Shown here one piece after another: positions 1 through 46,495 of a stretch of DNA of 46,495 nt (position 1 is its first letter; the number at the start of each line of letters is the position of its first letter). The stretch spans positions 1 to 46,495 of the forward strand of contig LFSG01000004.1 of the NCBI GenBank assembly GCA_001512685.1, given 5' to 3'. A model generated the notes under the pieces. That model saw only the letters and a list, made by a program, of their open reading frames with translations, searched no databases and had not been told where the DNA came from. The stretch is from Clostridiales bacterium DTU072 (GTDB lineage: Bacteria > Bacillota > Clostridia > Christensenellales > DTU072). The position numbers and the translations under genes were made by a program.

Positions 1-1482
1 GGCGTTGGAGTAATAATACCTTAATATGCTGAAATCGTTTTCGGTAAACTCCACGCAGCATTGCCTGTCATAGGGATACCATTGAGTGTCGGGATTGCGG
101 GCCACCGTTTGGAAGTAAGGCTCGTCAAATATAATTACCGTGGTTTGGGTAAAAGCGTTTTGTCCCACATATCGGGGGGGCTCTCCGTTTATTTTAATTA
201 CTAAATCTTTAAAAGAGGCGGCGCCAAAGGCGTTGTCGGCTATTAAGGTGATATTTCCGTCAAGGATAAAAGAAGTATAGTTTATGCCGCCCACAAGCAG
301 AGTGTCGATAACGGCAAGCTGAGTTTGGGCCACGCTGTCGGCGTATATCTTGGTGTTTTCGAACACTTTTTTGTGGCATAAAGTTATGTTGTGGGTGTTT
401 ATTACTTGATATAAATCCCTGCAATCGGCGAAAGCGCCTTCCCATAGCTTGGTGACATTCTCAAGGTCCACGCTTTGTATGGCGGTTTTTGAGAACACAT
501 ATTGCTCAAGCGTGGCAAGCCCCGCGGGCAAGTCCTGCCGCAAATCAAGTTTTTTGCAATTATAAAAAGCAAAGCCTTCTATTCTTGTTATAAGCGGTGG
601 CAAATAGATGTCGGTAAGTTCGGGGCAGTTGTTGAAAGCCGAAGAGCGGATGGTTGTCAATTTTGAGTTTTCGCTTATGTATACCTTCTTCAGTTTTTCG
701 CAGTCTCTAAAAGCTTCTTCGCCTATAAATTCATAGCTGTCGGGGATATGCACATTCTCTATGGTTTTTTTGCCCTTAAAAGCTTGATTGGCGATTCCTA
801 TCACTTTAGTTCCGTCGTTTGCCTTGTCGGGCAGTTTCAGTTCGGTATAGGGCACATTTTTGAAAAACAGAGACTTAATGACAGAGGTTTGGTCGTCCAG
901 CTTTTCGTACTGATAAAACGCGTCCAACATAACCCATTTGCCGAATACCGTGGTATCTTCGTTCAAGGGTTTGGTAAAATCGTACTTAATCGTCATTTCC
1001 TTGTCGGCGTACCATCCGTCAAGGGAATATCCTCCTCTCTGCAAATCGAAAGGCCTGCCCGGAGCCAACCCTTTGCGCACCTGCATGGGCGGCAGCAGAG
1101 CATAGTCTTCTATTACGAAACTCAGCCTTGCGTATTCGGGAATGGGGGAGGGCAAAGCGCCCCCTTGGCCTTGGTCGTCCTCCACGATTATCAGCGTGGC
1201 GGCGACCGAGCTGTTTCCGCAAAGCGCGGTAATTGTTACAATCCCTTCTTTTATGGCCATAATCTCTTTGCCGTTTATTTTGGCGATGGTGGGATTGGAA
1301 GAAATCAAGGTATAGTTCCTTTTGGGAAAAATATTGACATTTGGCGTGAATACGGTTTGAGGCGACACGACATAGCCTTCCTTGTCAAAGGAAAGCTTGT
1401 AGGGTCTGTCGCAGGAAATCAAGGCCGTCGCCATAATTACGGCAAGCAACAGTATGGCCGCCGCAAAACAATACTTTTTCAC
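1..1482 (-). CDS. BspA-type leucine-rich repeat (LRR_5) surface lipoprotein with Ig-like and InlB B-repeat domains; runs off the window edge (not in ORF track)
   Basis: Manual translation from GTG at 1482: MKKYCFAAAILLLAVIMATALISC (lipobox), SSNPTIAKING (Ig-like), GYSLDGWYADKEMTIKYDF...TTVFGKW (InlB B-repeat), repeated IGEEAF/IRSSAF/IEGFAF LRR units; frame stays open to position 1. Confidence 0.85.
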   Translation of the reverse strand, partial: MKKYCFAAAILLLAVIMATALISCDRPYKLSFDKEGYVVSPQTVFTPNVNIFPKRNYTLISSNPTIAKINGKEIMAIKEGIVTITALCGNSSVAATLIIVEDDQGQGGALPSPIPEYARLSFVIEDYALLPPMQVRKGLAPGRPFDLQRGGYSLDGWYADKEMTIKYDFTKPLNEDTTVFGKWVMLDAFYQYEKLDDQTSVIKSLFFKNVPYTELKLPDKANDGTKVIGIANQAFKGKKTIENVHIPDSYEFIGEEAFRDCEKLKKVYISENSKLTTIRSSAFNNCPELTDIYLPPLITRIEGFAFYNCKKLDLRQDLPAGLATLEQYVFSKTAIQSVDLENVTKLWEGAFADCRDLYQVINTHNITLCHKKVFENTKIYADSVAQTQLAVIDTLLVGGINYTSFILDGNITLIADNAFGAASFKDLVIKINGEPPRYVGQNAFTQTTVIIFDEPYFQTVARNPDTQWYPYDRQCCVEFTENDFSILRYYYSNA

Positions 1483-1533
1483 ATAATGTATTATAGCATA
1501 TAATATATAAAGTTTAGGAATAAAATTAAGTAA

Positions 1534-2448
1534 TTATTGCTTCAAATCCTTGAAAAGCAAGCGCACATAGGCCATGGCTACGGTGTCTTGAGTCAGAGGA
1601 ACGGCTTTTGGGAGCTTCATTCTTGAGGGGTAAAAGAATTCTCTGTTCTCGTAAGGAGCTATATAAACCTTGATGCCCATATCGTTGCAACGGTCAATGA
1701 AATAGCCTAAATTATATTTATTTTCTTTTTCATTTACGCAACAAGTGGTGGAATGGTACAGTTCCGCCAAATAACAATCGGGTTGGTTTTTGCAATTGAG
1801 GTAAAAGCCGTAATCGGCGCCGGGAAGGGCGGGTATGAATACCACTCTGTTTACGGGAAACTTAATCTTAGGCGGGTTGTTTTCAAGAAAATCGCCGCCA
1901 AAGCGTATAAACTCTCCATCCTTGATTACGGCGTAAGGCTCTTTTTCGGCGGACAGCAGTCTGTGGCTGTAGGGCGCAAACCCCAACAGCTTATTGGCAA
2001 GGTAAAGCGTAGCGGGGGCGCCCTCGTTGCGGTAGCTTACGAATACCCCTTTGACTCCCTTTTCTATGGCTTTCAGCGCCATGTGGAAATTATCCTTGGC
2101 GTTGGATTGGGGATGATGCATAGGCTGAGAGGAAGAAACAAGTATTATGGGAACATTGCGCTTGGCGTACGCTAAAGACAAAAAAGCGGCGGTGTAAACC
2201 AGCGTGTCCGTGCCGTGCGTTATTATTATCCCGTCGGTGTCCTCAATGGAATTGATTTCGCGGTAAAGCGCTTGCCAATGGTCGGGTATAAGGTTTTCGC
2301 TGTGTATGGTAAAAGGATTATGGATTTTGAAATTATGGCGGCTGCCTTTGAGCAGCTCTTGAAAAATCAATGAATTGTCCAGCGCCGCTTGGTTTTTTTT
2401 GACTACGGTGCCTATCGTGCCTCCCGTAAGTATTATGTCTATGTTCAT
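1534..2448 (-). CDS. L-asparaginase family protein
   Basis: TGGTI and THGTDT catalytic Thr motifs; SD-like AAGGAAGGG upstream. Confidence 0.85.
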   Translation of the reverse strand: MNIDIILTGGTIGTVVKKNQAALDNSLIFQELLKGSRHNFKIHNPFTIHSENLIPDHWQALYREINSIEDTDGIIITHGTDTLVYTAAFLSLAYAKRNVPIILVSSSQPMHHPQSNAKDNFHMALKAIEKGVKGVFVSYRNEGAPATLYLANKLLGFAPYSHRLLSAEKEPYAVIKDGEFIRFGGDFLENNPPKIKFPVNRVVFIPALPGADYGFYLNCKNQPDCYLAELYHSTTCCVNEKENKYNLGYFIDRCNDMGIKVYIAPYENREFFYPSRMKLPKAVPLTQDTVAMAYVRLLFKDLKQ

Positions 2449-2577
2449 AAACCCTTCCTTTTTATGTCTTTGTAAGTTATATCTATTATAACATAATGTA
2501 AATTTTTGACTATATGCTTGCCGAATAAAAAATTATAATTAAAAATCCTTAGGGACAAAATATAAAGGGAGGAGTCT

Positions 2578-2718
2578 ATGGCAAAAAAAGATACCAAGTT
2601 CAAAGATGTCAAAATGCGGCCGCTGGACAAAAGAAATATGCTTATGAGCTTGAAAGATGAGGCCGAAACCATGAAAGCTTTGCATAACAAAAAAGAAATG
2701 GACAAGGACGGAAATTAA
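2578..2718 (+). CDS. 46-aa small charged protein of unknown function (not in ORF track)
   Basis: Strong SD AAGGGAGGAG before ATG 2578; MAKKDTKFKDVKMRPLDKRNMLMSLKDEAETMKALHNKKEMDKDGN*; fills the intergenic gap. Confidence 0.7.
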   Translation: MAKKDTKFKDVKMRPLDKRNMLMSLKDEAETMKALHNKKEMDKDGN

Positions 2719-2768
2719 TTGTAAAATTTTTTGCGATTATGTATAATAAAGCAAAAAAGGAACGATTT

Positions 2769-3485
2769 ATGCAAAAAGTTGTGCTGGTGTCGGGTATAAC
2801 GGGGGGAATAGGACAGGCCATTTTGAATGAGCTGGCATACCAAGGCGATTATTTGGTGGCGGGGCTGTATTGCAAAAATAAAGAACAGGCGCAGGCGCTT
2901 AGCGAAAAATACAACGCCGATATTTTGCAGGCCGACATAACCAAATATGAAGATATCGTTAAGTGCGCGGACAAAATAATCGCCAAATACCATAAAATCG
3001 ATATCCTTGTAAACAACGCCGGGATAAGCGAAATCAAACCTTTTACCGATTACAGTTGCGGGGAAATATCGGCTATTATCGATATTAATTTGAAAGGAAC
3101 TATGTTTTTGACAAAAGCCGTTCTGCCTTATATGATAAGTCAAAAAAGCGGGAAGATAATTAATATAGGTTCAATTTGGGGCGTTTACGGCGGCTCCTGC
3201 GAAGCGCCTTATTCGGCAAGCAAAGCGGGCATTATCGGCTTTACCAAAGCTTTAAGCAGAGAAGTCGGGCCCAGCAACATCACCGTAAACTGCATAGCGC
3301 CCGGCTTTATAGATACCAAAATGAACGGCTGTATTGCCGAAGAAGATAAGAAAGCCTTTTTGGAAAATGTTTCTTTAATGAAATCGGGAACGCCTCAGGA
3401 TGTGGCGCACTTGGTTAAGTTTTTGTGCTCCTCCCAAGCCGACTACATAACCGGTCAGGTGATAGGAATAGACGGAGGATATTAA
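2769..3485 (+). CDS. Short-chain dehydrogenase/reductase, FabG/YmfI (EF-P 5-aminopentanone reductase)-like
   Basis: SGITGGIG NAD(P)-binding motif, NNAG, YSASK; GSIWG..GGSCE..YSASK resembles YmfI; start moved to ATG 2769 after AAGGA. Confidence 0.8.
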   Translation: MQKVVLVSGITGGIGQAILNELAYQGDYLVAGLYCKNKEQAQALSEKYNADILQADITKYEDIVKCADKIIAKYHKIDILVNNAGISEIKPFTDYSCGEISAIIDINLKGTMFLTKAVLPYMISQKSGKIINIGSIWGVYGGSCEAPYSASKAGIIGFTKALSREVGPSNITVNCIAPGFIDTKMNGCIAEEDKKAFLENVSLMKSGTPQDVAHLVKFLCSSQADYITGQVIGIDGGY

Positions 3486-5143
3486 GACAGCCCGAATATT
3501 TCGCCTTTTGAGTTTATGCTCATTTTCGTGGCGTTGGGAGCGTAGGGAAGTCCCGGCATAAGCAGTATGTCGCCGCTTTGGACAAGTATAAATCCCGCTC
3601 CCGCTCTTATAAACACATCTTTTACCAAAAACTCAAAGTTCTTGGGAGCGCCCAAAGCCTTGCTGTCGCAAGACAATGAGTATTGCGTTTTTGCTATGCA
3701 TACGGGGAAACGGCGGTATTTGGGGTTTTCGCTGATTTTGGCTATTTGTTGCTCGGCTTCTTCGGAATAAACCACGCTGCCCGCTCCGTATATGTTCTTG
3801 GCTATCTTTTCGATTTTTTTCTTCAAGCCGTCGTCCAAGTCATAGGCGTATTCCGCGTAGCTTTTTTCGCTTTGGTCGCAAATTGAGATTACTTCTTGAG
3901 CAAGCTTTTCCGCTCCCTTGCCGCCCTCGGCAAAGCAAGTGGTCTCAACGGCTTTTACGCCGTAAGATGTGCAAAGCCTTTTGAGCAAGGAAAGTTCTTT
4001 TTCGTTGTCGTAGGGGAAACGGTTGATGGCAACCACGGTATTTACCTTAAACTTTTGCGTAAGATTGAGAATATGCGTTTTGACATTTTCGAATCCTTTC
4101 TTTATCGCCTCGGCATTCTCGTCCATTAATTGCGCGTCGGGAATGCCTGCGTTGTATTTTATTGAGCGCATGGTGGTTACCAATACCGCGCAGGAAGGAG
4201 CTATATTTCCCAGACGGCATTTTATGTCTATAAACTTTTCGCCGCCCAGCTCGGCTCCGAAGCCCGCTTCGGTTACCGTGTAATCGCTTGTGGCCATGGC
4301 CGTCAAGGTGGCAAGCAGGCTGTTGCAGCCGTGCGCTATGTTGGCGAACGGGCCGCCGTGTATAAGCGCGGGGGCGCCTTCCAGAGTTTGAGCTAAGTTG
4401 GGCTTTAAGGCTTCTTTCAGCAAAATGCACATGGCCTCTTCGGCTTTCAGATCTCTGGCGGTTATTTCCTCTCCGCTGAGGTCGTAGCCTATCACGATGT
4501 CGCCCAATCTTCTTTTCAGATCGTCTATGGAAGTGGCCAAGCACAGGATGGCCATAATTTCCGAAGCCGCCGTAATGACGAAGCCGTCGCTTCTGGGCGT
4601 GCCGTTGATATCTCCGCCCAGCGCCACTCTGACTTCGCGCAGCGCCCTGTCGTTAAGGTCTAAACATCTTTTCCAAACGACATTGGCTATGCCTAATCCG
4701 TTGCCTTGCTTGATATGGTTGTCGATAAGCGCCGAAAGCAGGTTGTTGGCCGCGGTTACGGCGTGAAAATCGCCGGTAAAATGCAGGTTTATGTCTTCCA
4801 TGGGAACTACTTGCGAGTATCCGCCTCCGCAAGCGCCTCCTTTTATGCCGAACACGGGGCCCAAAGAAGGCTCTCTTAACGCCAGACAGCTTTTTTTGCC
4901 CAAACGGGATATGGCGTCTGCCAGTCCGATGCTTACGGTGGTCTTGCCCTCTCCGTATTTGGTGGGATTCATGGCGGTAACCAGAATCAGTTTGGCTTTG
5001 GGGTTGTCTTTGTTGATATTGTTTATTTTTGCCTTATATTTGCCGTAACACTCGTAGTCGTCTTCGGTTAAACCAAGCTTGGCGGCGATTTCTTGAATAG
5101 GTTTGAGACGCGCCGCGCGCGCGATTTCCATATCGGACAGCAT
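3482..5143 (-). CDS. fhs: Formate--tetrahydrofolate ligase
   Basis: GEGKTT, REPSLGPVFGIKGGACGGGY, HGGPFANIAHG, TEAGFG, AKTQYS motifs; 553 aa. Confidence 0.97.
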   Translation of the reverse strand: MLSDMEIARAARLKPIQEIAAKLGLTEDDYECYGKYKAKINNINKDNPKAKLILVTAMNPTKYGEGKTTVSIGLADAISRLGKKSCLALREPSLGPVFGIKGGACGGGYSQVVPMEDINLHFTGDFHAVTAANNLLSALIDNHIKQGNGLGIANVVWKRCLDLNDRALREVRVALGGDINGTPRSDGFVITAASEIMAILCLATSIDDLKRRLGDIVIGYDLSGEEITARDLKAEEAMCILLKEALKPNLAQTLEGAPALIHGGPFANIAHGCNSLLATLTAMATSDYTVTEAGFGAELGGEKFIDIKCRLGNIAPSCAVLVTTMRSIKYNAGIPDAQLMDENAEAIKKGFENVKTHILNLTQKFKVNTVVAINRFPYDNEKELSLLKRLCTSYGVKAVETTCFAEGGKGAEKLAQEVISICDQSEKSYAEYAYDLDDGLKKKIEKIAKNIYGAGSVVYSEEAEQQIAKISENPKYRRFPVCIAKTQYSLSCDSKALGAPKNFEFLVKDVFIRAGAGFILVQSGDILLMPGLPYAPNATKMSINSKGEIFGLS

Positions 5144-5146
5144 TTA

Positions 5147-7237
5147 TTATTTTTCTCCTTTTGGGCGGCCTTGGTTTTTTATTATCGCGTAAACGATAAT
5201 ACCGACAGCCGCTGATATCATTGGTATAAGTATAATCCATTTGTTGAATAAAAACAAACTTCCGAGGGTATAAAGAATAAAAGAAACCAAATACGCCGTC
5301 AGCATTTGAAAAGCTATGGTTATAAGCAGCCATTTTACCGAGCCCATTTCTTTTCGGGTAACGCTCAAAGCGGCTATGCAGGGCGAGGACAAAAGCACGA
5401 AGGCCATGAACGCATAGGCCGAAGGTCCGTTGAATATTGTTCCCAGCGCCGCGTTTAAGTTTCCTTGCGACGCAAGCAGTATGGACAGCGAGGAAACCAC
5501 CGTTTCTTTGGCGGCTATTCCCGAAATAAGCGCCACCGCCGCTCTCCAATCCCCAAAGCCCAAGGGTATGAATATGGGTTCAAGCAGCTTGCCTATGGTG
5601 GCTATTAAGCTGTATTCCGCCTCCACCATTTGGAAGCGCCAATTGAAATTCTGCAGCGCCCACAATATGATTGAGGCAAGGAAGATAATAGTGCCCGCCT
5701 TGATTAAAAACGCTTTGCTCTTTTCCCACAAATCAAGCAGTATGTTTTTTGCCGTGGGCAATCTGTATTGAGGCAATTCAAGCATAAAGGTGTCCGAATG
5801 GGTTTTGAAGATTTTTAGTTTTTTCAGTATCAGTCCGCCTATGATGACCATTATAATCCCCAAAAGATACATCGAGGGCGCCACAAACGGATTGTCTGGG
5901 AAGAAAGCTCCCACCATCAGCGCGAATACCGGCAATTTCGCCGAACAAGGAATAAAAGGCGTAAGCATTATGGTCAGCCGCCGTTCGTCGTTGTTTTCCA
6001 CCGTCCTTGCGCTCATTATGGCGGGCACGCTGCAGCCGCAACCCACAATCATGGGTATGAAAGACTTGCCCGACAGCCCTATCCTTCTTAATAAGCGGTC
6101 CATAATATACGCTACTCTGGCCATGTATCCGCAGCCTTCGAGAAAAGATATAAAGAAAAACAGCAGTATTATTTGCGGCAAAAAGGTAAGCACCGCGCCC
6201 ACGCCCGTAATTATGCCGTCCACCGTCAAGCCCGTCAGCCAATCCGCCACATTGTTTTTGATTAATGCCGCCCGCGCGGCTTCCACCAGCCTTTCAAGCA
6301 ACGTTTCCATGCCCTTTTGCGCCAGTCCGCCCAGCGTTTGAATGGAAATAAAATACATAAGCCATATCACGACGGCGAAAATGGGAAAGGCAAGATATTT
6401 ATTGGTTACTATTTTGTCGATTTTTTCGCTCAGCGTCTTTGTGGCGGTATTCTTCTTTATAAGCAAAGAGGGGAGGTTGCTTTCCAGAAATTTATATCTT
6501 TGATTTACTATAATTTCGTTGCTGTTTTCGTTGTATTCTTTTTCAAGAGAAGCGATTAAATTATTTATCGCCCCCGTTTTGGCTTGCGGAATGGTTTCCC
6601 AATATATAAAATCGCGTTCAAAAACCTTGATTGCCTTAAACCTGTCCGCATTGAGCATGGACATTATCTTTTGCACGGCGTCTTCAACCTTATTGTCAAA
6701 GGATATGCGCTTATTGTCCTTTTGGCTTTGGGCTTGGGCTTCTTTTACGGCGGTGTCCAAAAGCAAGTCTATGTTTTTGTTCTTCAGCGCCGATATCTGA
6801 ACGGCTTTACAGCCCGTCAGCGCCTCGACGCGCTTTTTGTCTATCTTTATGCCTTTGGCTTCGGTTTCGTCGCTCATATTCAAGGCGATAACCGTTTTTA
6901 TGCCCGTTTCCATTAATTGGGTGGTAAGATAAAGGCTGCGTTCAAGGTTTGTGGAGTCTATGATGTTTATGATGACATCGCACTTGTTTTGCATTAAAAA
7001 ATCGCGGGCTATTTTCTCTTCCAACGAATAAGGAGTAAGAGAATAAATGCCCGGCAAGTCCACTATGGTTACGTTCTTGTTTTTGTGATATATCCCTTCT
7101 TTTTTTTCAATGGTTACGCCCGGCCAATTGCCCACTGTTTGACGCATCTTGGTCAAAGCGTTGAATAATGTGGTTTTGCCCGAATTGGGGTTGCCCGCAA
7201 GCGCTACCGTTATTTTGTCGGCTTTTTCGTTTTTCAT
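5147..7237 (-). CDS. feoB: Ferrous iron transporter B
   Basis: GNPNSGKTT, VGNWPGVT, DLPGIYSL G-domain; GCGCSVPA, PCSAKLP gate motifs; multiple TM segments. Confidence 0.96.
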   Translation of the reverse strand: MKNEKADKITVALAGNPNSGKTTLFNALTKMRQTVGNWPGVTIEKKEGIYHKNKNVTIVDLPGIYSLTPYSLEEKIARDFLMQNKCDVIINIIDSTNLERSLYLTTQLMETGIKTVIALNMSDETEAKGIKIDKKRVEALTGCKAVQISALKNKNIDLLLDTAVKEAQAQSQKDNKRISFDNKVEDAVQKIMSMLNADRFKAIKVFERDFIYWETIPQAKTGAINNLIASLEKEYNENSNEIIVNQRYKFLESNLPSLLIKKNTATKTLSEKIDKIVTNKYLAFPIFAVVIWLMYFISIQTLGGLAQKGMETLLERLVEAARAALIKNNVADWLTGLTVDGIITGVGAVLTFLPQIILLFFFISFLEGCGYMARVAYIMDRLLRRIGLSGKSFIPMIVGCGCSVPAIMSARTVENNDERRLTIMLTPFIPCSAKLPVFALMVGAFFPDNPFVAPSMYLLGIIMVIIGGLILKKLKIFKTHSDTFMLELPQYRLPTAKNILLDLWEKSKAFLIKAGTIIFLASIILWALQNFNWRFQMVEAEYSLIATIGKLLEPIFIPLGFGDWRAAVALISGIAAKETVVSSLSILLASQGNLNAALGTIFNGPSAYAFMAFVLLSSPCIAALSVTRKEMGSVKWLLITIAFQMLTAYLVSFILYTLGSLFLFNKWIILIPMISAAVGIIVYAIIKNQGRPKGEK

Positions 7238-7242
7238 TATCT

Positions 7243-7467
7243 CTAACCTTCCACCAATATCTTGGCGGCGTCGGATTTTCTAAGCGCCAAATCAAAGCCT
7301 CTTAAGCCTATCAGTATGGGATCGCCCAAAGGAGCTTTGCCTTTCAATACCACGCTAGCGCCCTTTGTCAGGCCCAAATCCAACAATCTTCTTTTCGTGG
7401 CGTCTTTTACGCCCACATCTTTTATTACGGCGGCTTTGTTATATTCTAAATCCAATAAGGTCTTCAT
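7243..7467 (-). CDS. feoA: Ferrous iron transport protein A
   Basis: RRLLDLGLTKG, APLGDPI, LALRKSDA; SD GGAGG places the start at ATG 7467. Confidence 0.93.
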   Translation of the reverse strand: MKTLLDLEYNKAAVIKDVGVKDATKRRLLDLGLTKGASVVLKGKAPLGDPILIGLRGFDLALRKSDAAKILVEG

Positions 7468-7481
7468 TGTAGCCTCCATCA

Positions 7482-7499
7482 AGTTAGCATATGCTAACT
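7482..7499. promoter_or_regulatory. Perfect 18-bp palindrome, probable DtxR/MntR-family metal-repressor operator of feoAB
   Basis: AGTTAGCATATGCTAACT between the -10 and the SD of feoA; GTTAG..CTAAC core resembles DtxR-family boxes. Confidence 0.7.
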
Positions 7500-7505
7500 A
7501 TATCT

Positions 7506-7534
7506 AATATATACCAGCCGTTGCTTTTAGTCAA
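7506..7534 (-). promoter_or_regulatory. sigma-A promoter of feoA-feoB-fhs
   Basis: TTGACT-17nt-TATATT on the minus strand. Confidence 0.7.
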
Positions 7535-7690
7535 ACGATTTTGATAAGTTTTTAGGGCGGCTTCAAAAATATTTTTTTGTGGCGCTCTTATGTTGCCTTA
7601 AATAATATTAATGATGTCAAAAAGTGGATTATACTTAATCAAGATGAATATTTTTGGTATAATAAATAAAAAATGTCGGAGGCTAATTGA

Positions 7691-8107
7691 ATGAAAAGTT
7701 ACAGAAAGGTTTTGACCATTCGCACCAATACCAGAAGGGCTTTTATTAACATAACTTCGCAGGTTGAGGCGGCGCTCAGGGAAAGCGGCATTAAAGAAGG
7801 GCTTTTGCTTTGCAACGCCATGCACATAACCGCAAGCGTGTTCATTAACGATAACGAAAGCGGTTTGCACAGGGATTTTGAGCGTTTTCTTGAAAAACTC
7901 GCTCCCGAAAAGCCTTATGAGCAATATGACCATAACGGCTTTGAGGACAACGCCGACGCCCATTTGAAAAGAACGATAATGGGCAGGGAAGTCGTTTGCG
8001 CGGTAACTGACGGCGCTTTGGATTTTGGGCCGTGGGAACAAATTTTTTACGGGGAATTTGATGGCAAGCGCGATAAAAGGATATTGATTAAAATAATAGG
8101 GGAATAG
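7691..8107 (+). CDS. yjbQ: YjbQ/UPF0047 family protein (secondary thiamine-phosphate synthase)
   Basis: [33 protein letters not shown]; SD GGAGG. Confidence 0.92.
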
Positions 8108-8137
8108 CCTTTATACCTTTTCAATAAAAGATAATCT

Positions 8138-8165
8138 CACTTTCCGATTTTTTTCATCATATTAT
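8138..8165 (+). promoter_or_regulatory. sigma-K-type promoter of dpaA-dpaB-asnB
   Basis: CACT-16nt-CATATTAT matches mACm-N16-CATA---T; spoVF is sigma-K controlled in Bacillus. Confidence 0.55.
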
Positions 8166-8181
8166 GGCAATAAGAGGTATG

Positions 8182-8961
8182 ATGAAAAAATTTCTTTTTG
8201 TGGTCGATATATCCGACCCCAGAGGCTTGCACATAAGGGAATACTTGAAAGAGGACAATTTTGAGGTGCTTTCGTTTGAAGACTCTTTCGACACCGTCGA
8301 CAAAACGGCGGTGTATATTTATTCCCTTTTTAAGGTGGTGGACACCGAGGATGTCAAAAAGCTTGCCGATTGCAGCATAATTTTCGCCCGATTGCATACC
8401 GAAGCGGCAATGAAGGTTATGTCCGAAAAGCAAATGAAATTCTTCAGCATTTATGACGACGAAGCTTTTGTAGTCAAAAACGCTTATCTTACCGCCGAGG
8501 GCGCTTTGGCGTATATAATATTGAACACGCTTTGCACAATTAAAAAAATGCCCATTCTTGTGCTGGGCTACGGCAGGCTGGGCAAATCGCTTACCAAAAT
8601 CTTAAAAGACAATCAGGCCGTTGTTACGGTGGCCACCGACGATACCGAAGAGTACGCCTTGGCTTCCATATTCGCGGACAGAGTGTATACCCTAAGCGAA
8701 TATTATCACAGTCTGGGGGAATATGAGGCCATAATCAATACCATACCCGTGAAAATTTTGAAAGGAGAGAAGCTTAAGCTTTTGCATCCCGAATGCTTTG
8801 TGCTCGACCTTGCTTCCAAGCCCGGCGGCATAGATTATAACGACGCCATTAATTACGGCGTCAAGCATATGCACGCTTTGGGCGTGCCCGGCAAGGTAGC
8901 GCCCAAAACCGCGGGGTTGTATATTAAAGAATGCGTTGTCAAAAGGCTTAAGACATTATAG
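8182..8961 (+). CDS. dpaA: Dipicolinate synthase subunit A
   Basis: NAYLTAEGA, GYGRLG, INTIP, DLASKPGG, GVPGKVAPKTAG; adjacent to dpaB; start uncertain (8164/8179/8182). Confidence 0.88.
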   Translation: MKKFLFVVDISDPRGLHIREYLKEDNFEVLSFEDSFDTVDKTAVYIYSLFKVVDTEDVKKLADCSIIFARLHTEAAMKVMSEKQMKFFSIYDDEAFVVKNAYLTAEGALAYIILNTLCTIKKMPILVLGYGRLGKSLTKILKDNQAVVTVATDDTEEYALASIFADRVYTLSEYYHSLGEYEAIINTIPVKILKGEKLKLLHPECFVLDLASKPGGIDYNDAINYGVKHMHALGVPGKVAPKTAGLYIKECVVKRLKTL

Positions 8962-8964
8962 ATT

Positions 8965-9543
8965 ATGGATACGAAAAATATTGGTCTTGCCGTAACGGGC
9001 TCTTTTTGCACATTTCAAAAATTACTGCCCCAAGTGGAAAAGTTGAAACAAAAATATAAAAATATCCGTCCCATTTTCTCTTATGCGGTCAGTTCTACCG
9101 ATACCCGATTCTATAAAGCCAAAGATTTTTGGAACGATATGGTCAAAATTACGGGGAATATTCCCATAGCTTCCATTGTGGACGCCGAGCCTATCGGGCC
9201 TCAAAAGCTGTTGGACCTGCTTATCATAGCTCCCTGCACCGGCAATACGCTGGCAAAGCTTTGCAACGGAGTTACCGACACCCCCGTGCTTATGGCGGCC
9301 AAGGCGCATTTGAGGAACGATAGTCCTGTTTTGATAGCCTTGTCTACAAACGACGGCCTTTCCGCCAACGCCAAAAATATCGGCGAGCTTATTGCCAGAA
9401 AGAATATTTATTTCGCGCCTTTTGCGCAGGATAATTATATAAATAAAAAATTCTCGCTGGTGGCTGATTTTGATTTGCTTGTGGACGCCGCGGAGGCGGC
9501 TTTGCAAGGCAAACAGCTTCAGCCCGTGCTTAAAGGAGTGTGA
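8965..9543 (+). CDS. dpaB: Dipicolinate synthase subunit B
   Basis: TGSFCT, AEPIGP, APCTGNTLAKL, AAKAHLRN, STNDGL, GKQLQP. Confidence 0.95.
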   Translation: MDTKNIGLAVTGSFCTFQKLLPQVEKLKQKYKNIRPIFSYAVSSTDTRFYKAKDFWNDMVKITGNIPIASIVDAEPIGPQKLLDLLIIAPCTGNTLAKLCNGVTDTPVLMAAKAHLRNDSPVLIALSTNDGLSANAKNIGELIARKNIYFAPFAQDNYINKKFSLVADFDLLVDAAEAALQGKQLQPVLKGV

Positions 9544-9548
9544 AGTTT

Positions 9549-11381
9549 ATGAGCGGGATAGCTGGTTGGGCTGATTTTGGCGGCAACGAAAGGAAGGAGA
9601 GCGTCTTAAACGGTATGCTGTCGGCGTTAAGGCATAGAGGGCGCGACCAAGAGGGCGTTTTTGAGGATAAAATAATCACCCTTATGCAAAGCAGGCTGGT
9701 AATAAAGGATGCCGAGGGGGGCAAACAGCCCATGACCGTTCAAACACACAGAGAAACCTATACCATAGCGTGCGACGGTCGGCTGTTTAACGCTCAAGAA
9801 ATTAAAAACCGCCTTGAAGAGTTGGGGCACGCTTTCAGCGGATATTCGGACGCCGAAGTGGCGCTCAGGGCGTTTATCGAATGGGGGGAGGAATGTCTTC
9901 AAAAGCTTAACGGCGTTTTTGCTTTCGCCGTATGGCAACACAAAAAGAAAAAGCTGTTTCTTTGTCGGGACAGAATAGGGGTAAAACCGCTGTTTTTTTA
10001 CAGATACAGAGAGGGGATTGTCTTTGCTTCGGGAATTAAGGTTTTAATGAAAAACCCGTTGGTGAAAGCTGAAATAGACCAAACTGGACTTAAGCAAATA
10101 ATGCTGCTCGGCCCCGCCAGAATACCCGGAAGCGGAATCATAAAAGATGTGAGGGAGCTTAAAGGCGGGGAATACCTTTATTGCGACAAGGAAAACCTCT
10201 ATATTGTCAATTATTGGCGCGTTCAAGCCTGCCGCCACTCCGACGATAAAGAGCAAACGTTGGAGAAGGTGAAGTATTTGGTTGCCGACGCCGTGGAAAG
10301 GCAATTGACGGGCGATTGTGCAATCGCTTGCTTTCTGTCGGGGGGATTGGATTCCAGCATAATATCTTATATCGCCGCCAAAAAATCAAGCGCTTTGGGA
10401 AAGATGCTTTCCACATATTCTATAAGCTACAAAGATAGCGACAAATATTTTCGGCAAAACGCTTATCAGCCTTCTTCCGACGATTATTTCATAAAAATAA
10501 TGAGCGCTTATATAGGAAGCGCCCACTACAATGTGGAGCTTGAGGACAAGGAAGTTGCAGACGCTGTGTTGACGGCGGCTTTGGCAAGGGATTTGCCGGG
10601 TATGGGGGATATAGATTCGGCGCTGCTTTTGAGCTGTCAAAAAATCAAAAGCGCCCACTGCGTGATTTTATCGGGAGAGTGCGCCGACGAGCTTTTTGGG
10701 GGATATCCTTGGTATTACAAAGACGATATGCTTTTTCGCGACACCTTCCCTTGGTCAAATTCCTTGGAATTCAGAAAAGCCTTGTTCAAAAAAGAATTTA
10801 TCGGCCAAGACGCCGATGAATTTGTGAAAGCCCAATACGAAAGCGCCTTGGCGTTAACCGATTATTTGGATGAAGACGACGACAGAGAAAAGCGTATTCG
10901 GGAAATGTTTACGCTCAATTTTTATTGGTTTATGCAGACGCTGCTGGAAAGAAACGATAGAATGAGCATGTTCTGCGGCGTGGAATCAAGAACGCCTTTT
11001 TGCGATTACAGGCTGGTGGAGTACGCATACAATATGCCTTATCGATTGAAATTCTTCAAGGGCAGAGAAAAGGGCATATTGAGGGAAGCGTTTAAGAATT
11101 CTTTGCCCCAAGAAATTATCGAGCGCAAAAAAAGCCCCTTTCCCAAAACCTTTAATCCTTTATACGCCCGGCTGATTAAGCAAAAATTAAAAGAGGCCTT
11201 GGCGGACAGTTCAAGCGCGCTCAACGCCATTGTAAATGGAGAATATCTGCGCCAGCTTTTGGACTGCGACGCCGATTTAAGAGAGCCGTGGTTTGGACAG
11301 CTTATGAAGCTTCCTCAAGTTTATGCGTATTTGCTGCAAATCGATATGTTTTTCAAAACATTCTCCTTGAAATTGTCGTAA
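9549..11381 (+). CDS. asnB: Asparagine synthetase family protein (AsnB/AsnO-like) with degenerate glutaminase domain
   Basis: LSGGLDSS, SGECADELFGGY, DRMSM, RKKSPFP present; N-terminus is MSGIAG instead of MCGIAG. Confidence 0.85.
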   Translation: MSGIAGWADFGGNERKESVLNGMLSALRHRGRDQEGVFEDKIITLMQSRLVIKDAEGGKQPMTVQTHRETYTIACDGRLFNAQEIKNRLEELGHAFSGYSDAEVALRAFIEWGEECLQKLNGVFAFAVWQHKKKKLFLCRDRIGVKPLFFYRYREGIVFASGIKVLMKNPLVKAEIDQTGLKQIMLLGPARIPGSGIIKDVRELKGGEYLYCDKENLYIVNYWRVQACRHSDDKEQTLEKVKYLVADAVERQLTGDCAIACFLSGGLDSSIISYIAAKKSSALGKMLSTYSISYKDSDKYFRQNAYQPSSDDYFIKIMSAYIGSAHYNVELEDKEVADAVLTAALARDLPGMGDIDSALLLSCQKIKSAHCVILSGECADELFGGYPWYYKDDMLFRDTFPWSNSLEFRKALFKKEFIGQDADEFVKAQYESALALTDYLDEDDDREKRIREMFTLNFYWFMQTLLERNDRMSMFCGVESRTPFCDYRLVEYAYNMPYRLKFFKGREKGILREAFKNSLPQEIIERKKSPFPKTFNPLYARLIKQKLKEALADSSSALNAIVNGEYLRQLLDCDADLREPWFGQLMKLPQVYAYLLQIDMFFKTFSLKLS

Positions 11382-11422
11382 TATTTCCTTTTATAAGAAA
11401 ATAAAATTATGAAAGGGGCATG

Positions 11423-11451
11423 TTGACATTGCGGTTTTTGGGTGTTATACT
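11423..11451 (+). promoter_or_regulatory. Strong sigma-A promoter of ferredoxin
   Basis: TTGACA-17nt-TATACT with TG extension. Confidence 0.8.
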
Positions 11452-11481
11452 AAATAAAAACAAAAAGGAGAATTTATACAT

Positions 11482-11652
11482 ATGGCATATGTAATCAGCG
11501 ATGCTTGCATTTCTTGCGGAGCCTGCGAATCCGCTTGTCCCACCGAAGCCATTTCGGCAGGAGAAACTCAATATGTAATAGATGCCGACACCTGCATAAG
11601 TTGCGGCAGCTGCGCGGAAATATGTCCGCAGGAAGCTATCAGCGAAGAATAA
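11482..11652 (+). CDS. fdx: 2[4Fe-4S] clostridial-type ferredoxin, 56 aa (not in ORF track)
   Basis: MAYVISDACISCGACESACPTEAISAGETQYVIDADTCISCGSCAEICPQEAISEE; two CxxCxxCxxxCP motifs; SD AAGGAG. Confidence 0.96.
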   Translation: MAYVISDACISCGACESACPTEAISAGETQYVIDADTCISCGSCAEICPQEAISEE

Positions 11653-11670
11653 TTTATTAAACCTTATCGA

Positions 11671-11706
11671 GACATCGCCATCAATGATGGCGATGTCGTC
11701 GTTTTA
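11671..11706 (+). terminator. Hairpin after ferredoxin, probable terminator with a weak U-tract
   Basis: GACATCGCCATCA-A-TGATGGCGATGTC followed by GTCGTTTT. Confidence 0.6.
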
Positions 11707-11713
11707 GCACAAA

Positions 11714-13744
11714 ATGAAAAAAGCCTTAACCGAGTTAAAAAAAGCCCTTTTGTTAAAATATGGCGACGAAAGCCTTGCGTTTGAAAGCTATATGAAAGAG
11801 GTTTTTGAAAAATACGACGACATATGGCAAATCTCGGAGGCTTTTTATTTTTATTACGATGAGGAAAGGCGGAAAATCAATAAAGACAAACGGCAGCGCC
11901 AAAGAGTGAAGAGCCATGACCTGCACATCGCCACGCAGTTTTTTACCCCCAAATGGCTGGTGGAATATATAACCGACAATTCTTTGGGCAGGTTTTTGCC
12001 CGATATATCCAAACGCTTCCTTGACGGGGAGCATTTTGTTTGTTCCAAAGAAGTTGTTACCGTTTTCGATCCCGCCGTGGGAACAGGCAACATGCTGGTT
12101 TATGCCTATGATTTGCTGCAAAAGCATTATTTGGCGAAAGGGTTTAAGGCTGAGGATATTCCGCCCTTGATTTTGGATAATTTATACGGTCTGGATATCG
12201 ACGACAGGGCGGTAAGCGTTGCGAAAAAGTTGCTTTTGAAAAAATCGGGATTGAAAAACTTTGATTTCCATATTTATTCTTTTGAAGATATAGACAATGA
12301 CCTTATCGAAAAAGCCGAAAAAGAAGGTTTTGTCCGTTTATCGGAATTTTTGTCCAAGCATAGAAATCTTAAGCAGCTTGGCAGTATAATAAAAGTTTAT
12401 GAGGAATTGGCTGATGACATAGAGCTTTTTATGAGCCGTGTGCAAGAAAAAGAAAAAAATATATTGAAAGCCCTTGCGCTGCTCACAAAAAAATACCATG
12501 TTATCCTGCTCAACCCTCCTTATTTGTCTTCGTCGGATTATAACGAAGTTCTGAAGAGTTATATTTACGCTCATTACGAAAAGTATAAATACGATTTATT
12601 TGCCGTTTTTATTGTCAAAAGCTTGAGCATGCTTGAAAAAGGCGGCTTTATGGGCGTGGTGTGCCCGTATAACTGGATGTTCATAAAAAGCTTTTATAAT
12701 CTTCGCAAATTTATCGTGGACAAAAAGGGCATATTCAATGTGCTACAGCTGTCAAACGCCGCCTACAACCGCGCCGTGGTCTATCTTTCCGCTTTTGTGC
12801 TCTCCGATATTATACCCGAAAAAGGCAGCTATATAAGGCTTACTTCCTTCAAAGGCAAGGAACAGGAACAGAGGGCGCTGGAGGCTGTTAAGCTTCCTAA
12901 GCGGTATAAATACAATATAAGTCAAAATATCTTCAAAAAAACGCCCCTTTATAATTTAATATATTGGACGAACGATAATTTTATCGCCAACTTCTCACAC
13001 CGCAAATTGGGCGAGTTTTTGGAAATAAGGCAGGGCATGGCCACGGGAGACAACAAAAAATTCTTGAGAAAAATAGAGGACATAAACCCAAACGATATAG
13101 CCTTTGAGGCCGAAAGCATTGAACATTTTGACTCTTTGGGCAAAAAATACGCACTTTACAATAAGGGCGGGAAATACCGCAAATGGTACGGCAATGTGGA
13201 ACATGTCATAGCTTTTGATAAAAAAAGCCGAAAACAGCTTCAATCTCAAGGCAACAGAATGCCGTCAAGGCAATATTATTTCAAAGAGTGCATAACTTGG
13301 ACTTTGGTATCCAGTAAAGGCCACTTTGGGGCACGATACAGCAAAAACAGCGTTTTTGATGTAGGGGGCTCCTGCGCTTTTGTCAAGCTCGGCAGTCCTG
13401 TAAGCATTTATGTTTTTTTGGGGTTTTTGTGCAGCAACACCGCAAACTTGTATCTTAACGCCTTAAATCCCACCCTCAACGCCCAAGTGGGAGACATAAA
13501 AAACTTGCCTTTTCTCGTTCCCGACGAGAAAAGCCAAACCGAGATAGAAGCGCTTGTAAAAGAGAATATTGATATCGCGCAAAGAGATTGGTATAATAAA
13601 AGCCATAAAAATGATTTCGGCAAAATGAAAGCCAATGAAGAAAGAATCAACGAGATATTTATTAAGCTGTATAAGCTGGAAAAGCTGCTTAATAAATCCG
13701 TACCCGATAATTTGATAACATTAAGGAGGGATAATGAAGAATAA
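11714..13744 (+). CDS. N6-adenine DNA methyltransferase, miniaturised BREX-1 PglX-like
   Basis: ATQFFTPKWLVEYITDNSLGR, DPAVGTGNMLVYAYDLL (motif I), LYGLDIDDRA, NPPY (motif IV), QGMATGDN, NKGGKYRKWYGN, NPTLNAQVGDI, NEERINEIFIKLY. Confidence 0.85.
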   Translation: MKKALTELKKALLLKYGDESLAFESYMKEVFEKYDDIWQISEAFYFYYDEERRKINKDKRQRQRVKSHDLHIATQFFTPKWLVEYITDNSLGRFLPDISKRFLDGEHFVCSKEVVTVFDPAVGTGNMLVYAYDLLQKHYLAKGFKAEDIPPLILDNLYGLDIDDRAVSVAKKLLLKKSGLKNFDFHIYSFEDIDNDLIEKAEKEGFVRLSEFLSKHRNLKQLGSIIKVYEELADDIELFMSRVQEKEKNILKALALLTKKYHVILLNPPYLSSSDYNEVLKSYIYAHYEKYKYDLFAVFIVKSLSMLEKGGFMGVVCPYNWMFIKSFYNLRKFIVDKKGIFNVLQLSNAAYNRAVVYLSAFVLSDIIPEKGSYIRLTSFKGKEQEQRALEAVKLPKRYKYNISQNIFKKTPLYNLIYWTNDNFIANFSHRKLGEFLEIRQGMATGDNKKFLRKIEDINPNDIAFEAESIEHFDSLGKKYALYNKGGKYRKWYGNVEHVIAFDKKSRKQLQSQGNRMPSRQYYFKECITWTLVSSKGHFGARYSKNSVFDVGGSCAFVKLGSPVSIYVFLGFLCSNTANLYLNALNPTLNAQVGDIKNLPFLVPDEKSQTEIEALVKENIDIAQRDWYNKSHKNDFGKMKANEERINEIFIKLYKLEKLLNKSVPDNLITLRRDNEE

Positions 13745-14813
13745 CGCAACCTACCCCACAAGATTGGCTTTAAGAAAACTGGTCTTGCAAACGATAGGGC
13801 AGAAGGCGAAAAAAAGAAAGCAATTGATAATGGATGTCATAAACAAATGCGGATACGGCAAAGAAGAGCTTAAAGACACCGGAAGCGACAGTCTGTCCAC
13901 AAGACTCAAGAGCTTTACGGGCATAGTCATTAACGAGCTTTTGGAAGAAAAGGCGCTTCTTATGACCGACGATTTCAAAATCGTGTCCGCCGAAAGCTTG
14001 CCCGACAAAAAAGAAATCTTGGAAATATTCTTAAAAAAATATCTTATCGAAGACGAACTGAAGGACAATTCCCCCAGCGGCAAGAAAAATATCATCAAAG
14101 CTGTGCTGGGCGACCTCATTAGGCGCAAGCGCAGCGAGATAGCGAAGGCCATAGACGTCGTCGCCTATCTTGACGAGGAATTGCGCAAAAACGAAACCGT
14201 ATACAATAACATAATCAAGCAAAAAGAAAAATGCTATCCGCAAACGCCGCTGGGCAATAAGCTTAAGCTCATTAATAAAAGGTTCAACGACTGCAAAAAA
14301 GGCGCGCTTAAAAAGGAAATATACCGCAAAGAAGCTCATAAAACGGCTATGGAATGCATCAGCTTGGCGGGCGGCGAATTCTTTGAGCGGTTTTGCATGA
14401 GTCTAATCAAGGCCTGCTACGGCGACAAGGTCATTAAGGACGAATTGACGGCGGGGCCCGGGGACAAGGGCATTGACGGCATTATCATTGTATGTGACGA
14501 AATAGGCTTTAAGGAAAAGATTTTGATTCAGGCAAAGACCAAAAGGAAAAGAGGCTTCATTCCGCTCAGCGAAATAAGAGAATTTTTGGGCGTAATGACT
14601 TCGGAAAACGCCACCAAAGGACTTATGATATCCAACAGCAATTATCATAAAGAAACCGAAAAGTTCGCGTCCAAGGTCAAAAACCTTATATTGATAGACC
14701 AAAAAAAGCTTATCGAGCTTATGGAAAAATATCAGATAGGCTTTGTGAATGAAGACGGCATAATTAAGATTGACGAGGCTTTGTTCCTGGAAGAGCAAAA
14801 GGCCGTTTGTTGA
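13734..14813 (+). CDS. Mrr-family restriction endonuclease (C-terminal Mrr_cat) with extended helical N-terminus
   Basis: FFERFC, GPGDKGIDG, IQAK, IREFLG, KGLMIS, LILID motifs; SD AAGGAGG inside the MTase gene; 11-nt overlap. Confidence 0.85.
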   Translation: MKNNATYPTRLALRKLVLQTIGQKAKKRKQLIMDVINKCGYGKEELKDTGSDSLSTRLKSFTGIVINELLEEKALLMTDDFKIVSAESLPDKKEILEIFLKKYLIEDELKDNSPSGKKNIIKAVLGDLIRRKRSEIAKAIDVVAYLDEELRKNETVYNNIIKQKEKCYPQTPLGNKLKLINKRFNDCKKGALKKEIYRKEAHKTAMECISLAGGEFFERFCMSLIKACYGDKVIKDELTAGPGDKGIDGIIIVCDEIGFKEKILIQAKTKRKRGFIPLSEIREFLGVMTSENATKGLMISNSNYHKETEKFASKVKNLILIDQKKLIELMEKYQIGFVNEDGIIKIDEALFLEEQKAVC

Positions 14814-14818
14814 CAATT

Positions 14819-14848
14819 AAAAAGCCGCCCGATATCGGGCGGCTTTTT
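14819..14848. terminator. Bidirectional intrinsic terminator
   Basis: Perfect palindrome AAAAAGCCGCCCGATATCGGGCGGCTTTTT between convergent genes. Confidence 0.88.
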
Positions 14849-14857
14849 TGTTAATCT

Positions 14858-15913
14858 TTAGTTTACTTTGATTACCCAGCCGAAGGAGTCTTCCAGCTTT
14901 CCGTATTGAATGCCCGTAATGGTGTCATAAAGGAAAGAGGAAATCTTGCCCATTTCATTGTTGTTGATTATTATGTCTTTGCCGCGGTATCCCAGCGTTC
15001 CCACGGGGGATATGACCGCCGCCGTTCCGCAGCCGAAAACCTCGTCAAGCTTGCCTTCTTCGTAAGCCTGCATAACTTCGTCCACGGTTATTCTGCATTC
15101 TTCTACGGGTAGGCCTTCTTTCTTCAATACCTTTATTGCGCTGTCTCGCGTAATTCCAGGCAGAATGGAGCCCACAAGCGCGGGCGTCTTCACTACGCCG
15201 TCAATCACAAAGAAAATGTTCATGGCGCCCACTTCCTCGATGTATTTGCGCTCTTTGGCGTCCAACCACAATACTTGGTCGTAACCCTTTTGCGCGGCCA
15301 ACTCGCCCGCAAGCAAGCTGGCGGCGTAATTGCCCATGCATTTAGCTTCGCCCGTTCCGCCCAAAGGACACCTTACATAATTTTCTTCTATCATAATCTT
15401 AGTGGGTTGAAGGCCGTTGGCGTAATAAGAGCCCACGGGGGAGAGGATTACGAAAAATTTGTAATTGTGAGCGGGATGAACGCCCAGCATATTGTCGTGC
15501 GCTATCATGGTGGGGCGAATGTAAAGGGAAGCGCCTTCTTGGGTGGGGATCCAGTCGGCGTCGATTTTTATAAGCTCTTTTATGCCTTCAATGACTTCTT
15601 CCACATCAAGGGTAGGCATGCACATTCTTTTGGCCGAATTGTTCATTCTCTTAATGTTGTCATAGGAACGGAACATGGTGATTTTGCCTTGTTTGTCTTT
15701 GTAGGCTTTCATGCCTTCAAAGATGCCCTGTCCGTAATGCAAAACATTGCAGCTGGGATCAATCATGAACGATTGATAGGGCGCAATCTGCATTTCTTGC
15801 CATTTGCCGTGGGTATAATCCATAACCAGCATATGATCGGTAAAGTACTTGCCAAAACCTAACTTGGTAAAATCGGGTTTGGCTTTTTTCTCGGTGGTCA
15901 ATGTTATTTTCAT
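14858..15913 (-). CDS. ilvE: Branched-chain amino acid aminotransferase
   Basis: FGKYFTDHM, LHYGQGIFEGMKAY, LYIRP, K..GNYA, EEVGAMN, ILPGITRDS, GTAAVISP. Confidence 0.96.
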   Translation of the reverse strand: MKITLTTEKKAKPDFTKLGFGKYFTDHMLVMDYTHGKWQEMQIAPYQSFMIDPSCNVLHYGQGIFEGMKAYKDKQGKITMFRSYDNIKRMNNSAKRMCMPTLDVEEVIEGIKELIKIDADWIPTQEGASLYIRPTMIAHDNMLGVHPAHNYKFFVILSPVGSYYANGLQPTKIMIEENYVRCPLGGTGEAKCMGNYAASLLAGELAAQKGYDQVLWLDAKERKYIEEVGAMNIFFVIDGVVKTPALVGSILPGITRDSAIKVLKKEGLPVEECRITVDEVMQAYEEGKLDEVFGCGTAAVISPVGTLGYRGKDIIINNNEMGKISSFLYDTITGIQYGKLEDSFGWVIKVN

Positions 15914-15926
15914 TTTGCATCTCCTT

Positions 15927-16559
15927 TCAGTCGTTTAGGCTGTTATATAAATAATACTGTTTTTGTTTCCATTCGATTTGGCTTTTGCCTGCCGTCAACG
16001 ATAGCAAAAAGCTTTCAATCTTCTCTCGGTCTTCAACGGGACAGGCAAACTCAATGGTTACGCTATCGGTATATTGGGTATCCAAAAGTATGATTTTGTC
16101 ATCCCTAAAGCGCTGCAACAGTTTGGGGAGCTGAGCGTATTCCATATCGATTCGGGCCTTGAAGCACAATCTCATTTCCGCTATTTGAGCTTGATTCAAG
16201 GCATTTGCCGCCGATTGGGCGTAAGCGCTAGCCAGTCCCGACGCTCCCAATTTTATGCCCCCGAAATACCTTGTTACAATAACCGCGGTGTTATGAAGAT
16301 TTTTATTCTTCAGCGCTTGCAGTATGGGTTGTCCCGCAGTGCCCTGCGGCTCGCCGTCGTCGGAGAATTTTTGTCTGTTGTCAATCGTTCTTATTGCGTA
16401 ACAGTTATGGGTGGCGTCGGAATGCTTTGAGGAAATTTCTTTTATATACTCCATGCCTTCTTCAAAGCTTTCCACGCCTTTGGCTCGGCATATGAAAAGG
16501 GAGCGGCTTATTTCAAGTTTGCTTTGGCTTTCTCCTTTAACCGTATAATAACTGAGCAT
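15927..16559 (-). CDS. yigZ: YigZ/IMPACT family protein
   Basis: ATHNCYA, SDDGEPQGTAG, VTRYFGGIKLG. Confidence 0.93.
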   Translation of the reverse strand: MLSYYTVKGESQSKLEISRSLFICRAKGVESFEEGMEYIKEISSKHSDATHNCYAIRTIDNRQKFSDDGEPQGTAGQPILQALKNKNLHNTAVIVTRYFGGIKLGASGLASAYAQSAANALNQAQIAEMRLCFKARIDMEYAQLPKLLQRFRDDKIILLDTQYTDSVTIEFACPVEDREKIESFLLSLTAGKSQIEWKQKQYYLYNSLND

Positions 16560-17767
16560 CAGCTTATTACTTTTATACGCGTTTTTTTGCCTTTATGCAG
16601 GGTAAAGCCGTTTTGTCTTTGCTCGGGGGTGATTTCGTCGTCTATTGTTTTAACTCTCTGTCCGTCAATGGTTACGCCCCCGCCTTCGATTAGTCTCTTG
16701 GCTTCGCTTTTGGATTTGGTTAAATTCAAGCTTACCAAAATATCAATTATTAAATTGCTGTCGGTTGTCAGCTTCATTTTGGGCATATTGTCCTCGTCGC
16801 CCGAAAAAGCCGCTCTCGCTTGTTGTCGGGCTTGAAGAGCTTTCTCTTCCCCGTGCACTATTTTTGTTACCTCATACGCCAATATTTCCTTGGCTTTGTT
16901 TATTCTTTCGTCTTGATACTTCGTAAGTTCGTTTATTGTGTCCAAATCCAAATAAGTGAGGAATCTGAGGCACTTGTTTACATCGGCGTCGTCCACATTG
17001 CGGAAATATTGATAAAAATCATACGGCGAAGTCTTATTCTCGTCCAGCCAAATCGCGCCTTTTTGGGTCTTGCCCATTTTCTTGCCCTCCGAAGTGGTCA
17101 ACAGCTCGAAGGTGAGGGCGTAGGCGGCTTGGCCTTCTTTACGCCTTATCAAGTCCGCGCCCGCAAGGATGTTGGACCATTGGTCGTCTCCTCCGCATTG
17201 CAGCTTGCAGCCGTATTTACGATTGAGAACGAGAAAGTCGTAAGCCTGCATAAGCATGTAATTGAATTCCAAAAAAGTAAGCCCTTTCTCCATTCTGATT
17301 TTGAAGCACTCGGCGGTAAGCATTTTGTTTACGCTGAAGTGGACGCCTATTTCCCTTAAGAAATCCACATAATTCAATTCCAGCAGCCAGTCGGCGTTGT
17401 TTACCATAATCGCGGCGTTGGGGCCTTCGAAGCTGAAAAACTTTGACATTTGTTTTTTGAAGCATTCGCAATTATGGTCTATGGTTTCTTTTGTCATCAT
17501 TGTTCTTAAATCGCTACGCCCCGAAGGGTCGCCTATCATGGCGGTGCCGCCGCCTATAAGCACAATGGGCTTGTGCCCCGCTTTTTGCAGGCGGCTCATG
17601 GCCATAAGCGCCAAAAAGTGCCCCACATGCAAGCTGTCCGCCGTGGGATCAAAGCCCACATAAAAAGTTACGCTTTCGCTTCCAAGCAATTTATATAAAT
17701 CTTCTTCAAATACCGTTTGGCGAATGTAGCCTCTTTCCTTTAATGTGTCTAACGCGTTCTTTGCCAT
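16559..17767 (-). CDS. tyrS: Tyrosine--tRNA ligase
   Basis: [15 protein letters not shown] (HIGH), QAYDF, GGDDQW, KMGKT (KMSKS), C-terminal S4 domain. Confidence 0.97.
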
Positions 17768-17776
17768 TGTTTCTCC

Positions 17777-18961
17777 TTAAATATGTTTTTTTATTACCTT
17801 GGCTATTCTTTTTATTCCCTCATCTATCTGCTCGGGCGTGGCGTTGGAAAAATTAAGCCTGAAATTGTTGCGCACATTGGCTTGGGGATAAAATGAATCG
17901 CCGCACACAAACGCCACATTTTCGGCTACGGCGTCCATAAACAGTTCATTGGCGTCCATGTGGGAAGGCAGCGTTACCCAAATGAAAAGTCCGCCTTCGG
18001 GTTTGGTATACTCTATGCCCTCGGGGAAATATTCCTGCATTTTCTGCAGCATCAAATCTTTTTTGCTTTTGTATATGGGAATTACCTTTTTAAGGTGAGG
18101 GTCCATGTATCCTTTGCGAAGATAGGCTTCCACGATTGCTTGGGACAATGAGGAGGTGTGCACGTCGGTGGCTTGCTTCCCTAAAGCCATTTTGCGTATA
18201 ATCTCTTTGCTGCCCACCGCAAACGCCGTTCTCAATCCCGGGCTTATTGTTTTTGAGAAAGAAATGATGTAAACCACATTTCCCGTTTTGTCAAATGATT
18301 TGATTGACCTAAGGCGCTTTCCCTCGTATCTCAATTCGCAATAAGGGTCGTCTTCAATCGCTATAACCGAATACCGCGCGCACAATTGCGCTATTTTTTC
18401 GCGCTTTGCTTCGCTTATTGTCTTGCCCGTGGGGTTGCCGAATGTGGGCACAAGATAAAGTATTTTTGGATTATATTGCTTCATTTTTTGTTCAAGGTCG
18501 TCCAAATCTATGCCGTCGTCGCCGCTCTTTACGCCCACGGGAACGGCTTGGTATGTTTTAAGTATATGCAGCGCCGCAAGATAAGTGGGTTCTTCCACAA
18601 GCGCATAGTCGCCTTTGTTCAAAAACGCTTTGAACATAAGATCGATACCTTGCTGTCCTCCGCTTACGGCGAGTATATTTTCCTTGCTTTGATTGTAAAT
18701 GCCCGCTCTTTTTATATATTCCAAGCCTTGCATAAGGAAAGGGGAATACCCTTCCGTTGCGCCGTATTGCAAAATACTTAAGGCCTTATCCGAAGACAAA
18801 ATTTCTTGAGTGATTTCTTTGATTTTGTCAAGCGGCAATCCTTCGTTGGAAGGCAGTCCGCCCGCGAACGATATTATCTCGGGCTTTGATAAAAGCTTGA
18901 AGATTTCTCTTATCGCGTTTGCCGAGAGATTTTTCATTCTGTCGCTGAAACGGTATTCCAT
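17777..18961 (-). CDS. PLP-dependent class I aminotransferase (LysN/2-aminoadipate transaminase-like)
   Basis: ISFAGGLP, NPTG, EDDPY, SFSKTISPGLR, RLNFS. Confidence 0.9.
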   Translation of the reverse strand: MEYRFSDRMKNLSANAIREIFKLLSKPEIISFAGGLPSNEGLPLDKIKEITQEILSSDKALSILQYGATEGYSPFLMQGLEYIKRAGIYNQSKENILAVSGGQQGIDLMFKAFLNKGDYALVEEPTYLAALHILKTYQAVPVGVKSGDDGIDLDDLEQKMKQYNPKILYLVPTFGNPTGKTISEAKREKIAQLCARYSVIAIEDDPYCELRYEGKRLRSIKSFDKTGNVVYIISFSKTISPGLRTAFAVGSKEIIRKMALGKQATDVHTSSLSQAIVEAYLRKGYMDPHLKKVIPIYKSKKDLMLQKMQEYFPEGIEYTKPEGGLFIWVTLPSHMDANELFMDAVAENVAFVCGDSFYPQANVRNNFRLNFSNATPEQIDEGIKRIAKVIKKHI

Positions 18962-19247
18962 ATTTACCTCCGATTTTCATTTATTATATAACTTAAACCG
19001 TTTATTAGCAAGTTTTTGCGGTTATAAATATCAAATAATGCCCTTTGCGCTTGCCTTCGCAAAAACATATATATATCGGACTGCGCCGTTAAGCGTTAAA
19101 ACGCAAAAAGAAGCGTCAAACAGCAAAATAAATAATATTTTTATAATTTTTGCGTTCTTTATAATACTTGACTTAAAGCCAAACCAAGTGATAGCATATA
19201 AGTTACTGATAAATTCATTTTATCAAATAAAAAAATGAGGTCTGTTT

Positions 19248-21926
19248 ATGGGATTTTTTGCCAGACTGTTCAAAAGAGAAAAAGAAAGACAACTTAAAAA
19301 ATTGTCTTTGATAGCCGATCAAATAGAAGAGCTTGAAGAGCGCTACCAAGCCATGAGCGACAAAGAGCTTGCAGCTCAAACTCAGATTTTCAAGGAAAGG
19401 TATAAAAACGGGGAAAGTTTGGACGATTTGTTGCCCGAAGCCTACGCCGTAGTTCGGGAAGCCAGCAAAAGGGTGCTGGATATGCGGCATTTTTATGTGC
19501 AGCTTATCGGCGGAATCGTATTGCACCAAGGCAGAATAGCCGAAATGAAAACCGGCGAAGGCAAAACGCTTGTGGCTACCCTTCCCGCTTATTTGAACGC
19601 TTTGACGGACAAGGGCGTGCATATCGTTACCGTCAACGATTATCTTGCCAAACGCGACGCCGATTGGATGGGCAAGGTGTTCAGATTTTTAGGAATGAGC
19701 GTGGGCTGTATTTTGCACGGCATGGATATAGACGCAAAAAAAGAAGCGTACGCCTGCGACATAACCTACGCCACAAATAACGAATTGGGATTTGACTATC
19801 TTAGGGACAATATGGCCACAAAACTTGAGAATGTCATGCAAAGAGAACATTATTTCGCCATAATTGACGAGGTGGACTCCATTCTTATTGACGAGGCGCG
19901 CACGCCGCTCATAATTTCCGCTCCCTCCGAAAAGTCTTCCCAGATTTACGCCGACGCCCAAAAATTTATCAGAACGCTGAGAGAAGACGATTATATTCTG
20001 GACGAAAAGGACAAACACATTTATTTGTCCGAGCAAGGAGTTGCCAAGGCCGAAAAGTTTTTCCAAATCGCCAACCTCGGCGACGCCGAAAACGCCGAGC
20101 TCAATACCCGCATTAATTCCGCCTTGAGAGCCAATTTCATAATGACGCGGGATAAAGATTATATCGTGGAAGGCGACGAAGTAATCATTATCGATGAATT
20201 CACTGGGCGAAAAATGAAAGGCAGAAGGTTTTCGGAAGGCTTGCACCAAGCCATAGAAGCCAAAGAGAATGTGAGGATTAAGAAGGAAAACAAGACAATC
20301 GCCACCATAACTTTCCAGAATTTATTCAGGCTTTACCATAAACTGTCCGGCATGACGGGCACGGCCATGACCGAGGAAGCCGAATTTAAGGGCATATATA
20401 ATCTTGATGTGGTGGAAATCCCCACCAACGAAGAAATGATAAGGATAGACGAGCCCGATAAGATATACCTTACCATGGACAGAAAATTTAAGGCGGTAGT
20501 GCAAGACATCAAATCATGCTACGAAAAAGGCCAGCCCGTTCTTGTGGGCACAATAGACGTGGATGTGTCCGAGCTGTTGTCCAAGATGTTGACAAAAGAA
20601 AGGATTCCGCACAATGTGCTTAACGCCAAAAGGGATAAAGAGGAAGCCGAGATAATAGCTCAGGCGGGCAGGCTTAAAGCCGTTACCATTGCCACCAACA
20701 TGGCGGGCAGAGGCACGGATATTCTGCTTGGCGGCAACCCCGAATATATGGCAAGGCAAAAAATGGTCAAAGAAGGCTTCAGCGAAGAGCTTATAAATAT
20801 CGCCACCGCTTATAACGCGCTTGAGGACGAAGAGCATATAAAGGCGCGTCAAAGGTTTAATGAGTTAAAACAAGAATTTAAGAAGCACACCGACAAGGAA
20901 AAAGAGGAAGTAAAAAAGCTGGGCGGGCTTAGGGTGATAGGCACCGAAAGGCATGAGTCCAGAAGAATAGACAATCAGCTTCGAGGCAGAGCGGGCAGGC
21001 AGGGAGACGAAGGCAGTTCGTGTTTTTATCTGTCTTTTGAAGACGAATTGATGAGACGATTCGGCGGGGACAGAATGAAGTCCATGATGGACGGCTTTAT
21101 GAAAGAAGAAGACGCGGTAATACAAATTCCCTTTGTTTCAAGGCAAATAGAAACCGCTCAAAAAAGATGCGAGGACGCCAACTTTGAAAGAAGAAAATAT
21201 GTGCTCAATTACGACGACGTCATGAATAAGCAGCGTCAATTGATTTATTCGCAAAGAAACGAAGTGCTGAGAGGCGCCGACGTGCATGAGCAAGTGCTTA
21301 AGTATATTCCCGATGTCGTTCAAAGCATACTCGCCGAATACCTTGATTTTTCGTCGGGAGACGAAACTTCCATTGATTATGAGGGCGTGAACAGGGCTTT
21401 GGAGCAAAGGCTGCTTAAGCCCGGCACCAATATTGTTACCCGAGAGCTGTGCGGGCATTTGAATATCGGATTGGTCGCCGAAACCGTGGAAAAGGAAGTT
21501 ATCAGGCAGTATGAGGAAAAAATGGCCTATGCCGAAGAAAACGGCATAGATTTCAGAGCCACCGAAAGAAACGTGCTGCTCAATCAAGTGGATAAGCATT
21601 GGATGGACCACATAGACGCCATGGACGTATTGCGCAAAGGGATAGGCCTTAGAGGATTGGGGCACAAAGATCCCGTGCTTGAATACCGCAGGGAAGGCTT
21701 TGAGATGTTTGACGACATGATAGAGTCCATCCAAAAAAGCGTGGTTATAATACTTTGCAAATTGGATGTGCATCAAGTTGTGGAGAGAAGAAACGCTTAT
21801 ATCGCCCAGCAAGCCGCCATTAACAGCAGAGTAACGGTAAGACGGGACAAATCCGCCGAGGTGGGCAGGAATTCGCCCTGTCCTTGCGGCTCGGGGAAAA
21901 AATACAAGCATTGCTGCGGAGGTTGA
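19248..21926 (+). CDS. secA: Preprotein translocase ATPase SecA
   Basis: EMKTGEGKT, DEVDSILIDEARTPLIIS, ATNMAGRGTDI, GRAGRQGD, C-terminal CPCGSGKKYKHCC. Confidence 0.98.
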   Translation: MGFFARLFKREKERQLKKLSLIADQIEELEERYQAMSDKELAAQTQIFKERYKNGESLDDLLPEAYAVVREASKRVLDMRHFYVQLIGGIVLHQGRIAEMKTGEGKTLVATLPAYLNALTDKGVHIVTVNDYLAKRDADWMGKVFRFLGMSVGCILHGMDIDAKKEAYACDITYATNNELGFDYLRDNMATKLENVMQREHYFAIIDEVDSILIDEARTPLIISAPSEKSSQIYADAQKFIRTLREDDYILDEKDKHIYLSEQGVAKAEKFFQIANLGDAENAELNTRINSALRANFIMTRDKDYIVEGDEVIIIDEFTGRKMKGRRFSEGLHQAIEAKENVRIKKENKTIATITFQNLFRLYHKLSGMTGTAMTEEAEFKGIYNLDVVEIPTNEEMIRIDEPDKIYLTMDRKFKAVVQDIKSCYEKGQPVLVGTIDVDVSELLSKMLTKERIPHNVLNAKRDKEEAEIIAQAGRLKAVTIATNMAGRGTDILLGGNPEYMARQKMVKEGFSEELINIATAYNALEDEEHIKARQRFNELKQEFKKHTDKEKEEVKKLGGLRVIGTERHESRRIDNQLRGRAGRQGDEGSSCFYLSFEDELMRRFGGDRMKSMMDGFMKEEDAVIQIPFVSRQIETAQKRCEDANFERRKYVLNYDDVMNKQRQLIYSQRNEVLRGADVHEQVLKYIPDVVQSILAEYLDFSSGDETSIDYEGVNRALEQRLLKPGTNIVTRELCGHLNIGLVAETVEKEVIRQYEEKMAYAEENGIDFRATERNVLLNQVDKHWMDHIDAMDVLRKGIGLRGLGHKDPVLEYRREGFEMFDDMIESIQKSVVIILCKLDVHQVVERRNAYIAQQAAINSRVTVRRDKSAEVGRNSPCPCGSGKKYKHCCGG

Positions 21927-21929
21927 TAG

Positions 21930-23027
21930 GTGATTGATTTTTATTATCAATATCAGACTTTGGACAGATTAAAGGCCACGCTCAATACTTTGAAAGAGGC
22001 GCTGGACATAGACAGCCGCAAAAAAGAGCTTTCCGAGCTGGAGGCTTTGCAGGAAAAGGAAGGCTTTTGGAACGATATTGAAAACGCGCAAAAGGTAAAC
22101 CGCCAAATCAATGCCCACAGAAAAAAGATTGACAGGTTTGAGGACCTCGACAACAGGGTGAAGGAGTTTTATCAGCTTCTGGAGCTTATCGAGGAAATGC
22201 AGGATGAGGAAGAGGCTCAAAAAGCGTCCAAAGAGCTGACCGTTTTGGAAAAAGAGGTCAACGATTTAAGAATAGAGGCTTTATTGAAAGGCAAATACGA
22301 TAATCTCGACGCCATACTTACTCTGCACGCGGGAGCGGGCGGAACGGAAGCGCAGGATTGGGCGGATATGCTTTACAGAATGTATACAAGATACGCCGAA
22401 AGGAAAGGCTATCAGATAAAGGAATTGGATTTTCTCGACGGCGACGAGGCGGGCATAAAAAGCGTTACCTTTCAAATCAGCGGCGAAAACGCATACGGCT
22501 ATTTGAAAGCCGAAAAGGGAGTGCATCGCCTTGTCAGAATAAGTCCTTTCGACGCCAATAAAAGGCGGCATACCTCCTTTGCTTCCCTTGAAGTGATGCC
22601 CATAATCGAAGACAATGAGGAAATCAAAATCAATCCCGACGAAATCAGAGTGGATACTTACAGAAGCGGGGGCGCGGGCGGGCAGCATGTCAATAAAACC
22701 GATTCCGCCATAAGAATAACCCACTTGCCCACGGGAATAGTGGTGCAGTGTCAGAATGAACGCTCGCAATTGCAGAATAAAGAAACGGCTATGAAAATGT
22801 TGATATCCAAATTGGCGGAAAAGAGAGAGAGGGAGAAGCTGGAAGAAAGCCAAAGCATAAAAGGCGACCTTAAGAAAATTGAATGGGGCAGTCAAATCCG
22901 CTCGTATGTGTTTTGTCCTTACACCTTGGTTAAGGACCACCGCACGGGGTTTGAGAACACCGACGTAAACGCTGTGATGGACGGGGATATTGAGGATTTT
23001 ATTTTGGAATATCTTAAAAGGTCGTAA
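21930..23027 (+). CDS. prfB: Peptide chain release factor 2 (single uninterrupted ORF)
   Basis: GGTEAQDW, SPF anticodon motif, GGQ, WGSQIRSY; downstream of secA. Confidence 0.97.
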   Translation: MIDFYYQYQTLDRLKATLNTLKEALDIDSRKKELSELEALQEKEGFWNDIENAQKVNRQINAHRKKIDRFEDLDNRVKEFYQLLELIEEMQDEEEAQKASKELTVLEKEVNDLRIEALLKGKYDNLDAILTLHAGAGGTEAQDWADMLYRMYTRYAERKGYQIKELDFLDGDEAGIKSVTFQISGENAYGYLKAEKGVHRLVRISPFDANKRRHTSFASLEVMPIIEDNEEIKINPDEIRVDTYRSGGAGGQHVNKTDSAIRITHLPTGIVVQCQNERSQLQNKETAMKMLISKLAEKREREKLEESQSIKGDLKKIEWGSQIRSYVFCPYTLVKDHRTGFENTDVNAVMDGDIEDFILEYLKRS

Positions 23028-23038
23028 GATAAACTGAT

Positions 23039-24091
23039 ATGGATTATAACGAAAAGATAAAAACGAAGATTGAGCAATTAAAAAACAAAGAGGATTTTTT
23101 GATTCTTGCCATTGAGACAAGCTGCGACGAAACGGCGGCGGCAGTAACAAGAGGCAGGAAGGTTTTGTCGAATATCATATCTTCCCAGATAGACATCCAT
23201 AAAAGATTCGGTGGAGTGGTGCCAGAAATCGCTTCCAGAAACCACATTCTTGCCATTGACAATGTGATTGAGGAGGCATTAATATCGGCAGGGGTTCAAT
23301 TGAAAGACATTTCGGCGGTGGCGGTAACATACGGCGCCGGCCTTTTGGGGGCGCTTTTGGTGGGAGTATCTTACGCCAAGGCTTTAAGCTACGCCCTGGA
23401 ATTGCCGCTGATTGGCGTAAACCATATAAAAGGGCATGTCTTCGCCAACTTTATTGACAGCGATAAATTGAAATTTCCTTTTTTATGCCTTTTGGCAAGC
23501 GGGGGGCATACCGAAATATTAAAGGTAAACGGATACTTTGACACCCAAGCTTTGGGAAAAACAACCGACGATGCCGCCGGCGAAGCGTTCGACAAAGTGG
23601 CCAGAGTACTGGGTTTGCCTTATCCCGGCGGCCCCGAAATAGAAAAATACGCCCAAAAAGGGCAGAATAATATCTTTATGCCCAGAGCGTATAAAGGCGA
23701 AAGCCATTTGAATTTTTCTTACAGCGGACTTAAGACCGCGGTTATTAATTATGTGCATAACTCCAAAGCAAGGGGACAAACAATTAATCCTTACGATGTG
23801 GCTTGTTCTTTTCAAACCGAGGCGGTGGGGGCGCTGATTGATAACGCCATCAGAGCGGCAAAAAGAGAAAATATGCCTTGTATCGCTTTGGCGGGGGGCG
23901 TGGCCGCCAATACCGCCTTGAGGGAAGGGCTTAAGGCGGCGGCTGAAAGAGAAGGCATAGAAGTGTTCTTGCCTTCCAAGAAATTATGCACCGATAACGC
24001 CGCCATGATAGGGGTGGCCGCGCATTTCGCCGTAAAAGAAGGCAAGGGCGGGGAAGATTTGTATTTTGACGCAAACGCCGCTTTGGAATAG
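23039..24091 (+). CDS. tsaD: tRNA N6-threonylcarbamoyladenosine transferase TsaD
   Basis: IETSCDET, GGVVPEIASRNH, HxxxH, SGGHT, DDAAGEAFDK, TDNAAMI. Confidence 0.96.
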   Translation: MDYNEKIKTKIEQLKNKEDFLILAIETSCDETAAAVTRGRKVLSNIISSQIDIHKRFGGVVPEIASRNHILAIDNVIEEALISAGVQLKDISAVAVTYGAGLLGALLVGVSYAKALSYALELPLIGVNHIKGHVFANFIDSDKLKFPFLCLLASGGHTEILKVNGYFDTQALGKTTDDAAGEAFDKVARVLGLPYPGGPEIEKYAQKGQNNIFMPRAYKGESHLNFSYSGLKTAVINYVHNSKARGQTINPYDVACSFQTEAVGALIDNAIRAAKRENMPCIALAGGVAANTALREGLKAAAEREGIEVFLPSKKLCTDNAAMIGVAAHFAVKEGKGGEDLYFDANAALE

Positions 24092-24316
24092 TTTTTTTGT
24101 AATTAATTAAAAGAATTTTTTATATTGAGATTAATTAAAGATAATTTATATAGGTTATTTGTTATTTGTTTTTTCGGTTTTTTACCTTCCATATTGTTTT
24201 TACGGTATTGAGCAGATTTTTAATGGCGAAAATCAAAAGTTGTTTCGTGGTATATTGAATAACTTTGACGCTAAGGCTAATAATACTGTAAAACTTAAAA
24301 AAGGAGAATAGTTGTT

Positions 24317-25573
24317 ATGAGTTTTAATCCGTTTAACGAAAAACCCATGAAGTACGACGAAACCGTAATGGATTGGAAAGGCATGTATCCGAAGTCTTAC
24401 GATAAGGACACCGTCGACCCTTATACAAAGCTGAGGATTATTCTTATGAACGGCGCGGAATATGAGGAAGTTTGGTTTGGGCATCATTTTCACAGACATT
24501 GTCAAGATAACGATTTGCGCAGAGAATTGGGGCTGGTGAGAAGAATCGAACAACAACAGCAGAAAAAAGTAAGTTGTATGAAGCCCATTAGCGAAAATAT
24601 CATTGAACAGACAATAGGCTATGAGCATCTCGCGGTGGATTTAACGGCGATATTGGCGGGCAGGGAAAAAGACCCCAATGTAAAAATGGCTTTGGATTTC
24701 GCTCTGCTTGAGGACTTTGACCACCTATACAGATATGCTGATTTAATGGACCTTGAATACGGCGTTCACGCCGAAAAGCTTGTGGGAAATCTCGCGGAAA
24801 TAATGCCGGGCAGGCCCACCATTTCCGAACATAGATACGCTTACGACGACATTAAGCGCCCTATTGTAGATAAAAACGCCGACCCCATAACCAAGCTGAA
24901 TATCGCGATAATCACCGCCGCCGAGCAGCAAACCATGAATTATTATATGAATCAGGCGGCTTTCTACAATACCGATTTGGGCAGGCAATTGTACGCCGAA
25001 ATAGCCATGATAGAAGAACAGCATGTAACTCATTACGGCAGTCTTAAAGACCCCAACAGCACCATGCTGGAATGCTGGCTTAATCAAGAATATACCGCAT
25101 GCTATTTGTATTATTCTTGTTATCAAGACGAAACTTGTCCCGAAACCAAAAAAGTTTGGGAACAGTTTTTGAATATAGAGCTGCAGCATTTGCATAAAGC
25201 CGCGGAGTGTTTGAAGAGATTTGAGAATAAGGAATGGCAGCAGGTTATACCCAAAGGGGAATTCCCGCAGCTGTTGAAATTTACCTCTCAAAAAGATTAT
25301 GTAAGGGATGTGTTAAAAAATACCGTTTATCTGACCGGGCATAAAGAAGCTTATGAGGATGTCAACAACCTGCCCGAAGATTATGAGTTCTTCAAATGGC
25401 AAAACATTGTAAACAACAATGTAAACCATGTTCCCAGCCATATAGTTATCGACAATTATATCCGCAAGCAGGGGCATGACTATCGCTATCAAGATTCTCC
25501 CCATCCCGTAAAAGAACTGCAGGACCGCAAAAAAGACAATACCGAGGTGGGCAGGTTCCGCTCAAAGAATTAA
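24317..25573 (+). CDS. Uncharacterised protein with tandem ferritin-like (E...ExxH) motifs
   Basis: SD AAGGAG; EDFDH, EEQH, ELQH and EQQQ motifs, each preceded about 30 aa earlier by a Glu-containing helix. Confidence 0.65.
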   Translation: MSFNPFNEKPMKYDETVMDWKGMYPKSYDKDTVDPYTKLRIILMNGAEYEEVWFGHHFHRHCQDNDLRRELGLVRRIEQQQQKKVSCMKPISENIIEQTIGYEHLAVDLTAILAGREKDPNVKMALDFALLEDFDHLYRYADLMDLEYGVHAEKLVGNLAEIMPGRPTISEHRYAYDDIKRPIVDKNADPITKLNIAIITAAEQQTMNYYMNQAAFYNTDLGRQLYAEIAMIEEQHVTHYGSLKDPNSTMLECWLNQEYTACYLYYSCYQDETCPETKKVWEQFLNIELQHLHKAAECLKRFENKEWQQVIPKGEFPQLLKFTSQKDYVRDVLKNTVYLTGHKEAYEDVNNLPEDYEFFKWQNIVNNNVNHVPSHIVIDNYIRKQGHDYRYQDSPHPVKELQDRKKDNTEVGRFRSKN

Positions 25574-25596
25574 GGCGGTAAATAAAGCAAAAAATC

Positions 25597-25620
25597 AAGC
25601 CGAGCTTTTAAGCTCGGCTT
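25597..25620. terminator. Intrinsic terminator between convergent genes
   Basis: AAGCCGAGCTT-TT-AAGCTCGGCTT hairpin, A-rich 5' flank. Confidence 0.75.
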
Positions 25621-25624
25621 ATAA

Positions 25625-27274
25625 TTATACATATTTTCGTATGCTGTAAAAAATATTTCTGATGTGGTCGCTTATCCTTTCAAGGTTGCTTACCAAGCTG
25701 ATAAAAATCGCTCCCGATAGAGCCGAGCAAACGCCTTTGCCCAATCTCTTTATGTGGGTGTCGGTGAGCTGCTGTTTAAGCGTATCCACTTCGTCTTCCA
25801 GCTTGTTGACATCTTCAAGCAAGGATAAATCCAAACGGCTGAAACCGTCTATTGATAAAGAATACAGTTTATCCATGACATTAATGACGGTTTTTATTTC
25901 GCTGAGCGCTTCTTCGGAAAACTTGAGCCCTTCCACATCCAAGCGCTCGGCATATTCCATGATGTTTTCGGCGTAGTCGCCTATTCTTTCGATATCGCTG
26001 ACCACATGATAGTAAGAGCCCACAACCAATTTGTCCTCAAAGGATATGGGCAGCGCCGATATCTTTGTCAAGTTCAAGGGGATTTCCCTGTTCAGCCAAT
26101 CTATATATTCTTCGCGTTCTGTGAATTCGTCCAGCTGTTTAAGGTTTATTTCGCATACCGCCTTAACAGCTATATCAAGATTGGCTTTTGACATCTCCGC
26201 CATCCTCAAAAGCTCTTTTTTGATTTGTTCCACCGCGAAAGTGGGGGAAGATTTTAATATCCTTTCATTGATATATTTAAGCTCGTATTGGGATTTTTTC
26301 TCCTTGCCTTTTGGCATAATCAATAAAGAAAGCGCTACTATTTGTTTAATGAAAGGCAAAAGAATTAATGTGACGCTTACATTGAAAAGAACATGGAAAG
26401 CGGCTATTTGCGCCGCCGCTCCCTTGGCGGAAAGAATGGAGGCGACGGCGTTCAGCATGTTCACCACTCCGTTGCGAATAACCGAAAATGACAGCAAAAC
26501 AAAATATATTATCATGCCCGCCAAATTAAACATCAAATGGATAAGCGCCGCCCTTTTGGCGTTGACATTGGCGCCTATAGAAGCCAATAAGGCGGTAACG
26601 CAGGTGCCCACGTTTATGCCCAAGATAACGAACATGGCTTTTTCTATGTCAATCAGTCCCGAAAAAGACAAAGCTATCAATATACCCGTGGTAGCCGATG
26701 AGCTTTGCACAATCGCGGTAACAATCAATCCTATCAATACCAGCAAAAACGGGTTGGCGGTAAGCTGAAAGAAATGACGAACGCTTTGCATTTGGGCAAA
26801 CTTCCCCATAGCCCCGCTCATTACCAAAAGACCTGTAAAAATCATGGATAAATAAATTATTATTTTCCCCATGTCGCGCGCTTTGCGTTTTTTGGAAAAC
26901 ATTAAGATAATGCCGATAAGGCCGGAGGCCGCCACAAATTCCATTATGGGAAGGGAGATAATAACCGCCGTTATCGTTGTGCCGATGTTGGCTCCCATAA
27001 TAATGGCGGTAGCTTGATGCAAATTCATTATTCCCGCGTTGACAAGACCTATTACCATTACGGTGGTGGCAGAAGAGCTTTGTATAACGGCCGTAACGCC
27101 CGCGCCTATTCCCACGCCTAATATCCTGTTGTCCGCCGATTTGCTGAAAACCTTTCTCAGCCGCCTTCCCGTTTGCTTTTCGAGGTGGCCGCTCATGGCG
27201 TTCAAGCCGTACATGAAAATGGCCAGGCCGCCCAGCATAATTAAAATATTGGCGATTAAATCCGAAACCCCCAT
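25625..27274 (-). CDS. Na+/phosphate cotransporter family protein with C-terminal PhoU domains
   Basis: Two QSSSATT and GANIGTT/GINVGT repeats; DIERIGDYAENI and NLERISDH PhoU repeats; likely start ATG 27274. Confidence 0.93.
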   Translation of the reverse strand: MGVSDLIANILIMLGGLAIFMYGLNAMSGHLEKQTGRRLRKVFSKSADNRILGVGIGAGVTAVIQSSSATTVMVIGLVNAGIMNLHQATAIIMGANIGTTITAVIISLPIMEFVAASGLIGIILMFSKKRKARDMGKIIIYLSMIFTGLLVMSGAMGKFAQMQSVRHFFQLTANPFLLVLIGLIVTAIVQSSSATTGILIALSFSGLIDIEKAMFVILGINVGTCVTALLASIGANVNAKRAALIHLMFNLAGMIIYFVLLSFSVIRNGVVNMLNAVASILSAKGAAAQIAAFHVLFNVSVTLILLPFIKQIVALSLLIMPKGKEKKSQYELKYINERILKSSPTFAVEQIKKELLRMAEMSKANLDIAVKAVCEINLKQLDEFTEREEYIDWLNREIPLNLTKISALPISFEDKLVVGSYYHVVSDIERIGDYAENIMEYAERLDVEGLKFSEEALSEIKTVINVMDKLYSLSIDGFSRLDLSLLEDVNKLEDEVDTLKQQLTDTHIKRLGKGVCSALSGAIFISLVSNLERISDHIRNIFYSIRKYV

Positions 27275-27398
27275 ATTATTATTGTAATTTATTTTGCCTT
27301 TATTAGTCAAAAGATATCGCATAAAAGCCCATTTTGTTGTTTATTTTGCGGGGCGGCATACATAGAATATAACAAGAGACAAAATAAATTGCTTTAGG

Positions 27399-27692
27399 AT
27401 GAAGAATATGTTCGATATAGTATTTGTGCCGTTAATTATCGTAACGGTATATTGGATAATGAATTTATATAAATATATTGTTAAACATAAGGAAAAATAT
27501 GTAAGGTTGATTCCCGTATTGGCGGCTCCGTTGGGCGCCATTTTGGGCGTGACGCTGTTTTTTGCCGCGCCCGAGCTTATGCCCGCCAAAAATGTGGTTA
27601 TGGCGTTTATGATAGGCGGGGCAAGCGGACTTGCGGCCACGGGCACAGATCAGATCTTTAAACAGATGAGCAAAACCGATTTTGACGAATAA
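27399..27692 (+). CDS. Small membrane protein, phage-holin-like
   Basis: 97 aa, about 3 TM helices, IPVLAAPLG..LG and GGASGLAATGTDQIFKQ resemble Firmicute phage holins. Confidence 0.6.
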   Translation: MKNMFDIVFVPLIIVTVYWIMNLYKYIVKHKEKYVRLIPVLAAPLGAILGVTLFFAAPELMPAKNVVMAFMIGGASGLAATGTDQIFKQMSKTDFDE

Positions 27693-27747
27693 AAGCTTTT
27701 ATTTTTGACGGCTTTATATCAAGCCGCCGATATAGTATAATGTTGCC

Positions 27748-28218
27748 ATGGCAAACGAGTATTATTTCAACTCTCCGATAGGATTGTTAAAAATGGAGAC
27801 CGAAAACGGCTTTATCGTTTCCTTGCGCTCCGTCGCCTCTATGCCCCGCGATTTTTCGCAAAGCTCTTTGGACGATATCGCGCTTAAAGCTTTTAGTCAA
27901 TTGAAAGAATACTTTAACGGCCAAAGAAAGTATTTTGATTTGCCCATAAAAGCGGAAGGCTCTCCTTTTTGCCGAAAAGTGTGGCAACAGTTAAGAAAAA
28001 TACCTTACGGCAGTACGGCAAGTTATTCTGATATAGCGTCGCTGGCGGGAAATCCCAAAGCCGCAAGAGCGGTGGGAAGGGCTTGCAATAAAAACCCCGT
28101 TTTGATACTTATCCCTTGCCACAGGGTTGTGGGCAAAAACGGAAATCTTACCGGATTCGCTTGCGGCGCAGACAAGAAAAAATTGTTGCTTGATATCGAA
28201 ATTAAAACTCGTTCATAA
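27748..28218 (+). CDS. ogt: Methylated-DNA--protein-cysteine methyltransferase
   Basis: IPYG, ARAVG, IPCHRVV active site. Confidence 0.95.
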   Translation: MANEYYFNSPIGLLKMETENGFIVSLRSVASMPRDFSQSSLDDIALKAFSQLKEYFNGQRKYFDLPIKAEGSPFCRKVWQQLRKIPYGSTASYSDIASLAGNPKAARAVGRACNKNPVLILIPCHRVVGKNGNLTGFACGADKKKLLLDIEIKTRS

Positions 28219-28933
28219 ACCATCTGTACTTTTTGGGGGCGTAATGTCTTTGCAATACGGGATTATGCCTTTCTTCTATTGAAACATTATTGAAATACTC
28301 CCTCCACAGCTCGGCGAACTTCAGCTGGTCTTCGCTTAAGGCAACAGTGAATCTTGGGGGAGCGGTAAAAGTATAGCTTTTGTCGCCGTCATAGTAGGCC
28401 ATCTTTTTTCTTTTCAGGTCGTGCAATACAAATTTCTGGTCGTTGAACCTTATTCTGAAATGAGGAAGCAGCAATTCCAAAATATCGTTGTCGGGGCCGA
28501 AGAAAGCGTAATATACGCCGTTTTCCGTTTGGGCGAAACGAATAAACCCCTTCATTCTGTGAGCTTCCCTGCGCACTTTGTTTAACATATCCCTGAAGGC
28601 TATCACCGTTGAGTGGGAAAAAAGTGTAAGTGCTTTTTTGCCTTGAGCAAAAAGCAATTTAAGGTAATCAAAGAGCTTTTGCTCTTTATTTTTGTCGCCG
28701 CTTAAATACGCGTCGGCAATTTCTTTATACGCCGTTTTCCCTGCTTTTTTCATTATGCCTTCTCTGACCTTTGCGGCCAGCGCGGTATCCGTTTCAATTC
28801 TTATGCCATAGTCAAGCATTGTTACGCTTTCGGCGTCCGAGGTAATCTTTTCGGCGTCCTTATGCCCGTAATAGGCGTGATAGACGGCGGTAAGAAAAGC
28901 CGCCAAATTGTTTTCGACGACAAGTATTTTCAT
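28202..28933 (-). CDS. TIGR03915/DUF4130 putative DNA metabolism protein
   Basis: EAHRMKGFIRF, HF..RF..Q.F..HD..R, LW..YF..V.I.ER.N..LQ...PK.Y; coupled to the radical SAM gene. Confidence 0.88.
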   Translation of the reverse strand: MKILVVENNLAAFLTAVYHAYYGHKDAEKITSDAESVTMLDYGIRIETDTALAAKVREGIMKKAGKTAYKEIADAYLSGDKNKEQKLFDYLKLLFAQGKKALTLFSHSTVIAFRDMLNKVRREAHRMKGFIRFAQTENGVYYAFFGPDNDILELLLPHFRIRFNDQKFVLHDLKRKKMAYYDGDKSYTFTAPPRFTVALSEDQLKFAELWREYFNNVSIEERHNPVLQRHYAPKKYRWFMNEF

Positions 28934-30207
28934 TATAATTCCCCCGTTATGATATCGGTAAGCGGCCGCTCGGCGTCAAAAAGACTTGTTTGCAGACAAG
29001 CCGTTTCCAAGCGCGGCCGCTCCTGTTGCGCGGCAAGCGCTTTTCTGATGTTGACGGGATTGTTATATGCGCCGTAAAATTTGCCGTTTACGGTGATAAA
29101 ATGTTGCGCTCTTTTTAATACCACCCGCATTTTTTTAAGGCTTTCAAAGGTTAATTTGCCGTGTCGTCTGGCTATAATTATTCTGTAAGCGTTCTTTACG
29201 CCTATTCCCGGCACTCTGAGCAGCGCTTCGTAGCTTGCGGTATTTATTTCAACGGGAAAGAATTGATAATTATTCAGCGCCCAAAAGCTTTTTACATCTA
29301 TGTCGGCGGCAAGGTTGCGCTCAACGGGCAGCAATTCCTCGGCGGAAAAGCCGTAAAACCTCAGCAGCCAATCGGCTTCGTACAGTCTGTGTTCTCTTCT
29401 TAAGTCGCACGGCAAGGCGGGCAATAAGCTTGAGGACAAATTTACGGGCATGTAAGCGGAATAATAAACCCTTTTTAAGTTAAAATTCCGATACAGCGCT
29501 TGCGTCAATCTTATTATTTGTCCGTCGGTATCGTTTGAGGCGCCCACTATCATTTGCGTGGTTTGGCCTGCCGGGATTTTTTTGATTTGGGAATTTTTTT
29601 CGGTTTTTGTAAGGAAATAGCTTTGAGAAAGCATCTTCATGGGCTCTATTATGGCGTCTTTCTTTTTTTGCGGCGCAAGCAGTTTAAGGCTTCGTTCGGT
29701 GGGCAATTCAATGTTCAAGCTCATTCTGTCCGCGTACGCCGAGGCATAATCGATAAGCCCATAATCCGCTCCCGGTATGGCTTTAAGGTGAATGTAGCCT
29801 CTGAATTTATATTCTTCTCTCAGCATTTTTACCGCTAAAACAAGCTGTTCCATGGTATGGTTGGGGGATTTCTCCACGCTGCTCGACAAAAACAATCCTT
29901 CTATATAATTTCTGCGGTAAAAGTTTATTACCAATTCGCATAATTCGCGGGGGGAAAGCCGCGCTCTGGGTATGTCGTTGCTTCTTCTGTTTACGCAATA
30001 AAGACAATCGTATTCGCAATAGTTTGTCAGTAGTATTTTCAGCAAAGAAACGCATCTGCCGTCCGAAGTGAAGGAATGGCAAATGCCGCAATAAGCGGTG
30101 TTGCCCAAGCTGCCTTTTTTGGAGCCTGTTCCCGCGCCGCTTGAAGAGCAGGACACATCGTATTTTGCGCCCTCGGTAAGAATTCTTATCCGTTCGTTCA
30201 AATCCAT
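28933..30207 (-). CDS. TIGR03916 putative DNA modification/repair radical SAM protein with HhH
   Basis: AKYDVSCSSSG, GICHSF..DGRC, CEYDCLYC, GQTTQMIVGA, REHRLY.ADWL, LLRVPGIG. Confidence 0.94.
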   Translation of the reverse strand: MDLNERIRILTEGAKYDVSCSSSGAGTGSKKGSLGNTAYCGICHSFTSDGRCVSLLKILLTNYCEYDCLYCVNRRSNDIPRARLSPRELCELVINFYRRNYIEGLFLSSSVEKSPNHTMEQLVLAVKMLREEYKFRGYIHLKAIPGADYGLIDYASAYADRMSLNIELPTERSLKLLAPQKKKDAIIEPMKMLSQSYFLTKTEKNSQIKKIPAGQTTQMIVGASNDTDGQIIRLTQALYRNFNLKRVYYSAYMPVNLSSSLLPALPCDLRREHRLYEADWLLRFYGFSAEELLPVERNLAADIDVKSFWALNNYQFFPVEINTASYEALLRVPGIGVKNAYRIIIARRHGKLTFESLKKMRVVLKRAQHFITVNGKFYGAYNNPVNIRKALAAQQERPRLETACLQTSLFDAERPLTDIITGEL

Positions 30208-30415
30208 AAAACCTCTGATAAAATAATTATAGCATTTTATACTCTCCCGTTAATGAAAGATTATGGAAAAATAAATGCCAATTAATATATTGTCCCGATT
30301 ATGGTACATTTGTTTTTTGCGCATAAAAAGAATTGGGGCAGGTTTTGCTTTTTGCGCATCCAAAGGAATAATTAAGGTTAAGAAAGCTAAAATAAACATT
30401 ATCAAAGGAGGATTT

Positions 30416-30820
30416 ATGAAGACCAAAAAAACTGTATTGATAATTTTAATTTTGAGCGTTGTCCTTATGTTTGCCGCAAGCGGCGCCGCGCCTACGCCCA
30501 AGCTTTGCAATTTTTACGGTATGTATGTTAATGACAATGAGGAAGGCGGCGTCATTGAGTTTGTCAATTTCAATATAGCCAAAAGAACGGCCACCGCGCA
30601 TTTTAATAATATCAGTCTTCCGGAATACGGCATAAAAAATTGCACCGTAAAGAACGCCAAGTTTAAGGTATACAAGAAAGAGAAAGCGCTGTTGTTTTTT
30701 AAGGGGGAAATTGAGGGCAAAGAAATAAAAGGCGTTATGAATGTAAAAGAAAAGAGTTTGATTTTTGGCAAAAACAAATATGTAAAAAAAGATTTTTCGC
30801 AACAAAGAAGGCTGCCTTAA
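30416..30820 (+). CDS. Hypothetical exported protein, 134 aa
   Basis: SD AAGGAGG before ATG 30416; signal peptide MKTKKTVLIILILSVVLMFAASGA; Lys-rich, beta-like mature part. Confidence 0.7.
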   Translation: MKTKKTVLIILILSVVLMFAASGAAPTPKLCNFYGMYVNDNEEGGVIEFVNFNIAKRTATAHFNNISLPEYGIKNCTVKNAKFKVYKKEKALLFFKGEIEGKEIKGVMNVKEKSLIFGKNKYVKKDFSQQRRLP

Positions 30821-30837
30821 GCGGGCAGCCTTCTTTG
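30803..30837 (+). terminator. Intrinsic terminator
   Basis: CAAAGAAGGCTGCC...GGCAGCCTTCTTTG 14-bp stem overlapping the stop codon. Confidence 0.75.
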
Positions 30838-30949
30838 ATTAAATATTATGCGCTCATCGCTAAAGCGTGAAAATATTTTGCGGTTATTTCTTTAATTAAA
30901 GGGAAATATTAAAGCTAAGAGAAAAGATTACTTTTACGGAGGTTTATGT

Positions 30950-32879
30950 ATGTTTGAAAATATGCTGAGCAAAGGGAAAATAGGCAAATTGGAAATTAGA
31001 AACCGTTTTGTGGTGCCCGCAATGGGTACGGGCAGAGGCGAATTGGACGGTTTTGTAAACGAAAATATTATAAGCTATTACACCGAAAGGGCTAAGGGCG
31101 GATTCGGTCTGATTATTCTTGAGGTTACCGGCATAGACCCTTTGGGGAAGGCCATACCCGAACAAATTATGATTGACGACGACAAATATATCCCCAAGCT
31201 CAAAGAGCTTGCCGATTCCATACACGCGCACGGCGCCAAGGTTTTTCCGCAGCTGCATCATGCGGGAAGGCAAGCCGTGGAAGCGGTACTGGGCGCTCAA
31301 TCGGTAGCGCCTTCGGCGGTATCCTGTCCCATGACAAGATCCATGCCCCGCGCGCTTACCACAAAAGAATGCTATGAGCTTATAGAAAAATATGGCGACG
31401 GCGCCTATCGCGCCAAAAAAGCGGGGTTTGACGGCGTGGAAGTTCACGCCGCGCACGGCTATCTCGTGGGACAATTCCTTTCGGGCTACACCAATAAAAG
31501 GGCTGACGAATTCGGCGGAACCTTTGAAAGAAGAATAAAGTTCGCGGTGGAGGTTCTCAGAAACATAAAAGCCAAATGCGGAGCCGACTTTCCGGTATGC
31601 TTCAGATTGAGCGCCGACGAAAGAGTGCACGGCGGCTTAAAACCCGCCGAAAGCGCGGCGATTGCCGCCATATTGGAAAAAGAAGGCGCCGACGCCATCC
31701 ATGTTTCAACGGGCGTGTACGGCAGTATGGCTTGGATAATAGCGCCTTCCTCGATAGAGCCGGGATATATTCTTAAAGACTGTTATGAGATTAAAAAGGC
31801 TGTGAAAATACCCGTAATCGCGGTGGGAAGGATAAACGAGCCCTACCTTGCCGAGCATGTGGTAAGCAAAGGCATAGCCGACTTCGTGGCTTTGGGCAGA
31901 GGCTCTATTGCCGACCCTTATTTTCCCTTAAAAGTGAAAGAGGGCAGGGTAAAGGAAATATTGTGTTGCGTAGGCTGTATGACCCGTTGTCAAGGAGTGG
32001 TGGCGGGCAATGAAAAGGACAGGGGGGTTTCCTGCATGGTCAACCCTTTCGCAGGGCAAGAGCATATCAGAAAAATCATACCGACCAATCAACCTAAAAA
32101 TATTGTGGTGGTTGGGGGAGGCCCTGCGGGATTGGAAGCGGCGTGGATACTTGCCGCAAGGGGGCATAAGGTTACGCTTTTTGAGAAGGACTGCCGTTTG
32201 GGCGGACAATTTTTGCCCGCCGCCGTTCCTCCCGGAAAGCAGGCTTTGCTTGCCTCAATCGTTTATTATGAAAAAATGTGCCGTAAATACGGCGTAAAAA
32301 TCCTTACCCAAACCGAAGCTGACGAAAACGCCATACTCGGTTTGAAGCCCGACGCGGTTATATTGGCTACCGGCGCTGTTCCTTGCGGTTGTCAAATACC
32401 TTTCAAAGACATTGCGGTAGTGCAAGCTTTGGATGTTTTGAAAGGCAATGTGCAGCTTGGCAATAATGTTTTGGTGATAGGCGGAGGCCAAGTGGGCGTT
32501 GAAACCGCCGAGCATATCGCCAGCATGAACAGGTGGGTTACCATAGCCGAAATGGAAGACGACATAGGCAAAAAAAATGCCTTCGGCTATAAAATATTTT
32601 GCCATGAAGAGCTTGGCGGATTATAATGTTAAGATTTTGAAAAACACAAAGGTAATAGAAGTGTCCAAGGATGGGGCGCTGTGCGAAACGCCCGAAGGCA
32701 AAAAGCTTATACACGGATTTGATATGGTGGTTCAGGCCATAGGCTCAAAATCGCACAATTCCTTGGAAGAGAAATTGAAGGGCAAAGTTCCGGCTTTATT
32801 CGTAATAGGCGATGCCGCAGAGCCGAGAAGAGCGGTGGAAGCCATTGAAGAAGCCGTTGCAACCGCCTTGGCGTTGTGA
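30950..32879 (+). pseudogene. NADH:flavin oxidoreductase (OYE/FadH/BaiH-like), frameshifted at A8 run 32570-32577
   Basis: QLHHAGR, EVHAAHGYL, CVGCMTRC...C.VNP FeS motif, GGGPAG, GGGQVG; C-terminal IGDA is in the next frame (32577..32879); removing one A fuses the two ORFs. Confidence 0.75.
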
Positions 32880-32908
32880 TTGATAAATAAATTCGTAAGC
32901 GCTTTATT

Positions 32909-32937
32909 GTTTTAATTTAGTCAAGTTTGGCAATAAT
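32909..32937 (+). promoter_or_regulatory. sigma-F-type promoter of spoIIR
   Basis: GTTTT-15nt-GGCAATAAT matches GYWTA-N15-GGnrAnAnT; spoIIR is sigma-F controlled. Confidence 0.6.
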
Positions 32938-32944
32938 GGTAAAC

Positions 32945-33490
32945 ATGAAAAGTGTCAATTATAGGCTCATTGTCGCTGTCATTATTATTTTGGCCTTGAT
33001 TTATACGGTGTTTATGTTAAACGACCGCTATGTCGAGGAAGATTATGTGAGAATCCATATAAGAGCCAACAGCGACTCGGAGTTTGACCAAAAAATAAAA
33101 CTTGAAGTGCGCGACAAGGTTGTGGATACGCTGTCGCCGCTTTTGGCTCAAGCAAAAGACAAGGAGCAAGCGCTTATGATTTTGCGGAACAACCTTGGCG
33201 GCATTGAATACGCGGCAAATACCGTATTAAAGGGCAGCGGCGCCCTTTATTCAAGTAAGGCAAGCGTTGTTTGCGAAGAGTTTCCCACCCGGAAATATGG
33301 GGACAAGGTGTTGAAAAAAGGGGAATATGACGCCGTCATTATAACGCTGGGAGAAGGCAGGGGCGCTAACTGGTGGTGCGTGGCCTTTCCGCCCATGTGC
33401 TTTCCGGAAGCTGAAAAAAACCCTCCCCGTTATAAATCCAAAATATTGGAAATAATAAACAATATAAAAAATAAAGAGAATAAGAGGTAA
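32945..33490 (+). CDS. spoIIR: Stage II sporulation protein R
   Basis: RIHIRANSDSEFDQKIKLEVRD, FPTRKYG, G.Y.A..I.LGEG.G.NWWCVAFPPMC. Confidence 0.95.
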   Translation: MKSVNYRLIVAVIIILALIYTVFMLNDRYVEEDYVRIHIRANSDSEFDQKIKLEVRDKVVDTLSPLLAQAKDKEQALMILRNNLGGIEYAANTVLKGSGALYSSKASVVCEEFPTRKYGDKVLKKGEYDAVIITLGEGRGANWWCVAFPPMCFPEAEKNPPRYKSKILEIINNIKNKENKR

Positions 33491-33496
33491 CTTCCT

Positions 33497-34201
33497 ATGG
33501 AGAACAGAAAAAAAGAGAGAAAAGAGCTTATTAAAACCGCTTTGGCGTTGTTGCTTTTGATTTGCGTAACATTTACTTTTCTGCTTTTATTTACCGATTT
33601 GTTTGAAAAAGAAGAAGCCGAGGCTTTGCTTATCAGGAGGGGAAGCACGGGCTCTACCGTGCGCACCATACAGTCAAGGCTGAAACAATGGGGATACTAT
33701 AAAGGAAATGTAGACGGCATATTCGGGCCCCAAACCGAAGCCGCCGTTAAATACTTTCAAAGGAAAAACGGGCTTGCCGTTGACGGCATAGTGGGGCCTA
33801 AGACGGCGGCGGCTATCGGCGTGGCTTTGGCTCAAAGCAGCGCTTCCTACTCCAATGACACCTATTTGCTGGCAAGGTGCGTGTATGCGGAGGCCCGCGG
33901 CGAACCTTATGTGGGACAAGTCGCCATTGCCGCGGTAGTGCTCAATAGGGTAAAGCATCCGTCTTTCCCCAACACCATTTCCGGCGTTATTTATCAGCCG
34001 GGAGCCTTTACGGCGGTAGCCGACGGACAAATTAACCTCACCCCCAACGATCAGGCATTAAAGGCGGCCAAAGACGCTCAAAACGGTTGGGATCCAACAT
34101 ACGGGGCCATCTATTATTATAATCCCGCCACCGCGACGAATGCTTGGATAAGAAGCAGGCCCATTCATCTTAGAATAGGCAGACATGTATTTTGTGTTTG
34201 A
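33497..34201 (+). CDS. sleB: Spore cortex-lytic enzyme
   Basis: Peptidoglycan-binding domain (DGIFGPQT, DGIVGPKT) plus AEARGEPYVGQVA, LNRV, GWDPT. Confidence 0.95.
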   Translation: MENRKKERKELIKTALALLLLICVTFTFLLLFTDLFEKEEAEALLIRRGSTGSTVRTIQSRLKQWGYYKGNVDGIFGPQTEAAVKYFQRKNGLAVDGIVGPKTAAAIGVALAQSSASYSNDTYLLARCVYAEARGEPYVGQVAIAAVVLNRVKHPSFPNTISGVIYQPGAFTAVADGQINLTPNDQALKAAKDAQNGWDPTYGAIYYYNPATATNAWIRSRPIHLRIGRHVFCV

Positions 34202-34213
34202 TAAGGAGCAAAT

Positions 34214-35560
34214 ATGGAAGCTAATAAGGAAAAGCGTAAAAAAATATGGCAAATAATCGCTTATGGCGCGGCTATCTTGATTATCGCGGGATTGTCGGTA
34301 GCTTTGGCGTTGGTGGCGCAAAGGCATAAAAGGTATCGCAACGAGATGGAAAATATGTATGAAAAATCTTATTATGACGCTATGTCCTCTATCGCGGGCA
34401 TAGAGACCAATCTCACCAAGCTCGCTGTTTCAAACGATGTTCCCATGCAGAAGGTGCTGTTGACCAATTTGAACAGGGACAGCGAAGCAGCAGAAACCAA
34501 TTTGTCCATGCTCAATTCCAAAGACCAGCCCATTGAGAATATTATGAAATTCTTTAATCAATTGGGCGATTATTGCAAAATGCTATCGGATAAGATAGGA
34601 GAAGACGTCGATATCTCTGAAGAGGAGCATCAGAAGCTTCAGCAGTTCGTCCAGCTTACCGCGCGAATACGAAAGGAATTGCAGTCGGTGCAGAACGAGC
34701 TGCTTAAAGGGGGCAGCTTAATGGGGAAGTTCAACGGCGATTTAAATTATCTTACCGACGTGTATAAAACTCTCAACACCAACGACGATATAGAATTTCC
34801 GCAAATGATATATGACGGGCCTTTCAGCGACGGGCTGAGCGAAAGAGAGCCGAAAGCGCTCAAAGGCATGAAGGAATTGAGCGCTCAAGAATGCGCCGAA
34901 AAAATCAAGGGCTTTTTCAAGGGCAAAGATGTAACCGTAAAGAAAACGGGAGAATCTGAGGAAGGCAACATACCCAATTATATGTTTGATATCACGGTAG
35001 ACGGCATACAAGGCTCAATGCAGCTTAGCAAAAAGGGCGGCATGCTGATGATGTATGACAGCTATAAGGCCATAGATTATCCCGAGCTTGACGAAGAACA
35101 ATGCGTGGCCAAAGCCGGTCAATTCTTGAAAGACGTCGGTTATGACAATATGAAAGCAGTATGGACTTCAAATTATAATTCCACGCTGTATATCAATTTT
35201 GCCTTTGTGAAAAACAATGTAATTTATTTTCCCGATTTGATAAAGGTAAAAATCGCTTGCGACAGCGGCGATGTGGTGGGATTTGAGGCGCAGAACTATC
35301 TTTATAACCATACCGAGGACGGCGGAAGGACATCCATTCTTCCCAATATGGACGAAGTGGAGTACGATTTACATCCCGATCTTGAGCTTATAGACAAAAG
35401 GTTTGTTATCATTCCCACTGTAACCCATAAAGAAAAAGCGGCGGTGGAATATCATTGCCAAAAAGGCGATACAGAATATTATATTTATGTAGACGCGCAA
35501 ACCAATGAAGAAGAAGAAATATTTATTGTGGTGGACGATAACGGAAAAATGATGATATGA
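34214..35560 (+). CDS. ypeB: Germination protein YpeB
   Basis: N-terminal TM, IYDGPFSD, PDLIKV; immediately downstream of sleB. Confidence 0.92.
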   Translation: MEANKEKRKKIWQIIAYGAAILIIAGLSVALALVAQRHKRYRNEMENMYEKSYYDAMSSIAGIETNLTKLAVSNDVPMQKVLLTNLNRDSEAAETNLSMLNSKDQPIENIMKFFNQLGDYCKMLSDKIGEDVDISEEEHQKLQQFVQLTARIRKELQSVQNELLKGGSLMGKFNGDLNYLTDVYKTLNTNDDIEFPQMIYDGPFSDGLSEREPKALKGMKELSAQECAEKIKGFFKGKDVTVKKTGESEEGNIPNYMFDITVDGIQGSMQLSKKGGMLMMYDSYKAIDYPELDEEQCVAKAGQFLKDVGYDNMKAVWTSNYNSTLYINFAFVKNNVIYFPDLIKVKIACDSGDVVGFEAQNYLYNHTEDGGRTSILPNMDEVEYDLHPDLELIDKRFVIIPTVTHKEKAAVEYHCQKGDTEYYIYVDAQTNEEEEIFIVVDDNGKMMI

Positions 35561-35580
35561 AAAAGCAAAAGAATAATCAT

Positions 35581-35605
35581 AAAAGCGGCGATAAACGCCG
35601 CTTTT
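35581..35605. terminator. Bidirectional intrinsic terminator
   Basis: AAAAGCGGCG-ATAAA-CGCCGCTTTT between convergent genes. Confidence 0.8.
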
Positions 35606-35606
35606 A

Positions 35607-38600
35607 TTATATTTCGTAATAATTTATTTTGTCCGCGATATCTTCGCCATAGCTTATTTCGCTGCCCTCGGGCAATAAGATAAGACCTATTTCGGGTATT
35701 ATGGCGTTTACGGAAATTTCCGCCACTTCTCTGCCTTGAATGTATTGCGGAATATATAGGATATCCACATTTCCTATGTATTGCAATATCCTGACTCTGT
35801 TGTTGGGCATGCTTTCAACGGCGAAATTGCCGAATATCGTATTATGCGTGATTATTTGATTGGCAAATACCGACCATATGGTTTTTTGGCGATAATTAAT
35901 CAAATACTGCGATTCCACAAAAATCTTGAGATGGGGATTGGTGTTCATCAGCATGCTGTTGCCCCCTTCGATTACTCCCGGAGTGTTCAGGCGCAATCTG
36001 AGCAGCGACGAACAGTTTATGAAGGCCGCTTCCTCTATGGCTATTACCGTGGACGGCAAGTCGATTGATTTAAGCGAGCGGCAATTTTGGAAGACGGCGG
36101 TAGGAATAGTCTTGATGTTTTCGGGCAGATTGATTGACCTCAAGCTGACGCAGTTATTGAAAGCGTATCCCTCGATTGTTTCAACGGAAGAGGGCAAAAC
36201 CACCTTTTCCAAAGACACGCAATCGCTGAAAGCGAATAAACTTATTGTTTGCCTGTAGCCTTCAAGCATGGTTACGCTTTTTAGATTGGGATTCCCGAAG
36301 AATCTGCCTATGGACCTTACTTCATAATTTATTCCGCCTATTTCGATGCTGCCCGGTATGATTATATCGGTTTGAGCGCCTCTGTATTGCGTCAAATGGA
36401 TGGAATTGGAACTTAAAATACTGTAAGCGAAATCCCCATGGAATTGATGAGGCAAAATATAGTCAGGGTATATGACGGGATTATAAATTCCGCTTTCGCT
36501 GTAGCCGCCGTAGCTTTTCCAGTTTGCCAAATTGTTTTTGTATTCGGTTAAGCTGTTGCGCGGAACGAATATTTTCAGGAAAGAATTGTTTATGTTGTTG
36601 AACAATCCCGGTCCCGCCGTTGTCAAGCCGTCCGACGTTCTTACTCCGTCGTCGCCTCTCATTACATAAACCGTTTCAAGTCCCGTGCAATAATTAAATA
36701 CGCCGGTCATCAATTGAAGCACGGTAAACGGTATGGTGATTTCTTTTAGGGAATGGCAATGGGAGAAAGCGTAATTGTATATTATATTCAAATTGCCGTC
36801 TTCGGGCAAAGCGATATCCCTAAGGTTGATGTTGTTATGGAAGGCGTAGTCTCCTATGGAGCGCAATCTCTTGGGCAGGGTGATTTCAATAAGCTCGATA
36901 TTGTTGGAGAAAGCGTTTGAGCTTAACACCAGATCGCCCACGGGTTCGCCCTCGATTTCCAATATATCTTCGCCCTCAAATGTTATGGAGCTCAGCATGG
37001 TATCGGCAAAAGCAAAGCTCGCGATGTTTCTTACCGATATGGGTATGGTTATGGATTTGAGCGGAGTATAACGGAAGGCGTTTTGGCCTATGGATTCAAG
37101 AGTTGAGCCCGCCTCAAACATAACTTCCTCTACTCCGCTTTTGTAAAAAGCGTTGGCGGAGATGGTGTTTACGGTGTTGGGAACGGTAACCGTCTTGACA
37201 GCGTAATTAAATACATTGGGAAGTATGGACACTATTTTGTGGCCGTTAATATGCGAAGGCACAATCACATTGATTTCATCGCCCACATAGTGGACAAGCT
37301 CGGCGGTTTTGGCGTCGGGATCTATAACGCTTATGGCAAAGCCGTCAAAAATCATGTCCAAGCTGAATATTTTTGAAACCAAGCTGTTCCAACTGCTTGA
37401 GCTGCTTCTATAATAATTGAGTTTGTAATCCCTGACATATATTTTCGCGTAGTCGCATCCTTCCAAAAGGTCTTGGGCGTCGGCAGCAAGATTTATTATT
37501 GAAGAAGTGGGGGTGTCGTCGTCGATATAAATGGCAAGCAAATAGCGACAGTTTTTGAAAGCCCCTTTGTGTATTGTCTTAAGCCGATTGGGAAGGGTAA
37601 CCGTAACTATATCGGTCAACGCGAAAGCGTTTATGCCTATTGAGGTCATATCCACGCCTAAAAATTCCACATTATTTAATTTCATTCTGTGCGGCAATTC
37701 CGAAGAAAAAGCGTAATTGCCTATGATGTCGGTATTTTGCGGCGCTTTGAAAGAAGTAAGATTTACGCATTTATAAAAAGCGTAATCGCCGATAGTGATT
37801 AATCTGCTTGCGTTTATGGTTAATTCCGCGCCGATGGACACATTCTTTACGGCGGTGCCGTAAAAAGCCGAATTGCCTATGCTGATTAAGCTGAGCGGCA
37901 ATTGCACGCTGTTGAGATTGACGCAATAACGGAAGGCGTTTCGGTTTATGGAAAGCACGCCTTCGGGAACAATAACATTCCTTATTTTATAATTAAAGCA
38001 GTATTCTCCGATTTCCAATACCGGCTTATCGGCAATGACTGCGGGGATAGAAATATCTTGCTGGTCTCCCAAATATTTGTTTAACCTTACGCCTTCTATG
38101 ACAAAAGTAATTCTTTCTATCCTTACGGTGTGCAGCCGATCGAAGGCATCATATACCGTTACGGTCTCCGCCGACAAAGCCGCGTATGATTTGTAATCGG
38201 TTATTTTTGTGGATTGGTTTATTCTGTGGCTGAAGGTTTTGTTTTCCTCATTTATGGTTACGACCGGCAGTTTTAATACCGTTTCCAGCGCGTTGAAGTC
38301 GTTGACATAGCTCTTATCGTATTTATTGTCGGGCAAGGGCAATCCCAAATATTCCACCACTCGAACGGCGTTGTAATTATAATTGATAAGCTCTATCGAA
38401 TAACTGCTGTGCAAAGAGTCCTTGCTGTTGATTTTGGAAGTGATGTTTCTCCAATACCTCGCTTTAAGATACTCTTTCATGGCTTGCTGAGGCACATATA
38501 TCATCAATTCTTCTCTTGTGCCCGCAAAGGTATAGTCGTTTTGTAACTCGGTAATCGCCAAGTCGTCGGCGCCGCGGTTAAGTATAATGCTGACAAGCGA

Positions 38601-41600
38601 TTGGCAATTGTTGAAGGCTCTGGCTCCTAAAAGCTTAAGGCTTTTGGGAAATTCTATGGTATTCATGGCTTGATTGTGCTGGAAGGCGTACGCGCTGACG
38701 GTTTCCAATATGCTGTCGGCGGGGAAAACGGCGTTCCTTAAATTCATCATGTTGTTTTCAAGGCCCGCGAAAGCAAACATGCCTATGTGTCTTAATCTGC
38801 GCGGCAAGCTGATTGTCTCTAAGGAAACGCACAATTGGAAAGCGTAATTGCCTATTGAGGTAAGCAGGCTGTTGGAGCCGAAATTCACATTCCGCAAAGC
38901 CTTGCATTCGTAGAAAGCGTATTCTCCTATTTCTTGCACGCTGTCGCTTATATTAATTGTGGTCAGCGCCGAACAATTATAGAAAGCGTAATCGGATATT
39001 TTAGTGATGCCTTGAGGCAAGGTAATTATTTGCAATATGGAATTGTAGCTGAAGGCGTTGGGGGCGATTTCTTTTACCTTCAATCCCCGCAATGTAACGG
39101 GAATGGCAAGATTTGAGCCAATATCCGCAAGTCCAATATATTTGACTATGCGGCAGCTGTTCGGATCTCCCGGCAATACTTCGATTATGAAGTTTTCTAC
39201 AGAAAGGGAGAAGCTCTTTATATTCGCGGCGTGCCCCCTCCACAGCGGATTTTGTTTGTAAATGAAATCCATTGAGCTGCTTACGAAGAATTCCAAATTC
39301 GGGGAGGTGTTTTCAAAGGTGTTGTCGTATATTCTTACGATGGTAGTGCCCGCTTCGTTGAGATTAAGACCTGTCAAATACTTGTTTCCGCTGAACGCTC
39401 TCGGCCCCAATTCCCTTGTTTTATGGGATATGGCGTAGGTGGAGCCCTGTTTGCCGGCGGGGTACAGTATAAGCATTTCGTCTTCGGAGTATACTTTTCC
39501 GTCGCCGTAATCCACATTGCCGGTGTACAATACATCGTTAATGGTTCGATAATAAGGATTGTTTATGTCCACATTAAGCATGGAAAGATTATTGCATCCG
39601 TAAGCGGGCGCGTCGCCGATTAAGGAAACCATCTTCAGCGACAGCGAGGTCAAGCCGGCGCAATCGGCAAATACATAACTGCCCAGCGTATACTCGTCGT
39701 CGCTTGTTATTTCCACATTTTGCAGCGAAGAGCATCCATAAAAAGCCATGTCATCTATTAGAGTAACGGTGTAAGGAATGCGCATAAAGGTTATTCCTTT
39801 GCAGCCGTAAAAAGCGCCTTGCCCTATCGTCAACAAACCTTCGTTAAGGATTATGTCGGTATAGCTTGAAGTATCCTTAAAGGCATAATCGCCTATTGTC
39901 TCGACATTCAAAGGCAATTCAACCCGTCTGTCTTCGTTATACGCAAAGTAATCATATCCTACAAGCGCGCCAAATTCCATGCCGCTGTCCGCGATTTCGG
40001 CGCTTCCGATATTGCTGAACGCGCCTTCCATTATTACAGAGCAAAGCGCGCCTTCTTCAAAGCTTATCAGCACAAGATTGGGGTTGTTGCTGAAAGCGTA
40101 AGCGCCGATTTCCGTTACCCTTTTGGGTATGACGACATTTGACAAATTGGTATTTTCAAAACAGCTTTGACCTAAAATAAGCTCTTTTTGGCTGTCTTCA
40201 AAAACTAAATCTTTACGGTAAGCGATAACTTCATTGCCGCCGTCATTCATTTTGAGCGCGGCGCTGCCCAGAGAGCTGTTATAAAACGCATGGCTGTCGA
40301 TAAATACCGTTCTGGCGGGAATAACGAAGGAGTCTATGGAAGAGCAGGCGCTGAAAGCGTACTTTCCGATAGTTAAATCCATATCCCCGTCGGTGAAATC
40401 AATATTGAATATATTTTTGCAGCCGTAAAAGGCGTAATCTCCTATCAGCGTAAAATGCGCGGGAATGGTTACCTGCCTGAGTTCGTTGCATCCGATAAAC
40501 GCGCCTTGGCCCAGCGATACGCCTTCGGGATTGTAAACCGTTCCGTCCAATTCCTCAAAAACCGCTTTTTCCAGAGAGGTATTATAATAAAATACATTTT
40601 CGCCCATGGAAACAAGCCTTGACGGAATAGTGATTTCATAAACGAAATGGCAATTGTCAAACACATACGAGCCCAGCTCAAGAGGCAAGGAGCTTTGAGT
40701 GAAGTCAATGTTTTGCAAGCTTACGCACAACGAAAAAGCGTAGTCGCCCAAATACGCCAGCCGGGCGGGCAGCTCTATTTGGGCAAGCGCTGAGCATTCG
40801 GCGAACGCATGGCCTTCTATGTTCAGCGGCAGCTCGATTTCGGAAGCTTGTTCAAAAACTATATTGGTTAAACTGTAGCATTTTTCAAAAGCGCCCACGC
40901 CTATTAAGGACACCCTTTCGGGTATGGTTATTTCGGCGGCGGGGACGGCCGAAAAAGCGTAATCGCCTATGGTAAGGGCGTTTTCGTTATCCGTGTCGGG
41001 CTGCAAGGCTATTTGCCTTAGTATGGCGTTATTGTAAAAAGCAAAATTGCCTATTTGCTTTACTCTTGGAGAAATAACGACTTCGGTCAGATAATTGCAT
41101 TGAGCGAAAGCGTAATCGCCTATGCTTATTTGGGTTTCCGAAGGGGCAAAGGTAAGTCTCGTTATTCTTGAGCTGTTGAAAGCGTGAGGAGCTATGGCTT
41201 CCACATCTTGAGCGACCGCAAACGCCGTTTGTATACCGGTAGGGAACAAAGCTATTGTTTTGGGCGAAGATTTTGTATAAAGAACATTGTAGTTTCCTTG
41301 TTCCGATTGTACGGCGGTAAAATTGGGATTATCAGCGCTTACTGTAAAGAATACCAAGCTCTGGCAATTTGTGAAAGGATGGCCTTCAAAAGTGGTTACC
41401 GAATCGGGCAACACAAAATTGGTAAGCTTGGAACATCCCCTGAAGACATTGCTTTTTAATACGGTCAGCGTGGCGGCGGCCGTATTTATTACTCTCAATG
41501 AAACGCATTCGGCAAAAGCCTCTTCTTCAATAGTGGTAACATGTCTGGGGATAACCACATTGTCCAATTGCGAGCAGCCGAAGAAAGCTCTTCTACCCAC

Positions 41601-44069
41601 TATCGTGGTATTGGGGAACAATACTTGTTTTGAGGTGTCCGATTCATGGCTGGTAAGCCTTATGCAGCCTTCAAAAGCCGATTCGCCTATTATGGATATG
41701 TTGCTGTCCGACACCTGCGTGCCCGAAGATACCGTGGCAAGGTATATGCAGCCGTAAAAAGCGTAATCGCCTATCTTAATTACCGTGGACGGTATGATGA
41801 TATTGGTCAAATTTATGCAGCCATAAAAAGTGTATGGCTTGATTTCCCTTAAAACATTGTTAAGCGCCACTATGGTAACCCTTAAGCTTCTGCAATTGTA
41901 AAAAGCTTCTTCGCCTATGTCGCTCACTCTTTCGGGAACTTGAAATTGTTCAAGATATATGCAGTTCTTAAAAGCGCCTTTTCCTATGCGCTCCAGTCGC
42001 CTCACTCCCGATATGTCGGAAACAATCGCGACGGTGGTAAGCTGCATAAACAAGCTTTCGTCCTCGGGAGCGGAAAAGGCGTAATCTCCCAAGCTTATCA
42101 AGCTTGAGGGAAGATATACGGTTCTTGTGTTGTAACAGCCGTAAAACGCGTAATCTCCGATTTCGGTAAGCCTGCTTCCGTCCACATCTATTTCAAGCAG
42201 CATTTGACGGCAATTTTTGAAAGCGCCTTCGCCTATGGTAATTACCGAAGACGGTATTCTTGCCGAGGACAATAAAGTACAGTCATTAAAAGCGTAATCG
42301 CCTATCGCTTCCAGCCTGTTGCCAAAAGATATATTGCGAAGCGCCATAGGCCTGCCGTTAATTCCGCTGAAGGCGTAATCACCTATGGACAGCAGCATTT
42401 CAGGAAAGCTCCAACTTGTAAGGCTTACGCATCCCGCAAAGGCGTATTCGTTTATGTAAGTCAATTGAGAATAACCGATAAAATCAATGGTCATAAGATT
42501 GGGCATATTGTACATGCCGTAAGCTTGTATCTCGTTTGTGGCGCCCGACAAGGTTATGCGCGTAAGCATACTGTTGTTTCTGAAAGCGTTTACGCCGATT
42601 TTCGTGGTTATCAGCGGCACGCTGTAGGTCGTCGCTTTTTTGTTCGGAAAGCATATAAGAGTGGTGCCGTGGTCGGAGAATATGACGCCGTCCGTTTCCA
42701 CGTAATGGGGGTGTCCGTCTTCAACGGCGAATTCCTCAAGGCTGCTGTCTTCAAACATCTTGTAGTTTACTTCCTCAAGAGAGGCGGGAACGGTAAAGGA
42801 AGTCAAATATCGCGTTCCTTTGAAAACGGCGTCGCCCAAATGAGAAAGCCTGCTGCCTATGGGCATCAGCACATAAGAAAGACTCATTTCCACATTTGCG
42901 GGCAAATCAATGGCGGCAAAAGCCAAATCGCCGATATATTCAACGCTTTGGGGGATATATAGGCCGTTTAGGCTATGGCAATTCATAAACGCCGCGTCGC
43001 ATATCTTTTTTAAAGAAGGATTGTCCATAAAAGTAATCGACGTAAACGAAGGCGCGCCCGAAAAAGCCATCGAGCCTATGTATTCGATTGTGTCCGAGAT
43101 ATGTACGGTATTAAGGTATTCGGACTTAAATACCATGTGTCTGTCTTTTTCTTGAGGGGTGGTTAATTGGGAATAAGGCGTGTCGTAGCCTATATACTTA
43201 ACGGGCAAGCCTTCTATTTCTTCGGGGATAAGCATGTTGGTTTGATATTGCGCCACCCTTGTCAAGCCGGTTATTCTTATGGCGTTATCCGTTCCGCCCG
43301 CATAATCTGCCGTTTCGTATACAAAAAGTTCCCCGATTTCGCTTTCGCGCACCCACCACGCGTAAAGCGTGATGTCAGCCGAAGGCATGACATTGGGGAA
43401 AACATAGGGCGATGTGAATTCAGGGTCGGTAAACCAACCGCCGAAAATAAAATTATGCCGTTCGGGATTGTCGGGTTTTTGGTATGGCTGACCGCCGAAT
43501 TCAGTAACTACGATGGGAGGGGTTTGATCGTCAATAATAAAAGTCATGGTAAACGGCTTTTGGGTATACACGGCGTCAATAACGAGATCTTGCGTAACTC
43601 GGTCCAAAGGCACATTGTCCAAATCCCAGCTGCCTATATAACCCGTCCTTTCGGGAACGGAGGGAATGTGCGGCGTAAGAGGCTGGCCGTATATTATCGT
43701 CCTGTATATGTAACTGTATGAGCTTTCATTGGGCAGCTTGGCGCGAAAGGTTACCGTAAGCTCCCGCGGTAGCCACTTTGCGTATAATGTGATGCTTCTG
43801 TCCGGTACTACGCTGAAATCAAAAACCTGTGTCCTTTCCGCATCCGTATACCAGTTATCGAAATAAAACCCTTCTTTGACGGGATCGTTGGGTCTGGGCA
43901 CTGATTCCATGGAACTGTCTATGGAAATATCTCTGATGGGAGAACCGCCGTCGGTATCAAAGCTCACTTTAATTCCGCCGGCGCTACAGCCGGTAACGAT
44001 TATCATTAACACAGACGCCAACAGAAGAATAAATGTTATGCGGGACAGCTTATCGCGGTAAGAAATCAT
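35607..44069 (-). CDS. Giant (2820 aa) BspA-type LRR_5 surface lipoprotein with N-terminal InlB B-repeats
   Basis: Lipobox IVTGC; GFYFDNWY..ITLYAKW and GGWF..ITLYAWW InlB B-repeats; dozens of I.IP..V..IG..AF..C..L repeats; SD AAGGAG. Confidence 0.92.
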   Translation of the reverse strand: MISYRDKLSRITFILLLASVLMIIVTGCSAGGIKVSFDTDGGSPIRDISIDSSMESVPRPNDPVKEGFYFDNWYTDAERTQVFDFSVVPDRSITLYAKWLPRELTVTFRAKLPNESSYSYIYRTIIYGQPLTPHIPSVPERTGYIGSWDLDNVPLDRVTQDLVIDAVYTQKPFTMTFIIDDQTPPIVVTEFGGQPYQKPDNPERHNFIFGGWFTDPEFTSPYVFPNVMPSADITLYAWWVRESEIGELFVYETADYAGGTDNAIRITGLTRVAQYQTNMLIPEEIEGLPVKYIGYDTPYSQLTTPQEKDRHMVFKSEYLNTVHISDTIEYIGSMAFSGAPSFTSITFMDNPSLKKICDAAFMNCHSLNGLYIPQSVEYIGDLAFAAIDLPANVEMSLSYVLMPIGSRLSHLGDAVFKGTRYLTSFTVPASLEEVNYKMFEDSSLEEFAVEDGHPHYVETDGVIFSDHGTTLICFPNKKATTYSVPLITTKIGVNAFRNNSMLTRITLSGATNEIQAYGMYNMPNLMTIDFIGYSQLTYINEYAFAGCVSLTSWSFPEMLLSIGDYAFSGINGRPMALRNISFGNRLEAIGDYAFNDCTLLSSARIPSSVITIGEGAFKNCRQMLLEIDVDGSRLTEIGDYAFYGCYNTRTVYLPSSLISLGDYAFSAPEDESLFMQLTTVAIVSDISGVRRLERIGKGAFKNCIYLEQFQVPERVSDIGEEAFYNCRSLRVTIVALNNVLREIKPYTFYGCINLTNIIIPSTVIKIGDYAFYGCIYLATVSSGTQVSDSNISIIGESAFEGCIRLTSHESDTSKQVLFPNTTIVGRRAFFGCSQLDNVVIPRHVTTIEEEAFAECVSLRVINTAAATLTVLKSNVFRGCSKLTNFVLPDSVTTFEGHPFTNCQSLVFFTVSADNPNFTAVQSEQGNYNVLYTKSSPKTIALFPTGIQTAFAVAQDVEAIAPHAFNSSRITRLTFAPSETQISIGDYAFAQCNYLTEVVISPRVKQIGNFAFYNNAILRQIALQPDTDNENALTIGDYAFSAVPAAEITIPERVSLIGVGAFEKCYSLTNIVFEQASEIELPLNIEGHAFAECSALAQIELPARLAYLGDYAFSLCVSLQNIDFTQSSLPLELGSYVFDNCHFVYEITIPSRLVSMGENVFYYNTSLEKAVFEELDGTVYNPEGVSLGQGAFIGCNELRQVTIPAHFTLIGDYAFYGCKNIFNIDFTDGDMDLTIGKYAFSACSSIDSFVIPARTVFIDSHAFYNSSLGSAALKMNDGGNEVIAYRKDLVFEDSQKELILGQSCFENTNLSNVVIPKRVTEIGAYAFSNNPNLVLISFEEGALCSVIMEGAFSNIGSAEIADSGMEFGALVGYDYFAYNEDRRVELPLNVETIGDYAFKDTSSYTDIILNEGLLTIGQGAFYGCKGITFMRIPYTVTLIDDMAFYGCSSLQNVEITSDDEYTLGSYVFADCAGLTSLSLKMVSLIGDAPAYGCNNLSMLNVDINNPYYRTINDVLYTGNVDYGDGKVYSEDEMLILYPAGKQGSTYAISHKTRELGPRAFSGNKYLTGLNLNEAGTTIVRIYDNTFENTSPNLEFFVSSSMDFIYKQNPLWRGHAANIKSFSLSVENFIIEVLPGDPNSCRIVKYIGLADIGSNLAIPVTLRGLKVKEIAPNAFSYNSILQIITLPQGITKISDYAFYNCSALTTINISDSVQEIGEYAFYECKALRNVNFGSNSLLTSIGNYAFQLCVSLETISLPRRLRHIGMFAFAGLENNMMNLRNAVFPADSILETVSAYAFQHNQAMNTIEFPKSLKLLGARAFNNCQSLVSIILNRGADDLAITELQNDYTFAGTREELMIYVPQQAMKEYLKARYWRNITSKINSKDSLHSSYSIELINYNYNAVRVVEYLGLPLPDNKYDKSYVNDFNALETVLKLPVVTINEENKTFSHRINQSTKITDYKSYAALSAETVTVYDAFDRLHTVRIERITFVIEGVRLNKYLGDQQDISIPAVIADKPVLEIGEYCFNYKIRNVIVPEGVLSINRNAFRYCVNLNSVQLPLSLISIGNSAFYGTAVKNVSIGAELTINASRLITIGDYAFYKCVNLTSFKAPQNTDIIGNYAFSSELPHRMKLNNVEFLGVDMTSIGINAFALTDIVTVTLPNRLKTIHKGAFKNCRYLLAIYIDDDTPTSSIINLAADAQDLLEGCDYAKIYVRDYKLNYYRSSSSSWNSLVSKIFSLDMIFDGFAISVIDPDAKTAELVHYVGDEINVIVPSHINGHKIVSILPNVFNYAVKTVTVPNTVNTISANAFYKSGVEEVMFEAGSTLESIGQNAFRYTPLKSITIPISVRNIASFAFADTMLSSITFEGEDILEIEGEPVGDLVLSSNAFSNNIELIEITLPKRLRSIGDYAFHNNINLRDIALPEDGNLNIIYNYAFSHCHSLKEITIPFTVLQLMTGVFNYCTGLETVYVMRGDDGVRTSDGLTTAGPGLFNNINNSFLKIFVPRNSLTEYKNNLANWKSYGGYSESGIYNPVIYPDYILPHQFHGDFAYSILSSNSIHLTQYRGAQTDIIIPGSIEIGGINYEVRSIGRFFGNPNLKSVTMLEGYRQTISLFAFSDCVSLEKVVLPSSVETIEGYAFNNCVSLRSINLPENIKTIPTAVFQNCRSLKSIDLPSTVIAIEEAAFINCSSLLRLRLNTPGVIEGGNSMLMNTNPHLKIFVESQYLINYRQKTIWSVFANQIITHNTIFGNFAVESMPNNRVRILQYIGNVDILYIPQYIQGREVAEISVNAIIPEIGLILLPEGSEISYGEDIADKINYYEI

Positions 44070-44212
44070 GCCGACTCCTTGTAAGTTTTTTGTATAAATA
44101 AATATATTTATACAGATATAATATTACATTAGCTTTTCAATGTTTGTCAAGCCGCAAAAATTAAGTAAAGTCAAGCTTTATCCATAATTTATCTTGGGGT
44201 AAATAAGGTAAG

Positions 44213-45031
44213 CTAAAAAGTAAAGGTGTCGGGATGCGAGCCCGTTCTCAAATCGCAGTCCAGCTTGTCTATTTCCATAATGTCTTGATCGGTGAGATTG
44301 AAGTCAAAGACTTCGGCGTTTTCGATAATCCGTTCTTTATGTACGGACTTGGGAATTACTATTACGCCTTTTTGGATATGCCACCTTATTATTATTTGGG
44401 CTACCGTTTTGTTGTATTTGGATGCCAGAACTTTAAGTTTGGCGTCTTCAAGGGCTTTCCCTCTGGCCAAAGGACTCCAGCTTTGGGGCATGATATTGTT
44501 TTGTCTGCAAAACTCAAAAACTTCGTTGTTGTTGAGATAGGGATGACTTTCTATTTGATTGACGGCGGGCGTTAAATTGGTTTGAGTCATCAATGTCTTG
44601 AGATGATGGATTTGAAAATTGCTTACGCCGATGGCTCTGATTTTTCCTTCCGAGCGCAGCTCTTCCATGACCTTGTAAGAATTTACAAATTCTTCTTTAA
44701 CCGGCCAATGGATGAGGTAAAGGTCCAAGTAGTCGGTGTTGAGCAAAGACAGCGATTTTTCCAAAGCTTGTCTTACTCTGCGTTTTCGCATGTCGTCCGT
44801 CCACAGCTTGGAGGTGATGAAGACTTCTTCGCGGTCAATTCCGCTGTCTCTGACAGCTTTGCCTACCGCTTCTTCGTTTTGGTAATAGGAAGCGGTATCG
44901 ATGTGGCGGTATCCCGCTTCCAGAGCGTGTCGCACCGCTCTGTAGGTATGAATTCCGGATTTGAATACGCCCAGTCCAATTATGGGTATTTCCACTCCGT
45001 TATTGAGCGTTTTTGTGGTATTGATATCCAT
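44213..45031 (-). CDS. Aldo/keto reductase (YvgN/glyoxal reductase-like)
   Basis: GYRHIDTA..Y, FITSKLW, DLYLIHWP, AIGVSNF, IPKS. Confidence 0.94.
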   Translation of the reverse strand: MDINTTKTLNNGVEIPIIGLGVFKSGIHTYRAVRHALEAGYRHIDTASYYQNEEAVGKAVRDSGIDREEVFITSKLWTDDMRKRRVRQALEKSLSLLNTDYLDLYLIHWPVKEEFVNSYKVMEELRSEGKIRAIGVSNFQIHHLKTLMTQTNLTPAVNQIESHPYLNNNEVFEFCRQNNIMPQSWSPLARGKALEDAKLKVLASKYNKTVAQIIIRWHIQKGVIVIPKSVHKERIIENAEVFDFNLTDQDIMEIDKLDCDLRTGSHPDTFTF

Positions 45032-45052
45032 AAAGCCGCCTCCAATTTGAAT

Positions 45053-46081
45053 TTACAGCGTATTGGTAATCTTGTTTAATCCTCTCGGCTTATCGGGATT
45101 AAGGGATAAGCTTTGGGCGGTGAAAGCCGCATAGGACTGCAAAGCCGTGATATACAAGTAAATCTCCGAATTTTTATCGACGGAAGGCATTTCCAAATAA
45201 TAGTCGCTCAGCGCCATAATTTCTTTTATGTCCGTGAAGGCGATTAGCTCGGCGTTATCGCTTTTTAGGCGGTGCGCTATTTTGATAAAATCCTGAGCGT
45301 AGTCTCCGCTTGGAGCAAGCAACAATACCGTTCTGCCTTTTTCGACAAGGGCGTAAGGGCCGTGAGCGAATTCAGCCACAGAATAGCTTCGGGAGAACTT
45401 ATAGCAGGTTTCCAGCAGTTTAAGGCTGAGCTCGTCCGCAAAGGGCAGGGTGATGCCTCTTGACAACACAATCATGTTATTCATGTTTTTTGTCTTTTGG
45501 GCAAGAGCTTCAATATGGGCGATATTTTTGATATATGCGCATATATCGTTGGCGATTTTGTCAAAGTCGGGAGCCTCTTCTCCGCCCAATCTGCATGCCA
45601 GCAGGTGCAGGTTGGCTATTTGTAAAGTAAAAGTCTTGGTGGCGGCCACGCTTTTTTCCTCTCCGCAATTCAAATAAATGTGATGGTCGCAAAGCTTGGC
45701 AAGTGGAGAGGACGGATAGTTGGTAACGGCGACGGTAATCGCTCCGCATTCTTTGGCGGTTTGCATAACCTTAAGAGTGTCATGGCTTGTGCCGCTTTGG
45801 GATATGCCGATAACAAGGCTTTTTGACATGTCCACATTTTTGCCTGCTATCGTTGTTACCGAATGGTTAAACCTTGACACCATGATTCCGCTTTTTAATT
45901 CGCAAATATATTTGAAAAAAGCGGCGGCGTGATTGCTTGTGCCTCTGGCCACGGTGGTTATAAACGCTATATTTTTATTTTTTGTTTCTTGTGAAATTTT
46001 ATCGATTGTTTCAAGATTGGTTTCAATGATTTTGCCCAGCGATTTATGCGCGGACAATAATTCTTCAAGCATTAAAGACAT
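45053..46081 (-). CDS. Double-SIS-domain amino-sugar phosphate isomerase/deaminase (GlmS C-terminal/GlmD-like)
   Basis: ARGTS, ISQSG, GEEKSVAATKTF, LKLLE, EFAHGP, PRGLNKIT; no glutaminase domain. Confidence 0.88.
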   Translation of the reverse strand: MSLMLEELLSAHKSLGKIIETNLETIDKISQETKNKNIAFITTVARGTSNHAAAFFKYICELKSGIMVSRFNHSVTTIAGKNVDMSKSLVIGISQSGTSHDTLKVMQTAKECGAITVAVTNYPSSPLAKLCDHHIYLNCGEEKSVAATKTFTLQIANLHLLACRLGGEEAPDFDKIANDICAYIKNIAHIEALAQKTKNMNNMIVLSRGITLPFADELSLKLLETCYKFSRSYSVAEFAHGPYALVEKGRTVLLLAPSGDYAQDFIKIAHRLKSDNAELIAFTDIKEIMALSDYYLEMPSVDKNSEIYLYITALQSYAAFTAQSLSLNPDKPRGLNKITNTL

Positions 46082-46110
46082 AATAATTTTCTCCTTATTT
46101 CTTTATTGAT

Positions 46111-46139
46111 ATTATAGACCATAAATACTGTCATGTAAA
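46111..46139 (-). promoter_or_regulatory. sigma-A promoter of the SIS/AKR operon
   Basis: TTTACA-17nt-TATAAT on the minus strand. Confidence 0.7.
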
Positions 46140-46158
46140 CTTTTTGTCTGAAATTCGA

Positions 46159-46187
46159 TTGACAATATCCCCCTCGGCAAATATAAT
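46159..46187 (+). promoter_or_regulatory. Consensus sigma-A promoter of tRNA-Thr
   Basis: TTGACA-17nt-TATAAT. Confidence 0.88.
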
Positions 46188-46229
46188 ATTAAAAGCGACT
46201 TAAGATTATACGCCATTGCGGCGTGATAT

Positions 46230-46280
<51 letters not shown>

Positions 46281-46305
<25 letters not shown>

Positions 46306-46495
46306 CTATAAAAGACAGTCCACAAGGGCTGTCTTTTATAGTGCATATATGAGTTTGAACCCGTGACCGAGGAAAAGACGAGGAGCGACGCGTTAAGCGG
46401 ACAGTCCTGTGTGACTGTCCGTAGCCAAAGCTCGTGAGGAGTGCAAGCGAAGCGTACGACGAGGGAAAAAGGTTCAAATCCCGTCAATAGCTCCA
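46281..46495 (+). repeat. 190-bp tRNA-linked unit bounded by a 25-bp direct repeat of the tRNA 3' end, with an internal inverted T-arm copy
   Basis: GGTTCAAATCCCGTCAATAGCTCCA at 46281-46305 and 46471-46495; TTTGAACCCGTGACC (46354-46368) is the reverse complement of 46274-46288. Confidence 0.85.
46304..46343 (+). terminator. Long hairpin directly after the tRNA, probable terminator
   Basis: CACTATAAAAGACAGTCC-ACAA-GGGCTGTCTTTTATAGTG; 18-bp stem with one G-U pair. Confidence 0.7.

What the first reader, a model, noticed from the sequence alone, without database searches (positions are those of the whole stretch)
11714..14813. Stand-alone mini-PglX methyltransferase coupled to an Mrr-family nuclease: candidate undescribed two-gene defence or R-M system
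Seen: a 676-aa MTase with intact motif I (DPAVGTG) and NPPY overlaps by 11 nt a 359-aa nuclease gene whose SD (AAGGAGG) lies inside the MTase gene. A strong terminator closes the pair. The flanks are ferredoxin and ilvE, and no brxA/B/C, pglZ, brxL, hsdR, integrase or transposase occurs in the 46 kb. Established: the motifs ATQxFTPxW...NSLGR, GxATGDN, NKGG.xRKWYGN and NEExxNxxFIxxY are characteristic of BREX-1 PglX, which normally works with BrxC/PglZ, and Mrr usually cleaves methylated DNA (type IV). Inference: a BREX-derived specificity/methylation subunit has been paired with a PD-(D/E)xK (D..QxK) nuclease. Possible modes are a split type IIG-like R-M system, an MTase-targeted nuclease, or a guard nuclease triggered by phage inhibitors of the MTase.
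Basis: partly seen in the sequence, partly recalled or inferred. Interest (0 to 1): 0.8.

Follow-up and report, generated by a model that had tools for sequence, protein, structure and literature searches.

The report
Orphan mini-PglX methylase beside Mrr-like nuclease
A shortened relative of the BREX methyltransferase PglX and an Mrr-type nuclease sit back to back here, but each is found alone in other genomes, so this looks like a pairing confined to one genus and not a new, widespread defence system.

Summary
There is a 676-aa gamma-class N6-adenine methyltransferase (MTase) at 11714-13744. A 359-aa Mrr_cat nuclease follows at 13734-14813 with an 11-nt overlap, an internal Shine-Dalgarno (SD) site and a shared terminator. 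Ferredoxin and ilvE flank the pair. No PglZ or BrxC was found in the 97%-complete genome.

- **MTase.** It is a PglX core (MTase domain, target-recognition domain (TRD) and spacer helices). It belongs to a distinct clade of about 36 proteins. In this family of Clostridia it always follows a ferredoxin gene. Its TRD is unusually conserved, which is the pattern of an orphan MTase.
- **MTase partners.** Outside the window's genus the gene downstream is a GNAT acetyltransferase, not a nuclease.
- **Nuclease.** It has a winged helix, a helical linker and a D..QxK domain. Of 34 loci encoding full-length or contig-truncated relatives, 29 have no PglX-like MTase in the fetched flanks. Pfam found no DNA MTase within 3 kb of the 26 loci scanned, and the neighbours are housekeeping genes.
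- **Where the pair occurs.** It is found only in the window's genus (5 of 5 other genomes). There a conserved TGgTATAAT promoter-like site for the nuclease lies inside the MTase gene.

Best reading: an orphan MTase next to an autonomous, probably type IV-like nuclease. A newly formed R-M pair is not excluded.

The parts
11423..11451 (+). Sigma-70-type promoter of the ferredoxin gene (TTGACA-17-TATACT with TG). It is probably the main source of transcripts entering the MTase gene.
   Evidence: 11 of 12 matches. Metatranscriptome contigs of 4 runs begin at 11461-11471.
11482..11652 (+). 56-aa 2x[4Fe-4S] ferredoxin gene, the conserved upstream neighbour of every mini-PglX gene examined.
   Evidence: A homologue lies directly upstream in 14 of 14 family loci that include upstream DNA. 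Fer4 families were found for the L059 homologue.
11671..11697 (+). Hairpin with a 12-bp stem and a weak T-run, 17 nt before the MTase ATG. Probably a leaky terminator or attenuator.
   Evidence: RNA-library contigs run across it (X15 11461-11975, X16 11462-11871, X18 11467-12003).
11714..13744 (+). Mini-PglX: a gamma-class N6-adenine DNA methyltransferase made of a helical linker, MTase domain, TRD and spacer helices. No good SD precedes the ATG.
13569..13597 (+). Promoter-like site inside the 3' end of the MTase gene (TTGATA-17-TATAAT with an extended -10 TG), about 135 nt upstream of the nuclease ATG.
   Evidence: 11 of 12 matches plus TG. TGGTATAAT is identical in 6 of 6 loci of the genus and is present in 0 of 8 MTase genes from other genera at the same codons.
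13723..13729 (+). Shine-Dalgarno sequence AAGGAGG of the nuclease gene, inside the MTase gene.
   Evidence: Purine-rich SD-like sequences sit at the same place in the 5 congeneric loci.
13734..14813 (+). Mrr-family nuclease: winged helix (about residues 6-89), helical linker (92-212) and PD-(D/E)xK D..QxK domain (213-350).
14819..14848 (.). Two-way intrinsic terminator shared with the converging ilvE gene.
   Evidence: 13 pairs, 8 G-C, flanked by an A-run and a T-run.

Best explanation
Two genes that work on their own have come to lie next to each other in one genus.

(1) The MTase is an orphan, chromosomally inherited N6-adenine DNA methyltransferase. It is a PglX/MmeI-type core with MTase domain, TRD and spacer helices. 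It lacks PglX's N-terminal helical bundle and its C-terminal region. I infer that it acts without BREX partners, methylates one fixed asymmetric motif across the chromosome, and is made at a low level from transcripts that read through the ferredoxin hairpin.

(2) The nuclease belongs to a Clostridia-specific Mrr subfamily (winged helix, linker, D..QxK) whose other members stand alone. I infer that it acts autonomously, most likely as a type IV-like restriction nuclease on foreign DNA carrying modifications the host does not make. It would be expressed from its own promoter inside the MTase gene and from read-through.

Shown here: the domain make-up, the distribution across genomes, the synteny, the pattern of conservation, and the presence of both genes in RNA libraries. 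Inferred: MTase activity without partners, the nuclease's substrate, and the functional independence of the two genes.
For: MTase identity.
- The profile of 31 mini-PglX proteins matches the solved PglX/BrxX structures at chain residues 213-927 of 1205 (E 2e-92). By the domain map in PMC11341690 (passages read) this is the MTase domain, the TRD and most of the spacer helices.
- NPPY is invariant and D-P-A-x-G-T-G nearly so in 31 sequences.
- The mini clade is monophyletic (support 100/100).

Orphan-like behaviour.
- In the mini clade the TRD is the best-conserved region: mean pairwise identity 57% against 42% for the MTase domain. In 40 long PglX proteins it is the least conserved: 41% against 46%.
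- The residue aligned with the Salmonella PglX specificity position T802 is G in 31 of 31 mini proteins and varies (A/S/G/K/T) in the long ones.
- Ferredoxin is always upstream, in 14 of 14 loci.
- There are no BREX genes and no mobile-element genes.

Autonomy of the nuclease.
- 29 of 34 loci with relatives lack the MTase.
- Pfam of 123 neighbouring ORFs found only housekeeping genes (htrA-like, degV, apbE, recN, murB, whiA, cysS) and one tRNA MTase.
- Residues of the winged-helix region (D48, S53, K59, S60, G63) are invariant in linked and solitary members alike.
- The catalytic residues D244, D248, Q266 and K268 are invariant.
- The catalytic domain aligns with classical Mrr (hhalign probability 99.7%).
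- Its best structural matches are AF1548 (Z 14.4), MspJI (Z 12.5) and AspBHI (Z 12.2).

Expression.
- A conserved internal promoter-like site is specific to the genus.
- RNA-library contigs cover the ferredoxin gene and the 5' part of the MTase gene in 4 of 4 runs, and parts of the nuclease gene in 2 of 4.
Against: - The pair has stayed intact in all 6 genomes of the genus while the MTase diverged to 53-57% identity. Four of the 5 relatives keep the same 11-nt junction.
- The linked MTases and the linked nucleases each form one clade. That fits co-inheritance of a functional unit.
- BREX PglX does not methylate on its own (PMC11341690, passage read), so activity without partners is an assumption.
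- The nuclease fold also matches enzymes that cut unmodified DNA: the LlaBIII nuclease domain (Z 10.2), the small subunit of R.BspD6I (Z 9.8) and FokI (Z 8.9). The fold therefore does not show dependence on modification.
- A crude test found no shortage of C5-MTase genes in genomes that carry the nuclease: 4 of 12 against 185 of 401 overall.
- Stable housekeeping synteny is unusual for a restriction gene.
Confidence: 0.5

Rival explanations
1. A newly formed R-M-like pair, either a two-gene type II system or a split type IIG. In the ancestor of the genus the orphan MTase became the protective and perhaps the targeting partner of the captured nuclease, which now restricts DNA lacking the MTase's mark.
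For: The pair is kept with the same junction in the genus. The linked forms are monophyletic in both trees. An R-gene promoter inside the M gene is conserved 6 of 6. The MTase is the MmeI-like core minus a nuclease domain. Three catalogue pairs share the longest-contig lengths 10285, 20176 and 10224, which suggests further pairs; adjacency there was not verified.
Against: Each gene occurs alone in other lineages. The nuclease's winged helix and the MTase's TRD are not visibly changed in the linked clade. No fused MTase-nuclease form was seen among the 120 listed near-length MTase hits or the 6 longer nuclease hits. Overlaps are common between unrelated genes here: 5 of 21 same-strand pairs overlap and 13 of 21 lie 15 nt or less apart.
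Confidence: 0.22
2. Neither gene serves defence. The MTase is an epigenetic or housekeeping methylase. The nuclease is a nucleoid-associated DNA-processing enzyme that lies next to it only because of a genome rearrangement.
For: Solitary relatives sit in conserved housekeeping contexts: htrA-like | nuc | degV-apbE, murB-PHP-nuc-whiA, and GNAT-nuc-fdx...cysS. Several carry N-terminal tails of 570-1020 aa rich in Lys, Glu and Ala (also the 6 longer proteins). The N-domain fold resembles linker-histone and other DNA-binding winged helices (Z 7.6-8.1). The genus shows rearrangement: holB-yaaT lies on contig C12 and the GNAT homologue on C20.
Against: Distribution in the order is patchy: 37 of 401 genomes have any match and 12 have a near-full-length one. 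The catalytic triad is intact and Mrr-like. Winged-helix Z-scores of 7-9 are generic (note).
Confidence: 0.2
3. A guard nuclease that is switched on when phage proteins inhibit the MTase, or a degenerate remnant of a BREX locus.
For: Only the PglX ancestry of the MTase.
Against: The C-terminal region of PglX that binds Ocr in the PglX:Ocr structure is missing (residues 961-1225). No brx genes are found anywhere in the genome. The MTase clade is intact, conserved and monophyletic, not decaying. The nuclease has solitary relatives.
Confidence: 0.04

Closest known systems
BREX type 1 PglX/BrxX (PDB 8c45, 9ewz, 8zek)
   Same: Gamma-class order of motifs (GxG then NPPY), a homologous MTase domain, TRD and spacer helices, and the PglX signature motifs.
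   Different: About 676 aa instead of about 1200. It lacks the N-terminal helical bundle and the C-terminal region. There is no brxA/B/C, pglZ or brxL in the genome. The TRD is conserved instead of variable. Inheritance is vertical, behind a ferredoxin gene.
MmeI-type type IIG/IIL restriction-modification enzymes
   Same: The same MTase+TRD core (PADLOC REase_MTase_IIG 2.6e-123; Pfam MmeI_Mtase just over its cut-off). The mini-PglX corresponds to the part of PglX that PMC11341690 (passage) describes as MmeI-like.
   Different: No nuclease domain in the polypeptide. The neighbouring nuclease is a separate protein with its own winged helix and lies downstream, not at the N-terminus. Most clade members have no nuclease neighbour.
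Mrr (type IV, modification-dependent restriction endonuclease)
   Same: Two-part build of an N-terminal winged helix and a C-terminal Mrr_cat domain with D..QxK. The catalytic domains align at hhalign probability 99.7% and 34% identity. Most relatives are solitary.
   Different: The N-terminal 200 residues match neither Pfam Mrr_N nor the Mrr profile. A helical linker of about 120 residues is present. Here an active-looking m6A MTase gene lies directly upstream.
MANTIS/Gao_RL and other BREX-related (BR) systems
   Same: A PglX-related MTase combined with a PD-(D/E)xK nuclease activity (abstract of 10.64898/2026.09.23.753747; passages of PMC12839542).
   Different: Those systems need AAA+/DUF499 ATPases and a helicase-nuclease. 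Pfam of the ORFs scanned in this window found no such family.

Membership tests
BREX-1 PglX (NCBIfam NF033452) | Score over the curated whole-protein cut-off | tested here: not met
   459.9 bits against a cut-off of 500.
BREX-1 PglX (NCBIfam NF033452) | Full architecture with N-terminal helical bundle and C-terminal region | tested here: not met
   Only profile positions 223-894 of 1210 and PDB chain residues 213-927 of 1205 are matched. Domain map taken from PMC11341690.
BREX-1 PglX (NCBIfam NF033452) | Encoded together with brxC and pglZ | tested here: not met
   PglZ gave only 20.8 bits, below its cut-off. The BrxC 4th domain gave no match in a 97%-complete genome. None was found in the window.
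BREX-1 PglX (NCBIfam NF033452) | Gamma-class m6A catalytic motifs and a PglX-type TRD | tested here: met
   DPAVGTG and NPPY are conserved in 31 sequences. The TRD aligns with 8c45 residues 662-849.
Type IIG/IIL (MmeI-like) RM enzyme | Nuclease and MTase in one polypeptide | tested here: not met
   The 676-aa protein has no nuclease domain. No fused relatives were seen (weak evidence).
Type IIG/IIL (MmeI-like) RM enzyme | MmeI-type MTase+TRD core | tested here: met
   PADLOC PDLC03600 2.6e-123. Pfam MmeI_Mtase 29.1 bits against a cut-off of 27.
Mrr / type IV restriction endonuclease | Mrr_cat domain with intact D..(Q/E)xK | tested here: met
   70.4 bits against a cut-off of 21. D244, D248, Q266 and K268 are invariant in 16 sequences. 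hhalign probability 99.7%.
Mrr / type IV restriction endonuclease | Mrr_N winged-helix DNA-binding domain | tested here: inconclusive
   No Pfam Mrr_N match and no profile alignment of residues 1-198. The model nevertheless shows a winged helix at residues 6-89.
Mrr / type IV restriction endonuclease | Cleavage depends on DNA modification | not testable with these tools
   Only indirect: relatives are solitary. The C5-MTase co-occurrence test was uninformative.
Classical two-gene R-M system | R and M genes co-occur and are linked wherever either is found | tested here: not met
   They are linked only in one genus. 29 of 34 nuclease loci and 10 of 10 mini-PglX genomes outside the genus lack the partner.
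Classical two-gene R-M system | Nuclease is toxic without the cognate methylation | not testable with these tools
   Needs expression experiments.

The most novel reading that the evidence does not exclude
A restriction-modification module born from domesticated parts. In one genus of anaerobic-digester Clostridia, an ancient orphan PglX-core methyltransferase captured a normally solitary Mrr-family nuclease. The nuclease gained a promoter and a ribosome-binding site inside the MTase gene. The two now act together, either as a split type IIG-like enzyme or as an M-protected nuclease.
Probability: 0.2. Interest if true: 0.65.

Novelty: new variant of a known kind. Interest (0 to 1): 0.35.

Why it matters
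- It shows that a PglX-type MTase exists as a short, BREX-free, vertically inherited orphan with a conserved TRD. Defence annotators that label such genes as PglX or type IIG would over-call BREX or R-M here.
- It defines an Mrr subfamily with a new N-terminal region that sits in housekeeping synteny.
- The genus-specific pair would be a tractable case for asking whether an R-M-like unit can arise from a resident orphan MTase and a solitary nuclease.
- As it stands the finding is of moderate interest and is not a new defence system.

Tried and rejected
- **Complex prediction** of MTase 40-676 with the nuclease was not available, so physical binding is untested.
- **ESM Atlas** did not hold the window's nuclease. 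The homologue P0011 returned only Mrr_cat clusters.
- **PDB by sequence** with the nuclease profile gave nothing meaningful (best E 0.25).
- **C5-MTase incompatibility test.** I asked whether nuclease-bearing genomes avoid C5-cytosine MTases, as an m5C-dependent enzyme might. The result was 4 of 12 against 185 of 401 in the order sample, no clear difference. The sample is small, the genomes are related, and I picked the 12 by eye from the table.
- **GNAT link.** The GNATs next to the MTase (L059, L060) and the GNATs next to solitary nucleases (L030, L032) are not detectably related (BLASTP E 0.014 or worse), so no three-gene module exists.
- **Metagenome scan with the mini-PglX profile.** Among 79 loci, 1 has the nuclease (probably the same species as G205) and 4 have the GNAT. 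No other locus gave a tblastn match to this nuclease in the fetched flanks of up to 3.5 kb.
- **Earlier scan notes.** Three look-ups found nothing.
- **Literature.** Three searches listed no paper on a PglX-core plus Mrr pair. This covers the held open-access library only. No supplements were opened.
- **RNA contigs** cannot rank expression or prove transcription, and parts of the locus without cover prove nothing.
- **Caveat on gene calls.** ORFs in fetched loci come from my own longest-ORF script, so starts and overlaps are approximate.
Full report
**Observation.** The two ORFs are as described: 11714..13744 (676 aa) and 13734..14813 (359 aa), overlapping by 11 nt. AAGGAGG at 13723-13729 lies inside the first gene. 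A ferredoxin ORF (11482-11652) ends in a hairpin at 11671-11697, only 17 nt before the MTase ATG, and that ATG has no good SD. A hairpin with a 13-bp stem at 14819-14848 closes the pair against the converging ilvE gene. The rest of the window is housekeeping: FeoB, FTHFS, dipicolinate synthase B, AsnB, TyrS, SecA, PrfB, TsaD, SpoIIR, SleB and YpeB. No integrase, transposase, hsdR or brx family was found. The genome holding the window has 1.6 Mb in 63 contigs and is 97% complete. It gave no PglZ match above the cut-off, no BrxC match and no C5-MTase match. It did give one other N6_N4 MTase match on another contig.

**The methyltransferase.**
- Pfam (Eco57I, N6_Mtase, MmeI_Mtase), PADLOC (PglX 7e-139, type IIG 3e-123) and NCBIfam (BREX_1_MTaseX, 459.9 bits against a cut-off of 500) all place it next to PglX. 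They cover only profile positions 223-894 of 1210.
- A profile of 31 close relatives matches the solved PglX/BrxX structures at residues 213-927 of 1205. By the domain map in PMC11341690 (passages read), that span is the MTase domain, the TRD and most of the spacer helices. The N-terminal helical bundle (1-227) and the C-terminal region (961-1225) are missing. This is the part of PglX that resembles MmeI.
- In the protein catalogue, 36 proteins (515-714 aa; two are short or partial) at 39-100% identity stand clearly apart from the long PglX proteins, which reach at most 36% identity.
- In a tree, 15 mini-PglX sequences form one clade with 100/100 support against 10 longer relatives.
- NPPY is invariant and motif I nearly so.

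**Orphan-like features of the MTase.**
- The TRD is the most conserved region of the mini clade: 57% mean pairwise identity against 42% for the MTase domain. In 40 long PglX proteins it is the least conserved: 41% against 46%.
- The residues aligned with the Salmonella PglX specificity positions T802 and S838 are G and N in 31 of 31 mini proteins. In the 40 long proteins the first position varies (A/S/G/K/T) and the second is mostly N with some exceptions.
- In the family, 16 of 80 other genomes have a match. Fifteen of these are the mini type and one is an 866-aa variant.
- A ferredoxin gene lies directly upstream in 14 of 14 loci that include upstream DNA.
- The gene downstream is the nuclease only in the window's genus (5 of 5 genomes). 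In the other 10 mini-PglX genomes it is a GNAT acetyltransferase in 8, often with a 4-nt overlap, and another ORF in 2.
- The nuclease-linked MTases (5 rows) are sister to the GNAT-linked and other MTases (10 rows), each group with 100/99 support.

**The nuclease.**
- Mrr_cat covers residues 214-330. Nothing in Pfam or NCBIfam matches residues 1-200.
- The AlphaFold2 model is confident (pLDDT 87.3, pTM 0.84). It shows a winged helix at about residues 6-89, a helical linker, and a PD-(D/E)xK domain at 213-350.
- The catalytic domain matches AF1548 (Z 14.4), MspJI (Z 12.5) and AspBHI (Z 12.2). It also matches the LlaBIII nuclease domain (Z 10.2), the small subunit of R.BspD6I (Z 9.8) and FokI (Z 8.9). 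The N-domain gives only generic winged-helix matches with Z 7-9.
- Profile comparison with classical Mrr aligns only residues 199-354 (probability 99.7%).
- D244, D248, Q266 and K268 are invariant in 16 relatives.

**Distribution of the nuclease.**
- The scan of one genome per species found 34 loci encoding full-length or contig-truncated relatives, all in Clostridia-like metagenome-assembled genomes (MAGs).
- Only 5 of them carry the MTase upstream. All 5 have the synteny spoVFB/(asnB)-fdx-MTase-nuclease | ilvE-yigZ-tyrS.
- For the 26 other loci scanned, Pfam of 123 flanking ORFs found no DNA MTase. The contexts are htrA-like | nuc | degV-apbE, nadK-argR-recN-nuc-yitT, murB-PHP-nuc-whiA and GNAT-nuc-fdx...cysS.
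- Five relatives carry in-frame N-terminal extensions of 570-1020 aa rich in Lys, Glu and Ala. The six longer catalogue proteins show only Mrr_cat.
- In a sample of 401 genomes of the order, 37 have some match to the nuclease and 12 have a match to the MTase. Besides the window's own genome, only G145 and G205, both of the same genus, have both.
- The linked nucleases form one clade (support 95), together with two catalogue proteins. Those two share longest-contig lengths with mini-PglX proteins.

**Coupling signals.**
- The overlap is weak evidence. In this window 13 of 21 same-strand neighbours lie 15 nt or less apart and 5 overlap. These include unrelated pairs such as dpaB/asnB and yigZ/tyrS (longest-ORF calls).
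- More telling is a promoter-like site at 13569-13597, inside the MTase gene. Its extended -10, TGGTATAAT, is identical in 6 of 6 loci of the genus. It is absent at the same codons in 8 of 8 MTase genes from other genera. The nuclease therefore probably has its own promoter.
- Metatranscriptome contigs at 100% identity from 4 runs start at 11461-11471. That is just after the ferredoxin promoter (11423-11451). In 3 of the 4 runs a contig crosses the hairpin into the MTase gene. Pieces of the nuclease gene occur in 2 of the 4 runs. Contigs cannot prove single transcripts, and DNA carry-over is possible.
- The DNA occurs in anaerobic-digester, biogas, bioreactor and poultry-litter metagenomes.

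**Interpretation.** The simplest account is that an orphan PglX-core MTase, long resident behind the ferredoxin gene, acquired an Mrr-family nuclease gene as its downstream neighbour in the ancestor of one genus. This went together with other rearrangements: holB-yaaT and the GNAT homologue now lie on other contigs. Relatives of the nuclease survive without any linked MTase, and its DNA-binding region is conserved between linked and solitary forms. It therefore most likely acts on its own. A modification-dependent, type IV-like role is the most probable. A nucleoid or repair role is the main alternative.

A true R-M pairing is not excluded. Co-retention in all six genomes of the genus and the embedded promoter speak for it. 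The evidence against it is indirect. The decisive tests are experimental, and the one computational test of binding was unavailable.

**Literature.** I read passages of PMC11341690 (PglX structure), PMC12839542 (BREX diversity) and PMC11090510, and the abstract and outline of the MANTIS preprint 10.64898/2026.09.23.753747. Other titles were seen only in search listings. None describes a PglX-core plus Mrr two-gene unit. No supplements were consulted. The supplementary data of PMC12839542 list auxiliary nucleases at BREX loci and could bear on this.

Noticed in passing
L013:5294-7987, L014:5069-7924, L016:5057-8608, L017:5177-8044, L025:3938-8071: Solitary relatives of the nuclease carry in-frame N-terminal extensions of 570-1020 aa that are low-complexity and rich in Lys, Glu and Ala. 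In L013 and L014 the gene lies just upstream of whiA, and in L013, L016 and L017 just downstream of a PHP phosphoesterase gene. A basic tail plus a winged helix recalls linker histones.
   Followed up: partly
L059, L060, L071-L076, L079, L080, L085-L088: Synteny fdx - mini-PglX - GNAT acetyltransferase is conserved in other genera of the family. It is often preceded by holB-yaaT(PSP1), a homologue of a 151-aa ORF lies next to the GNAT in most of these loci, and the MTase and GNAT genes overlap by 4 nt in several. The window's genome keeps the GNAT homologue elsewhere (contig C20:7982-8521).
   Followed up: partly
window 30950-32626 and 32577-32879: An NADH:flavin oxidoreductase (Oxidored_FMN plus Pyr_redox_2) is split into two ORFs that overlap by 50 nt. 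This could be a frameshift, an assembly error or a pseudogene.
   Followed up: no
window 35607-44069 (-): A 2820-aa ORF with 17 BspA-type leucine-rich-repeat stretches and Listeria-Bacteroides (Flg_new) repeats, probably a giant surface protein. Smaller LRR_5 proteins also flank some nuclease loci (L016, L025).
   Followed up: no
window 27748-30207: A gene with an O6-methylguanine-DNA methyltransferase DNA-binding domain lies next to a DUF4130 gene that abuts a radical-SAM/HhH gene. This may be a DNA-repair cluster.
   Followed up: no
window 11461-11471: RNA-library contigs from four metatranscriptome runs all begin 10-20 nt after the -10 box of the ferredoxin promoter. One carries adapter sequence at position 11462, which fits a transcription start there.
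   Followed up: partly
L023:4276-7932: A 1218-aa ORF with a YDG domain overlaps the nuclease homologue in another frame. Its 3' part is probably a spurious extension made by my ORF caller.
   Followed up: no
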